Of a DNA stretch of 64,000 bases, positions 1 to 64,000 are shown in pieces. The stretch comes from Octopus vulgaris (Eukaryota). The position numbers were made by a program, and so were the translations under genes. Position 1 is the stretch's first letter; every line of letters begins with the position of its first letter. The stretch lies in NCBI GenBank assembly GCA_951406725.2, contig OX597815.1, positions 10,416,001-10,480,000 on the forward strand. The letters run 5' to 3'. The notes under the pieces are model-generated. The model saw only the letters and a list, made by a program, of their open reading frames with translations, was not told where the DNA came from and did not search any database.

Positions 1-183
1 TCCTGTTCTGGTCGAACAGATCAACGGGGTGGAAGAAGTGCTCGTCGATAGAGTAAATGTTTGATTGAACAGGATTATGTTTGTGGTAATATTATATACT
101 TTTTACAACTCACTCGAGAGAGAAGTTTCCATGCAGTACAAATATTTGTGTTCCTGCGTATGTAAGCGTATGTTTGTATGCGC

Positions 184-186
<3 letters not shown>

Positions 187-253
<67 letters not shown>
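187..253. repeat. (TG)n microsatellite
   Basis: Direct dinucleotide run. Confidence 0.95.
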
Positions 254-254
<1 letters not shown>

Positions 255-297
255 ATATAAATGTTAAATCGAGCTCTTTTATTTTAAAATATGATAA

Positions 298-400
298 GGC
301 AGCGAGCTGGCAGAACTATTAACACGCCGAACAAAATTGCTTAGCAGCATTTTGTCCGTGTTTTCGTTCTGAGTTCAAATTCCACCGAGGTTGACTTTAT
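298..400 (+). mobile_element. Truncated, diverged SINE family M (5' part)
   Basis: ggcagcgagctggcagaa...gttctgagttcaaattccaccgagg matches the head of the copy at 3275. Confidence 0.75.
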
Positions 401-748
401 GCGGAACAAATGATGGATTCAACAGACAAGCTGTTTGGTCAAAAGAACTGGAACAGGACTACTACCTGTATGTCGAGTTGCTCGATTAAAGGCGGCCGCA
501 GTCAAATGACTGAAACAAGTAAAAGACTAAAAGAGAGTAGCCTACCAGAGTATCATGTACAAATTATACACCGCGTCCACAAACTTTTGCATATTTGAAT
601 ATTCGCCATGTTCTTCGATGTCACTTATACCTCATATACGATTGTCTCTGTTGTAGTGACCATTAAGTCATCTGCTGTTGTAGCTATATGAACATCCAAT
701 CTCTGTCTAAGGGGATTGTGGAGTCTGTCAACTAATATTTTCTTTATA

Positions 749-1000
<252 letters not shown>

Positions 1001-1874
1001 ATACATATATCTACATGTATTTGTACGACATATATTTGAGTATGCATATCTGCGTGTATTTGTGTGGGTGTTTGAGTGTGGAGAGAGAGAGAAATGCAGA
1101 TAAATAGGCAAATAGATAAAAAAAAACAGGCTGAAATAGGTGGATAGATAGCTGGACGGTTATTCGTTATTGCTGTGATCTTCCAGCCGAAATTAATAAT
1201 GTTTAGTTTGAAAGTAACCAGCGGCCATGACTAATAACCACATGAAATATTAAACAGTTCCGGAAAGAGCGACCTCGTACATGTTGAATGCTTGTATAGA
1301 CTTTATTGATATCCGATGTCTGTCAGCAGATAAAATGTCTTGCGTGGAATCAAAGTGCTTCACTCTGTTAATCTATATTACTACTATAATACTACTTCAC
1401 AGATCACGGGTGGGAGATTGAAAGAGCCGTTTGAGCGTTTGACAAAGTGACTTGTAGTATTCAATTATAGCTCTTTACCGTTCAGAACTGAATTCATGCT
1501 GAAGTCGTCATAACTTTTGATCACTCTTGGGTCAATAAAATAATGAGTCACTCAAACACTGGGTTTGGTTTATATTCCTATAAGACATCCTGGATGCGAA
1601 TGGTATTTTCATAGAAAAACTAAAATGATAATGTAACTCATACACAAAATTAAAGCCTTGTGATCATGCTAAAAATCATTACAATTATCACCGAAGGACT
1701 TTGACTTGGGGGAGTCATTACGGCGTTGCTGTTATGTACTGACTTGATTTAACCAACTACGTCACTTCTCATAATGTATCGCCTTCTGCCAGTATAAGAT
1801 ATGGATATTCCTTAATTCATCGACCAAACATACTTGTACATTTTAGCGTTCGTTATTCAGTTATAAACTTGGGT

Positions 1875-2188
1875 TTTGTTGTTTTGTTTGTTCTTTCTCG
1901 AGCCACGCCTGGCTCATAAGGGCCGGTTTCCCGGTTTCCTTGGCGTATAGGTTCTTCACCTAGACGGGATGCCGGTCCGTCGCAGGTGAGCTGCAAGATG
2001 CAGGAGGAAAGAGTGAGAGAAAGTTGTGGCGAAAGAGTCAGCAGAAGTTTCGCCATTACCTTCTGCCGGAGCCACGTAGAGCTTAGGTGTTTCGCTCATA
2101 AACGCACACATCGCCCGGTCTGAGATTCGAACCCGCGATTCCTCGACCGCGAGTCTGCTGCTCTAACCACTAGACCATGTGCCTCCTC
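1875..2188 (-). mobile_element. tRNA-head SINE family A with tail type C (V-domain-like)
   Basis: Minus strand has A/B-box head (tggtctagtggtta / ggttcgaatctc), body cctgcgacggaccggcatcccgtc, (caa)-rich tail; TSD ataaacttgggt at 1863-1874 and 2189-2200. Confidence 0.9.
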
Positions 2189-2577
2189 ATAAACTTGGGT
2201 AAGTTTCTCAATTGAAATACTCGTAAACACGATAATAAAGAGTGTGGTGGCTGTCAGAATTACAACGGTCGGTCTGTCTTTCTTTTCTCCAATAAAGAAT
2301 GTTACAAATACCTCGGAGGTGATGAAAATATTGCGTGTGTTGGCGCTGTAAGTAAAGCAAAACTATCAAAAGAATGCTCCCGAAAATTTCGAAAGATTTG
2401 GAAGCCAGAGCTGTTCACATTTAATCAAACTATTTCCTACAAGGCTTTCTCATTATGCATTGTAGTACCAAGATTTTAGCAGAAACTTTGAGAACTATTC
2501 ATCAAACCAAAGGTTTGCATGAATAAGCATCCCTCAAACTGGAGAATACAAACAATATTGCCAAGAAAAGAAGGGGG

Positions 2578-2955
2578 CAACGTTAGCACGCCGGGCGAAA
2601 AGCTTAGCGGTATTTCGTCTGCGTTACGTTGTGAGTTCAAATTCCGCCGAGGTCGACTTTACCTTTCATCCTTTCGGGGTCGATAAATTAAGTACCAGTT
2701 ATGCACTGGGGTCGATGTAATCGACTTAATACCTATGTCTGTCCTTGTTTGTCCCCTCTATGTTTAGCCCCTTGTGGGTAGTAAAGAAATAGGTATTTCG
2801 TGTGTCTTTACGTTCCGAGGTCAAATTTCGCCGAGGTCAACTTTGCCTTTCATCCTTTCGGGGTCGATAAATTAAGTACCAGTTGCGTACCGGGGTCGAT
2901 CTAATCGGCTGACCCCTTCCTCAAACATTTCGGGCCTTGTGCCTAGAGTAGAAAT
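2578..2955 (+). mobile_element. SINE family M, tandem partial dimer
   Basis: Two successive copies of gagttcaaattccgccgaggtcgactt..cctttcatcctttcggggtcgataaattaagtaccag. Confidence 0.88.
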
Positions 2956-3274
2956 GAATATTGTCAGGAAAAGCTGTCTCACGCAGAAGACTACGTCTTT
3001 ACTATCCAGAAACATGAGACAGCTATTAAATATTTGACAAATGAGAGAAATAATAATGCCTCTATGCCTCCATGATTATGCCGTACCTGTGTAGTATGGT
3101 TCATAGCAGCTGTGAGAAAATGTCCTCAAAATATTGCCCTCCTATGTAATGGCATTGGTGTCAAAACTGTCTCCAATACTATCTACAAAAAAGGATGTCC
3201 TGATGACTACATTAAAGGCACGCTACAAGCAGAATTAAGCTACATCTTTAAAAATAAAGAATACTGACGGAGAA

Positions 3275-3500
3275 GGCGGCGAGCTGGCAGAACCGTTAGC
3301 ACGCCAGGCGAAATGCGTAGCCGTATTTCGTCTGCCGTTACGTTCTGAGTTCAAATTCCGCCGGGGTCGATTTTGCCTTTCATCCTTTCGGGGTCGATAA
3401 ATTAAGTACCAGTTACGCACTGGGGTCGATGTAATCGACTTAATCCCTTTGTCTGTCCTTGTTTGTCACCTCTATGTTTAGCCCCTTGTGGGTAATAAAA
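3275..3500 (+). mobile_element. SINE family M, full length
   Basis: ggcggcgagctggcagaa head, B-box gagttcaaattcc, central gcctttcatcctttcggggtcgataaattaagtaccag (resembles a conserved metazoan SINE central domain, recalled not searched), tail agccccttgtgggtaataaa. Confidence 0.9.
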
Positions 3501-3816
3501 AAACAGAAAAATAGCAACGCAGATAAGGAAAGAAAAAAGTCGTGCACTATTGCAGATCTCTGCTGCTTGATGGGTGTGAATAGTTCATCGAAGTTTGGGG
3601 AAAATGATTTATGAACAACTACAAAGACTCTTACTGTTCTTATATCCAAGTTGTGGTTTTCATTTGTATTTATTTCATATATGCACTAGGCTATGTGACA
3701 CAAAATTTGCATAAAAAGCTCACAAATACTGGTGTTCCTTCTGAAAGAACATTGGAGGGAGTCACCACTTGAGGTCTCTGAGCTGAATGCATACACACAT
3801 GCACATGGACATATGG

Positions 3817-3852
<36 letters not shown>

Positions 3853-4179
3853 CACACACCCCACACACACACTCTCACCCCCCACACACACGCACATAGA
3901 TAATCGTAATGAGGCACGCAAGCATACTTATGTCCTAAATGACATAATCACTCACTTACATAAACATAAGTTTATCCACGCACATACGTACACATACACT
4001 CACATACCAATCAATTCAGATATCCCCAAACACACCAAGAGCTGTCTTGATTAAACTAATGAGTCGTACCACTTTATTAGTGCCCTGCTTGAATTCTGCA
4101 AAACAAAAAGATAAATAAATAAATCTCAAAGAAATAACATCCATACTTACATACGTATATACATATACAAACACATATA

Positions 4180-4674
4180 TCTATATATATAAAACTGTAG
4201 TTGTGTGAGTGTCTGTCCCCTTCGATTTAGATTCCTAACTACTCCCACATTTTGCGGTGCAGTTTAACCAAATTCGGGTATCTTATAGTCGTGATTCATA
4301 TCGAGCCCGTCTGACTATTAGCGCGCGTCTACGATGAGTCTACGATTTTAAAAATAATTTAACATAATTTTTTATTCCATTTTAATGCATAATTTTTCGT
4401 GTGTCGATGGCGGTTACACCTGCAGCTGTTTGCTTCTCCTCCTTCTTCCCTCCCTCGTGAAGCTGTGGGGAAGGGAGTGTAAGGAAATCAACGTCGTAAA
4501 GCGTTGTCAAGGAGACCAGCGTTCTTTTAGAACAACGACTTCATGGCTTGAAGACACCAAAACAGAAATGGCTAAGAAAGCCCGAATTGGCATCAAAAAG
4601 GGAAGTAACTCTCTAAAAATGCTTATATAGTTATTTCCCTTACAAACCCGAGCAACGCCGGGCGATACTGCTAG
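4180..4674 (+). mobile_element. Non-autonomous Helitron
   Basis: Starts A|TC(tatatatataaaact), ends cccgagcaacgccggg hairpin + CTAG|T, no TSD; same termini at 41383 and 59558. Confidence 0.88.
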
Positions 4675-4725
4675 TGTATATATATAACGATGGTGTAGGA
4701 GACGGGTAGTGGTGATGGTGATAAT

Positions 4726-5354
4726 GGATGGAAGCACTCCGTCGGTTGCGACGACGAGGGTTCCGGTTGATCCGAATCAACGGAACAGCCTGCTCGTGAA
4801 ATTAACGTGTAAGTGGCTGAGCACTCCACAGACACGTGTACCCTTAACGTAGTTCTCGGAGATATTCAGCGTGACACAAAGAGTGACAAGGCCGGCCCCT
4901 TGAAATACAGGTACAACAGAAACAGGAAGTAAGAGTGAGAGAAAGTTGTGGTGAAAGAGTACAGCAGGGATCACCACCATCCCCTGCCGGAGCCTCTTGG
5001 AGCTTTAGGTGTTTTCGCTCAATAAACACTCACAACGCCTGGTCTGGGAATCGAAACCGCGATATTATGACCGCGAGTACCCTTAACGTAGTTCTCGGGG
5101 ATATTCAGCGTGACACAGAGAGTGACAAGGCCGGTCCCTTGAAATACAGGCACAACAGAAACAGGAAGTAAGAGTGAGAGAAAGTTGTGGTGAAAGAGTA
5201 CAGCAGGGATCACCACCATCCCCTGCCGGAGCCTCGTGGAGCTTTTAGGTGTTTTCGCTCAATAAACACTCACAACGCCTGGTCTGGGAATCGAAACCGC
5301 GATCCTATGACCGCGAGTCCGCTGCCCTAACCACTGGGCCATTGCGCCTCCACA
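4726..5354 (-). mobile_element. SINE family A, tail type A, with internal tandem duplication
   Basis: tRNA-like head ggaggcgcaatggcccagtggttagggcagcggactcgcgg on minus; about 235-bp internal duplication; TSD atggtgataat 4715-4725 / 5355-5365. Confidence 0.9.
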
Positions 5355-6367
5355 ATGGTGATAATACAATATCACTGATTGTACATGGCGATGGTAATAT
5401 TGATAGTAGTAATAGTAGTAGTAGCTAAAGTGGTTGTGATTGTTTGCATTATTATTCCAATATCTTAGGGTTGTTTTTTCTTCTCTTCAGTGTTTGAGTC
5501 AAAATTCAATATTGCATTAATGTTTGACTTATTACACAGGACATGATTGAACAATGCGACTAAACGATGCGAAATCTATTGCCCTTCGTGGCATCCGCGA
5601 TTGGCTATTTCTCATTGCTGACACGCGTGAAATCTAGCCAATCAGCTCTCAGCATTGATAATTCTCTATTCCCACTTGTCTATCAACCGTACGCTAAAAT
5701 ATTTGACTTTTAAAAAATGTTTGTATTTCTGAAACAACTTGTGTCACGCTGCAAACACCAGATTTTTTTTTATTATGTCATTATTACTGTCTTACTTTTT
5801 TTATATCTACGTTTTTCGTTTTTTAAGATGGAGATAAATAAAATATTTCGAATGAATAGTATTATTCTAACCAACCCCACCTGCCTCTGCTATTAATCTG
5901 TTGGTAAATCAAGGCTGAGTGAAAACACCATTAATCGCTTCTGTTGAGAAATGAAGAGTCCCGGAATCGGAACAAAGTTATTTGATAACAAATATCCTAC
6001 TTCACTAAGCATTCCGAGGCTTGTTGTTTGCTTTACAAAGTCCCAGGAGTCGTCCGACATGATATTATCTCTATGGGATACATGTCTATTGAACTAAGCA
6101 ACAAATTATTATGTTTGAAAAATAACAAAACACCACACTGAAACAAAACACACCTTAGATACATAAAAGTTTTCTTCTTTCTTTTTTTTTTGTTTGTATC
6201 GGCAAACAGCCCAGCAACTTCCGTTTAACTGATGGACATTTGATAGCCAGCAGACTATCTTTAATGATATCTTCGGATTCGAGAAAGCAGACGATACGGT
6301 GTTTACATATGCCTGCTGTAACTGCAGTTGGCGATGATGTTGACGCTGCTACTGCTGCTGCTGAGGA

Positions 6368-6369
6368 TA

Positions 6370-6418
<49 letters not shown>

Positions 6419-6434
6419 CGACGACGACGATGAT
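6368..6434. repeat. (GAT/GAC)n microsatellite
   Basis: Direct repeat. Confidence 0.9.
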
Positions 6435-6793
6435 TATACTGTAGCTGCCGTTATAGATCTGATGTTTGTCTCAAGGGACAAAACACGGATACGCAACATG
6501 CTTGCATTAGCATTACGCATACATTTAACATTTTAACGCACACAGACATGCGTACTGACACACACATACGTACTGACACACAAATGCACTTATGCGTATA
6601 TATTCATGCATATGAGTATGTATGCTAGGCATACATTCGATATCTTGAGAAAAGTGTTCTCTACTACAGCCTCGGGTCGACCAAAGCCATTTCAGTGGAT
6701 TTGGTAGACGGAAGCTGGAAGAGGCCCGACACACACACACACGCACACACACACACATACACACACACGCACACACACACACACTCACACACA

Positions 6794-6890
<97 letters not shown>

Positions 6891-6960
6891 GAAATTAAAG
6901 AAGGAAAATGCATAAAGTATACGTAGTTTTAATATATTTTAAATAAATGAGTATTGTGGT

Positions 6961-6993
6961 TGCCGACCGGTTTCGCTTTCGTTGATCATGACA
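6961..6993 (-). ncRNA. Degenerate minimal hammerhead motif in pLTR (partner at 7685-7710, +)
   Basis: tgtc-ATGATCA-acgaaagc-GAAA-ccgg-TC-ggca; + copy tgtc-ATGATGA-gc-GAAA-ccgg-T-gaca; palindromic stem III ACCGGT. Confidence 0.55.
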
Positions 6994-7130
6994 TTGAAAT
7001 TATTGTACTTACGTATTTTCTTAAGAAGATAGTTCATGATCTTGTATAAAAGATTGTGAATGAAACAACAAGTAGAAAAATTTAAGAGGAGGGATATTGG
7101 TGATAATTATTACTCGAGAGGTTCACAGTT

Positions 7131-7435
7131 ATGACCAGCTTCCCTTGTGCATCCGAGAATTTAATTTGTGTTATATCTTGTTCAGGTTGTGGACATAACT
7201 ATGTAGGACAGATAAGTATGGCCCTTAGACGGAGAACCACACTACATAAGGAACAGATCCGTTTCCCAAAGTATAGACATGTACCTTTGAGTGAACACAT
7301 GGACGTATGCGCAGGGAATCTCCATCTAAATTTCTAAGTTTCCCCCATCAACCACTGCAAAGAAACAATTCCTGTACAACAACGTTTAAATAAAGAAAAC
7401 TTATTTATCAAAAAATACAGATCACGCCTAAATAT
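7131..7435 (+). pseudogene. PLE GIY-YIG endonuclease C-terminal fragment
   Basis: CASENLICVISCSGCGHNYVGQISMALRRRTTLHKEQI...SEHMDVC fits the PLE pattern C-S-N-IY-I-C-xx-C-YIG-T-L-R-H; downstream frame reads RLNKENLFIKKYRSRLN (typical E-xx-I-P-LN end). Stops and frameshift present. Confidence 0.82.
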
Positions 7436-7786
7436 GAACGCATCATCAACATTGGTCTCAGTATATATTTTAATTCATGATCACATATACATCATTGTAC
7501 ATATTTCATCTCACTACATTAGCTTATAATTTTCTGTGTGTTTATTTATCCCATCCCAAAAAGAGCAATTTCCTGCCCTGTCCAGAATAATAATTATCAC
7601 CAATTGCCTCCCACTTAAATTTTTCTACATGTTGATTCATTCACAAACATGTACCAAAATCTTCTAACAATACAATAATTTCAATGTCATGATGAGCGAA
7701 ACCGGTGACAACCACAATACGCTTTCATTTAAAATATATCAAAACTATGTAAACTGGGTGCATTTTCCTACTTTTATATATATATG

Positions 7787-7947
7787 GGCGCAGGCGTAGC
7801 TGTGTGTTAAGAAGTTTGCTTCACAATCACATGGTTCCACGTTCAAACTCGTTGCGTGGAACCTTGAGCAAGTATCTTCTACTATAGACTTGGGCCGACC
7901 GAAGCCTTGTGAGTGGATTTGGTAGATGGAAACCGAAAGAAAATCGT

Positions 7948-7950
<3 letters not shown>
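7787..7950 (+). mobile_element. SINE family C, 5' half
   Basis: ggcgcaggcgtagctgtgtg head, ccttgagcaagt CORE-like motif, gccttgtgagtggatttggtaga. Confidence 0.85.
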
Positions 7951-7991
<41 letters not shown>

Positions 7992-8088
7992 CACACACAC
8001 GCACACATATATACATATACATATATATATATATATATATATAATTAAAAATGAGGGTGTCTAAAAGACACCAACATTATCCTCATAT

Positions 8089-8158
<70 letters not shown>

Positions 8159-8164
8159 CACAGG

Positions 8165-8237
<73 letters not shown>

Positions 8238-8249
8238 GTATATAGATGT

Positions 8250-8870
8250 GTATGTATTTCGTTTGGCATGTTGTATGTCTTGTCTTTGTTACCAGCTTTC
8301 ACCTTCCGCAAATTCCAAATTTTATTTGGGTTCGCGGGAGGTACTGCCTCCAAAGCCATATCTTGTTGTTTGAATGCTCGAAATAAGGAGTAGAAGGACA
8401 GCCGACAACTGATGAACGGTCGTTTTTTTTATGTTACTTGTCTTGTTCTCTATTTGTTTCTTTCGTTCTTTGCGCACCCAACGTTATTTTCGTATTTCAT
8501 GTTGCTTACGTTTTGTGACGTCCTGTACCTATATATGCATACCTATACACACACATATGTAAGTATGTACATATGCGTGTATATATATATGCATTTTACC
8601 TTCGAAACGCGGAGTAGACGAAACGGGGGCGACTGAAGAAGGGGAATTTTCCTTGTGTTGTATGTCTGGTACCCTGTTTTTTTTCGTTGTTTAAAAGAAA
8701 TGTCCGTTTCCATGGTTCTGTTTTTATGTTTTCGTTTCTCATTGTGTTCGACGTTTTTTTGTGGTGTCCTGTACCTATATATGCATGTATATATACATAT
8801 AGATGTAGGTACGTACATATATGTATGTATATATGCATATGTTTTATTTATTATTTTGTTAGTATATATA
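8250..8870 (+). mobile_element. Two tandem pLTR-like units of the permuted-HHR family (about 8250-8590 and 8593-8870)
   Basis: Both share cGAAA..AGTAGA..CTGANGAA, a T-rich tract and gtcctgtacctatatatgcat; related to the direct repeats at 19466 and 20302; embedded in (TA)n. Confidence 0.7.
8356..8420 (+). ncRNA. Candidate non-circularly permuted hammerhead ribozyme
   Basis: ccata-TC(8361-62)-ttgttg...gctc-GAAA(8380-83)-taagg...cgacaa-CTGATGA(8409-15)-Acggt; stem I ttgttg/cgacaa, stem III ccataT/Ataagg. Confidence 0.6.
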
Positions 8871-8888
8871 TGTATATATATGTATATA

Positions 8889-8946
<58 letters not shown>

Positions 8947-8949
<3 letters not shown>

Positions 8950-9111
8950 CGAGCTTCTTTCAGTTTCCGTCTACCAAATTAACTCACAAAGGTTAGGTCG
9001 CCCTGAGGCTATATAGTAGAAGACACTTGCCCTAGGTGCCACGCAGTGGGACTGAATCCGGAACCATGTGGTTGGTAAGCAAGCTTCTTACCACACAGCC
9101 ACTCCTGCGCC
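8947..9111 (-). mobile_element. SINE family C, 5' half
   Basis: Reverse complement of the family C head. Confidence 0.87.
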
Positions 9112-9164
9112 TACATATATATATATATATATATCTTATAAATATATATATATATATATATATA

Positions 9165-9399
9165 AAGATATTATTGTTTACAGTAATAGCAAGTAGCATC
9201 GCATGCGTAAATAAATACCATAAGGTGAAAAATGATTAATTAATAATTAAGGATGCTACAAATCGTACCATGACGCTAAAAACAACAGTCAGAAGGCAAT
9301 TTCAATGAATGTGTATGAGTGAAAACTTTCGGTCGTAGTCATCCTTTGACTGCAATATTTAGCCTGCTGGTGCTATTTGTAGGACCCTTAATTATTAAT
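9165..9399. mobile_element. Short fold-back element with one-sided extension between microsatellites
   Basis: attaataattaagg..ctacaaat..acca (9238-9271) inverted to tggtgctatttgtaggacccttaattattaat (9368-9399); inner cagtcagaagg/cctttgactg. Confidence 0.5.
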
Positions 9400-9709
9400 A
9401 CACACACACACATATATACGCACACACACATACACACATGCACACATCCCATTATATATATGCACATCGTATACAGGGTCGCCTTAGCAGCATTCTAGGC
9501 TCCCGGGTGAATCAATGTACTGGGTCCTATGCTATTTATTTATTGACAGCAAGAGAAAGCATACTTAGATCAGAAGTGAGTCCCTAGATACACGTGGCCG
9601 TTGGGCGACTGCTCTATGTGTCTATATCGTATGACGGCACTGGTTGTATATACATATATGTGTGTGTTGTGGTATGTGTGTGTGTGCATGCGTAAATGAC
9701 TGTAAGTGT

Positions 9710-10165
9710 GCATGTATGTATGTATGTATGTATGTATGTATGTATGTATGTATGTATGTATGTATGTATGTATGTATGTATGTATGTGTGTATGTATGTG
9801 TGTATGTATGTATGTGTGTATGTATGTATGTATGTATGTATGTACGTATGTATGTATGTGTGTATGAATTATGTATGTATGTATGTACGTATGTATGTAT
9901 GTATGCATGCATGCATGTATATATGCATGTATGTATGTATGTGTGTATGTATTATGTATGTATGTATGTACGTATGTATGTATGTATATACGTATGTATG
10001 TATGTATGCATGTATGTATGTATGCATGTATGTATGTATGCATGTATGTATGTATGCATGTATGTATGTATGCATGTATGTATGTATGTATGTACGTATG
10101 TATGTATGTATGCATGTATGTATGTATGTATGTATGTATGTATGTATGTATGTATGTATGTATGT
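9710..10165. repeat. (TATG)n microsatellite
   Basis: Direct repeat; source of the MYVC/HTYI pseudo-ORFs. Confidence 0.95.
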
Positions 10166-10700
10166 GCTACTGGTAACATGTAACCCAGTATAACCTGTTG
10201 CACGGTCGGGTCGTCGGCGACTAAGCCGGCAACCCCACCGAGCTTGCTTGGTGAGGAGGGTATTTATTGGACACCCTTCGGGATGAAAAACAAAACCCGT
10301 CAAAGGGCGGAGGAACTCTTGAGAGTCAACGGCCACCCAATAAATGTTTTAAGGCTGTATCATGCACGGGGACATAGAAATAATCGGACTGAATACCCGA
10401 TCGCGCGGTTAAACCATTGGGAGTGAAGGACTCCTAGCATTTGTTAGGGTATCCTTCTAGGAGAAGGTAACTCAGGTAACTGGGATAACTCCGACATAAA
10501 ACCTGCGGCTCAGTGGTTACCGATGATGTTGACTTGTTCTTCTTTTCGGATTATGGCTGCTGTTGCTTAGTGAGTGGGATTGACTCAGTGCGCAGCCTTT
10601 CCTCACTTAAAAAAAAATCTTCTTACACAGGCATTGCACATTAACAACATTGATTAAGCTTCGTGCAATGGCCATACTCGATAACGACGGGGCAGCCACC
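10166..10700 (+). mobile_element. Non-autonomous RTE-derived bipartite element (5'UTR-like plus 3' end)
   Basis: GC-richer insert in (TATG)n; taggagaaggtaactc...aaacc motif resembles RTE 5'UTRs; 3' end ggccatactc...cagccaccat resembles the 3' end of the RTE at 21064 (ggtcaaactc...caaccaccat). Confidence 0.55.
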
Positions 10701-10879
10701 ATGTATGTATGTATGCATCTATGTATGTATGTATGTATGTATGTATGTATGGATGGATGGATGGATGGATGGATGAATGGATGGATGGGTGAATGAATGG
10801 ATGGATGTATGTATGTACGGGTTGGGTGGTTAGATATGATAGAGATAAAAAGGCGTTATTTAATGCATATGATGACGTG

Positions 10880-10955
10880 ATCACGTGACCGACCAGACCA
10901 TCAGATGTTGTTACACATCGCTGGTCACAATGCGTTCGCATTGTTTTAGCCTTCT
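10880..10955 (-). mobile_element. Fragment of SINE family A tail type D
   Basis: Reverse complement matches 60851-60925 (gaaggctaaaacaatg..gcgcattgtgacc..cgatgtgta..aacatctgat..ctggtcggtca). Confidence 0.75.
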
Positions 10956-10959
10956 TTCC

Positions 10960-11277
10960 ACCGTTTTTCTTTCCTTCTTTCCCTCTTTTTTCTTTCTTTC
11001 CCCCGTTTCCTTTCCTTTCCTTCTTTCCTCGTTTTTCTTTCCTTCTTTCCCTCCTTTTCTTTCCTTCTTTCCCTCCCTTTCTTTCCTTCTTTCCCTCCTT
11101 TTCTTTCCTTCTTTCCCTCGTCTTTCTTTCCTTCTTTCTCCCGTTTTTCTTTCCTTCTTTCCCTCCTTTTTCTTTCCTTCTTTCCCTCCTTTTCTTTCCT
11201 TCTTTTCCTCCTTTTTCTTTCTTTCTTTCCCTCCTGTTTTCCTTCTCTCCTTCTTTCCTCCTTTTTTCTTTCTTTTT

Positions 11278-11309
<32 letters not shown>

Positions 11310-12700
11310 TTTTCTTTCTTTCTTTCATTCATTCCTACTCCCTCTTTCACTGTGTCTGTCTCTGTCTGTCTGTCTCTCTCTGTCTGTCTGTCTGTCTCTG
11401 TCTGTCTGTCTCCTCCCCTCCCCCCTCTCTCCCCGCTCCCCCCGCTTTCCCCCGCCCCCTCTCTCCCCCTCTTCCCTCTCTGTCTGTCTGTCTCCTCCCC
11501 TCTCTCCTCTCTCCCCCCGCTCCCCCCGCTTTCCCCCGCCCCTCTCTCCTCCCGCTTTCCCCCGCTCTCACCACGATCTCCCCCCCAGATCTCCCCCCGC
11601 TCCCCACCCGCTCCCCCACTCTCTCCCCCGCTCTCTCCCCCGCTCTCCCCCTCTCTCCCTCTCCCCCTCTCTCTCCCGCTCTCCCCCTCTCTCCGCTCTC
11701 CCCTTCTCTCTCCCGCTCTCCCCCTCTCTCTACCCGCTCTCTCCCGCTCTCCCCTCTTTCTCCACCCACTCTCCCCTCTTTCTCCACCCACTCTCCCCTC
11801 TTTCTCCTCTCTCCCTCGCTCTCTCTCTCGCTCTCTCTCTCCTTCTTTATCTCTCTCCCCTTCTCTATCTCTCTCCCCTCTATCTCTCTCCCCCTCTCTA
11901 TCTCTCTCCCCTCTCTATCTATCCCCTCTCTATCTCTATCCCCTCTCTATCTCTCCACCCACTCTGTCTCTCCCCCTCTCTGTCTCTCCCCCTCTCTGTC
12001 TCTCCCCCTCTCTGTCTCTCCCCTCTCTGTCTCTCCCCCTCTCTGTCTCTCTCCCCCTCTCTGTCTCTCTCCCCCTCTCTGTCTCTCTCCCCCTCTCTGT
12101 CTCTCTCCCCTCTCTGTCTCTCTCCCCCTCTCTGTCTCTCTCCCCCTCTCTGTCTCTCTCCCCCTCTCTGTCTCTCTCCCCCTCTCTGTCTCTCTCCCCC
12201 TCTCTGTCTCTCTCCCCCTCTCTGTCTCTCTCCCCCTCTCTGTCTCTATCGCCCTCTCTGTCTCTCTCGACCTCTCTGTCTCTCTCCCCTTCTCTGTCTC
12301 TCTCCCCCTCTCTGTCTCTCTCCCCCTCTCTGTCTCTCTCCCCCTCTCTCTCTCTCTCCTCCTCTCTCTCTGTCTCTCTCCCCCTCTCTGTCTCTCTTCC
12401 CCCTCTCTGTCTCTCTCCCCCTCTCTGTCTCTCTCCCCCTCTCTATCTCTATCGCCCTCTCTATCTCTCTCGACCTCTCTATCTCTCTCCCCTTCTCTAT
12501 CTCTCTCCCCTTCTCTATCTCTCTCCCCTTCTCTATCTCTCTCCCCTTCTCTATCTCTCTCCCCTTCTCTATCTCTCTCCCCTTCTCTATCTCTCTCCCC
12601 CACTCTATCTCTCACCCCCTCTCTATCTCTCTCCTCCTCTCTATCTCACCCCCGCTCTATCTCTCCCCCTCTCTATATCTCTCCCCTACTCAATCTCTCT
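10960..12700. repeat. About 1.7-kb polypyrimidine tract with CT-rich minisatellite units
   Basis: Almost only C/T on +; about 18-nt units such as ctctctgtctctctcccc and ctctatctctctcccctt. Confidence 0.95.
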
Positions 12701-12876
12701 CCCACGCGTACACATATATAATCTGTTCCATACATACAAGAAATATATTTTTCCATTTAAGCGACGCCAGTTCTCAATCCCCACAATCACAGGATTTGAT
12801 GTCGCGGATTGACATTTTTGTACACAAAGTACACGTACCCAATCGTTTCCCCCCCCTCTTTCAGTCAATCAATAAA

Positions 12877-12960
<84 letters not shown>

Positions 12961-13207
12961 GTATGTGCGTGTGCGTGTCTGTATATTTATACATGCACAC
13001 ACGCAAACATATATATACATGCAAAAATATATATCCTACATTCACACCCAATACATGGTTATATATATACAAACGTGTAAATGCAAAACATACAAACATT
13101 GATACACATGAATGCACACATTTGCGCACCCCGATCTTATTCACACAAGCAGGGTGGATTATAATTGATACATAAATAAAAGCTTTCACTCCCTCATCCA
13201 TCCATTG

Positions 13208-13261
<54 letters not shown>

Positions 13262-13692
13262 GCCGCTAGTTAGTTTTGTATGTATGTATGTATGTATGTA
13301 TGTATGTATGTATGTATGTATGTATGTATGTATGTATGTATGTATGTGTGTATGTGTGTATGTATGTATGTATGTATGTATGTATGTATGTATGTATGTA
13401 TGTATGTATGTACGTATGTATGTATGTATGTATGTATGTATGTATGTATGTGTGTATGTATGTATGTATGTATGTATGTGTGTATGTATGTATGTATGTA
13501 TGTATGTATGTATGTATGTATGTATGTATGTATGTATGTATGCATGTGTGTGTATGTATGTATGAATTTATGTATGTGTGTGTATGTATGTATGTATGTA
13601 TGTATGTATGTATGTATGTGTGTGTATGTATGTATGTATGTATGTATGTGTATGTATGTATGTATGTATGTATGTATGTATGTATGTATGTA
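13208..13692. repeat. (TCTA)n and (TATG)n microsatellites
   Basis: Direct repeats. Confidence 0.95.
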
Positions 13693-13848
13693 CATGTACA
13701 GAAGTCGCCCACGATACAGAAAGAAGGATTTCCTGATAATCTTGTCGTAACTTGAAATTCTGTAACACGAAATATCCATTGATTTATGAAGTGAAAATGT
13801 GTACCATGGGAATTTTTGTTTAGCAAAGCAGCAACAACAGTTGCAGCA

Positions 13849-14267
13849 GGAGGCGCAATGGCCCAGTGGTTAGGGCAGCGGACTCGCGGTCGGAGGATCG
13901 CGGTTTCGATTCCCAGACCGGGCGCTGTGTGTGTTTATTGAGCGAAAACACCTATAAGCTCCACGAGGCACCGGCAGGGCGTGGTGGCCACCCCTGTTGT
14001 ACTCTTTCGCTCCAACTTTCTTTCACTCTTTCTTCCTGTTTCTTGTCCCCGACTTCCTATGCAACCGCTGAACCTGGATGCGCATTCATCCATCCGTCGA
14101 TGCTCTCGCTGTCGGGGGGTTGACATGCTTTCTCTTCTGCGGGTCTTACGAATAGCAAAGGACTACGTTTCGGACTTCTTCTCCCACTACAGACAATCCT
14201 GAGGCGCGATCATGCGAGCTCTGAGACGAAGACCGCTACGCTCAACAAACAAACAAACAAACAAACA

Positions 14268-14268
<1 letters not shown>
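13849..14268 (+). mobile_element. SINE family A, tail type B
   Basis: Same tRNA head; tail ...gcgagctctgagacgaagaccgctacgctc(aaac)n; second copy at 53151. Confidence 0.9.
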
Positions 14269-14324
<56 letters not shown>

Positions 14325-14372
14325 AAAAATAATAATAATAATAATAAAAAAATAATAATAACAATAATAATA

Positions 14373-15168
14373 ACCATTGATCATGTTGTCTCCAAATGCA
14401 GTCTTCTCAATTGATCATGTTGTCTCCAAATGCAGTCTTCTCAATTGATCATGTTGTCTCCAAATGCAGTCTTCTAGCGCCTACAGAGTACCTCAACAGG
14501 CATGATAGAGCTGCATAATATATTCACTGGGTAATTTGCAAAAACCTGGATGTGCCCCATGAAAAAAAATGGTGGGAACACAATCCACCTCCTGTGCTTG
14601 AAAATGACCACATCTCACTCCTCTGGAACTTCACCATTCAAACTGACAGAAAGATAGATGCAAATAGGCCAGACATCATATTGAAAGACTTCAGACAAAG
14701 AACATGCCTCCTCATTGATATGACTGTCCCAATCGATATAAACGTATCTGTCAAGACCTACCAAAAACTGAGCAAATATAAAGATCTTGAAATAGAAATC
14801 AGCAAAATGTGGAACCTGAAGACTGAAACAATACATGTTGTCATAGGTGCCCTGGGAATGATAGCGAAAGGGGCTGATTGCTACCTAACTCAGATACCAG
14901 GAAACCCCAAAATGGCAGAAATTCAAAAGATAGTGCTCATGGGAACTGGTCATATCCTACGCAAAATACTCTCTATATAATCCCAAGGTTTAAAACAAAC
15001 TTTTTTTTAAAATTTATGTATTAGACATTCACTAGTACAACACCAAAAAGACCCCAAATATATGGCACACTAGGCATAACAACAACGTGAACTTCCAACC
15101 TGTTGTCTCTTGAGGTCTCTGGGTGAGACTTGGAGCCAACTTGTATAGACATAAAGCAAAAGTCAAAC

Positions 15169-15170
<2 letters not shown>
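14373..15170 (+). mobile_element. 5'-truncated R4/Dong-type LINE (RLE domain) in (TAA)n
   Basis: IDHVVSKC..EYLNRHD, WNFTIQTDRKIDANRPDII..LLIDMTVP..KLSKYKDL..VVIGALG = CCHC/RH plus PD-(D/E)xK RLE C-terminus; (TAA)n on both sides. Confidence 0.9.
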
Positions 15171-15240
<70 letters not shown>

Positions 15241-15245
15241 TAATC

Positions 15246-15601
<356 letters not shown>

Positions 15602-15653
15602 CATAATAAAATAATAATAATAATAATAATAAAATAATAATAATAAAAATAAA

Positions 15654-15718
<65 letters not shown>

Positions 15719-15719
15719 T

Positions 15720-17045
15720 AAATAATTGGCCACATTAGAACTTAAGTCAAAACCAGATGGCTTCATTATAGTAGCAGAGGATTTGTGTATGACTCACTAG
15801 AAACAACCAAGCAAGCATTCTTAAATATGGTGTAGACCCTGCCAGCCGCTTATGTGGCAGCCAAGGAAGCAATTGACCACATCGTTTCTGGTTATTCTAT
15901 GCAAGCTTGGAATGAATACATTATTCGCCATGATAGACTTAACCAGTATTTGCAGTAGCTCGTATGCTGTAAGTCCGAACTCCCATATGAGAAGAACTGG
16001 TAGAAACATACGTCTGCCAAAATAGTTGAAAATAAAGAGATCCCCGTTCTTTGAGATTTTAGTAGCCAAAGCGCTCGTATTATACATGCTAATAAACCAC
16101 ATCTCTTTTTTCTCTTTGCGCCCTTTTAAAGCCTAGCCAGGCTCATGAGCCCGGTTTCCCGGTTTCAATGGCGTATGTGTTCCCCAGCTGGACTGGCAGC
16201 CAGTCCATCGCAGCGTTACTCATTTTTGCCAGCTGAGTGGACAGGAGCAACGTGAAACGAAGTGTTTTGTTCAAGAACACAACGCGTCGCATGGTCCAGG
16301 AATCGAAACCACAATCTTACGATCATGATGCTGACACCTTAACCACTAAGCCACGCGCCTCCACAATAAACCACACACTGTGGTAAAAAAAAAATCACGT
16401 TGGCAGAAAATATATCTGTTCACAAATATGTCAAACCAACAGACGGTAGCATTTTGTAAAAACAAATAAATATTAGTAGTTATCTGTCTGACTAGCAGGA
16501 TGAAGCGGCTGACCTCCCCTGTTCGAAGGTTTATAATGGACGCAGGTTGTGTGTCAAATAGCTAGCTAGAGGCGGTGGCCTCTTGGAGCTAATCAGCGAC
16601 AGCTTTAGTCTTATATTTATAAGACTGCCATATTAGTATGGCGATAACTATTAATTTCCAGTAACGCTGCCGTAATCTCCTTTAAAGAGACTTAGTAATT
16701 TTAATATTTCTATTAAACAAATATTAGGACCCTGAAATAGAGATTTCAAACATGTGGAGCTCTTAAATACTATGGCTAAATACCAGGAAACCCCAAGGTA
16801 TCGCAACTACAAGAAATTGTTCTCATGGGTATTGCCCACATCTTGAGGAAGATATTGTCTGGTTGAAAATAAACAATTATCTTAAAATAATTTCAAAATT
16901 GAAATATTACCAATTTAACAGATTGTCATTTCCCATATTCTTGTCTTCTTCCTGTACAATATATCATTCCTGTTCTTAAAGAACTAAATCAAACCCATAA
17001 AACGAATAGAATTCTGTTACTTGAGGCCCCTGAGCCTCAAGTACT
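15720..17045 (+). mobile_element. Degenerate R4/Dong-type LINE 3' fragment, interrupted by a SINE
   Basis: Remnants LKS..GFII.A.D, RLCG..EAIDHIVSG..EYIIRHD, and later EIEISNMW, IVLMGIAHILRKILS. Confidence 0.75.
16102..16364 (-). mobile_element. tRNA + CORE-like + V-domain-like SINE
   Basis: Head ggaggcgcgtggcttagtggtta..ggtttcgattcc, tgtgttcttgaacaaaacac CORE-like block, ctgcgatggactggc block; TSD aataaaccaca 16091-16101 / 16365-16375. Confidence 0.85.
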
Positions 17046-17100
17046 GGCTCATATGAAACAAAACAACAATAACGTAAACAACAGCAATAATAATAATAAT

Positions 17101-17314
17101 ACTCTCTCTTTTACTCTTTTACTTGTTTCAGTCATTTGACTGCGGCCATGCTGGGGCACCGCCTTTTTTCGAGCAAATCGACCCCGGGACTTATTCTTTG
17201 TAAGCCCAGTACTTATTCTATCGGTCTCTTTTGCCGAACCGCTAAGTGACGGGGACGTAAATACACCAGCATCGGTTGTCAAGCAATGCTAGGGGGACAA
17301 ACACAGACACACAA

Positions 17315-17349
<35 letters not shown>

Positions 17350-17516
17350 CATACGACAGGCTTCTTTCAGTTTCCGTCTACCAAATCCACTCACAAGGCT
17401 TTGGTCGGCCCGAGGCTATAGTAGAAGACATTTGCCTAAGATGCCACGCAGTGGGACTGAACCCGGAACCATGTAGTTCATAAGCAAGCTACTTACGACA
17501 CAGCCACTCCTACGCC
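17101..17516 (-). mobile_element. SINE family C, full length
   Basis: Head, internal (TA)/(TG) tract, tail catggccgcagtcaaatgactgaaacaagt(aaaagag)n. Confidence 0.92.
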
Positions 17517-17556
<40 letters not shown>

Positions 17557-17667
17557 GTTTGAGGGGAGAGAAGTCAGTAAATCGACTCTATTACTTGACT
17601 AGAACTTTATTTTATCGACCTCGGGAGAACAAGAGGCAAAGTTCACTCACACTCACACACACATACG

Positions 17668-17935
17668 TGGAGGCACATTGCCTAGTGGTTAGAGCAGCGG
17701 ACTCGCGGTCGAGGGATCGCGGGTTCGAATCTCAGACCGGGCGATGTGTGTGTTTATGAGCGAAACACCTAAGCTCCACGCGGCTCCGGCAAAAAGGTAA
17801 TGGCGAACTTCTGCTGACTCTTTCGCCACAACTTTCTCTCACTCTTTCCTCCCGCATCTTGCAGCTCACCTGCGACGGACCGGCGTCCCTGTCCAGGTGG
17901 GGGAACCTATATGCCAAGGAAACCGGGGAAGAGCA
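17668..17935 (+). mobile_element. SINE family A, tail type C
   Basis: Matches the 1875-2188 copy. Confidence 0.88.
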
Positions 17936-18354
17936 AACTAAAGACGCACACACACACACACAGACTTATCCCTCAGTAGACACATGCGCAGATTCCTGTC
18001 AGTAAGCATACCAATGAAAATATTCAGTCAGGTGTTAGCAGTTATCGATAGTCACATACATACGCATATGCACAATATCTGTATTCACTTAAAAAAAAAA
18101 ACAAAAAAAAGAAGAAGAAAGAAACCTGGTTAAGCATACATTAGCAATTCGGCAATTACCGATCAGTATAAGCTATCGGAGTAAATAGATGCTCGGATCG
18201 ATGTGATTGAGAGAAAAAAACTTTGAAGGTGATGCCTGAGCTTGGTAGCAGTCAAATCTGACTAGGACAAAAAAAAAATCGATAAAAGATAAAAGGCACC
18301 CACGCGCACAACCACGCACAACCACGCACACGCGCGTGCACACGCATTCAAGCA

Positions 18355-18363
18355 TATATATAC

Positions 18364-18429
<66 letters not shown>

Positions 18430-19000
18430 GTATGTGTATGTGTATATGTATGTGTGTATATGTATGTGTCTATGTATGTGTGTATATGTGTATATGAGTA
18501 TACGTATATGTGTATATGTATGTATGTATGCATATGTATGTATACATATGTATGTATGTATATGTATATGTATGTATGTATGTATATGTATATATGTATA
18601 TGTATGTATATTTATGTATGTATGTATATGTGTATATGTATATATGTGTGTATATGTATATATGTGTATATATGTATATATATGTATATATGTATATAAT
18701 ATATTTGTATATGTATATGTATATGTATGCATATGTATGTATGTATATGTATGTATGTATATGTATGTATGTATATGTATGTATGTATATGTATGTATGT
18801 ATATGTATGTATATGTATGTATGTATGTACATGTATATATGTGTGTATATGTATATATGTGTGTATATGTATATATGTGTGTATATGTATATATATGTAT
18901 ATATGTATATATATGTATATATATGTATATATGTATATAATATATTTGTATATGTATATATGTATATGTATATGTATGTATATGTATATGTATATATATC
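18355..19000. repeat. Compound (TG)/(TATG)/(TATATG) microsatellite
   Basis: Direct repeats. Confidence 0.93.
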
Positions 19001-19009
19001 CATATGTGA

Positions 19010-19187
19010 TATTGCTGTGGACTCGCCCTAGGCAAGAAGTTAAACATTTTTTTTGCTCATGACACTACATGGACCCTAAGTAAGACACGTGTAAAACGCG
19101 AATGAAATTGGTTGTGTAGTTCTCAAGTTTTAGGGATTCAGACAGACACACTTTCTCAGTTTTATATATATATATTATATATAGAGA
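19010..19187 (-). mobile_element. Helitron-like 5' end fragment
   Basis: Minus strand begins TCTCTATATA...ATAAAACT..gtgtctgtc, like the Helitron 5' termini at 4180 and 41383. Confidence 0.6.
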
Positions 19188-19461
19188 CTAGCAGTATCGC
19201 CCGGCGTTGCAGTTTGTTTAGACCCTTTAGAATTGGAACTTTTGAAAAGTAAAATTTTGACAGTATGTAGCTTGTTATTCTCTTTAAGTGATATACACCG
19301 AAAAATGGCGACACAGCAGTCAGTCAAAACATCGTAAAACATAGGGATTTTCATAGAAAAAAGGCACCTTTTTGATGTAAATAATTTTTGGTGTTAATAT
19401 GGTCCGATTTGAATTATTTCTTCTACGGAAGGAAGAGTTAGCCTTCTTCTATCATACTCTC
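19188..19461 (-). mobile_element. Non-autonomous Helitron, 3' portion
   Basis: ctagcagtatcgcccggcgttgc is the reverse complement of the 3' end; body similar to 59558-59932. Confidence 0.85.
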
Positions 19462-19523
19462 ATATAAGATCTCAGAATTTTAATTGATTTGCTTTTCTCG
19501 GGAAGGAATTTTTTCATTCGAAG

Positions 19524-19588
19524 TATACGTCTCGCTTTTATCCTTCGAAACGTTTAGTAGATGAAACTTTAGCGACTGAAGAAGGGGA
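19524..19588 (+). ncRNA. Candidate non-circularly permuted hammerhead ribozyme
   Basis: tatacg-TC(19530-31)-tcgct...cttc-GAAA(19547-50)-cgttta...agcga-CTGAAGA(19576-82)-Agggg. Confidence 0.65.
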
Positions 19589-20358
19589 TTTTTCGTTGTG
19601 CTTATTGTCCTGTATCTCCTTTTTTTGCTTGTCTTGTTCCTTGGTTTGTGTCTATGTTTTTCGTCTCTCTATGTGTTCGACGTCCTTTTGGTGTCCTGTA
19701 CACATATATGCGTGTATATGTACATGTAGAGGTAGGTACGTACATACATGTTTATATATATGCATATATTTTATTAACATATTATACGACTAAACGCACG
19801 CACCCTATTAAGTAAGATTGTTCTGTTTATCAAGTTCGCCTTGATATTAACTCTCACGCGACTCTGCCTCTTTCTTTCTTTCTCTCCCATTCCCTTTTTC
19901 GTCCTTTTTCCCTCACTTAACTTGTCTCTTCCTCTCTCTTTCCCCCTCACTGTTCTTCATGGTCTCCTCGCACCATTCCCCTTCTTCTCTCTCTTCCTCT
20001 TGCTCCTCCTCCCCCATTCCCGTCGTCCATCTGCGACGTACTTCCGTCGTAACTGCTATCCCGTCTTTCCTCACCTGCCTTCTAAGGCCACTGGTCGACA
20101 TCTTCCTCTCTCGTCGTCCACTATAATCCAGCGTTTGCAATACTTTTTTCGTCTGGCGTTAACAGCCCTTCTTATCTTGTTCTCCTTGTCCTGTCTCTCA
20201 CTGTTATATATTTATTTTTCCACTGTTTATATATATATTTTTTACTGTTTATATGTTTGTACTGTCGTTACCGTCTTGCCTTTTTTTTACCCCTCCGCGA
20301 CAAGATCTCAGAATTTTAATTGATTTGCTTTTCTCGGGAAGGAATTTTTCATTCGAAG

Positions 20359-20423
20359 TATACGTCTCGCTTTTATCCTTCGAAACGTTTAGTAGATGAA
20401 ACTTTAGCGACTGAAGAAGGGGA
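20359..20423 (+). ncRNA. Candidate non-circularly permuted hammerhead ribozyme (second pLTR copy)
   Basis: Identical motif: TC 20365-66, GAAA 20382-85, CTGAAGA 20411-17. Confidence 0.65.
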
Positions 20424-20610
20424 TTTTTCGTTGTGCTTATTGTCCTGTATCTCCTTTTTTTGCTTGTCTTGTTCCTTGGTTTGTGTCTATGTTTTTCGTC
20501 TCTCTATGTGTTCGACGTCCTTTTGGTGTCCTGTACACATATATGCGTGTATATGTACATGTAGAGGTAGGTACGTACATACATGTTTATATATATGCAT
20601 ATATTTTATT

Positions 20611-20647
<37 letters not shown>

Positions 20648-20679
20648 GTGCATATATATATATGATGATATATATATAT

Positions 20680-21034
20680 AAATATCAATACGAAAAACCC
20701 CTCCAGGCTACATCCTGAAAATTCATTTCTTTGCCGAATTTCTACAATGTTTACAGCGATTCATTTTTATATCGTGATTTTTTTAGTTTTCATGCAATTT
20801 ACGCATGCTTGCATGCGTGGTGAACACAGTTCACGTCAAACAGCTGACTGAGTAAAGTTCACTATTCAATGCATGGGATAAGTTTTGCACTTGCGAGATG
20901 AATTTCGGAACAGAAATAGCGCAGTTCAATTTTCATTCGCCTAAACTTTAAGTGACCCATTTTTGGTGGTTCTACAATTTGTTGGCTAGGAGGAGATGTG
21001 CCCGGGAAGTTAAACACACAGACACACAAGTTGA

Positions 21035-21045
<11 letters not shown>
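20680..21045 (-). mobile_element. Possible Helitron-like fragment in (TA)n
   Basis: Minus strand starts tatataaaactcaacttgtgtgtctgt, like the Helitron 5' ends; no 3' CTAG seen. Confidence 0.45.
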
Positions 21046-21063
<18 letters not shown>

Positions 21064-21071
<8 letters not shown>

Positions 21072-21543
21072 TGGTTGTCTACTTATACAGAGTTTGACCA
21101 CCTCCTGTACCTACACCTTAGCACCATCATGGCGTTTGATGTGGCTTTTAAAACCAGACAATATTCCGAAAGGACACCCACATAGATTGCATCTCTGATT
21201 TGGATCACCAAGACCTGCTCATAAGTTCTACTCATTGTGTATCTTAACATTGTTTTTGAGACCTCCGTTGGATTTGCAAACCTTCTGGCATACACTGCAT
21301 TCAAAGGTGTGCACAGACATATAGGCAGAATGATTGGTGGACGTTCGTTTTCCATGCGTTCGCAGAGGAGATGTGAGGCCAGCCAATGACAGGCATAGTC
21401 TGTCACAGACTGGGCACACAAAAAGGTCATTGTCATTCACCTTCTCGGTCGTTACATTCTTCCTTAGATTTATTTTGAGTCTAACTTGCGTTATCCTGGC
21501 ATCTTCAAATGATTTCACTCAACTTCACACTTTTGTCCGCCAT

Positions 21544-21545
<2 letters not shown>
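21064..21545 (-). mobile_element. RTE-type LINE 3' end with C2H2-like fingers
   Basis: FEDARI..FVCPVCDRLCLSLAGLTSPLRTH..FECSVCQKVCKSNGGLKNNVKIH, typical of RTE ORF C-termini; inserted in (TA)n. Confidence 0.75.
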
Positions 21546-21591
<46 letters not shown>

Positions 21592-21593
<2 letters not shown>

Positions 21594-21996
21594 TTTATCT
21601 GTTATCTTTTATCTTTTACTCGTTTCAGTCATTTGACTACGGCCATGCTGGAGCACCGCCTTTAGTCGAGCAAATCGACCCCGGGACTTATTCTTTGTAA
21701 GCCCAGTACTTATTCTATCGCTCTCTTTTTGCCGAACCGCTAAGTGATGGGGACGTAAACACACCAGCATTGGTTGTCAAGCAATGCTAGGGGGACAAAC
21801 ACAGACACACAAACACACTTGTATATATATATATACGACAGGCTTCTTTCAGTTTCCGTCTACCAAATCCATTCACAAGGCATTGGTCGGGCCGGGGCTA
21901 TAGCAGAAGACACTTGCCCAAGATGCCACGCAGTGGGACTGAACCCGGAGCCATGTGGTTGGTTAGCAAGCTACTTACCACACAGCCACTCCTGCG

Positions 21997-21998
<2 letters not shown>
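21592..21998 (-). mobile_element. SINE family C, full length
   Basis: Matches the family consensus. Confidence 0.92.
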
Positions 21999-22078
<80 letters not shown>

Positions 22079-22588
22079 CATGTGTGTGTGTAAATATAAA
22101 TCTGTATAATAATTGAATTTATGCATTGGAAGCAGCACTGGGATAAAATTTCTATCAATACAACATACATAATGTGTGGGTGAATCTGAAATACCGCAAA
22201 GTGCTATTTTCGTCCGCGAAAAATCCATGGCGAAACGAAATCATCACAGAAGTGACCACTCGTGCGGCAAGTACGCATTTCACCGTTGTTGCAGTTTCTC
22301 AATGTTACGTACTCATGTTACACATGTTACTTCCGAAACTGGCTGATTCGATACTCAGCAATTTAATCAACGCTGCCTGTATATAGACTGCAGCCCATCG
22401 TAAGTCAGTTGTAATCCAACACCATCAAATTTATTTACTTCCAAGTACAACTGCTGCCGTTGAATGACGACGACTTGCGCCAGCATCCATCCCATCCTAC
22501 CGTGTGCCGAACCCAATACAAAGTAACTGATGTCGCTGTCTACACTATATCGCAGCCTGCTGTCAAAGTGATGCCAGAATACTGCCAA

Positions 22589-22995
22589 GGCGGCGTGTTG
22601 GCAGACACGTTAGCACACCGGGCGAAATGCTTAGCGGTATTTCGTCTACCGTTACGTTCTGAGTTCAAATTCCGCCGAGGTCGACTTTGCCTTTCATCCT
22701 TTCGGGGTCGATTAAATAAGTACCAGTTACGCACTGGGGTCGATATAATCGACTTAATCCGTTTGTCTGTCCTTGTTTGTCCTCTCTGTGTTTAGCCCCT
22801 TGTGGGTAGTAAAGAAATAGGTATTTCGTCTGCTGCTACGTTCTCAGTTCAAATTCCGCCGAGGTCGACTTTGCCTTTCATCCTTTCGGGGTCGATATAT
22901 TAAGTACCAGTTACGCACTGGGGTCGACTTATTCCTTTTGTTTGTCCTTGTTTGTCCCCTCTGTGTGTAGCCCCTTGTGGGCAATAAAGAAATAA
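22589..22995 (+). mobile_element. SINE family M, tandem dimer
   Basis: Full copy followed by a 5'-truncated second copy from about 22820. Confidence 0.9.
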
Positions 22996-23035
22996 GAAAG
23001 CTGCCAGCATCATGCACAAGCATGAGGGCCTAAAC

Positions 23036-23520
23036 CAGTGGAACCCAACATTTTGTGATCGCGTACCACTTGGAGGTTTCGTACAGCCATCGCCTACCAC
23101 TACCTAGTTCCGGCAAAAGCTCAATTCGATCAGATATCAATTTGATCACAAGTAGAAAACACAAATGAACTAAAAACACAGAACACAACTCAGTTTAATG
23201 CGAGGGCTGAATCTGTTTCTTCTCCACCAGCTAGTCAATGCAGGGCTTAACCTTGCTCACAGCGCATCGGAAATCATGGCCGTGCGCAAGCAAGACAGTT
23301 CCGGCTCTTCGACTTGGTGGCCAGTAAGGCTGAGAACCCCTGCTCACACTCACACGTAGAGGGGAAAATCAGTAGCTGGTGAACATCGTGACAATTAGAC
23401 ACGTTCCAGCTTATCATATATTAGAAGATGTAAGATGGCTCCTTCAGTTTAGGACTCTCTAGTTCAGCTTAGGTCTGTAGTATCAATAATCTGAAAGAAA
23501 CGCCAGCTATTTTCCTTATG
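23036..23520 (-). mobile_element. hAT (Buster/Charlie-type) transposon 3' fragment
   Basis: Minus strand LLIFPSTCECEQGFSALLATKSKSRNCL..HDFRCAVSKVKPCID*LVEKKQIQPSH* (about 23195-23380); terminus cagtggaacccaac at 23036 preceded by gcctaaac (central TA). Confidence 0.8.
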
Positions 23521-23527
23521 TTCAGGC

Positions 23528-23650
23528 CAGTGGTTTCCAACCTGTGGTACGCGAGCACTTTCGGGGTAATATGCGATTTTTAGTTTTTTGCCGTTTCTAA
23601 TATTCGGCCACCATGCGTTTAATGCTTTCCAAATCAATCAACCTGTAATC
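23528..23650 (+). mobile_element. Possible second hAT terminus
   Basis: cagtggtttccaacctgtggtacgcg resembles a Charlie-type TIR. Confidence 0.45.
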
Positions 23651-23654
23651 AGTA

Positions 23655-23865
23655 CTTAGTTAGTTAGTTAATTTTTGGGTCAAAAGCAAATAGCAAGGCC
23701 ATGTAGGGGGACATGGAGTTAAGTACAGGGTGGTGTTCATGTAAAGAGTTCAGGCCACTTGAGGTCAAGGGAGGCTTTGAACAAAGCGGTCGTCGGCATC
23801 TTCACCATCTCGTCTGGCAGCTTGTTCCACGGATCCGCAACCCGGATGGAGAAAGCTCCTCTCCT
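23655..23865 (-). mobile_element. CR1-type LINE 3' end
   Basis: RGAFSIRVADPWNKLPDEMVKMPTTALFKASLDLKWPELFT*; (taac)n tail. Confidence 0.85.
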
Positions 23866-24429
23866 TCGATTGAGATACTTTTCTATTACTGGCATAACAT
23901 TGGTTACCTTTTACTCGCTCTCTCTACAGTGATCAGCGCCGTCCAACCAATGCGCGTGACCTTGAATATGGCGTGATGCTATGTGTGACCTTGAGGGACA
24001 CGCGTATATAAAACGACAGTTGTTTGTTTGGTTTCTGCTGCGTGTCTTTGTTCTCTTTGGGCTGGGTAGAGGCTGACTGGGAACTACCCGGGCAGGGTTA
24101 CAAGTTAATATCTTCTTCACAAAAATGCTTACTGTCTTTCACAAGTTAACCTGGCAACGATTTGCCACCTACATACCTGATAAAATCATAAATAAGGACC
24201 AAATATATATAATAGTAAAGTTGGGGGATTTCCATTAGAAATTTTCACTGATGCCCTACTGTTTCTACCGTCTATTTCTAGAATTCTTGTTGTTATAATA
24301 ATAACAATTATTATACTAGGGCAACTTGGCACAATGCAAGTAGATAATTATTATTATTCGCTTATTCTCTTAAGTCATAATTCCAATATATATGCTTTCA
24401 TACGTAATTAGAATTCAATTCACTCCGAA

Positions 24430-24664
24430 AAGCTCTATCTGCGACGGAGAAGGGCTTTCTCCGTCCGGGTTGCGAATCCGTGGAATAAGCTGCCGGGCGA
24501 GATAGTGAAGATGCCGACGACCGCTCGGTTCAAAGACTCTCTTGACCAGAAATGGCCTGAACTCTTTGCATGAACACCCTCCCTGTACATAACTCCATGT
24601 CCCCCAACACGGCCTTGCTTATGTTTTTTGAGCCTAAAAATTAACTTAACCTAACTTAACTTAA
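24430..24664 (+). mobile_element. CR1-type LINE 3' end (same family, opposite orientation)
   Basis: RRRAFSVRVANPWNKLPGEIVKMPTTARFKDSLDQKWPELFA*; (ttaac)n tail. Confidence 0.85.
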
Positions 24665-24741
24665 TTCTACAATTGTACATTTCATATAAAAATATATATT
24701 CTTGAGAAAGAAAGTCCTTAATATAACCACTTGTGTTCTAT

Positions 24742-24970
24742 CGAGCTGGGCAGCATCGTTAGCACGCCGGGCGAAATGCTTAGCAGTATTTTACCCGTCG
24801 CTACGTTCTGAGTTCAAATTCCGCTGAGGTCGACTTTGCCTTTCATCCTTTCGGGGTCGATAAATTAAGTACCAGTTACACACTGGGGCCGATGTAATCG
24901 ACTTAATCCGTGTGTCTGTCCTTGTTTGTCTCCTCTGTGTTTAGCCACTTGTGGGCAATAAAGAAATAGA
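24742..24970 (+). mobile_element. SINE family M
   Basis: Matches the family consensus. Confidence 0.88.
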
Positions 24971-26104
24971 TAATTTGTTCTAGAATATAGTTGAGTTAAA
25001 TCTTTCGTTCACAATGCTATACAATAACATTAATGACATAGGAATCGAATCCAGCATTTTAAAATGTGATTTTTCATTCATAAAAACACATTAAATGCCT
25101 GACTTGAACAGTAAAAGAGGTTACGGTAATAAGAAACATTGTAATAAGTGATACACTATAACAGAATATTGGCCAAGAGGGGAAAAAAGAAGAGGTATAA
25201 AATATCTAAAACAAGAGGCAAAAAAAGAAACAAGCTTGATTTCCCACTCAGATAATGTCGGGTTTTCGCGAAACAGCGCAGTATTTGTACATTGATCCAA
25301 TTATGGCTGTTTGGTTAACAATCTCTCTTCGCAATGACGACGTTGCTGGTACAATCACACTGTGTGACATTTTGGAAAAAATATCTTGTGATAAGGCATT
25401 GAATTGATTAATGCATTATGAATGAACTTTTAGTGCGCGGAGACCCTACAGAAGCTAGTCATAAAAATAACTCATAACGTCTACTGGGATTCACTTTCGA
25501 TAGCAAAAAATAGTAAACAGAACAGAAACGAAAATAGATATTTCTGATACTGAGAAAAATGCATTGATACAATATGGCTCCTTTTACTCCTGATAAGATA
25601 TTTATTATCTGTATAATATAATATTCATACGATTTGTATCAAGGTATGTGTAGAGAAATTGAGAATGAGCTTAGATGTATATCTTGCAAACGGTGAAGAA
25701 TTACTACTTCAGCATTTAGCATCTGTTACTAATTTAGGTGTGTAAATATTGACAATTGAAACGAATATAGAACATTGTTAGGCTGAGATCTAGTAACAGA
25801 TAAGAAATTATGCTACTTCGTGAACATATTGAATTATATCCAAGAGAGAAATCAAAATGAAGGAATCTCAAAAGAAACAGATGGCTTCTACAAAGATTTG
25901 ATAGTTATTTATCAAACATTTCGACTTAGAGTACAACGGGTGCTGCACTCTAATCCTTGACTTCAGAAAGCTAGTTCTGAAAGTTAGTAAACTGTAATGA
26001 GACAATTTCTTTCAACATCTATGCAATCTATGTCAATAATATGATTTATAAGTGGACCCACTTATAAAATGGTGTTTATATTGGTTTCAAATTTTTGTAC
26101 CAGG

Positions 26105-26292
26105 CCAGCAACACCGGGGGATTAGGTAAGTCGATTACATCGACCCCAGTGTTAAACTGGTACTTATTTTATCTACCCCGAAAGGATGAAAGGCAACGTC
26201 GACCTCGGTGGTATTTGAACTCAGAACATAAAGTCGGACGAAATGCCGGTAAGCATTTTACCCAGCATGCTAACGATTCTGCCATCTCGCCA
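26105..26292 (-). mobile_element. SINE family M, diverged
   Basis: ccccgaaaggatgaaaggcaa..tttgaactcagaac. Confidence 0.82.
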
Positions 26293-27513
26293 CTATAAAG
26301 GATGTTTATATTGTATGTCTCTAATGGTTTCATTTTCGCATTTTTCGTGGTCTTTTTGGTTCCAGTGTGTTTTGTAGAAGACAATATTACCAAAGAGGGA
26401 ATAAATAATCTTAAAGTTGTATTTGTTTACAAGCTTCTGATATTTATGTTTTAAAAGAGATAGTGAGTTTCAGACGATATTTGTAGGGGTGTCTAATCTT
26501 GGTGGGTTGCTGATTAAAGCTCTTAGGCACCCTCAGTTTTTGATATCCTATTGGGGTAGTCTTTACTTGCATTAGATACTTGTATAATATCTAATAAATT
26601 AGCAATCTTGAACAGGCCTAAGTCTTTTCTAAATCTGATCGTAGTCAAGCCGTTCTTATTGTATGAGGTTGCCGAAACATCATGCGTGCACAAAGCTGAG
26701 ATGTAAAGGCAAGTTTACTTCCTCTGGGTATTAAGAATAAACAATCTAGCGAGCTCTTCCTCCTTTGCCTGACATAGCTTCCAGTGAATACGTCGAATTG
26801 TGAGCCACCTTTCTTTACCATCTAATAGAAATAAAATTGTGGTACACCTGAGCACTGTATACAATAATTTCGTTATTATATAAAATTGGCATAACAATGA
26901 CTTTCTGGTGTTCATTACAATTTTCATGTCGAGAGAGCTAAATATGGTAAATTGTTTACCGACGTCCAGTAGATTCAGGGAAAGAGATTTTGATATCAAT
27001 GGGCAACAGTTCACAATATTAACTGAGTGCACTTGAAGTTTCGTTGCTCTGGTCAGATGGTGCCTATAATTTTAAGATAAATGGCGTCGAGAATACTCAT
27101 ACTAATTCACTTTAGAAACAGATAATTAAGTTGCCAAACACGTACATTTTGTACGTCTAAAACAGTACAAAGGAGGTCTCCAATTAGGCGAAATTCAAAT
27201 GACTTGGTAAAATTGTAGCTCTTATCAATACCTTCAGAGCCACTTAGACACTCGTTGAAAGGAAATATGATACAACCAAATGACTTTCTTTCTAAAGCCA
27301 GAAGATGTAACTCTTGCTTTCATATAACTTCGTTTTGAGCTAATGAGCTTGATGAAGTAGGATGGAGGCCCGCATTTAAAATACAGTGAAAAATTTATCA
27401 TTGCACACTTTCATTACATCCAAATGATGATCAAAAGTACTTGCATATATGTGAAAGAGAACATGCAGCTTAACTTTGTAACAATATCTCAGATGTTTTA
27501 GATAATGTTCTCT

Positions 27514-27850
<337 letters not shown>

Positions 27851-29284
27851 AATGTTACATCAAGATAATGAGTATCTAATGAGCTGTACAATAGCTCATG
27901 ACAATATGAATGAAACTGATACTGAAGTTATCATCCATGTAGAATAAGTGTCTTCTGGACATGGATTTCATTTAATGCATTAATTTCTAAAGAGTTTGCC
28001 ATTGTTAGAGAGGCCCTGTATAAAAGAGGCATCATTCTATAGAAACATTATCCCTCATCGCAGTCTCAGAAGCACGCCGTTCATACGGCTCATTGAAATA
28101 GCCTCTAATGTTTTTGGAAAGACTAAGACGGATGCAACTTTAGAGTTCAAAAATCTGACGGAAGGAAAATATCTGCACATAACGTTTTAATGATTAGATC
28201 AGTTGGAAGCCAAATTCATCACTTCATCAATGTTTCAATCAGTTTGGAGTGAATATGTAAGTAAAGATCGAGTCAAAATCTTACCTTCATCAGAGAAAGT
28301 TGAAAATGTATTCTGAGTGATACCTTGAACCATAAAGAAAATTCAAGCAAACGTAGGTCAACTTACCCTTTTAGCATTTCACAAGAGAACTAAGTTACGT
28401 GTTGCAATCCACCCAAGAAACCTTCACATTTATCAGATAGTTTTTCGCCCAGGTTTGTTTATTTCCTTCACATTCAATCAACAATGAACTGAAATAGAAG
28501 CGGAATAGCTTCCTGATCGACCGACCATATCAGCATTAGCATGAAATTACTGTAATCACAAAGAATCTATGTCAGAGGCCATCCTATATCAGATAATTCT
28601 CTACAGGGTCAACAATCAAATGGATGTCATGGAGAAAATGGTCGATTTTACTACTTTCAGTCAATATGTGGAAAAACTTTAAATGATCTTTGCATACTGT
28701 CGCCTAATGGACATTAAAGATCAACGAGTAACGAGGTCTTTCAGAGAAAAATCATACAATATTATTCTAATAAATGGGTATGTGAAGAAACCGTGTCAAA
28801 GTTGATGCCTGAACATAAATGTGCCTACTATAAAGTGGGATGATTAATCCGTACAAAGAAACTCGGAATTATTTTCTTAGTGAATTCAGAGGAATATTTT
28901 TCTTCCCGACTGGATATTAGCCAAAGTCAGAAATCAACAGACGGTTGCCCTTTCTGTAGTCTCTTCTCCAAGATAGCTGTAACACTTTTGACAAGTGAAA
29001 GAACTGCTCCTTAAGCCAACATTAGATTTAACATCATCGGATGTTAAAATTATTGTAGGCTTACATTTTAATGTTGCATGCTTATATGTTACATGCTAAT
29101 ATAGGCTTACATGCTAATGTTGCTATCAGATGCATCCGAGGATGCTTCTATTAGCAACGTTAGCGACAATCCAAACAAAACAGTTCTTTTCTAAAACGTG
29201 TTGGTTTTTAAAGTACAAACTTGACCTTGAACCACAGGATCAGAACACAGAGTGACATAAAAAAAATTAAACAATGCGTAGAAT

Positions 29285-29499
29285 ACCTACAAGGGGCTAA
29301 ACACAGAGAGTACAAACAAGGACAAACAGATTAAGTCGATTACATCGACCCCAGTGCGTAACTGGCACTTATTTAATCGACCCCGAAAGGATGAAAGGCA
29401 AAGTCGACCTTGGCGGAATTTGAACTCAGAACGTAACGGTAGACGAAATACGGCCACGCATTTCGCCCGGGGTGCTAACGATTCTGCCAGCTCGCCGCC
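29285..29499 (-). mobile_element. SINE family M
   Basis: Matches the family consensus. Confidence 0.9.
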
Positions 29500-30170
29500 T
29501 TCTTACCGTTCTTATTTCCAGGCTATGGTTTTCATTTGTATTTATTCCATATATGCACTATATGCAGAATACCATTACTGCTTGCACGTGCTTTCCGGAA
29601 AATTCTGTCTGTGCACCAAAAAAGCTCCATCTCTCTTCCTGGAGGCATATCAAGAAACTAAGCCTGTCAACAAACCTGAACGTTGTCTGTTAACGAATAT
29701 GTTAATTATTCCGTAATTGTCAAACCCTAATTGGCAAAGACGGATTAATGCAAACGCTGCTACAGTTAGGAATGAAACTCGCTCAAGATGTAAATGCAAT
29801 GACAAATATATACACAATTATTCAACTACTAAAATGATTGCAAACGAATTCAAGAATATGCTACATCAGTTCCAATAAATCAGGCGACAAATGAAATGAA
29901 TTTTAAGTATCTGAATCTTCGAGGACAGTCGATGAAGCACATCTCTTTGGGATCTTTGAATGTAATTAGATTAATTATCCCCGCTCTCAGAGTACTTAAT
30001 TCCAATAATTCCTTCAGCAGCATTCCATATGTCGGAAAATATTGAAGAAAGAGTTCCTCTTTATTCTTCCTGGAAAACTACATGCCCTTCAAATTCGTCA
30101 TGGGATGCGTTTAGTGGTGAAGACAATGCTTTCATACGACACAGAAGCAAGGATTTGGATAGGCTATACC

Positions 30171-30401
30171 TATTTCTTTATTACCCACAAGGGGCTAAAC
30201 ACAGAGGGGACAAACAAGGACAGACAAAGCGATTAATTCGATTACATCGACCCCAGTGCGTAACTGGTACTTAATTTATCGACCCCGAAAGGATGAAAGG
30301 CAAAGTCGACCTCGGCGGAATTTGAACTCAGAACGTAACGGCAGACGAAATACCACTAAGCATTTCGCCCGGCGTGCTAACGTTTCTGCCAGCTCGCCGC
30401 C
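30171..30401 (-). mobile_element. SINE family M, full length
   Basis: TSD tttggataggctatacc 30154-30170 / 30402-30418. Confidence 0.93.
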
Positions 30402-30632
30402 TTTGGATAGGCTATACCGAGGATAATGTTTTCATTCCGTGCACTTCTTTGATCCCTACAGTTGTACCATTCCTTTCCCCGTTTGAATTACTTAGATTGC
30501 AGTACTGCCTTCATTTGGAATGAGCATAAACAAGATACAAGCACAAAGCCTTGTACCTTATTGCTGAAATCACTTTGGTTTCATATTTACCATTGATCAA
30601 GTCTTACTTCTTCAGGAGTTAGAAACATAATA

Positions 30633-31187
30633 GGCGCAGGAGTGGCTGTGTGGTAAGTAGCTTGCTAACCAACCACATGGTTCCGGGTTCAGTCCCACTG
30701 CGTGGCATCTTGGGCAAGTGTCTTCTGCTATAGCCTCGGGCCGACCAATGCCTTGTGAGTGGATTTGGTAGACGGAAACTGAAAGAAGCCTGTCGTATAT
30801 ATGTATATATACATAGGCGCAGGAGTGGCTGTGTGGTAAGTAGCTTGCTAACCAACCACATGGTTCCGGGTTCAGTCCCACTGCGTGGCATCTTGGGCAA
30901 GTGTCTTCTGCTATAGCCTCGGGCCGACCAATGCCTTGTGAGTGGATTTGGTAGACGGAAACTGAAAGAAGCCTGTCGTATATATGTATATATATATATT
31001 GGAAGGTTTGGAGATGATGTACAGGTATTATATATTAGAAAAAATGAGGTAATCAGATCGGATGGTTCATATTTATAGATATTTATTTATATATTACATT
31101 TTTTACATATATATCATATCATTCAGATCATATCATTCGGATTATTAGCGCTTTCTCCCAATCCAGTGGGGTTTTCAAATCAAATCG

Positions 31188-31218
<31 letters not shown>

Positions 31219-31425
31219 ATGTGTTTGTGTGTCTGTGTTTGTCCCCCTAGCATTGCTTGACAACCGATGCTGGTGTGTTTATGTCCCCGTCACTTAGCGG
31301 TTCGGCAAAAGAGACCGATAGAATAAGTACTGGGCTTACAAAAGAATAAGTCCAGGGGTCGATCTGATCGACTAAATGCGGTGCTCCAGCATGGCCGCAG
31401 TCAAATGACTGAAACAAGTAAATAA
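30633..31425 (+). mobile_element. SINE family C with duplicated 5' half and an insertion in its internal (TA)n
   Basis: Head repeated at 30633 and 30816; foreign sequence about 31000-31187; tail resumes about 31205. Confidence 0.9.
31142..31183 (-). ncRNA. Minimal hammerhead motif, U3:A8 core variant
   Basis: ttgat-TTGAAAA-cccca-ctggat-tggga-GAAA-gcgc-TA-ataa; palindromic stem III AGCGCT; stem I weak. Confidence 0.5.
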
Positions 31426-31747
31426 AAAAAAAAAAAAAAATGAAATTTGGTCTCTTATGTCCTCTGGATCGAGAATATTATAAACCCACAAACACTGCAA
31501 GAGATATTACTAAAAGCTAATAGAAAACTCATTTTTAAAAAAGTATGTTTTTGTCCCCAGAATTAAAATAAAATTGGTTTCATATTTGTTAAAATTCTGT
31601 TCGCATGTTTTACTGAAGCTTAGATTGAACGATTTTCTAAATTGATTGCACTCAACCAATTTTGAGTAAATAAACACTCTTGGAGCAACTGGCGATTGTC
31701 AGTATGTTTCTCAAACAATTTATCCAAAATATACCAAATTCATGTGA

Positions 31748-32492
<745 letters not shown>

Positions 32493-33519
32493 CCCAAGAT
32501 GCAAATTAATCCACACATTGCAACACACACTCTCACATGAGGTCAATTTCTCTTACACACACACACTTAGCTGTCTAATATCCAATTTCAGACGCCCTGA
32601 GAAGTCAGTCAAAGATATATCACTTTGTTTACTACAAACGTTAAGTTGCCTTGGAAGCTGAAAACGGTCAACTTGAAGATAGTTGCAAACACTCTCTCTT
32701 TCCCCCGCTCTCACTCTCTAGTTTTCTTTCCACTTTATCTCTCTCTCTCTCTCTCTCTTTCCTTTTCGCTATCTCTTGCAATATTCTATCAGTTTGCTTT
32801 TAATCAAAGATGTCGTTTTAGATAAATAAGCAACTAAATTCAAACCAGAATTTGTAAACAAAATAATGCGGAATGATATGTCATCGTAAAGTGTTTTAAT
32901 TTGAAATTGTAACAAAAGCGATATAGTCTTAAACAACTCAGCCATTTCAGTTTGATAAAACCTCGAACGGACGTTGAGGTGGCGGGAGGAAACAGAAGAT
33001 GAAGAGAAACCTAAAGCCAGCAATCAATTAACCGAATTTAAATCATTGAGCTTGTTTATATTCAAGGATCTAGGATATCATTTCAGTGCTATGGGCCGTA
33101 ATAATTGTTGCTTCATTTACTTCTCAATTATTCAAAAAGAAGTAAATATAAAAAGACATAAAAGTGCATCGTATTCAATGTTTGAGTCTTGTTATTTATT
33201 CGTTTGTTTATTTCCTTTTGTATATTTTGTATTCCTCGAAGAAGAAAACAAAACTGAACGTCTACCAGCGCTATCTTGAAATATATATCTTTTGCTGTAG
33301 TAATAGCATTCCATCAGTTTTCAGGGTGACAAATTGGGGTGTATTATATCGTTGTAGGTGATATTCCAGTGTTATAAATTGCCGCGTGTAATACCGTAAT
33401 GTGTGATATTGTATAGCGCTATATTATTGTGTGACATTTCATGGTGTCTCATACAATGCTGCAGTTTGTATGACTATGTACTGGAGTGGGATAGATTGCA
33501 ATGTAATATATCTCAGTGT

Positions 33520-33908
33520 GTGGAGGCGCAATGGCCCAGTGGTTAGGGCAGCGGACGCGGTCATAGGATCGCGGTTTCGATTCCCAGACCGGGCGTTGTG
33601 AGTGTTTATTGAGCGAAAACACCTTAAGCTCCACGAGGCTCCGGCTGGGGATGGTGGTGATCCCTGCTGTACTCTTTCACCACAACTTTCTCTCACTCTT
33701 ACTTCCTGTTTCTATTGTACCTGTGTTTCAAAGGGCCGGCCTTGTAACTCTCTGTGTCACGCTGAATATCCCCGAGAACTACGTTAAGGGTACACGTGTC
33801 TGTGGAATGCTCAGCCACTTACACGTTAATTTCACGAGCAGGCTGTTCCGTTGATTCGGATCAACCGGAACCCTCGTCGTCGTAACCGACGGAGTGCTTC
33901 CATCCATC
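33520..33908 (+). mobile_element. SINE family A, tail type A
   Basis: TSD atatctcagtgt 33508-33519 / 33909-33920. Confidence 0.93.
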
Positions 33909-34157
33909 ATATCTCAGTGTAATAGCGATACACTGTTGTGGGCTAGAAGACAGCGGGCAAATAAAGCTTTGTCGGGGAGGACAAATAATAGGTAATGTGT
34001 TCATTTTTCCTCTGTAAGTGTACTTCTGATAGTAAATAATTAAAGAATTTGGAGCTCTCACCATTTTGTGTCAACCGATTTGATGAACATCAGTCATTGC
34101 AGCTCGATTTTCTTCGCATTGCAAAAGTAAATTTTACTTAAATAACTATTTCTGTAT

Positions 34158-34470
34158 TACGGAGATGTACTTGCATAGCAAGTGACCTGATGTGAGATCG
34201 TGTGCTGGAACGAAAACAATTGCAGCGTGGAAGGTGTTTATAAGCCATTTAAGAAACACACAAAAACCGTGAGATTCACTTCAACGTTTAAATTTAATTT
34301 GTCACAATATTTTCATCGCTTTGAGACCGCGACCTGTTCGACCTGTTCACTGACAAGTTGCGGTCTCAAAGCGACGAAAATATTTTGACAAATTAAATTT
34401 AAATGTTGAAGTGAATCTCACGGTTTTTGTGTGTTTCTTAAATGGCTTACAAACACCTTCCACGCTGCAA
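34158..34470. mobile_element. Fold-back PLE-like mini-element
   Basis: Arms 34220-34333 / 34357-34470 are near-perfect inverted repeats, with an extension of about 60 bp on the left only. Confidence 0.75.
34299..34356 (-). ncRNA. Hammerhead-like motif, G3:C8 core variant
   Basis: ttgtca-GTGAACA-(9-nt duplication)-ggtcgc-ggtctcaaa-gcgat-GAAA-atat-TG-tgacaa; the opposite arm has gcgac-GAAA-atat-TT-tgacaa. Confidence 0.55.
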
Positions 34471-34619
34471 CTTTTTTCTGTTCAGTACATTAAATTTGTT
34501 AGCATAGACTCAAAGAAAGCTGTACATATCAAATCTACCATCTTACTTCATTACAGAAATACTAAATAACATTAATAACCAGAAACCGCCCCCCCCACTC
34601 AGCAATATAAAACTACAAT

Positions 34620-34925
34620 GAGGGACGATGTCTGGCCCTCATGGGTTCCAGCTGATCCGATCAACAGAACACCCTGTTCGTGAGATTAGCGTGCAAGTAA
34701 TTGAACACTTCACAAACACGCGTTCCCTTCGTGTCGTTCTCAGAGAGATTCAGTGTGACACAGAGCTGACACTTTGAATTACAGGTACAACTCATTTATG
34801 CCAGGTAAATGGACTGGAGCAACATGACAAAGTGTCTTGCTCAAGGAAATAATGCATCACCAGGAATCGAACTCACGACTTCACGATCGTGAGCTGAATA
34901 CCCTAACTACTAAGCCACACGACTT
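34620..34925 (-). mobile_element. Old CORE-like SINE with type A tail
   Basis: Diverged tRNA head, ccttgagcaagacact block, tail similar to family A type A. Confidence 0.7.
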
Positions 34926-35394
34926 CCCAACGTTTAAAATACACACACACACACGCACAGGCACACACACACACACACACACACGCACACCCACAGGCAC
35001 ACACACACACTCGCACACGCATAGACACACAGACACACACAAACACACACACACAAATACTACAAATTATAATACATATAACACACCTGTGACAGGTACA
35101 TCGTATCTAGAAGACATAATAAGGAAAGTACAGCAGCCCACTAACATACTTAGGTACCAATTAGAGTAAGCCTAAGATCCAAAACCATTAGTGTTTCAAA
35201 AAATATCGTCCACAATGGATTTTACCATTCTTGTTTGGGTTCCTAATCTCTCATAACTAATTTGCAAACTACAAAGAACACAAAACAGCAAATTTTGCGG
35301 TTTCCTTTCCTTTGTAGGCCTCACACAGGTAGAAGGTGCGTGTATGTGTTGAGACGGTGCAGGATAGGTGAGAAGATACAACTTGAAGGGAGGG

Positions 35395-35475
35395 TCTTGA
35401 AGGGAAGGGAGAGTCTTGAAGATGACTCGAGATCTGGACGTCCTGCAACTGCCACCCCTGATGAAAACACTGAAC
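35395..35475 (+). pseudogene. mariner transposase N-terminal fragment
   Basis: KGRESLEDDSRSGRPATAT matches the mariner G-x-SLED-xx-RSGRP motif. Confidence 0.7.
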
Positions 35476-35968
35476 TTTTAAACCGACCTGGTAGAGGATG
35501 TGGTATGGATATAGCGTTGATGTGCTGTGTATATGGTATATATTTAGTGTGGATATGGTGCAGGCCTAGCATGGGTATGTGTGAAAATTCCTGGGCAGTA
35601 AACAGTAAAAGACTAAACAAATATTTAGTCTCGCTTTAATAACGTAATCCGGGAATAAGTGATGGGAGCTTCGATAGTTTAAACTGAGGATTTACCGAAT
35701 ATTTTCCTCTTTCATGTCATATTCGTCTGGTATTGCTAACTCGCCTTCAATCTGCGGACATTTTCAAGCCATTAGTCAGAGTGTTGCAAAACTAAAGGAA
35801 ATGACATAATGGTACAATGTTGACAGCTGGTAATAACAAACATACCAACACAGGTTGGCTCTGAATAAATTTGTATGCAAGAGTCAAAAGTTCAGTAGAG
35901 AGAAGGTGACAAATCTTCTGACGAGCATCAAACAAGAGGCGAAACTAGACAATTTAATCTTCACTTAT

Positions 35969-36353
35969 GGAAGCACTCCGTCGGTTCCGACGACGAGGGT
36001 TCCGGTTGATCCGAATCAACGGAACAGCCTGCTCGTGAAATTAACGTGCAAGTGGCTGAGCACTCCACAGACACGTGTACCCTTAACGTAGTTCTCGGGG
36101 ATATTCAGCGTGACACAGAGAGTGACAAGGCCGGCCCCTTTGAAATACAGGTAAAACAGAAACAGGAAGTAAGAGTGAGAGAAAGTTGTGGTGAAAGAGT
36201 ACAGCAGGGATCACCACCATCCCCTGCCGGAGCCTCGTGGAGCTTTAGGTGTTTTCGCTCAATAAACACTCACAACGCCCGGTCTGGGAATCGAAACCGC
36301 GATCCTACGACTGCGAGTCTGCTGCCCTAACAACTGGGCCATTGCGCCCCCAC
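35969..36353 (-). mobile_element. SINE family A, tail type A
   Basis: TSD aatcttcacttat 35956-35968 / 36354-36366. Confidence 0.93.
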
Positions 36354-36561
36354 AATCTTCACTTATATCTATCTTGCGACTGTCGACGGGTTCTATTTTC
36401 ACTGTAAAACTAAACACATTTTTGTTAAACATATCTTTTATTGCGTATGTAAACATATTTGGTCATAACTACGCTGTACTGGTAAATTTACGATGTACCA
36501 GCAAAGTTAACACACTACGGACAGTAGTGTGTTATATTACAGATGTCTTATAACTGTTGTG

Positions 36562-36900
36562 GTGAAGGCGCATGGCTGAGTGGTTAGTGTGTCGGGCTCA
36601 CAATCATGAGGTAGTGAGTTCGATTTCCGAAACAGGTTGTGCGTTGTGTACTTGAGCAAGACACTTTATTTTACGTTGTTCCAGTTCACTCGTCTGTAGA
36701 AATTAGTTGCGACGTCACTGGTGCCAAACTGTATCGGCCCCTTTGCCTTTCCCTTGGATAACATCAGTGACGTAGAGACAGGAGATGTTATGCATGGGCG
36801 ATTGCTGGTCTTCCATAAACAACCTTACCTGGACTTGTGCCTCGGAGGGTAACTTTCTGGGTGCAATCCCATGGTCATTTATTACTGAAGGGGGTCTTTA
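36562..36900 (+). mobile_element. tRNA + CORE-like SINE with a further tail type
   Basis: tggctgagtggttag A-box, gagttcgattt B-box, cttgagcaagacacttta block. Confidence 0.75.
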
Positions 36901-37133
36901 CCTATTTCTTTACTACCCACAAGGGGTTAAACACAGAGAGGACAAACAAGGACAGACAAACGGATTAAGTCGATTACATCGACTCCAGTGCGTAACTGGT
37001 ACTTATTTAATCGACCCTGAAAGGATGAAAGGCAAAGTCGACCTCGGCGGATTTTGAACTCAGAACGTAGCGGCAGACGAAATACCGCTAGGCATTCCGT
37101 CCGGCGTGCTAACGATTCTGCCAGCTCGCCGCC
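36901..37133 (-). mobile_element. SINE family M inserted into the tail of the previous SINE
   Basis: TSD aagggggtcttta on both sides. Confidence 0.9.
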
Positions 37134-37569
37134 TTAAAAGGGGGTCTTTACTCTTTACCCTATAACCGTCGTATCCGGGGAGATGAAATCCAGACTCGGT
37201 CGGTCTGAGTTTGAACTTAGAAAAAAGCAGAGATAAAACGAAACCTTGTATATGGCCTGATAGACTTACATCTGTCGATTAGCTCCCCTGACGGCAATTG
37301 CCATATATCAAATGTCTCTCTATTAGGAAAACAAAAATGTCAGTTGAACAGCTTTTGTTGACTCCGTATGTGACATAATTGATGTTGTATACTATATCTG
37401 TTGATCAGGATTTAGCCATTGTTTACAAATTGGTCAATCGCAGTTTGATCACTCACACATGGACACAGAATTCGGTTAATGTATTCGCATTCACTTCATT
37501 TATAATCTTTTCCTTACCGACATTATTTATTTACAATCTCCAACTTTATTCCCCTCCCCCCCTTTACAA

Positions 37570-37604
<35 letters not shown>

Positions 37605-38032
37605 TTCTTCTTTTTCTTTTTCTTCTTTTTCTTTTTCTTCTTCTTTTCCTTCTTCTTCTTCTTCTTCTTCTTCTTCTTCTTCTTCTTCTTCTCCTTCTTC
37701 TTTTTCTTTTTCTTCTTCTTTTCCTCCTTTCTTTCTTCTTCTTCTTCTTCTTCTTCTTCTTCTTCTTCTTCTTCCTCCTCTTCTTCTTCTCCTCTTCTTC
37801 TTCTTCTTCTTCTTCTTCTTCTTCTTTCTTCTTCTTTCTTCTTCTTCTTCTTCTTCTTCTTCTTCTTCTTCTTCTTCTTCTTCTTCTTCTTCTTCTTCTT
37901 CTTCTTCTTCTTCTTCTTCTTCTTTTTCTCCTTCTTCTTCTTCTTCTTCTTCTTCTTCTTCTTCTTCCTCCTCTTCTTCTTCTTCTTCTTCTTCTTCTTC
38001 TTCCTCCTCTTCTTCTCCTTCTTTCTTCTTCT

Positions 38033-38088
<56 letters not shown>

Positions 38089-38165
38089 TTCTTCTTCTTC
38101 TTCTTCTTCTTCTTCTTCTTCTTCTTCTTCTTCTTCTTCTTCTTCTTCTTCTTCTTCTTCTTCTT
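37570..38165. repeat. About 600-bp (CTT)n tract
   Basis: Direct repeat; source of the poly-L/S/K/E/R pseudo-ORFs. Confidence 0.96.
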
Positions 38166-38247
38166 TCCCCCACTATTTGTTACATGCACATATGTGTGTG
38201 TGTGTGTATGTGTGTGCGTGTATATAGAGTGTTTGCCTCTTTCTTCC

Positions 38248-38283
<36 letters not shown>

Positions 38284-39160
38284 GCACACACACACATACA
38301 CACACACACACATTCACACATATCCACGTACACCCACCCACCCTCACCCACCCTCCTCACACACTCACACTCTTGCATAAGTAGACAGCAGTGCAAGATG
38401 AACCTGTCGTCTGATAAACGTAGATATTTCTTTATTAATGGAGTTTACTGAAGTAAACTGATCTCTCCCCCAACCCGAATCTCCTTAGCGTTTGTTGTTG
38501 AAGCAATTTTCTCAATATCTCGCTGAATGCCTGCTGTCAACTAGATATCTGTCATGCCACCCACTAACCCGAGATGGTCAGTGGCATAACCGAGCTGTGA
38601 ATCATCAAATGTGTTGGTTGATAGCTTATACAGCCAGTACTGGTTTCCCGGAGCTAACGATTAATGAATAGATATTACAGTATTTTTGCTAAAAGGACAA
38701 AATTAGTGAATGTTACCGAATCTTGATTATTGTTGAATGCAGGGGAAAAATATATAAATACGATGCTATAAAACATAGTTTTGTCATTAGTCCATAACGA
38801 TTGATCGGACATTACCGTCCGTATTCAACACCTACAATCCTTAAATGTGTGATGCCTTCACAACAATCATAAAATTAGGTCCTGAGTACTTTAATGTATC
38901 ATTACCTTTTTGTTCGCCGCGCAGTAACTTTTAAAGACTAACGATTAAGTAAGGAAATACTGGTCATTGCTTAGCAGTGAGAGAATAGGAGTATGTACAA
39001 GTATTAATTGTACATGTATGTATGTATGTAGGTATGCCATTGTTCAGTTTTATTTCAAGATTTCTTGCCAATATAAAAAGAATCGGTTTCTAACCTAGAT
39101 TCAAGGTTCCTTCATTGGAATTTCAACATGAACAACAGAGTATTTTTGTTTGTATGTATA

Positions 39161-39570
39161 GGCGCAGGAGTGGCTGTGTGGTAAGTAGCTTGCTAACCAA
39201 CCACATGGTTCCGGGTTCAGTCCCACTGCGCGGCATCTTGGGCAAGTGCCTTCTGCTATAGCCCCGGGCCGACCAATGCCTTGTGAGTGGATTTGGTAGA
39301 CGGAAACTGAAAGAAGCCCGTCGTATATATGTATGTGTGTGTGTGTATTTGTGTGTCTGTGTTTGTCCCCCTAGCATTGCTTGACAACCGATGCTGGTGT
39401 GTTTACGTCCCCGTCACTTAGCGGTTCGGCAAAAGAGACCGATAGAATAAGTACTGGGCTTACAAAGAATAAGTCCTGGGTTCGATTTGTTCGATTAAAG
39501 GCGGTGCTCCAGCATGGCCGCAGTCAAATGACTGAAACAAGTAAAAGAGTAAAAAAAGAGAGAGAAAGAG
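39161..39570 (+). mobile_element. SINE family C, full length
   Basis: Matches the family consensus. Confidence 0.92.
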
Positions 39571-40054
39571 AGTATGAAAGTATATATATGTATCTGCAGA
39601 TTTGTATATTTTGATTTATGTATGTATTCTCATGCATGTATTTGCATATTTAGACATGCTCTTCTTACTATCGAAACCGCCATAAATGTGTCTGTGGCTT
39701 ACGATTGGCTAAAATTACCGAAATATTCAAAGTTTAATGGCTAACAACTCTTTATTGATTTATAGCAAAAATTACTTTCACGTCATTAATTAGCATATAA
39801 GCGTGTATAATTACACTGAAAATGAAATCAATTCGAACAGAAAATTGACGCTGGCAGCCGCTGGCAACCAAACAGAAAATATCGTTAAGCAAACAGAAAA
39901 GATTCATACTACTTAATGATTGGCGTCCCGTGAAAAAACATGTGATAATACTATTAGAGCCTGCTATTTTCCATCTTCGTGATATATTGGTGTTATATCA
40001 TATATTACACGCACACACTCACTCACAGACACACACACACACACACACACGTAT

Positions 40055-40297
40055 ATAGGGAGAGTTTACGAAAAAAACAAATGAAGAAGACAGGTGGTGT
40101 ACAAGACAAACAGATGTATTTGTATAACGCTCAGGAATAGAAAAAAAGTATTTTACGTTTCGAACCTACGCTCTTCTACAGAAAGGGATACAGAAAGAAA
40201 CAATGAGTGAAAAACGAGGAGAGAAGAAACAGAGAGAAAAAAACAAGGAGAGAAAAAAGGAGAGAAAAAAATGTGTGTAGTGGCTAACGATCTATCA
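40055..40297 (-). mobile_element. PLE pLTR-like fragment with degenerate HHR (40151-40184)
   Basis: Minus: ttt-CTGTAGAA-gagc-gtag-gttc-GAAA-cg-TA-aaa. Confidence 0.5.
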
Positions 40298-40639
40298 TCT
40301 CTTATTATAAAAGGCAGATTTTATCTGCCTCCCTTTGTATCTTATACAAATCTACAATATAGGATTTCTTCAATTACAATTTACCTAGCAATTTTAAGAG
40401 TAGAATGCATCGGGTCGTGCCAGGTCCACTTTTTAAAATTTCAACCCCAATTAAGCAAAATTTAGAGAAAACTCACATTGCGGTGTATATGTCAAATGTT
40501 TTTCTTAGTGTGGGCTACAGCACACGCAAACGCACGCACACACAAACGGAGCGAACTGTTTCACTGACGCTATCACCCTTCTCCTCCTTTGTCTTTGCAA
40601 GTTTGCAACTATTAAAGTGAAAACAGTGAATCCGACAGC

Positions 40640-41273
40640 GATTAAGAAAATGAATTGGTACCTGAATGGAGTGAAAATTTAAAAACTGTTTCTTTCGGTG
40701 ATTTTTCTGAAGAAACTGCACCAAGCCACAGACTTTCCCAGAAGGGTAAAGCCTTAAACTATTTCTTTTTACTTTTTCGAATGAGCCTATTTGAAATCAT
40801 TACGGTGGAAACGAACTGTTACGCTAAATGTAAACAAAACGAAAGAAAGGATAGTTTGTTATTTCCCACAACCTTAAATGAAATTAAGGCCTATTTTGCC
40901 ATAAATATTATTATGGGTATCAGAAAGTTACCCAGAATAACAAATTCTATCGTAAAATTTTGTTGTATACCCAATTGAATATTAGCTAATAACCCATTTT
41001 CTATAGCAATGTTTGAACAAAATTTTAATAATTTTATATATTGTTGAATTTACCTGTATCTACCTGCAATTAGAGTCACTTTGTGACAAAAATTATAGTA
41101 TAGAATTGGTTGAGGACATTTCATTAAATTATCTTCCAAAAATCACATTAATATATTGATAAATAAAAAATTTATTGTTGTTTAATGAAACCAGACTAAA
41201 TTTATGATTACATTAGAAAATAATTGAAACACATAAGGGGTGTATTTTGGTCAGAAATATAGTAACGAAAGGG
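40640..41273 (+). mobile_element. piggyBac transposon relic (transposase N-terminal fragment and right end)
   Basis: YFFLLF..LFEIITVETNCYA..PTTLNEIKAYFAINIIMGIRKLPRI is PGBD-like; terminus ...gtaacgaaaGGG|TTAA at 41273-41277. Confidence 0.8.
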
Positions 41274-41382
41274 TTAAGAAAAACCAAAAAATATTTTACT
41301 CTTTATAAATGTTGTGTTCAAAATAACATTTTCTTTTAAGAATGTGTATATAACAAAGTATGTGTATCCTACGTGACTTATA

Positions 41383-41782
41383 TCTTTATATATAAAACTG
41401 AAGTTGTGTGTCTGTCTCCTACGATTTAGATTCGTAACTACTCCCACATTTTGCGGTGCAGTGTAACCAAAACCGGGTATCTTATAGTCGTGAGTCATAT
41501 CGAGCCCTTCTGGGTATTAGCGCGCGTCTACGATGAGTCTACGATTTAAAAAAAAATTTACCATCATATTTTTCCATTTTAATGCATTTTTTTCGCTATT
41601 ATATAAGGGAAGTAACTCTCTAAAAACATCTACGATGTGTCAACGATTTAAAAAAAAAATTTACCTTAATTTTTTTTCCATTTTTAATGCATTTTTTTCC
41701 TATTTTTTGGCTATAACTCTCTAAAAATGCTTATATAGTTATAACCCTTACAAACCCGAGCAACGCCGGGCGATACTGCTAG
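41383..41782 (+). mobile_element. Non-autonomous Helitron
   Basis: A|TC start, hairpin + CTAG|T end; same family as 4180, with an internal duplication. Confidence 0.88.
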
Positions 41783-42123
41783 TGTATATATATACATGCG
41801 TGCGCACACGCATGGATGCAAATTCTAACACTCACCGGCCTTAACTACCGCTGCCATATCAGACACAATTTTCTGATACAACTGGTGTCGCTAACGAATT
41901 GACATTATTTACCATAACACCATGTGCTACTCCTTGGCCAGTAGTAGCATCTCTCCATATCGGTTATTTCCAGATGCCTGAAGGAGTCTGGCTCTTGTTA
42001 GGAAGGAGCCTGCGAAACGTGAAATAGCACAGAACTGATTCAAACTGCTTTAAATAATACATGTAACTCTTACTAAATGTGTTGAGCGCTCTTTTCTTTC
42101 TTTTGTCCACTCACTTGTGTGTT

Positions 42124-42908
<785 letters not shown>

Positions 42909-42987
42909 TATATATATATATATATATATTTATAAAAAAGAAGTTTGAAAACGCTACTATATAAGATAAGTTTTAATTTTCTTAGAA

Positions 42988-43035
42988 ATTTTACATGTTT
43001 CGGTTCTTTTTGAAAAAACGAACCTTATCAAAAAT
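42988..43035 (-). ncRNA. Minimal hammerhead motif, U3:A8 core variant, in a PLE-like insert (about 42930-43170)
   Basis: attt-TTGATAA-ggttc..gaacc-GAAA-catg-TA-aaat; palindromic ACATGT. Confidence 0.65.
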
Positions 43036-43168
43036 ATTTAAAAAAAGTTAAGTGTAATAAAAAAGTTCATAATTGTTTCTTACTGGTCTCAACAGAATCC
43101 ACGTGGTGGTTTTTTTGTGGGAAGTAAGCATAATAGCTGTTTAATGTGTTCGAATAAAACTAAGGTAA

Positions 43169-43225
<57 letters not shown>

Positions 43226-43228
43226 TAA

Positions 43229-43455
43229 GGGCGGCGATCTGGCAGAAACATTAGCGCGCCGGGCGAAATGCTTAGTGGTATTTCGTCTGTCGTTACGTTC
43301 TGAGTTCAAATTCCGCCGAGGTCGACTTTGCCTTTCATACTTTCGGGGTCGATAAATAAAGAACCAGTTTGCCCTGGGGTCGATGTAATCGACTTAATCC
43401 CTTTGTCCTTGTTTGTCTCCTCTATGTTTAGCCCCTTGTGGGTAGTAAAGAAATA
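43229..43455 (+). mobile_element. SINE family M
   Basis: Matches the family consensus. Confidence 0.88.
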
Positions 43456-43744
43456 CACATACACACACACGTTCTTGATAGGTCCACCTCTCTTCTCTGC
43501 ACCTCCACAGCCTCGGCGAAACTCTTCATTTTCTTCAAATATTTATCCATGCCTTCTATTGCTCTCACAAACTTCTCCTCCGAAGAAGACAGCTCAGACC
43601 AGCTAAGGTCTGAGTACATCATCTCTAACCTCAAAGCAGCACCCCCCCCCCCACCCGACTCGAACACAAACGACAAACCAAATGCACTCTGGCTAACAGA
43701 AAGCCAGGTAAGCGAGCTACTTAGTACACAGCCAATCCTGCACC

Positions 43745-43776
<32 letters not shown>

Positions 43777-44153
43777 AGTGTGTGAGTGTAAGTGTATCAG
43801 ACAGATAGCTATATAGATAGATAAACAGATATAGATATGTATATATATATGTATGTGAATACCACAATTTGTGTGTACAATGACACTTCCCATATGTTCA
43901 TGCATACACGTATTTACAAAATATACTTTTTGTGTCTTTTCGTAATTCCCTTATAAACATCAACATATGTGTCCATATATGGATGTATATAGATTTTTGT
44001 GTATATAATGGGTGCATAATTTTATCAGGTATATCTATATAATTCTTTCTTATACATTTTAGTTATTTATAATCAAACACACATCAGTATAAATTGACTT
44101 TTATATTTTTATTCTAAAATGTTCGAATATATTATCTACAATAAAATGTATGC

Positions 44154-44217
<64 letters not shown>

Positions 44218-44289
44218 CTGCTCTGCATCTTAGAGCGTGCTTCTTCTCCGGATTTGTTTTCATACAATACATACATACACACACACATA

Positions 44290-44377
<88 letters not shown>

Positions 44378-44629
44378 GACACATATATATACATATATAC
44401 ATATATAATATATATCCATACATATATATATATATGTATGTATATATATATATATATATATGTACGTTTTTGAGTGTGTGTGTTTGTATATGTGTGTATG
44501 TGTAAGTATATATATGTGGACATGCACGTGCATGTGTGCGTGTGTATGTGTATATGTGTGTATGCGTGTGCATATATGTATATAGATATGTATGAGTGTG
44601 AACGCATATATGTATCTGTGAATCTGCAT

Positions 44630-45664
44630 ACATATTGTTGGTGTTCGTATGGCAGGCGCTAGCGTAACGAAAACAGCCGAAATGTTTGGCGTATCAAGAA
44701 GTACTGCCTCGAAAGTAATTACAGCCTTTGAGAAAGAGGGAAAAACCTCCTCGTCGAAACAAAAAAGCTTAAACTTTCAGATAGGGACCATCTTGCTCTT
44801 ACACGAATTGTTAGAAAGGATCACAAAAGTACAGTTACCAAAATTACTGCAGAACACCTCGACAACCCAATTTCCACAAAAGCTGTTCGCTGGGAGCTAC
44901 ACAAAGCTGGATTTCACAGGAGGGATGCAATCAGAAAACCACTACTTTCAAAAACAAAGATTGCAAAGTGTTTAGAATGGAGTAAAAACCTACAGAATTG
45001 GTCTCTAGAACAGTAGAAGAATGTTATTTTCTCGAACGAGCCATCATTTACCTTATTTCCGACCATCGGCCGAGTATACCTGTGGAGACAGCCAAAGGAA
45101 GCCTTTGATCCAGACTACTATCTTCCAACTGTTAAACATGGTGGAGGATCTGTGCTGATCTGGTGGGGAGCTATATCTTGGAAATCCGCCGGCCCAATGG
45201 TTTCCCTTCATGGCAAAATTTATAATCAAGACTATTTAAGCACTTTATCTGATCAAATTCGTCCTATGGTTGTGGAACTGTTTCCGGAGGGAAACGCAAC
45301 CTTTCAGGATGATAATGCACCAATTCACACAGCTAAAGTTGTTACTGAATGGCACGAGGAACATTTTAGTGAAATTGAACATCTTATCTGGCCACCACTG
45401 TCCCCAGATATCAATATTATTGAACATTTATGGTGCATTTTAGGAAAACAAATAAGGAGTCGATATCCTCCACCATAATCACTACAAGAATTGGAGACTG
45501 TTTTAGTTGAAGAATGGACAAGAATTCCTTTGGAAACAATTCAAACTTTGTACGAGTCAATACCTCGTAGAATTCAGGCTGTAATTACTGCCAAGGGCGG
45601 TCCTATCCCATATTAAAATAAATTTGTTTGAAATTTTAAGATATTTCCATTATTTTGTCCAACC

Positions 45665-45668
<4 letters not shown>
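44630..45668 (+). mobile_element. Tc1 (DD34E-type) transposon, degenerate, left end missing
   Basis: MAGASVTKTAEMFGVSRST HTH, VIFSNE, VKHGGGSV, FQDDNAPIH, WPPLSPDINIIEHLW; right TIR tttccattattttgtccaacccctg; frameshifts and stops. Confidence 0.92.
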
Positions 45669-45704
<36 letters not shown>

Positions 45705-45868
45705 AGTGTTTTCTACTATGGTCTCGGGTCGACCAAATGCTTATGAGTGGTTTTGGTAGCCAGAAACTGAAACAATCCCGTCGTATCTATCTGTCTATGT
45801 ATGTATGTATGTATGTATGTATGTATGTATGTATGTATGTATGTATGTATGTATGTATGCATGCATGC

Positions 45869-45970
<102 letters not shown>

Positions 45971-46170
45971 ATAGGTATGTTGGTGCAAATAGGAAAAATA
46001 GAATTAAAAATATGAGTATTTGTATAATCTTTTTAACTATTTAGCAAAAGTAACAGATTGACTCAAGGTCAGGGATTTTTGTGCGTTGACACTCTCTCTC
46101 TATATATATACACACACACAAACATATATATATTTACGCATGTGCACATTCAGTCTCAGTTGTTATATAC

Positions 46171-46206
<36 letters not shown>

Positions 46207-46886
46207 TCACGCATATACACATATACCCACAAATATATATATATATATATATATAGACACATATATATATATGTATGTATACAGACGTACATACCTGTAC
46301 ATATATACATATATGCATACATACATGTACCTACTTACGTACGTACACATGTATACACAGGCAAACATATACACACAAACATAGATTTATGCACACACAG
46401 AGAAGGATGAGTATGAGTAGTACGCGAAGAAGTCAATGAGAATAACAAGAGTGCAAACAAGCGAGTTTGTAAGAGAAAATGAAAGAAAACCTTTTCAGGT
46501 ATACGACACATAATTGTATGTGAAACTTTAAGGATCTTTTTTTATGCAGAAAGACGGCGATGATTATCACAAGTCAATGTTTAATGTGGAATGGAAAAGA
46601 ATACTGCAAGAACAGCAAAAAGGAATGTATCAGGAAAACAGAAGCCATAGTTATTTCGAGCAAGACGTGTTTGATCAACGAATGTTCTTGTTTAATTTTT
46701 TCCAATTTCTCGCCAACAAAGAATGAGCTGTTTTCTCATTCAGAAATACGTCTTTTTCATGAGAAATTATTCAGCATTGAAATGAGTCGTTGTATGTACA
46801 CGTCCAAGTATGCATGCATGCATATAATCATGTACGTCTGAATGCATATATGCATGTATGTACACATGTGTACATGTATGTAGGCA

Positions 46887-47276
46887 TGGAGGCGCAATGG
46901 TCCAGTGGTTAGGGCAGCGGACTCGCGGTCGTAGGATCGCGGTTTCGATTCATTCCCAGACCGGGCATTGTGAGTGTTTATTGAGCGAAAACACCTTAAG
47001 CTCCACAAGGCTCCGGCAGGGGATGGTGGTGATCCCTGCTGTACTCTTTCACCACAACTTTCTCTCACTCTTACTTCCTGTTTCTGTTGTACCTGTATTT
47101 CAAAGGGCCGGCCTTGTCACTCTCTGTGTCACGCTGAATATCCCCGAGAACTACGTTAAGGGTACACGTGTCTGTGGAGTGCTCAGCCACTTACACGTTA
47201 ATTTCACGAGCAGGCTGTTCCGTTTATCGGATCAGCCGGAACCCTCGTCGTCGTAACCGACGGAGTGCTTCCATTC
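46887..47276 (+). mobile_element. SINE family A, tail type A
   Basis: Family consensus; flanking repeat atgtaggcatg. Confidence 0.92.
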
Positions 47277-47329
47277 ATATGTAGGCATGCACGCATGGAT
47301 ATTCTTGTGTATATAAATTCATACATATA

Positions 47330-47492
47330 GGCGCATGCGTGGCTGTGTGATAAGAAGTTTGCTTCCCAACCACATAGTTTGGGGTTCAGTTCCACTGTGG
47401 GACATCTTGAGCAAGTACCTTCTACCGTAGGCCTTGGGCCGACGAAAGCCTTGTGAGTGGATTTGGTAGACGGAAACTGAAAGAAGCCCGTC

Positions 47493-47548
<56 letters not shown>

Positions 47549-47958
47549 CAAAGTGAAGTTGTAAGGTACCGCATGAGTGGAATTATATATGAAAGAAGGT
47601 TTGAAAATGCAATTTTAAAAGATGTTTATTTACTTTACCGGTTTCACTTTTTTAGAAAAAGATTGTCAAAAGTAAAATGTAAAGCTTTGTATAAGCTTTG
47701 TTCTGTTAATTACTGGTTATCATAAAAGTATTCAAATACAGATATACACTCTTTGATAATTAAAAGAAAATGTTACAAACAGTTTACAAGGAAAAATCTT
47801 GGGAAAATACAAAAATGTTCATTAACATTTTCTTCTTCTTATTATTATCAAAGAATGTATATATATGTATTGTAATTTTTTGTGCCCAATATTTCTTACA
47901 AAGAATAAAGCCTGGGCTCGATTTCGTTGACTAAAGGCGGTGCTCCGGGCTGAAACAT
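47330..47958 (+). mobile_element. SINE family C split by a PLE-like insert (about 47548-47890) in its (TA)n
   Basis: Head 47330-47494, tail remnant 47895-47958. Confidence 0.8.
47630..47675 (-). ncRNA. Minimal hammerhead motif, U3:A8 core variant
   Basis: ttactt-TTGACAA-tctttt..aaaagt-GAAA-ccgg-TA-aagtaa; 6-bp stem I, palindromic ACCGGT. Confidence 0.65.
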
Positions 47959-47974
47959 TTTTAAGGATTTAAGG

Positions 47975-48561
<587 letters not shown>

Positions 48562-48563
<2 letters not shown>

Positions 48564-48895
48564 ACTCCAAATTTGCCATCAAGATGTAGGACAAGATACT
48601 GTGATAGCCTTCAATATCCTCCCGAAGAACCTGAGAGACCTGCATGGGGTGGATGCAGATGTCTTTAAAATAAAACTGGATCTCTTCCTGTCAGGTGTCC
48701 CAGATGAAACCATCTTCACGGCAGGAGGTGCAGATGAGGGCAGCTGCATCGAAGTCTCTCATTCACCAAATGGCAACTGCTAAAAAGCATTCGTGAAGTA
48801 AAATCATGTAGCAACACCAAATGGCGGTGCCCCAGAATGGTTACAGCTCGTGAGCTGAAACTAGATAAAATAAAATAAAATAAAATAAATAAATA
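48562..48895 (+). mobile_element. CR1/L2-type LINE 3' end
   Basis: FNILPKNLRDLHGVDADVFKIKLDLFLSGVPDE; (taaaa)n tail. Confidence 0.78.
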
Positions 48896-48903
48896 AATAT
48901 ATA

Positions 48904-49310
48904 GGCGCAGGAGTGGCTGTGTGGTAAGTAGCTTGCTAACCAACCACATGGTTCCGGGTTCAGTCCCACTGCGTGGCATCTTGGGCAAGTGTCTTCTACT
49001 ATGGCCCCGGGCCGACCAATGCCTTGTGAGAGGATTTGGTAGACGGAAACTGAAAGAAGCCTGTCGTATATATGTATATATATATATGTGTGTGTTTGTG
49101 TGTCTGTGTTTGTCCCCCTAGCATTGCTTGACAACCGATGCTGGTGTGTTTACGTCCCCGTCACATAGCGGTTCGGCAAAAGAGACCGATAGAATAAGTA
49201 CTGGGCTTACAAAGAATAAGTCCGGGGTCGATTTGCTCGACTAAAAGGCGGTGCTCCAGCATGGCCGCAGTCAAATGACTGAAACAAGTAAAAGAGTAAA
49301 TGAGTAAAGA
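48904..49310 (+). mobile_element. SINE family C, full length
   Basis: Matches the family consensus. Confidence 0.92.
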
Positions 49311-49649
49311 GTATATGCATATATATGTGCATTTGTGTTGTGTACGTATGTGTGTGAGTGGCGTGTGTGTCACTTATCATCGTTTGGACTTCGGTACTTA
49401 AGAGCTGACTGAAACGTTTGTCTTTCAATTAAATGTGCTCAAGAGAGAAACATGTACAACTCCAGACGAATTTGGTCGCCATGAGAGAATGACATGAAAT
49501 ACTTCGTTAATCAGTTTTAAAGTTGAGACAAACACATTATTTCAAACAACCGTTGTAGCCTTAGAATACATGTGCGGCGTCGGTGTGTGTATGCCGTGAC
49601 GTTAGTGTCGCTAACGGCGCTCTGCACCTTGTTCTCAACTTTCCTTTTA

Positions 49650-49650
49650 T

Positions 49651-49707
<57 letters not shown>

Positions 49708-49905
49708 TACTACTACCACCACCACCACCACCACCACTACCACCACTACTACTACTACTACTACCATCACCACCACCACCACCACTAGTACTACTACTAC
49801 TACAACTACTACTACTACTACTACTACTACTACAATTACTACTACTACCACCAACACACCACCACCACCAAAACCACCACCACCACCACCACCAAAACCA
49901 CCACC

Positions 49906-49949
<44 letters not shown>

Positions 49950-50042
49950 AATTACTATTACTACCACCACCACCACACCACCAAAACCACCACCACCACC
50001 ACCACCACTACCACCAGCACTACCAGCACTACCACCACCACC

Positions 50043-50087
<45 letters not shown>

Positions 50088-51530
50088 TCTTCCCGTCGTT
50101 TTCCCTCCTCCTCCTCCCCCTCCTCTTCCTTCGCCCGTCTCCTCGGCTCCTTGCTTTTCCCCTTCATCTCACATTGCGACTCTTTTTGATAAGTTAATAT
50201 GGATACGCTTACACGTGACCAACTGTGCGCGTGTCCTACCTTCGATCGGGCTGAACGACCGCCACTCTCTAAATGACCATCACCCGACATCATAACCATT
50301 ACCATCACCACCAACGCCACTACCACCTCCACCACCACCACCACCACCCTCAACACCAGTACCACTATCACCAACACTATGTTATTCCTGCAAACATTAT
50401 CATGACAACCATCATTAATGGTCGTGTACACCGTCAGCGTTGTTCTCATTATTACTAATTGCACCGCCATCTTCACCACGATCTCCGCCTCCTCATCACC
50501 ATTACACCCATCACCGCCGATGTCGTTACCATCACCAACATCGCCGTGACCAGCATCACTAACATTATCACAGTCACTAATACTCTCACCACCACCACCA
50601 CCACCACAACCACCACCGCCACCGCCACCGCCGCCGCCGCCACATGACGACGACCACTGCTACCATCGCCACTCCCAGTACCACCACCGCCGCTGCCACA
50701 CGACGACGACGACCACCACCACCACCAACACCACCACCACCACTACCACCTCCACTAACACCACCACTCCCAGTACCACCATCGACCATCACCCGACATC
50801 ATAACCATTACCATCACCACCAACGCCACCACCACCACCACCACCACCACTAACACCACCACTCCCGGATCCACCACCGCCGCCGCCACACGACGACGAC
50901 CAACACCACCAACACCACCACACACCACCACCCCCACCACTAACACCACCACTCCCGGTATCCACCACCGCCGCCGCCACACGACGACCACCACCACCAC
51001 CAACATCACCACCACCACTACCACCTCCACTAACACCACCACCACCACCACCACCACCACCACCACCACCACCACCACAACGACCACCACCACCACCAGT
51101 CCCGGTATCCACCACCGCCGCTGCCACACGACGACGACAACGACGACGACGACGACGACGACCACCACCACCACCACCACCACCACTCCCAGTATCACCA
51201 CCGCCGCCGCCACACGACGACGACCACGACCATCACGACCACCACCACCACCACTACCACCACCACTCCCAGTACCACCACCGTCGCCGCCACATGACGA
51301 CGACCACCACCACCACCAACACCACCACCACTCCCGGTATCCACCACCACCGCCGCCACACGACGACGAAGACGACGACGACCACCACCACCAATACAAT
51401 CTCCTTCAATATTATCATCCCCCCACACCCACCTCTACCAACGACATCATTAACGATCATTACTACGGTCAGCCATCACCATCTTCTGCATCTGTATTAC
51501 CACCACCACCACCACCACCACTTCCCCTAA
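49650..51530. repeat. Degenerate (ACT)/(ACC)/(ACG) trinucleotide array with higher-order units
   Basis: Direct repeats; recurring unit ctcccrgta(t)ccaccaccgccgcygccacacgacgacg. Confidence 0.9.
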
Positions 51531-52305
51531 ATACTCATTGCCATTATCATCACATAACACGAGTTCAAAAGAACCACTCGTTATCAGATTCTATAACAAT
51601 TTAATTTTATTTGTTTTCAGTCTGACCTGGATCTGTTTAATTTCCGTTGAAGACACCTTCCAACCGGACGAGAATGGGTTCAAACCAATACTCAATACTC
51701 CGTGCCTTGCGTACTCCTATAAAACCCTGGCTCTCTACGTTATCCCAACAAACTAATTATTCTCTATCTTACATATAAGTGACAGAAATAATGAGTCATA
51801 CAATTATATATATATCTATCTATCAATGGATAGTTAATAATGGATCGTTATTGTCAATGAATCATTTGTAACGAGGTGTATCTATTAATGGATCGTTAGT
51901 CTATAATCGTAGTAGGATTTCAAAATAGCTCTGCACGCCAGTGTGAATTTTCAATTACATATAGCTAATTCTAGATATGGTAATTGTGAATCATATCTTA
52001 ACTCAATACCTATTTAGATGCTTGTGAACCAAGTTGTTCGCTGTTAAATGATCAAGTACACAACATAGATGTAGTGTTGGATTATAAACGTTGATTCAAA
52101 AGTCCAAAAGCAGAAACTGTACCCAAGAGAGGCTAGTTTAAAAATATATAATTTCTTTTGAAGTAAAACAATTCCAAGTATTTTAGCTAGGAGAGGATTT
52201 GGGATGTGGTGAGATACAAGCTATTCATAAAGTCTAGTTTGTCCTGAACTTGGTGCATTTTATATAAAAGAGTAAATTTTACTTCAGTCCAGCAAGATAG
52301 GGGTC

Positions 52306-52872
52306 TGAAACCCCTATATTGCCCAGGATATTAATCGTCTGGAAGCCGTTCAGCGACGTGCAACCAAGAGAATACTCTCCATCAAACATTTGCCATATTC
52401 TGAACGCCTTGCTTCCCTGGGCATGGACACATTGAAACTCCGACATCTGGCAGCTGACTTGGCAGACACCCATAAAATTATTAACCATCTTACAAACAAT
52501 AACTCTGAGCACCTTTTCAAACTCCATCTGTCTAACACCCGTGGACATGTTTACAAAGTCAGAAAACATCACAGCTCCCATGACTTTCGGAAACATTTTT
52601 TCACGCTAAGAGTTGCTGAAGCATGGAACAGACTGCCGGCATCAGTTGTTAGTTGTCGGAGCACAGCATCCTTCAAAACTTCCATGCTTCCTGAGATTCG
52701 CCAACACTACACCTGATTTTCTCCCCTCCATACACACGCAAGCATGTATCTGACTCATACACTGTTCACTTCCCAGACATTTGTACATTACTGCATATGC
52801 TTTATACGCACTTTTGACAAGTTGTGGTGCACCTGAGCACTGTATACAATAATTTCATTATTATTATTATTA
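52306..52872 (+). mobile_element. CR1-type LINE 3' end
   Basis: DINRLEAVQRRATK..YSERLASLG..TRGHVYKV..RKHFFTLRVAEAWNRLP; (tta)n tail; tail fragment also at about 26838-26880. Confidence 0.9.
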
Positions 52873-53150
52873 TGTATTATTGGGTCTTAGTCAGTTGAAG
52901 TTGAACTCAAATTCATGAAGTTTTGAAGTGGTGGTCATAAAATAATGGATTCAGCTCTTCAATGTCTAGACATCGCGATTGCTTTAAGAGTTAAAATAAT
53001 CAAATGATTGTGCATTCCATTGTTTCTGCCTAGTCACAGCCATAAAACTGACAACGTGGGAGAAACAATTATCACGACGACGACCACCGCAACAACCACC
53101 ACGACCACGACCACGACCACGACCACAACGACCAACAGCAGCAGCAGCAG

Positions 53151-53530
53151 TGGAGGCGCAATGGCCCAGTGGTTAGGGCAGCGGATTCGCGGTCGGAGGA
53201 TCGCGGTTTCGATTCCCAGACCGGGCGTTGTGTGTGTTTATTGAGCAAAAATACCTAAAAGCTCCACGAAGCTCCTGCAGGGGGTGGTGGGGACCCCTGT
53301 TGTACTCTTTCGCCCCAACTTTCTCTCACTCTTTCTTCCTGTTTCTTGTCCCCGACTCCTTACGCAACCGCTGAGCCTAGATGCGCACTCATCCATCCGT
53401 CGATGCTCTCGGTGTCGGGGTTGACCTGCTTTCTCTTCTGCGGGTCTTACGAATAGCAAAGGACCACGTTTCGGACTTCTCCCATCTTGCGAGCTCTGGG
53501 ACGAAGACCGTTTGCTCAACAGCAACAGAA
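53151..53530 (+). mobile_element. SINE family A, tail type B
   Basis: Matches the 13849 copy. Confidence 0.9.
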
Positions 53531-53898
53531 ACAGCAGCAACAACAGCAGCAGCCGTCCAAGAATTTGGACCTAGAGATCTCTATTTCCAGGGACTTCGAG
53601 GGCCACCTCCCAGTGGTGTCGGGCGTCAACGAAGAGCCGCTCGAGTACAACAAGACGACCAAAGTTTTATTTTTTTTGCAAGGTCTGGGGTCTCCCGTCC
53701 CTAAGCCCTAGACCATCACCTAATCACCCTTACCCGTCTTGTTGCTTAACAACAACAACAACAACAACAGCAGCAGCAGCAGCAGCAGCACAACTACCAC
53801 CACCACCACCACCACCATTACTGCATTCCCTCTCAATTATTCATACTCTATAGTTCTGCTTCATATTTTGATATACATGACGAAACGTGTATATATAT

Positions 53899-54128
53899 AT
53901 TTCTTTATTGTCCACAAGGGGCTAAACATAGAGGGGACAAACAAGGACAGACAAAGGGATTAAGTCGATTATATCGACCCAGTGCGAAACTGGTACCTTT
54001 ATTTATCGACCCCGAGAGGAGGAAAGGCAAAGTTGACCCCGGCGGAATTTGAACTCAGAACGTAACGACAGACGAAATACCGCTAAGCATTTCGTCCGGC
54101 GCGCTAACGTTTCTGCCAGCTCGCCACC
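53899..54128 (-). mobile_element. SINE family M
   Basis: TSD cgaaacgtgtatatatat on both sides. Confidence 0.9.
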
Positions 54129-54645
54129 TCGAAACGTGTATATATATATTAGACTAGTAACGGTTGTCTACAAGAAATATAACTCACAGTCAACTAACAC
54201 TATACACACTAAGTTCGAAGATGAACAACGTTGATTGAAATTTGAAATTTGTTGCTGTAAGTTTTAATTACCGAACGAACACATACCGAGAACATTGACC
54301 CCGGATATGATTTTTGTTTTTCACAGAGAAATTAATTTTTCTTTTTTGTATTTGACTTCTAACATGTATTGATTATGATGAAGATTTCTTCATAGTAATA
54401 AAAGTAGTTAAAAACAAAAGCAGTTTCAAGAGGATTGGATTAAAATCAACGAAATAAGAAATATAAAGGATTATGAAAATTAAAATAAATTCGCTGAATT
54501 TTTCTTCAGCTTTTCATTTCGTATTTGATATGTTGTTTTCTTGTTGTAATGGCGGTAGTTAGAGTGTTTAGAGTGTTGTTGTTTAACCCCAACTAAGATT
54601 TGATTAAACCGACATGTGGTCAAAAGTGTTCCCTCTGTGACCATA

Positions 54646-54864
54646 GGCGCAGGAGTGGCTGTGTCGTAAGTAGCTTGCTAACCAACCACATGGTTCCGGA
54701 TTCAGTCCCACTGCGTAGCATCTTGGGCAAGTGTCTTCTACTATAGCCCCGGGCCGACCAATGCCTTGTGAGTGTATTTGGTAGACGGAAACTGAAAGAA
54801 GCCTGTCGCATATATGTATGTATATATATATATGTATATATGTATATATATGTATATATATGTG

Positions 54865-54931
<67 letters not shown>

Positions 54932-55156
54932 ATGTGTTTGTGTGTCTGTGTTTGTCCCCCTAGCATTGCTTGACAACCGATGCTGGTGTGTTTACGTCCC
55001 CGTCACTTAGCGGTTCGGCAAAAGGGACGGATAGAATAAGTAGTGGGCTTACAAAGAATAAATCCCGGGGGTCGATTTGCTCGACTAAAGGCGGTGCTCC
55101 AGCATGGCCACAGTCAAATGACTGAAACAAGTAAAAGGGAGTAAAAGAGAAAAGAG
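54646..55156 (+). mobile_element. SINE family C, full length with expanded internal (TA)n
   Basis: Matches the family consensus. Confidence 0.92.
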
Positions 55157-55669
55157 TATAGAAGGAAATTTTTAGAAGCTTCTAATGTTTGCTTTATGTA
55201 TTAAAGAGCATAAACGCGACTTGAAGGATATTTGGCTGTTATTTCTAGAATGGAGAATGACTATGTAGAGCTTCCTTTTGGTGTTTGATATCTGTTGACG
55301 TTATGGCTTCACAGCTGCAGCGCGATACTAACTAGATCACGTGACGAGATGTTATATGCCGTAACGTTTCTTTTTCTTTTTTCTTTTGACATTTTCAATT
55401 TAAAATCTGGAACAAAATCCTTCAAAATTTGTTGTTTCTCAATTGATATTTAATCATGTTTTCGAGATTGTAAAAATTCCATTTCAGACTTGTATTTCAC
55501 ATTGATTATTAATCTAGCGTGGACAGAGGGGTGGTGGTGGTAGGTGAATCCTGCGAAAACCTAAAAGATTCTTTTTTTAAAATATAAACAGAAACAGTAT
55601 GTAAGGAAACTAACGGAAAAGTCCACCAGATTTACATTGGTGAATGTCAAGGTTTGTATTGCTAAAAGT

Positions 55670-57402
55670 GGTTTGTCAAGAACGTAAGAAATAACTATAT
55701 TAAGTGAAGCAGGAAGACATCATCGAAACATAAGGATCAAAGAAGATGAGATGGGCAGAATTGAGGAAATCTACATCAGGTGGCCGAACAAATTATGATG
55801 CTGTTGCTGTGATTATGATTGCAGTAGTGTTGGTAGTGATGCTTTTTGGGTTTGATATTGGTGGCTGTTTTCATGGGCTCGAGAACAGGGGTTGCAGGGG
55901 GTACAAGCGCACCTCCTGATTGGTGGGAGAGGAGTGATCAGTTGATGGGATTGTGTTGAATCAAAGGAAAACGGTTTAGGATGGTATATAAAAAATGGCG
56001 TGGAACCATTTTTGATGCATATCGAAAAGTTCGGCATCATCAAAACTGATAACTGTGTTGAGAAAGTAATTTAAAAAGGAAGAAATCATGAAAAGCAAAT
56101 GGCATGGAAAGGGAAAAAATATACTGTTTGTGAGTAAGAGAAACGTGTGCAAAGAGAGATCCAGAAGGCCGGTGGTTATGGATCCGAGGGAGTAACTTGA
56201 AGATAGAAACAGAAGCACTTATATGCACGGCATAAGAATACGCATTGAGGGCAAATTATATGAAGTGCAGAATTGCTAAAACAACTTAGCAGAATGTAGA
56301 ATGTGTGGAGAGAGTGGGGAAATAGTGTGGCACATTGTTAGTGAATGCTCGAAATTTACACAAAGTTAATATAAAAGGTGATATGACAATGTAACAAGAA
56401 TGATCCATTTGGAGCTTTGTGGAAATTATAGCCTAGAAAAATCCAAGACATGATATGACCAAATCACAGAATGAGTTATTGAGAATGAGGATTGCAAAAT
56501 TCTGTGGGTTGCAATAGTTCAGTGAGACCATCTGATTAACCATCGAAAGCATGGCATTGTTGTGGTAAACAGAAAAAAAATTGTTGTTGGCATCCTTTTT
56601 GTCTCGGGAGACAATGGAGTTGCGCATAAAGTAGTCTTGTCCGGCTTCTACATTTCATGTCCTGATACATTTCCTGCTGTGGCTGTATAGTCCTATCCTG
56701 GACAAACACTCCCTCCGGCAGGTACCGCAAATGTAGCGAAGACTGTTCCTGGCTGGTTGTAATGCCATAGTTTCTTGTTGACGTCTTTTCTTGTCTTTCC
56801 ATTTCTCCTCTCTCTCTCTGTCACTCCTTTGTATTCCCTCTCTTACGGTACGTCGCCAGTCTCCACGGTTGCCGGCAACTGCCTCCCAACCGCTAATATT
56901 GATGTTGTAGGCCTTCATGTCCCTTTTGCAAACATCCTTGTAACGTAAGAGCGGTCTACCCACAGACCTAGTACCCCTAGCAAGGTCTCCGTAGAGTATG
57001 TCCTTGGGGATTCTGTCATCTTTCATACGGCTAACATGCCCAAGCCATCTCAATACTTGTCTGATAATTGATATAGCCTGTCCTGGTGACAACAGAGTTG
57101 AAAAGAGAGAAGAAAAAATGAACAACGATGCTGAATTGAAGTGGGAAATACGCAAGTTGTGGGGAATGACGGAAGCAAACGTGATAGCAGTAGTGATTGG
57201 TGTACTTGAAAGTATCAGTGCCCAACTTCCAGCATGGCTGGAAAAGACTGCAGCGAATGTAAAGGTGGCGCGTTTACAAAAATCATTATTGCTTTGAGTA
57301 TGATTAGTAAATAGGTCTCACCTTAATCTGCTGGCTGTGGACAGCTAACAATTTCCATCATACCCAGTAAAATAAAGCTGAGATTTTTAAATAATAATAA
57401 TG

Positions 57403-57449
<47 letters not shown>

Positions 57450-57450
57450 T
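55670..57450 (+). mobile_element. Degenerate R4/Dong-type LINE 3' region ending in (TAA)n
   Basis: GRGVI..ENGLGWYIKN, LKIETEALIC, CRMCGESGEIVWHIVSEC, then after the insert CLIIDIACPGD..ELKWEIRKLW..VVIGVL. Confidence 0.85.
56580..57056 (-). mobile_element. RTE (BovB-like) LINE 3' end nested in the Dong element
   Basis: LRWLGHVSRMKDDRIPKDILYGDL..GRPLLRYKDVCKRDM..CGTCRRECLSRIGLYSH; (caa)n tail. Confidence 0.92.
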
Positions 57451-57833
57451 AGTGGGACACGTGAGTATTTCATAGTATTAATGGTAAACCTATTGGTTTA
57501 TTTCTGAAAATTTTATCTCACCCTCCCAAAAAAAACCCTGAAAGTGTAGCCTGTGTTGTGTTTGTATGGAAAGATAGTTGCTCATCTGCTACTCATTGAA
57601 AAGTGAAAGAAATTGGAATACGATGATTACTTAATGCATTTTATACTTACACTTTTTAAAATTACGAGTAGGAGAAAGTGTTTAATCAATATCTTTCTCT
57701 TAATAACAATCTTCATAACAATCCATAAGAACGATGGTCAAAGAGGATTATAAGAATTTATACAAGAATAAGAAATATAAATAAAGGTAAATTGAAGTTT
57801 TGGGTATAATTCAGAAAGTAATGATTATACTTA

Positions 57834-58332
57834 CCGTAAATCCTCGAGTATAATCCGCACTTTTCCCCCAAAATTTAAAGGTCAAAATCCCTAGTGCGTA
57901 CTATATACGAGGTTAAAAATGAAAAATATTTTCTAAGCAATGTCCGAGTCTCTATTTGCTGTCCGGCAATGTTTATTCAGACGCATTTTGTGATGTTGGG
58001 CGCGAAAATACTTTAAGCTAAGCCTGAAAGCAAGGAAGTCATAAAAGAATCATCCATAACTTGCAGTAAGCAACATTTATTAAAATAAAAGTATTCAGAA
58101 CACAGAATCACGTGTAACAAAAACAATTTGCAAACATATTTACATTCCCATTATTGTATTACGCATGCACGGAGGTGCTTGTTCGACTAGCTGCTGCTGG
58201 CTAAATTACGCACGAATCAAGTTAGAGAAGTGGTGCGTATTTTACACAAGGTGTAGGTTTTTCAGAGGTACAGCCCCCTAAAAATACCCTGCGTATTACA
58301 CTCAAGGGCGGACCATACTCGAGGATTAACGG
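57834..58332. mobile_element. Tc1/mariner-superfamily (pogo/Tc2-like) MITE
   Basis: TA|ccgtaaatcctcgagtat ... atactcgaggattaacgg|TA; imperfect TIRs with TA TSD. Confidence 0.85.
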
Positions 58333-58532
58333 TAGATAAAAAATTGTTGGTGGATGTATTGATAGTGTAAAATGACTGATAAAAATAACTCCACAGAGAG
58401 GGAGAAAATAATGCAATAAATACGAAGGTAGTATAGAGGGAAAATGAGGGAGAAGGAGAAAAGAGTCAATGAGAATACTCAATATTAAAAAAGGTTAAAA
58501 TATGCTGTAGTTGTGATTGTGCAAAAAAGATA

Positions 58533-58697
58533 GGCGCATGAGTGGCTGTGTGGTAAGTAACTTGCTAATCAACCACATGGTTCCGGGTTCAGTCCCACTG
58601 CGTGGCATCTTGGGCAAGTGTCTTCTGCTATAGCCCCGGGCCGACCAATGCCTTGTGAGTGGATTTGGCAGACGGAAACTGAAAGAAGCCTGTCGTA

Positions 58698-58748
<51 letters not shown>

Positions 58749-58965
58749 TTGTGTGTCTGTGTTTGTCCCCCTAGCATTGCTTGACAACCGATGCTGGTGT
58801 GTTTACGTCCCCGTCACTTAGCGGTTCGGCAAAAGAGACCGATAGAATAAGTACTGGGCTTACAAAGAATAAGTCCCGGGGTCGATTTGCTCGACTAAAG
58901 GCGGTGCTCCAGCATGGCCGCAGTCAAATGACTGAAACAAGTAGAAGAGTAAAAGAGTAAAGAGA
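58533..58965 (+). mobile_element. SINE family C, full length
   Basis: Matches the family consensus. Confidence 0.92.
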
Positions 58966-59149
58966 GAGAGAGAGCTAGTGCAGTGGATAAGGGATGTTTC
59001 AGAGAACTGATTTTGTTGATTTGGAAAGGAACCCCTCCCCCCCCAAAACAATATAAAACAGAAACAGACTGGTGAAAAAGAACACTAAGAAGTAGAAAAT
59101 GAACATCAATACACACACATACACACGTACAAGAAGATACACACAAACA

Positions 59150-59308
59150 TACGACGGGCTTCTTTCAGTTTCCGTGTACCAATTCCACTCGTCAGGCCTT
59201 GGTTGGCCGGAGGTCATACTAGAAGACACTAGCCCAATGTATCATGCGGTGGGATTGAACCTGGAACCATGCAGTTGGGAAGCAAATTCTTACCACATAG
59301 CCACGCTT
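59150..59308 (-). mobile_element. SINE family C, diverged 5' half
   Basis: acgacgggcttctttcagtttccgt...ccacatagccacgc. Confidence 0.8.
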
Positions 59309-59557
59309 ATACACACACACACACACACACACGAATGTATACACTTTCGTACTTATATATTTAAAAATATGTCCATGGGTACAGCGGACTGAACTGTAAT
59401 CATCCCAGGAATAGAGACTTTGATCTGAAGAGACATGTAATTTGTGGAAACGTGCCTAGCGATGCAATAAAATATTTGTAAATTCCGTCCAAGGATTAAT
59501 GATTATCATTGGTATATTTATCCTACATTATATTCAAAACGTTTCCTGTAAACGAAA

Positions 59558-59932
59558 TCTCTCTATGTATAAAGCTGAAGTTGTCTGTATGGCAGGTTTG
59601 GTAGCCTTCAACTAACACTATCTCCTCCGAACCCTGCGGCGCAAGTTGACCAAAATTGAGAGTATGATAGAAGAAGGTTTGCTCTTCCTTCTGTAGAAGA
59701 AAAAATTGAAATCGGACCATGTTAAGACCAAACATTATTTACATCAAGAAGGTGTATATGCATTATTTTTACGATATTTTGACTGCTGTGTCACCATTTT
59801 TCGGTGTATTTCAACCAGAAAAATGTTCACTTAAAGAGAATAACAAGCTACATAATGCAAAATTTTTACTTTTCAAAATTCAAATTCTAAAGGGTCGAAA
59901 CAAACCCGAGCAACGCCGGGCGATACTGCTAG
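59558..59932 (+). mobile_element. Non-autonomous Helitron
   Basis: A|TC start, cccgagcaacgccggg hairpin + CTAG|T end. Confidence 0.88.
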
Positions 59933-60186
59933 TTAAAAGATATATTTAAAAACGTATATGCAAATACACTGATAGAATAAACGTCAGGCTTAAAAAATAA
60001 GAACTCGGGTCGATTCGTTCGACTAAAATTATTCAACGTGGAATTCCAGCATGGCTGCAGTCTCGTGGCTGCAACAAGTAATAGAAAAGGCATAAAAAGA
60101 TATATAAACACACACACACATACATACATACATACATACATACATACATACATACATACATACATACATACATACATAAAACCTAC

Positions 60187-60278
<92 letters not shown>

Positions 60279-60297
60279 GTATATATATATATATATA

Positions 60298-60600
60298 GCA
60301 ATAATAATTCTCTAAAAGAGATATAGACAGTAACTGCTCGATAACATAAGGGACTAAAGCCATCTGAATATGGCTAGGGACAGGGCAGGGTGGTGGGGGT
60401 GTTACTGTTGCATTTAGCCCAGGCGAACATCGACGTCACCAGATAGGCCCGACACCGTCACGGTGTCCTAGGTTAAAGGACACCGTGACGGTGTCGGGCC
60501 TATCTGGTGACGTCGATGTTCGCCTGGGGCTAAATGCAACAGTAACACCCCCACCACCTAGCTGTCCCTAGCCATATTCAGATGGCTTTAGTCCCTTATG

Positions 60601-60604
<4 letters not shown>
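60298..60604. mobile_element. GC-rich fold-back element in (TA)n
   Basis: Arms 60341-60469 / 60477-60604, 7-nt loop, extension of about 43 bp on the left. Confidence 0.8.
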
Positions 60605-60637
<33 letters not shown>

Positions 60638-60640
<3 letters not shown>

Positions 60641-60923
60641 AGGCGCAATGGCCCCGTAGTTAGGGCAGCGGACTCGCGGTTTCGATTACCAGACCGGGCC
60701 TTGTGAGTGTTTATTGAGCGAAAACACCTAAAAAGCTCCACGATGCTCCGGCAGGGGCTGGTGGTGATCCCTGCTGTACTCTTTCGTCACAACTTTCTCT
60801 CACTCTTTCTTCTGTTGGCCTGCTCGCTTAGCCAGCGGGGTGGCGTCATTTGAAGGCTAAAACAATGTGAAGCGCATTGTGACCGGCGATGTGTAGCAAC
60901 ATCTGATAACCTGGTCGGTCAAG

Positions 60924-60928
<5 letters not shown>
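60638..60928 (+). mobile_element. SINE family A, tail type D
   Basis: Same tRNA head (small deletion) with a distinct tail. Confidence 0.88.
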
Positions 60929-60960
<32 letters not shown>

Positions 60961-60966
<6 letters not shown>

Positions 60967-61635
60967 TAGAGGGGAAACCAGTATTGTTATTGCTTTTTCT
61001 TTTGTCTTGCTCGATTAGGCTTTGGTTGTTTAGCTAAATTTTTCTTGAGAAGATTTCTTAGTGGTAAGACCATAGCGGATCTACTTCTAGCATAAGGGTG
61101 TCCACACACTGGTTTCCCTCTAATATGTATATAATACAATTTTACTGAACCTTTTTTTATATGCTAGACCACTGATGTGAAATTGATGTTAATTACATTA
61201 AAATCTAATTTCTCACCCTCATTTAAAATTTATATATATGTATATATAATTAATTAATAAGGGTGAGAGAATTAGATACTAATTTAATAGATATATTTAT
61301 TCAACACCAAGTGGCCTAGTGCTTCGAGAAACCTGGATTATTATAATATTTTATAACATTATAATATTTTTACAAAATAAATATAAGAGAGTGGTCACTA
61401 TATTGCTCACTCTAGCACCAGTTAATCCAAAAGGTTCCAACCACGAAAATACATGCTTACCATGAAAGTCAGTACGATTGTTAGCTCACACGGACAGGGC
61501 AAATAAAAAATAACAAAAATACAGATTATTTTGGGACAATTGTTTCGCTATTAATGAATTAAATGTAATTTTACTTACAAAAATCCATTTGTAGCTCGTC
61601 AGCCAAGACTATCTGGATGAAATCCACTCAATCAC
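60961..61635. mobile_element. Cluster of PLE-terminus-like segments
   Basis: IR 60961-60982 / 61108-61128; 61133-61232 homologous to 42245-42360; 61250 onward is an inverted relative leading to an HHR. Confidence 0.6.
61531..61606 (-). ncRNA. Minimal type I hammerhead with canonical core
   Basis: ttgg-CTGACGA-gcta..41-nt loop..tagc-GAAA-caattg-TC-ccaa; palindromic stem III ACAATTGT. Confidence 0.8.
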
Positions 61636-61639
61636 ATAT

Positions 61640-61875
61640 ATATACTTTATTTAAAGCAGCAGAAAATTCAACAAAACCTGTTACTCTGAGTTTCACGTTG
61701 CCGTTCGTCGGACAGTTTTTGCTAGATTCAATCAAAAACTGTCCGACGAACGACAACGTGAAACTCAGAGTTTTGTTGAATTTTCTGCTGCTTTAAATAA
61801 AGTATATTACTCTACCACTGGTATTTGAGTACTCTTTTTTCCACCTTGTTTCACATTTATGTGTTTACTCCGGTA
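61640..61875. mobile_element. Fold-back PLE-like mini-element
   Basis: Arms 61640-61721 / 61733-61807 with a right-side extension to about 61875, then (TA)n. Confidence 0.8.
61678..61715 (-). ncRNA. Minimal hammerhead motif, U4C core variant
   Basis: ctgt-CCGACGA-acg-gcaa-cgt-GAAA-ctcagag-TA-acag. Confidence 0.68.
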
Positions 61876-62004
61876 TATATATATATATATAGAATTACAT
61901 AAAGACATACACATACTTTCATATATATATCGGCATCTATATATATCTTTATGCATACACACTAATACAACATACATATAACGAGATAGAGATAAAGAGA
62001 TAAC

Positions 62005-62050
<46 letters not shown>

Positions 62051-62276
62051 GGATGGGAGGGAGAGAAAAAAATAATGCTTTCACTCAGGAATGAGCTGTA
62101 ATTAAGCAAATAAAATAAAGTGTTTGGTCGGCCAGAATAATAATATTTATTCAATTATTCGCCTGAGGACTGTAATAATGAAAAAAAAAAACTCCGAGTA
62201 GCGACTTAACGCAGACACTGATCCAAGTAATATACAAACACACACGGACACACACGCACACGCACACACACACATT

Positions 62277-62404
62277 CATCACAAGGCATTGGTCGGCCCG
62301 GGGCTATAGCAGAAGACACTTGCCCAAGATGCCAAGCAGTGGGACTGAACCCGGAACCATGTGGTTGGTTAGAAAGCTACTTACCGCACAGCCACTCCTG
62401 CGCC
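62277..62404 (-). mobile_element. SINE family C, 5' fragment
   Basis: Reverse complement of the head. Confidence 0.85.
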
Positions 62405-62490
62405 TTATATGTATGTTGTATTAGTGTGTATGCATAAAGATATATATAGATGCCGATATATATATGAAAGTATGTGTATATGTCTTTATG

Positions 62491-62542
<52 letters not shown>

Positions 62543-62949
62543 GGAGTAAACACATAAATGTGAAACAAGGTGGAAAAAAGAGTACTCAAATACCAGTGGT
62601 AGAGTAATATAAAAAAAAACTCCGAGTAGCGACTTACGCAGACACTGATCTAAGTAATATACAAATACATACACACACACACGAACACGAACTCGTGCAC
62701 ACACCTTCATCTATGTGTGTAAGTGAATGGATAATCGTCTTTGAAACTTGAGACTTATGATCTGAATCAGATGTTTATCTCCCCATTAAGTGCGCTGCAG
62801 AGAGAAAAAAGGGAACATGTAGGATCTCGATGGGGATTGTGAATTTGGTCGGCATGAGACGATGGAATTTAAACGTTTCTTTTTAATCAGTCGGAAAATT
62901 AAAACAGTCACATTCCAAAACACTGTTGTAAGATAGCCTCGACATTAAC

Positions 62950-63257
62950 CCTCTTCTTCTTCTTCTTCTTCTTCTTCTTCTTCTTCTTCTTCTTCTTCTT
63001 CTTCTTCTTCTTCTTCTTCTTCTTCTTCTTCTTCTTCTTCTTCATCATCATTATCATCATCATCATCGTCATCATGACCATCATCATCGTCATCATCGTC
63101 ATCGTCATCATCATCATGACCATCATCATCATCATCATCATCATCGTCATCATCATCGTCATCGTCATCATCGTCATCGTAATCATCACCATCATCACCA
63201 TCATCACCATCATCATCATCATCATCATCATCATCACCATCACCATCATCATCATCA

Positions 63258-63293
<36 letters not shown>

Positions 63294-63336
63294 TCATCAT
63301 CATCATCGTCATCATCATCATCATCATCATCATCAT
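62950..63336. repeat. (CTT)n then (CAT/CGT)n microsatellite
   Basis: Direct repeats; source of the poly-D/E/M/K pseudo-ORFs. Confidence 0.95.
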
Positions 63337-63442
63337 GACCAGCGTAATGTGAAACAGAGGCGTCGTTAAGGAATCCTGCTTCTGTATCTGTGCAACCGCC
63401 TAAACCATATTTCACGTGCTCGTTCGACAACGGCTGCATTCC

Positions 63443-63524
<82 letters not shown>

Positions 63525-64000
63525 ATAAACAACTCAAATAACGCGCAGTCTTAAGTAAACAAATATGACAAAATTTGTTGTAGGCACAAAGCAATAATAA
63601 TTTAATTCAGAGCCCAATATATTTGCAACTGATATGAAAATGTCTTGGTGAAATATTTGTAGTCAATCTACAGAGAAGGTCGAACACAATTCCTTCAAAT
63701 AACTCATATTCTGTATTTCTGTTTAAATAATTCTGTTATTCCTTTACTGGACAATGAATGTGCCAGGGCTACACGTGCGACAGTTTGAATAATCATATCG
63801 ACCCCCAGTATAGGTTTATTAGTATGTATTCAGAGAGCTAATCTTTGAACTAATACTGCTTCCGTCGCCATTTGTAAATTTCTGTTCAGCCTGATGGCTA
63901 AACGCGACATCAGTTACCTTTCAATCAATGTTTAACTATATCAGTTAGCAACCGATGTTTGCTTGAAATGAGGTGACGTGGATATATTTTGCCCCTGGTA

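Follow-up and report, generated by a model that had tools for sequence, protein, structure and literature searches.

This locus raises the question of whether a short repeat carrying the conserved elements of a hammerhead ribozyme in a permuted strand order encodes a structured RNA and, if so, how this RNA folds and what kind of element carries it. The window, that is, the whole 64,000-nucleotide stretch of the Octopus vulgaris genome that was analysed (contig OX597815.1, positions 10,416,001 to 10,480,000), contains four copies of the motif, all on the + strand, with GAAA at positions 8380, 8604, 19547, and 20382. In the 8.4-kb copy, the named sequence elements were present where the sequence-only reading had put them, as re-reading of region 8356–8420 demonstrated: ccata (8356–8360), TC (8361–8362), ttgttg (8363–8368), gctc-GAAA (8376–8383), taagg (8384–8388), AGTAGA (8389–8394), cgacaa (8403–8408), CTGATGA (8409–8415), and Acggt (8416–8420). 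The central proposal made from these elements, that selection maintains a hammerhead-like structure of the non-circularly permuted kind in different subfamilies, is supported by covarying stems: stems I and III differ between subfamilies yet keep pairing (30 and 70 loci), and CUGANGA, GAAA, and the NUH triplet are invariant or near-invariant in an alignment of copies chosen on CUGANGA and GAAA.

The motif is real and does not arise by chance. A pattern requiring AGTAGA yields 7,255 matches in the own genome (2.8 Gb), compared with 89 for reversed-pattern controls, and without this requirement there are 10,673 matches vs. 209 in the control; about five of the first 100 listed matches of the latter pattern were judged by eye to belong to another family or to chance. 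The covariance model scores the four window copies, two of which were in its training set, at 39–125 bits against a background not exceeding 13 bits. In the Rfam scan of the window, no hammerhead family was found among the best 150 of 159 matches, which were miRNA-type, microsatellite-driven, and all under the gathering thresholds, and nested folding gave modest z-scores (from +0.4 to −2.7), with pseudoknots not recovered. The strand order of the motif is pseudoknotted and hence beyond the reach of both Rfam models and nested folding.

The part of the initial proposal that failed is stem II, which had been formed with the tail following CUGANGA. In alignment A1 (35 full-length, non-truncated copies picked from 60 descriptor rows plus four more, aligned by MAFFT blind to structure), this pairing is 76% complete and dominated by wobbles, its fifth pair fails in all 35 copies, and a control slid by −3 pairs better. 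The Watson–Crick partner of stem II sits 20–28 nt upstream of the cut site; with it, 95.4% of the cells are paired and three out of five pairs show compensatory changes. Examples of the two strands are GAAGG/CCTTC, GAGCA/TGCTC, GAACG/CGTTC, GCCCA/TGGGC, GGCTG/CAGCC, and GACACC/GGTGTC. The strand after this upstream partner pairs with the linker just 5′ of stem I, forming the stem I–stem II interaction helix (helix T), and the tail following CUGANGA has its partner still further upstream (helix P0). The insert between P0 and stem II is usually a hairpin of 24–43 nt (PH), which in families A, B, D, and F fills the gap without leaving any base unpaired. Since P0 and this insert lie between them, A9 and G10.1 are not covalently adjacent; the usual hammerhead arrangement, in which A9 is followed by the stem II strand with at most 1–2 extra nucleotides, is absent here, as that strand lies upstream. 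Owing to the upstream position of the true stem II partner, the ribozyme starts approximately 55 nt upstream of the coordinates given in the sequence-only reading.

The predicted strand order of this split-core fold is thus, from 5′ to 3′, P0, hairpin, stem II, helix T, stem III–UH–stem I, then stem II–GAAA–stem III, loop, helix T, stem I–CUGANGA, and P0. It could be described as a type-SGC hammerhead (named for the order of its blocks S, G, and C) with the stem II and stem I–II interaction strands shifted to the 5′ end and two helices placed between A9 and G10.1. Covariation shows this insertion of two helices in the model, and their fit in three dimensions is presumed.

In alignment A1, the seven-helix model accounts for 88.7% paired cells, compared with 76.1% in shuffled and 42–47% in slid controls, and 22 out of 31 pairs changed on both sides. 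Stems I (98.8%) and III (83.8%) pair with compensatory changes, as does stem II; P0 is 95% paired, with changes on both sides in only two out of five pairs, and the base of the hairpin is 92% paired, with three out of four pairs changed on both sides. Helix T, of 4–11 bp and with sequences differing across families, is low at 73%, the columns of family B being shifted by one. The cells of A1 come from related copies and are not independent events, the independent changes corresponding to approximately a dozen families; therefore the upstream strands were tested separately, given the core alone. Among 91 distinct copies chosen by stems I and III only, truncated ones included, 61 pass for upstream stem II, 59 for stem II and helix T, and 53 for stem II, helix T, and P0, whereas in 100 upstream-only shuffles of the same copies an average of 6.8, 4.7, and 3.6 copies passed, and never more than 15, 12, and 9, respectively.

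In 1.17 Mb of loci enriched for the motif, the full descriptor has 51 distinct hits, compared with zero in the reversed sequence and zero in three shuffles. It recovers families with unrelated stems (L073, L046/L055/L282, and the Naiad-type end discussed below), and the triplets of its hits are AUC, AUA, GUC, GUA, GUU, and AUU, with H never being G by construction. Two more split-core repeat families, with unrelated stem sequences, are represented by loci L005, L036, L046, L052, L055, L282, and L073:1–110; in L073, a 10-nt linker replaces the hairpin. A separate repeat family (L063:4410–4490, L083, and L099) carries a minimal hammerhead-like motif of the canonical order, C then G, and accounts for a few hits of the loose pattern.

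The copy at 8.4 kb (8258–8594, + strand, approximate ends) is an old, 5′-truncated copy of a Penelope-type repeat, subfamily B2, flanked by a TA microsatellite. Its ribozyme region, all on the + strand, begins with the 5′ strand of P0, ACCTT (8301–8305), forming four out of five pairs with the tail at 8416–8420; it is followed by hairpin PH (8306–8337), which directly joins it to the true 5′ strand of stem II, GAGGT, running from position 10.1 on (8338–8342; three out of five pairs with 8375–8379), and by the 5′ strand of helix T (8344–8349), whose partner at about 8396–8401 contains one mismatch. Next come block S (8356–8368), comprising the 5′ strand of stem III, the AUC triplet with the predicted cut after 8362, and the 5′ strand of stem I; block G (8375–8388), comprising the stem II 3′ strand TGCTC, GAAA, and the stem III 3′ strand TAAGG; the AGTAGA segment (8389–8394); and the split block C (8403–8420), with the 3′ strand of stem I, the CUGAUGA core, and the P0 3′ strand ACGGT, which is mostly AGGGT in sister copies.

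The sister copies come from the flagged subfamily, for which there are 119 pattern matches, including drifted copies of a sister family; nine sisters were found among the 30 loci taken, and six of these have an intact upstream part. Stem I of the 8.4-kb copy pairs as claimed (six out of six), and stem III, ccata/taagg, does not pair fully, owing to an A·A mismatch. The subfamily does restore the stem III pairing via its 5′ side, with tctta opposite taagg in six out of six upstream-intact sisters, and not with the tatgg/ccata combination that had been anticipated. The C after the extra A, interpreted initially as part of a C–C first pair of stem II, is private decay, as sisters with intact CUGANGA have G or a G-containing tail there in six out of six cases and C in none; this position, however, belongs to P0. 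Likewise, the upstream stem II strand is GAGCA in five of the six upstream-intact sisters, compared with GAGGT here. Given three out of five pairs in stem II, four out of five in P0, and the A·A mismatch in stem III, the suspicion that this copy is inactive is sound: judging from its sequence, it is a decayed member with private mismatches, probably dead. Broken cores are common among the B2 sisters as well. The unit initially delimited at 8595–8645 is 5′-truncated, as reported; it is a member of another subfamily, located inside the TA-rich tail of the 8.4-kb unit, rather than a tandem repeat of its neighbour. This second copy (8595–8850, + strand, approximate ends) was truncated a few nucleotides 3′ of the would-be cut site and cannot fold in cis, since P0, PH, block S, and the 5′ strand of stem II are all missing from it.

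The idea that AGTAGA is a tertiary-contact element specific to this topology is not supported, as the sequence changes from one subfamily to another and the Naiad examples from other phyla lack it. Exact AGTAGA was seen by eye in 54 of the first 100 listed matches of the pattern not requiring it, and it is present in 18 of the 35 aligned full-length copies. It is a lineage-limited sequence forming the 3′ strand of the internal loop that separates stem III from helix T, and its last GA may form tandem G·A pairs with an upstream GA, resembling a kink-turn in some families; by a loose test, GA occurs on both loop strands in 26 out of 35 copies. A kink-turn consists of a 3-nt bulge followed by tandem G·A/A·G pairs. 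This geometry, assessed by eye, is standard in the Naiad-type and L005 families, and families A, B, and D have another placement of the bulge or none; GA/GA is absent, also by eye, from the Naiads of Pomphorhynchus, Morbakka-2, Darwinula-4, and Euprymna.

The copies near 20 kb belong to a young family. The upstream one (19466–19784, + strand) is partial, beginning within hairpin PH and thus lacking the P0 5′ strand, and it is followed by a full 835-nt unit (19785–20619, + strand). The latter contains the only complete ribozyme of the split-core fold found in the window, at 20290–20422, with a GUC triplet and a predicted cut after 20366. The family is non-coding, forms arrays of two to four units with tandem units of 832–843 nt, and shows 98–100% identity over 401 nt at 40 scored genome sites. 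In contigs from four sequencing runs guessed to be RNA, one contig goes back by 835 nt, which fits a tandem array and a circle alike.

The 5′ ends of insertions of the young subfamily were mapped from a 23-mer anchor 144 nt downstream of the predicted cut; it has 563 matches, the first 100 listed of which were used, yielding 78 arrays with a mapped 5′ end, or 77 once a segmental duplicate was dropped. Fifteen of the 77 ends lie at −6 to +16 of the predicted cut vs. 2.5–3.2 expected (P = 0.0013 by a scan test over any 23-nt window, which corrects for the window having been picked after viewing the data). Just 5′ of the predicted cut the number of ends drops sharply, to only one at −30 to −7, and TA microhomology is not richer at the peak. 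The truncation of the 8.6-kb unit falls in the same zone. A smaller cluster is seen around +50 to +70, where the structure has its 3′ edge, and 44 out of 59 insertions extend past the predicted cut site. The 5′-end peak hints at cleavage in vivo at the predicted site.

As for the element itself, the copies lie in a TA microsatellite, have a common 3′ end approximately 250–340 nt past the motif and variable 5′ truncation, and include partial tandem arrangements as well as inverted 5′ copies. Targeting of (TA)n, 5′ truncation, and partial tandem and inverted copies are described as hallmarks of Penelope-like elements (PLEs) in the accessible text of Craig et al. (2021; PMC8557442). In the loci scanned, no member of the window's family was found linked to an ORF, which in a Naiad would have an N-terminal GIY-YIG and a C-terminal RT, and on sequence grounds the family is likely a non-coding Penelope-type retroelement. 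TA targeting, truncation, and tandems are common to other PLE clades and so are not diagnostic of the Naiad clade. For the Octopus Naiad-type end, there are 303 matches vs. zero for the control in the own genome; the 1.5 kb upstream of 30 such ends contained no RT ORF, and in one out of five loci, L249, decayed pieces of a Naiad ORF are located upstream of the end, separated from it by another insertion. We infer a Naiad origin for the window's own family.

Neptune-type PLEs, recovered with 781-aa ORFs by a Pfam GIY-YIG search, were considered as the parent and rejected, as their 3′ ends show no homology among the BLAST matches listed and carry a canonical-order variant of the core. These elements are abundant (L131–L134, L142, L147, and L148; e.g., L131:2906–7670) and have an upstream ORF and an intact 781-aa RT–GIY-YIG ORF; their 3′ region of approximately 1.1 kb ends in a canonical-order hammerhead-like core with UUGAUAA (U3–A8). 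Elsewhere in the window, there are a near-perfect GC-rich inverted repeat with arms of approximately 40 nt (60424–60522) and open frames at 14519–14977 (+), 45017–45475 (+), and 56658–57317 (−), which we take to resemble C-terminal fragments of LINEs and a fragment of a Tc1/mariner transposase.

The same architecture was recognized by eye, around CUGANGA hits, in at least 11 out of 54 published Naiad consensi from five phyla, namely Beroe, one Clytia, three Acropora, Morbakka-2, Pomphorhynchus, Darwinula-4, two Octopus, and Euprymna (with a degenerate stem II); for CTGAAGA, this survey covered the best 18 of 43 hits, and it may have missed line-wrapped motifs. For example, the Pomphorhynchus Naiad has P0 AGAGG/CCTCT, an 8-bp hairpin, stem II GGCCCC/GGGGCC, a 9-bp helix T, and stem I GAGGA/TCCTC, and the insert of the Clytia Naiad is a short linker, as in L073. 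In the Crassostrea, Mytilus coruscus, Thalassophryne, Eulimnadia, O. minor, Morbakka-1, and Clytia-1 Naiads, the last ~600 nt did not show the fold, and in nematode Naiads the order is canonical, C then G. In the accessible part of the supplement to PMC8557442, the spider Naiad preceding Naiad_Sdum has the S–G–C order, perfect stems I and III, and a stem II that is apparently local between S and G; a second arthropod hit there has the same local arrangement, possibly representing a second split-core topology. According to the available text of the same paper, Naiads lack canonical hammerheads, some being flagged HHR_core or HHR_half_core; several of the 11 consensi with the split-core architecture bear no more than such a flag there. 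Judging by the sequences compared, the split-core fold is likely the ribozyme reportedly missing from Naiad retroelements.

Taking all this into account, we consider it probable that the 8.4-kb repeat is a decayed copy of a high-copy, likely non-coding Penelope-type repeat, whose RNA is predicted to form a split-core hammerhead and is likely self-cleaving. Transcripts running through tandem units would be cut at the NUH triplet, yielding unit-length RNA with a 5′-OH end, with folding presumably occurring only after the tail is transcribed. A Penelope-type RT/endonuclease, probably of the Naiad clade, would then act in trans and copy the RNA, whether cut or not, into (TA)n sites. Four helices (P0, II, T, and III) would hold the two products together, so that slow release, re-ligation, or circle formation would be favoured; such joined, re-ligation-prone products fit the fact that most insertions run through the site. 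At the same time, A9 is not linked to 10.1, unlike in every hammerhead of the known alignments in the accessible material of Eckert et al. (2023), and hence activity should not be assumed. On balance, we lean towards a broader reading, in which this is a seventh natural hammerhead topology, with the CUGANGA strand docked via a two-helix junction, and an ancient, overlooked ribozyme of Naiads from ctenophores to cephalopods, which cuts in vivo and whose interlocked products favour circular templates by re-ligation.

Three other readings of the data have to be weighed. If the copies were ordinary repeats without selected RNA structure, their pairing would come from shared descent and chance; in line with that, shuffle controls overstate significance for related copies, nested folding z-scores are modest, and hammerheads are missing from the best 150 of 159 Rfam matches. 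Yet slid controls fall to 42–47%, and the complete set of helices recurs in an unchanged order in families with unrelated stems and in Naiads from five phyla; this reading is thus largely refuted, and we regard it as very improbable. Another reading, which we consider quite unlikely, retains a plain type-SGC hammerhead, in which stem II is formed with the tail and there is one extra A, the upstream pairings being a competing or regulatory fold. In families A, B, D, and F, in which the two folds could interconvert, most copies do gain three to four pairs from the tail; one column of the tail-type stem II changes from C–G to G–U, its covariation score exceeds that of the shuffles, and HRIMA-1 has an extra U at the same spot. 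However, the tail pairing is mostly U–G wobble, with the fifth pair in none of the 35 copies and a slide of −3 performing better; it is reduced to one or two pairs in L046/L055 and the Naiad-type family; and stem II from the tail is impossible in the Pomphorhynchus, Morbakka-2, and Darwinula-4 Naiads. Moreover, this fold frees the P0a and IIa strands, which pair poorly with each other (54%); for the same reason, a strand-swap conformer was rejected.

It is also possible, though we think it unlikely, that the fold is real and kept mainly as a scaffold for binding of the PLE protein or for template positioning, with cleavage absent, very slow, or protein-dependent, and the 5′-end peak reflecting RT stalling. 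As a precedent, the hammerhead of the Poseidon PLE was reported, in the accessible part of PMC11167929, to cut only with protein and to be dispensable for insertion in vitro; the 44 of 59 insertions that run through the site and the smaller cluster of ends at the 3′ edge of the structure are consistent with such a role. On the other hand, CUGANGA, GAAA, and the U–H triplet recur across families and phyla, and the sharp fall in the number of ends is located immediately 5′ of the predicted cut, whereas stalling would be expected to place it at the 3′ edge.

The predicted split-core hammerhead matters in several respects. In the accessible text of Eckert et al. (2023; PMC10085705), block C, that is, CUGANGA with the flanking stem strands, is assumed not to be interruptible, and the present fold breaks this assumption. 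Ribozymes of the non-circularly permuted kind, known from unidentified environmental RNAs, are thereby placed in animal chromosomes, at approximately ten thousand copies, and the fold offers a direct answer to a published puzzle, namely that Naiads reach a very high copy number apparently without hammerheads. As standard descriptors and Rfam miss the fold, censuses of invertebrate ribozymes are likely incomplete. Finally, the young, near-identical 835-nt family with insertion ends at the predicted cut makes the role of the ribozyme in Penelope-type transposition testable. A search of the openly accessible literature returned no report of the split-core fold in animal genomes or in Naiads; an earlier published helix insertion at this junction is conceivable.

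Among known systems, the closest is type SGC/HRIMA-1 (hairpin-ribozyme-in-metatranscriptome-associated; Eckert et al., 2023; PMC10085705), compared here on the basis of the accessible text and supplement. It shares the order of blocks S, G, and C, the short linker between stems I and II, the helix joining the far ends of these stems, and the intact CUGANGA, GAAA, and UH. In type SGC, however, the stem II and interaction strands directly follow CUGANGA, and in the HRIMA-1 rows of the supplement they stand right after CUGAUGA plus one U, whereas here they lie 5′ of block S, with P0 and the insert bridging A9 and G10.1; since block C is not intact, the fold is not classed as type SGC, and the split core is outside the six published hammerhead permutations. 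Type SGC is, moreover, described in that text from metatranscriptomes only, and from no genome of a known organism, whereas here we deal with a chromosomal animal repeat. Insertions into the core of natural hammerheads are tolerated, those given in the available text of Perreault et al. (2011; PMC3088659) being of 1–2 nt, compared with whole helices between A9 and 10.1 here.

On the side of mobile elements, Naiad PLEs, as far as described in the available text of PMC8557442, likewise insert into (TA)n, are truncated at the 5′ end, and occur as inverted copies and partial tandems, and the 3′ ends of the 11 consensi listed above have the RNA architecture of the window's family; the latter differs in being non-coding, in having no ORF link, and in a ribozyme sequence unlike that of the Octopus Naiad end. 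Non-LTR retrozymes, according to the accessible part of a preprint (bioRxiv 10.64898/2026.07.22.740005), are similar in consisting of tandem non-coding units with one ribozyme each and in being proposed as non-autonomous derivatives of PLEs. The ribozymes of non-LTR retrozymes and PLE pseudo-LTRs are, in the available text of this preprint, PMC11167929, and PMC6765202, circularly permuted type I hammerheads, often minimal and acting as dimers, whereas the split-core fold is not of type I but comprises approximately 125–135 nt and is monomeric and heavily pseudoknotted.

Follow-up and report, generated by a model that had tools for sequence, protein, structure and literature searches.

Putative hammerhead ribozyme of rearranged block order in a non-coding Penelope-type retroelement of Octopus vulgaris

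Two direct repeats in a 64,000-nt stretch of the Octopus vulgaris genome (contig OX597815.1, positions 10,416,001 to 10,480,000; hereafter the window) carry a real hammerhead core in non-circularly permuted order, as confirmed in their letters. Taken as a whole, the RNA is probably best explained as a core in the block order of type SGC, with stem II made by an upstream strand, that would cut itself 3′ of GUC (after C19531 and C20366). Here, we report the core, the element that carries it, the predicted fold and a pile-up of 5′ ends at the predicted cut.

The core in the window

On the + strand, the first repeat has the cut-site triplet G19529-T19530-C19531, GAAA at 19547 to 19550 and CTGAAGA at 19576 to 19582; in the second, the triplet lies at 20364 to 20366, GAAA at 20382 to 20385 and CTGAAGA at 20411 to 20417. 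The repeats (19466 to 19782 and 20302 to 20617) are identical except for one T. Their order is UH, GAAA, CUGANGA and not the CUGANGA, GAAA, UH of types I, II and III, just as an initial sequence-only reading of this DNA had stated for both repeats. Its three stems can also pair at the junction positions, with coordinates that hold: stem III (ACGT 19527 to 19530 with ACGT 19550 to 19553), stem I (TCGCT 19532 to 19536 with AGCGA 19571 to 19575) and a downstream stem II (CTTC 19543 to 19546 with GGGG 19584 to 19587, two G-U pairs, after an extra A19583). Standard hammerhead searches miss the motif, as had been foreseen. Rfam reported nothing in the window at the gathering score and, at an E value of ≤1 on six loci, no hammerhead family, only TA-repeat noise. 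Nested folding also fails on the motif, as crossing helices would lead one to expect, and shuffles do equally well (z, +1.3 to +2.4).

The features of the window are as follows; stems and cut sites are predicted.

19466..20620, + strand: non-autonomous retroelement copy, family A (also F4); 1.39 units of an 835-nt U-rich non-coding unit, 5′-truncated, 3′ end fixed
19466..19782, + strand: first direct repeat (a pLTR in the sequence-only reading); overlap of a partial tandem
20302..20617, + strand: second direct repeat; terminates at the element's 3′ end
19502..19507, + strand: strand U of stem II*, GAAGGA, with G19502 as G10.1; partner 19541 to 19546
19512..19518, + strand: 5′ strand of a fourth helix, P4; partner 19560 to 19566; equivalent of the type SGC stem I-stem II helix
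19527..19536, + strand: block S (stem III 5′ strand, GUC, stem I 5′ strand); predicted cut 3′ of C19531
19541..19553, + strand: block G (stem II strand TCCTTC, GAAA at 19547 to 19550, stem III 3′ strand)
19560..19566, + strand: P4 3′ strand; a conserved AGTAGA stretch lies just before it, and tandem GA/GA lies between P4 and stem III (K-turn-like, tentative in family A)
19571..19583, + strand: stem I 3′ strand, CUGAAGA core (19576 to 19582), extra A
19584..19597, + strand: downstream strand D; G-U-rich alternative partner of the stem II strand and, in family A, also of the P4 3′ strand
20338..20422, + strand: second ribozyme copy (predicted); U at 20338 to 20343, cut 3′ of C20366, GAAA at 20382 to 20385, core at 20411 to 20417, D at 20419 to 20422
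20618..20660, + strand: (TA)n target run, 3′ junction
8338..8560, + strand: decayed copy of the related family F1, same fold; predicted cut 3′ of C8362, GAAA at 8380 to 8383, core at 8409 to 8415
8595..8870, + strand: copy of the related family F0; 5′ end about 5 nt 3′ of the predicted cut, GAAA at 8604 to 8607, core at 8633 to 8639

The F1 and F0 copies at 8338 to 8870 stand back to back, and TA runs end both. Elsewhere, the window holds a fragment of a Tc1/mariner-like DDE_3 transposase (45017 to 45478; Pfam E value, 9e-12), three frames that by eye resemble C-terminal fragments of LINE-type proteins with no convincing Pfam match (14519 to 14980, 52309 to 52716 and 56655 to 57317), and SINE-like dispersed repeats of 85 to 93% identity, some of them inverted (17110 to 17520, 21607 to 22002, 22600 to 22994, 24749 to 24978 and 26127 to 26291).

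The element and its families

Judged by its sequence, the window repeat is a young, non-coding and non-autonomous Penelope-type retroelement, with a unit that measures 835 nt between successive cut sites. When the genome was searched with the element at the DNA level, there were 1,261 first-look candidates, and the 40 scored matches had 98 to 100% identity. All 23 distinct insertions of family A, counted in 30 fetched loci (the top matches spanning the ribozyme), share one 3′ end, about 250 nt 3′ of the cut site and joined to (TA)n. Their 5′ ends are variable, their lengths run from 0.5 to 2.5 units (20 of the 23 exceed one unit), and one has an inverted piece attached. Inverted 5′ pieces joined head to head, typical of Penelope-type insertion, were also seen in copies L040, L048, L070, L078, L084 and L009-L010. 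The window copy holds 1.39 units; the "317-bp pLTR" is therefore an overlap left by 5′ truncation, with no fixed 5′ border.

The fixed 3′ end, 5′ truncation, partial tandems, 5′ inversions and (TA)n target are those of a non-autonomous Penelope-like element. The anatomy described in the available parts of Craig 2021 (PMC8557442) and of Cervera 2014 is matched by family A, save for the missing open reading frame. The two long + strand frames of the unit (181 and 132 amino acids) had no Pfam match, and the frame with PLE RT and GIY-YIG of an autonomous PLE was not found in them. The Penelope setting given in the sequence-only reading thus stands for the ends, the tandems, the inverted pieces and the target, but the element is non-coding rather than a coding one between pLTRs. 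Like a non-LTR retrozyme, it is a non-coding tandem unit with one predicted hammerhead each; unlike one, it lacks a type I hammerhead.

The unit is 42% U and, as a predicted circle, folds at −141 kcal/mol (15 shuffles, −118 ± 6) with 44% of it paired. Family A copies are young (98 to 99% identical). Contigs from four sequencing runs of four organisms cover the unit partially, with variant letters, and contigs of this kind cannot show ends, strand or circles. The relatives at 8338 to 8560 and 8595 to 8870 had 2,805 and 4,257 genome candidates, and the pattern TCGAAA-N18-32-CTGANGAWG had 11,939 genome hits, against 366 for the same pattern read backwards as a control. When 180 cores taken from 218 loci were clustered, ten families with the fold emerged, along with two small chance clusters and 18 singletons. 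Singleton cores in S-G-C order, from further families, include those in L071 (minus strand, near 265 to 416), L171 (minus strand, near 648 to 798 and 2309 to 2458), L153 and L168.

Conservation and predicted fold

The core (C3 U4 G5 A6 N7 G8 A9, G12 A13 A14 A15.1 and U16.1 H17) is invariant except for N7 in all ten family majorities, where H17 is C, A or U and never G. Covariation, the check proposed along with the motif, is found in stems I and III: stem III positions 1 to 4 pair in 40 of 40 cases and stem I positions 1 to 5 in 50 of 50 (ten majorities), with several pair types. In shuffled upstream sequence, a cut site with both of these stems arises at p values of 5e-5 to 0.016 (10/10 majorities), tests that are not independent because the families are related.

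The strand directly 5′ of GAAA has, in every family, a Watson-Crick partner 35 to 44 nt upstream, 5′ of the cut site. The resulting helix, II*, reads GAAGG/CCTTC, GAGCA/TGCTC, GACACC/GGTGTC or GGCT/AGCC across families, and its positions 1 to 4 pair in 10/10 family majorities (39 of 40 pairs Watson-Crick). A few bases past U, another strand pairs with the stretch just before the stem I 3′ strand to make P4. Stems III, I and II* are 96% paired in an alignment of 17 copies from seven families, with 11 of 15 pairs changed on both sides; none of 500 shuffles attains this score, and slid registers reach 34 to 51%. P4 shows two-sided changes at five of seven pairs (12 copies, five families). The copies in both alignments were those nearest their own family majority, out of the 180 cores, and F2, F8 and F9 were left out of pair counting because MAFFT misregistered their blocks (27-copy alignment). 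As copies nearest the majority were used and related sequences are able to beat shuffles, the slid-register control matters more. Chance tests within single families are modest (below 0.05 in 7/10 for II* and in 5/10 for P4, which stands at 0.21 in family A). Stem II as first drawn is a possible pairing, but the upstream strand pairs better, and the fourth helix had been overlooked.

P4 and stem III are predicted to form one long hairpin (−8 to −20 kcal/mol), the loop of which holds the cut site and GAAA. Each flank of the hairpin is able to pair back to the loop over 4 to 6 bp, the 5′ flank as II* and the 3′ flank as stem I, bringing CUGAAGA with it. The rearranged order had been thought to call for trans or dimer assembly as one of two options; this is not needed in the predicted cis fold of a single copy with the upstream strand. 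The arrangement shares three features with type SGC: blocks in the order S, G, C, a link of 0 to 6 nt between stem I and stem II in ten families, and a helix joining the far ends of these stems, which is P4 via the upstream strand. A kink-turn consists of a canonical stem, a 3-nt bulge and tandem G-A and A-G pairs. The G-A-rich loop between P4 and stem III fits this consensus in F2 and F8, in family A only in the opposite polarity, and is GA/GA with a variable bulge in the other families. In the jellyfish Morbakka, the strand that follows the core was seen by eye to pair with the flank preceding U as a closing helix, which is inconsistent in the O. vulgaris families.

Upstream or downstream stem II

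For family A, the upstream and downstream strands are both candidate partners in stem II, and sequence does not decide which is the catalytic one. By duplex energy, strand U makes stem II at −7.3 and P4 at −4.6 kcal/mol; strand D makes them at −4.5 and −5.9 kcal/mol.

The RNA could be a plain type SGC hammerhead, with the GGGG after CUGAAGA-A as catalytic stem II and the upstream strand as an attenuator until it is displaced or removed. We consider this unlikely. In the main clade, all 68 cells of the downstream stem II are paired in exact register after one extra base, an unpaired base at the same place is known from PLE hammerheads (Cervera 2014, in the part available), type SGC is described as validated in vitro in the accessible text of Eckert 2023 (PMC10085705), and the downstream strand of family A can make a 7-bp P4 too. 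Only one pair changes on both sides, a C-G to G-U swap at position 4, and G-rich strands pair easily with pyrimidines, so that slid registers still reach 53 to 84%. The downstream strand does better than shuffles in 2/10 families for stem II, family A being one of the two, and in 0/10 for P4; it forms its own hairpin in 5/10 families, and in F2 and F8 it is mismatched or lies 3 to 4 nt out of register. Of the downstream stem II pairs, 43% are Watson-Crick by a rough per-copy count, against 79% for II*. (This count used fixed offsets on 33 of 49 long copies and mis-set the cut site in about half, and its figures for stems I and III, 70% and 58%, were left unused.) By eye, the downstream pairing is also absent from six Naiad elements outside the cephalopods (see below). 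Finally, the stronger upstream strand is transcribed first, and a ribozyme attenuated in this way would rarely cut. We retain the upstream strand as the probable partner in stem II.

5′ ends at the predicted cut

For the footprint sample, a pattern lying 3′ of the ribozyme was matched blind to the ribozyme, and the first 100 of its 1,231 matches were used; families F0, F3, F5 and F6-like are represented, and family A is not. The 5′ ends were mapped by anchored extension, as BLAST-based calling overshot through TA runs. Going upstream, the bins held 2, 4, 13, 26 (G12 to cut+1), 5, 1, 3 and 2 ends, and 44 of the 100 copies ran further. The 16 nt 3′ of the predicted cut thus hold 26 ends against 5 just upstream (p about 0.003), and the 10 nt on either side hold 19 (3′ side) and 3 (p about 0.005). 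A core-anchored sample gave 22 and 4 (loci partly overlapping, two of them from family A), and a listing of TA junctions by eye showed the same skew. About four of the near-cut ends resemble internal deletions, and the ends extend over as much as 30 nt on the 3′ side of the cut. The rate of 5′ ends falls at the predicted cut, and 19 ends lie 5′ of the stem II strand, the last helix strand that the RT must displace.

Stalling of the RT on helices should cease past that strand; with 19 ends beyond it and a drop at the cut, cleaved templates are the simplest reading, and the pile-up is likely the footprint of cleavage. Many templates would have had their end at the cut, with loss of a few bases during joining; others would have run continuously across it, as a circle or an uncut multimer. 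We think it improbable that the fold of family A is real but belongs to a non-working ribozyme, be it a relic or a conserved RNA structure that binds protein or pauses the RT, with 5′ ends due to RT stalling. Across ten families, its catalytic letters are invariant and its helix letters covary, no majority has G at H17, and the 19 ends in the 10 nt next to the cut lie 5′ of the last helix strand, where the rate falls. Such a reading would fit the read-through of the site in 44 of the 100 copies, the failure of nested folding to find a structure, and 8 of 9 predicted retrozyme dimers without cleavage in the available text of Li 2026 (bioRxiv 10.64898/2026.07.22.740005).

Proposed mechanism

In the self-cutting reading with the upstream stem II, the RNA would be type SGC with its I-II helix, made into a ring and then opened anew between A9 and G10.1, and the rest of the element would hang from that junction. 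The G-A-rich internal loop, which by sequence is a K-turn in two families, would bend the hairpin so far that base and loop meet. Every part has been transcribed by the time CUGAAGA ends, so cutting can be co-transcriptional and in cis. In a partial tandem, two cuts would free an 835-nt monomer; helices II*, P4 and III would hold the 5′ product and favour re-joining of the monomer ends into a circle. A Penelope-type RT/GIY-YIG protein would then prime at the (TA)n, about 250 nt beyond the cut on its 3′ side, copying cut RNA into short copies that end at the cut and a continuous circular or uncut template into copies of 1 to 2.5 units. The G-U-rich downstream strand would act as a weaker, tethered competitor that takes over after cleavage and frees the 5′ product.

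It is highly improbable that the core is instead assembled between two copies in canonical cyclic order (one unit giving the cut site and CUGAAGA, the following unit giving GAAA): tandem copies are common and minimal PLE hammerheads act as dimers (Cervera 2014, available part), but stem III is a normal 4- to 7-bp helix and no short palindrome, P4 and stem III make a strong nested hairpin inside one copy (−8 to −20 kcal/mol), and many copies and Naiad 3′ ends are single.

Naiads and the mobilising partner

Naiads, a group of PLEs, are described in the accessible parts of Craig 2021 (PMC8557442) as being without canonical hammerheads, some being flagged "core" or "half core", one of these in Octopus. 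Part of the 54 consensi in its supplement was read by eye, which is not a census. The 3′ ends of Naiad_Obim and Naiad_Ovul have II*, P4, stem III and stem I in the same order as the window. Outside the cephalopods (supplement S5), the helices II*, P4, III and I measure 6, 16, 7 and only 2 bp in the ctenophore Beroe; 6, 10, 8 and 6 in three Acropora corals, one of which has a mismatch in II*; 5, 8, 5 and 4 in Naiad-2 of the jellyfish Morbakka; and 6, 10, 3 to 6 and 5 in the acanthocephalan Pomphorhynchus. A G after CUGANGA that could pair with C11.1 was not seen by eye in these six consensi; the downstream stem II cannot form there, and the upstream strand pairs instead. In Pomphorhynchus and Morbakka, the strand after CUGANGA can, by eye, pair with the cut-site region in one and with the flank upstream of II* in the other; by this reading, the competitor strand differs by lineage. 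The Euprymna consensus showed stems I and III alone, with no stem II seen; no core of this kind was seen by eye in the Omin, Adux, Dcar and Naiad-1_Skow consensi, and nematode Naiads look canonical in order.

The Naiad motif had 300 pattern hits in the O. vulgaris genome (control, 0). Of 30 loci selected by a Naiad-type RT fragment, 17 have the motif downstream of the RT on the same strand. Alignment of family A with the local Naiad 3′ end is no better than with shuffles (p = 0.13), and what they share is the ribozyme fold only. All 89 matches to a 74-amino-acid Naiad-type RT fragment are broken, with a longest open frame of 292 amino acids. The search for a partner scored 150 of 6,136 GIY-YIG candidates, and a distant young Naiad may be missed by it. 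It yielded a young, intact PLE of about 4.8 kb (L121, 430 to 5672; L124, 244 to 5460) with the full frame open in many copies. An upstream open reading frame of about 480 amino acids is followed by a 781-amino-acid RT plus GIY-YIG frame, and the element ends in (TA)n. By its Cys linker it is Neptune-like (named after Craig 2021, accessible part), and its terminal repeat of 450 to 500 bp contained no CUGANGA and no Rfam ribozyme match. Family A has 3′ end similarity neither to it nor to the local Naiad; the Neptune-like PLE may nonetheless mobilise family A. A second RT-GIY-YIG family with an open frame of 574 amino acids was seen at L126, 2582 to 4306.

Relation to known systems

Rearranged hammerheads have been published already, as the sequence-only reading stated. 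Type SGC, as set out in the available text of Eckert 2023 (PMC10085705), consists of S, a short link, G, a link and stem I-CUGANGA-stem II, with a helix joining the far ends of I and II, and this connectivity cleaves in cis. The window RNA is like type SGC (HRIMA-1 and the SGC variants) in order, short stem I-II link, far-end helix and all core letters. In that same text, non-circular hammerheads come solely from metatranscriptomes, metagenomes and one bacterial candidate, and six permutations are counted, the A9/G10.1 junction being taken as uninterruptible. By its predicted wiring, the window RNA falls outside these six published permutations. Core insertions that impair hammerhead activity are reported in Perreault 2011. 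Literature searches, with most subscription papers outside their scope, turned up neither a permuted hammerhead from an animal genome nor a ribozyme in Naiads, and no report or test of a hammerhead with the core opened at A9/G10.1; the accessible part of Forgia 2023 (PMC10162972) has nothing on a core-opened variant.

Family A resembles Naiads (Craig 2021, PMC8557442, in part) in (TA)n targeting, partial tandems, inverted 5′ pieces and the same predicted ribozyme fold, which can be read in eight or more published 3′ ends and, in the O. vulgaris genome, comes after remnants of a Naiad-type RT. Unlike them, it has no open reading frame and no 3′ likeness to the local Naiad, and it is far younger than the broken Naiad remnants. 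Animal non-LTR retrozymes are defined by type I hammerheads in the parts seen of Cervera and de la Pena 2020 (PMC7229834) and Li et al. 2026 (bioRxiv 10.64898/2026.07.22.740005); they too are non-coding tandem units, each carrying one hammerhead, and PLE proteins are assumed to mobilise them via a circle. Retrozymes are mostly 150 to 450 nt long, with highly self-paired circles, whereas family A is 835 nt, U-rich, 44% paired in its predicted circle, fixed at its 3′ end and equipped with a permuted ribozyme. With the PLE hammerheads of Cervera 2014 (available part), it shares a hammerhead in a terminal repeat and a model of cleavage, circularisation and more-than-unit copying; those have canonical cyclic order and depend on dimers, whereas family A has a full, monomeric double-pseudoknot fold by prediction.

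Implications

Taking these lines jointly, we lean slightly towards a seventh natural hammerhead wiring, in which the chain would enter and leave between A9 and G10.1, CUGANGA would be detached from stem II, and a retroelement would be plugged into the core. It would be the ribozyme that Naiads have seemed to lack, in a clade that reaches from ctenophores to octopus, and would be carried by about 11,500 non-coding passenger copies in the O. vulgaris genome and active in vivo, according to the 5′ ends, with exchange of the upstream and downstream strands choosing between circle joining and product release.

If this is true, the hammerhead, the most studied small ribozyme, extends past the six permutations that Eckert 2023 held possible, and its non-circular permutations, so far from unnamed environmental RNA, are present at high copy number in animal genomes. 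The absence of hammerheads published for Naiad retroelements would be overturned, and descriptor-based counts of animal ribozymes would be short by a large class. The need for the A9-G10.1 link in catalysis and the cutting of templates by PLE ribozymes in vivo become testable, and the pile-up of 5′ ends would offer a genome-scale readout of template cutting by PLE ribozymes.
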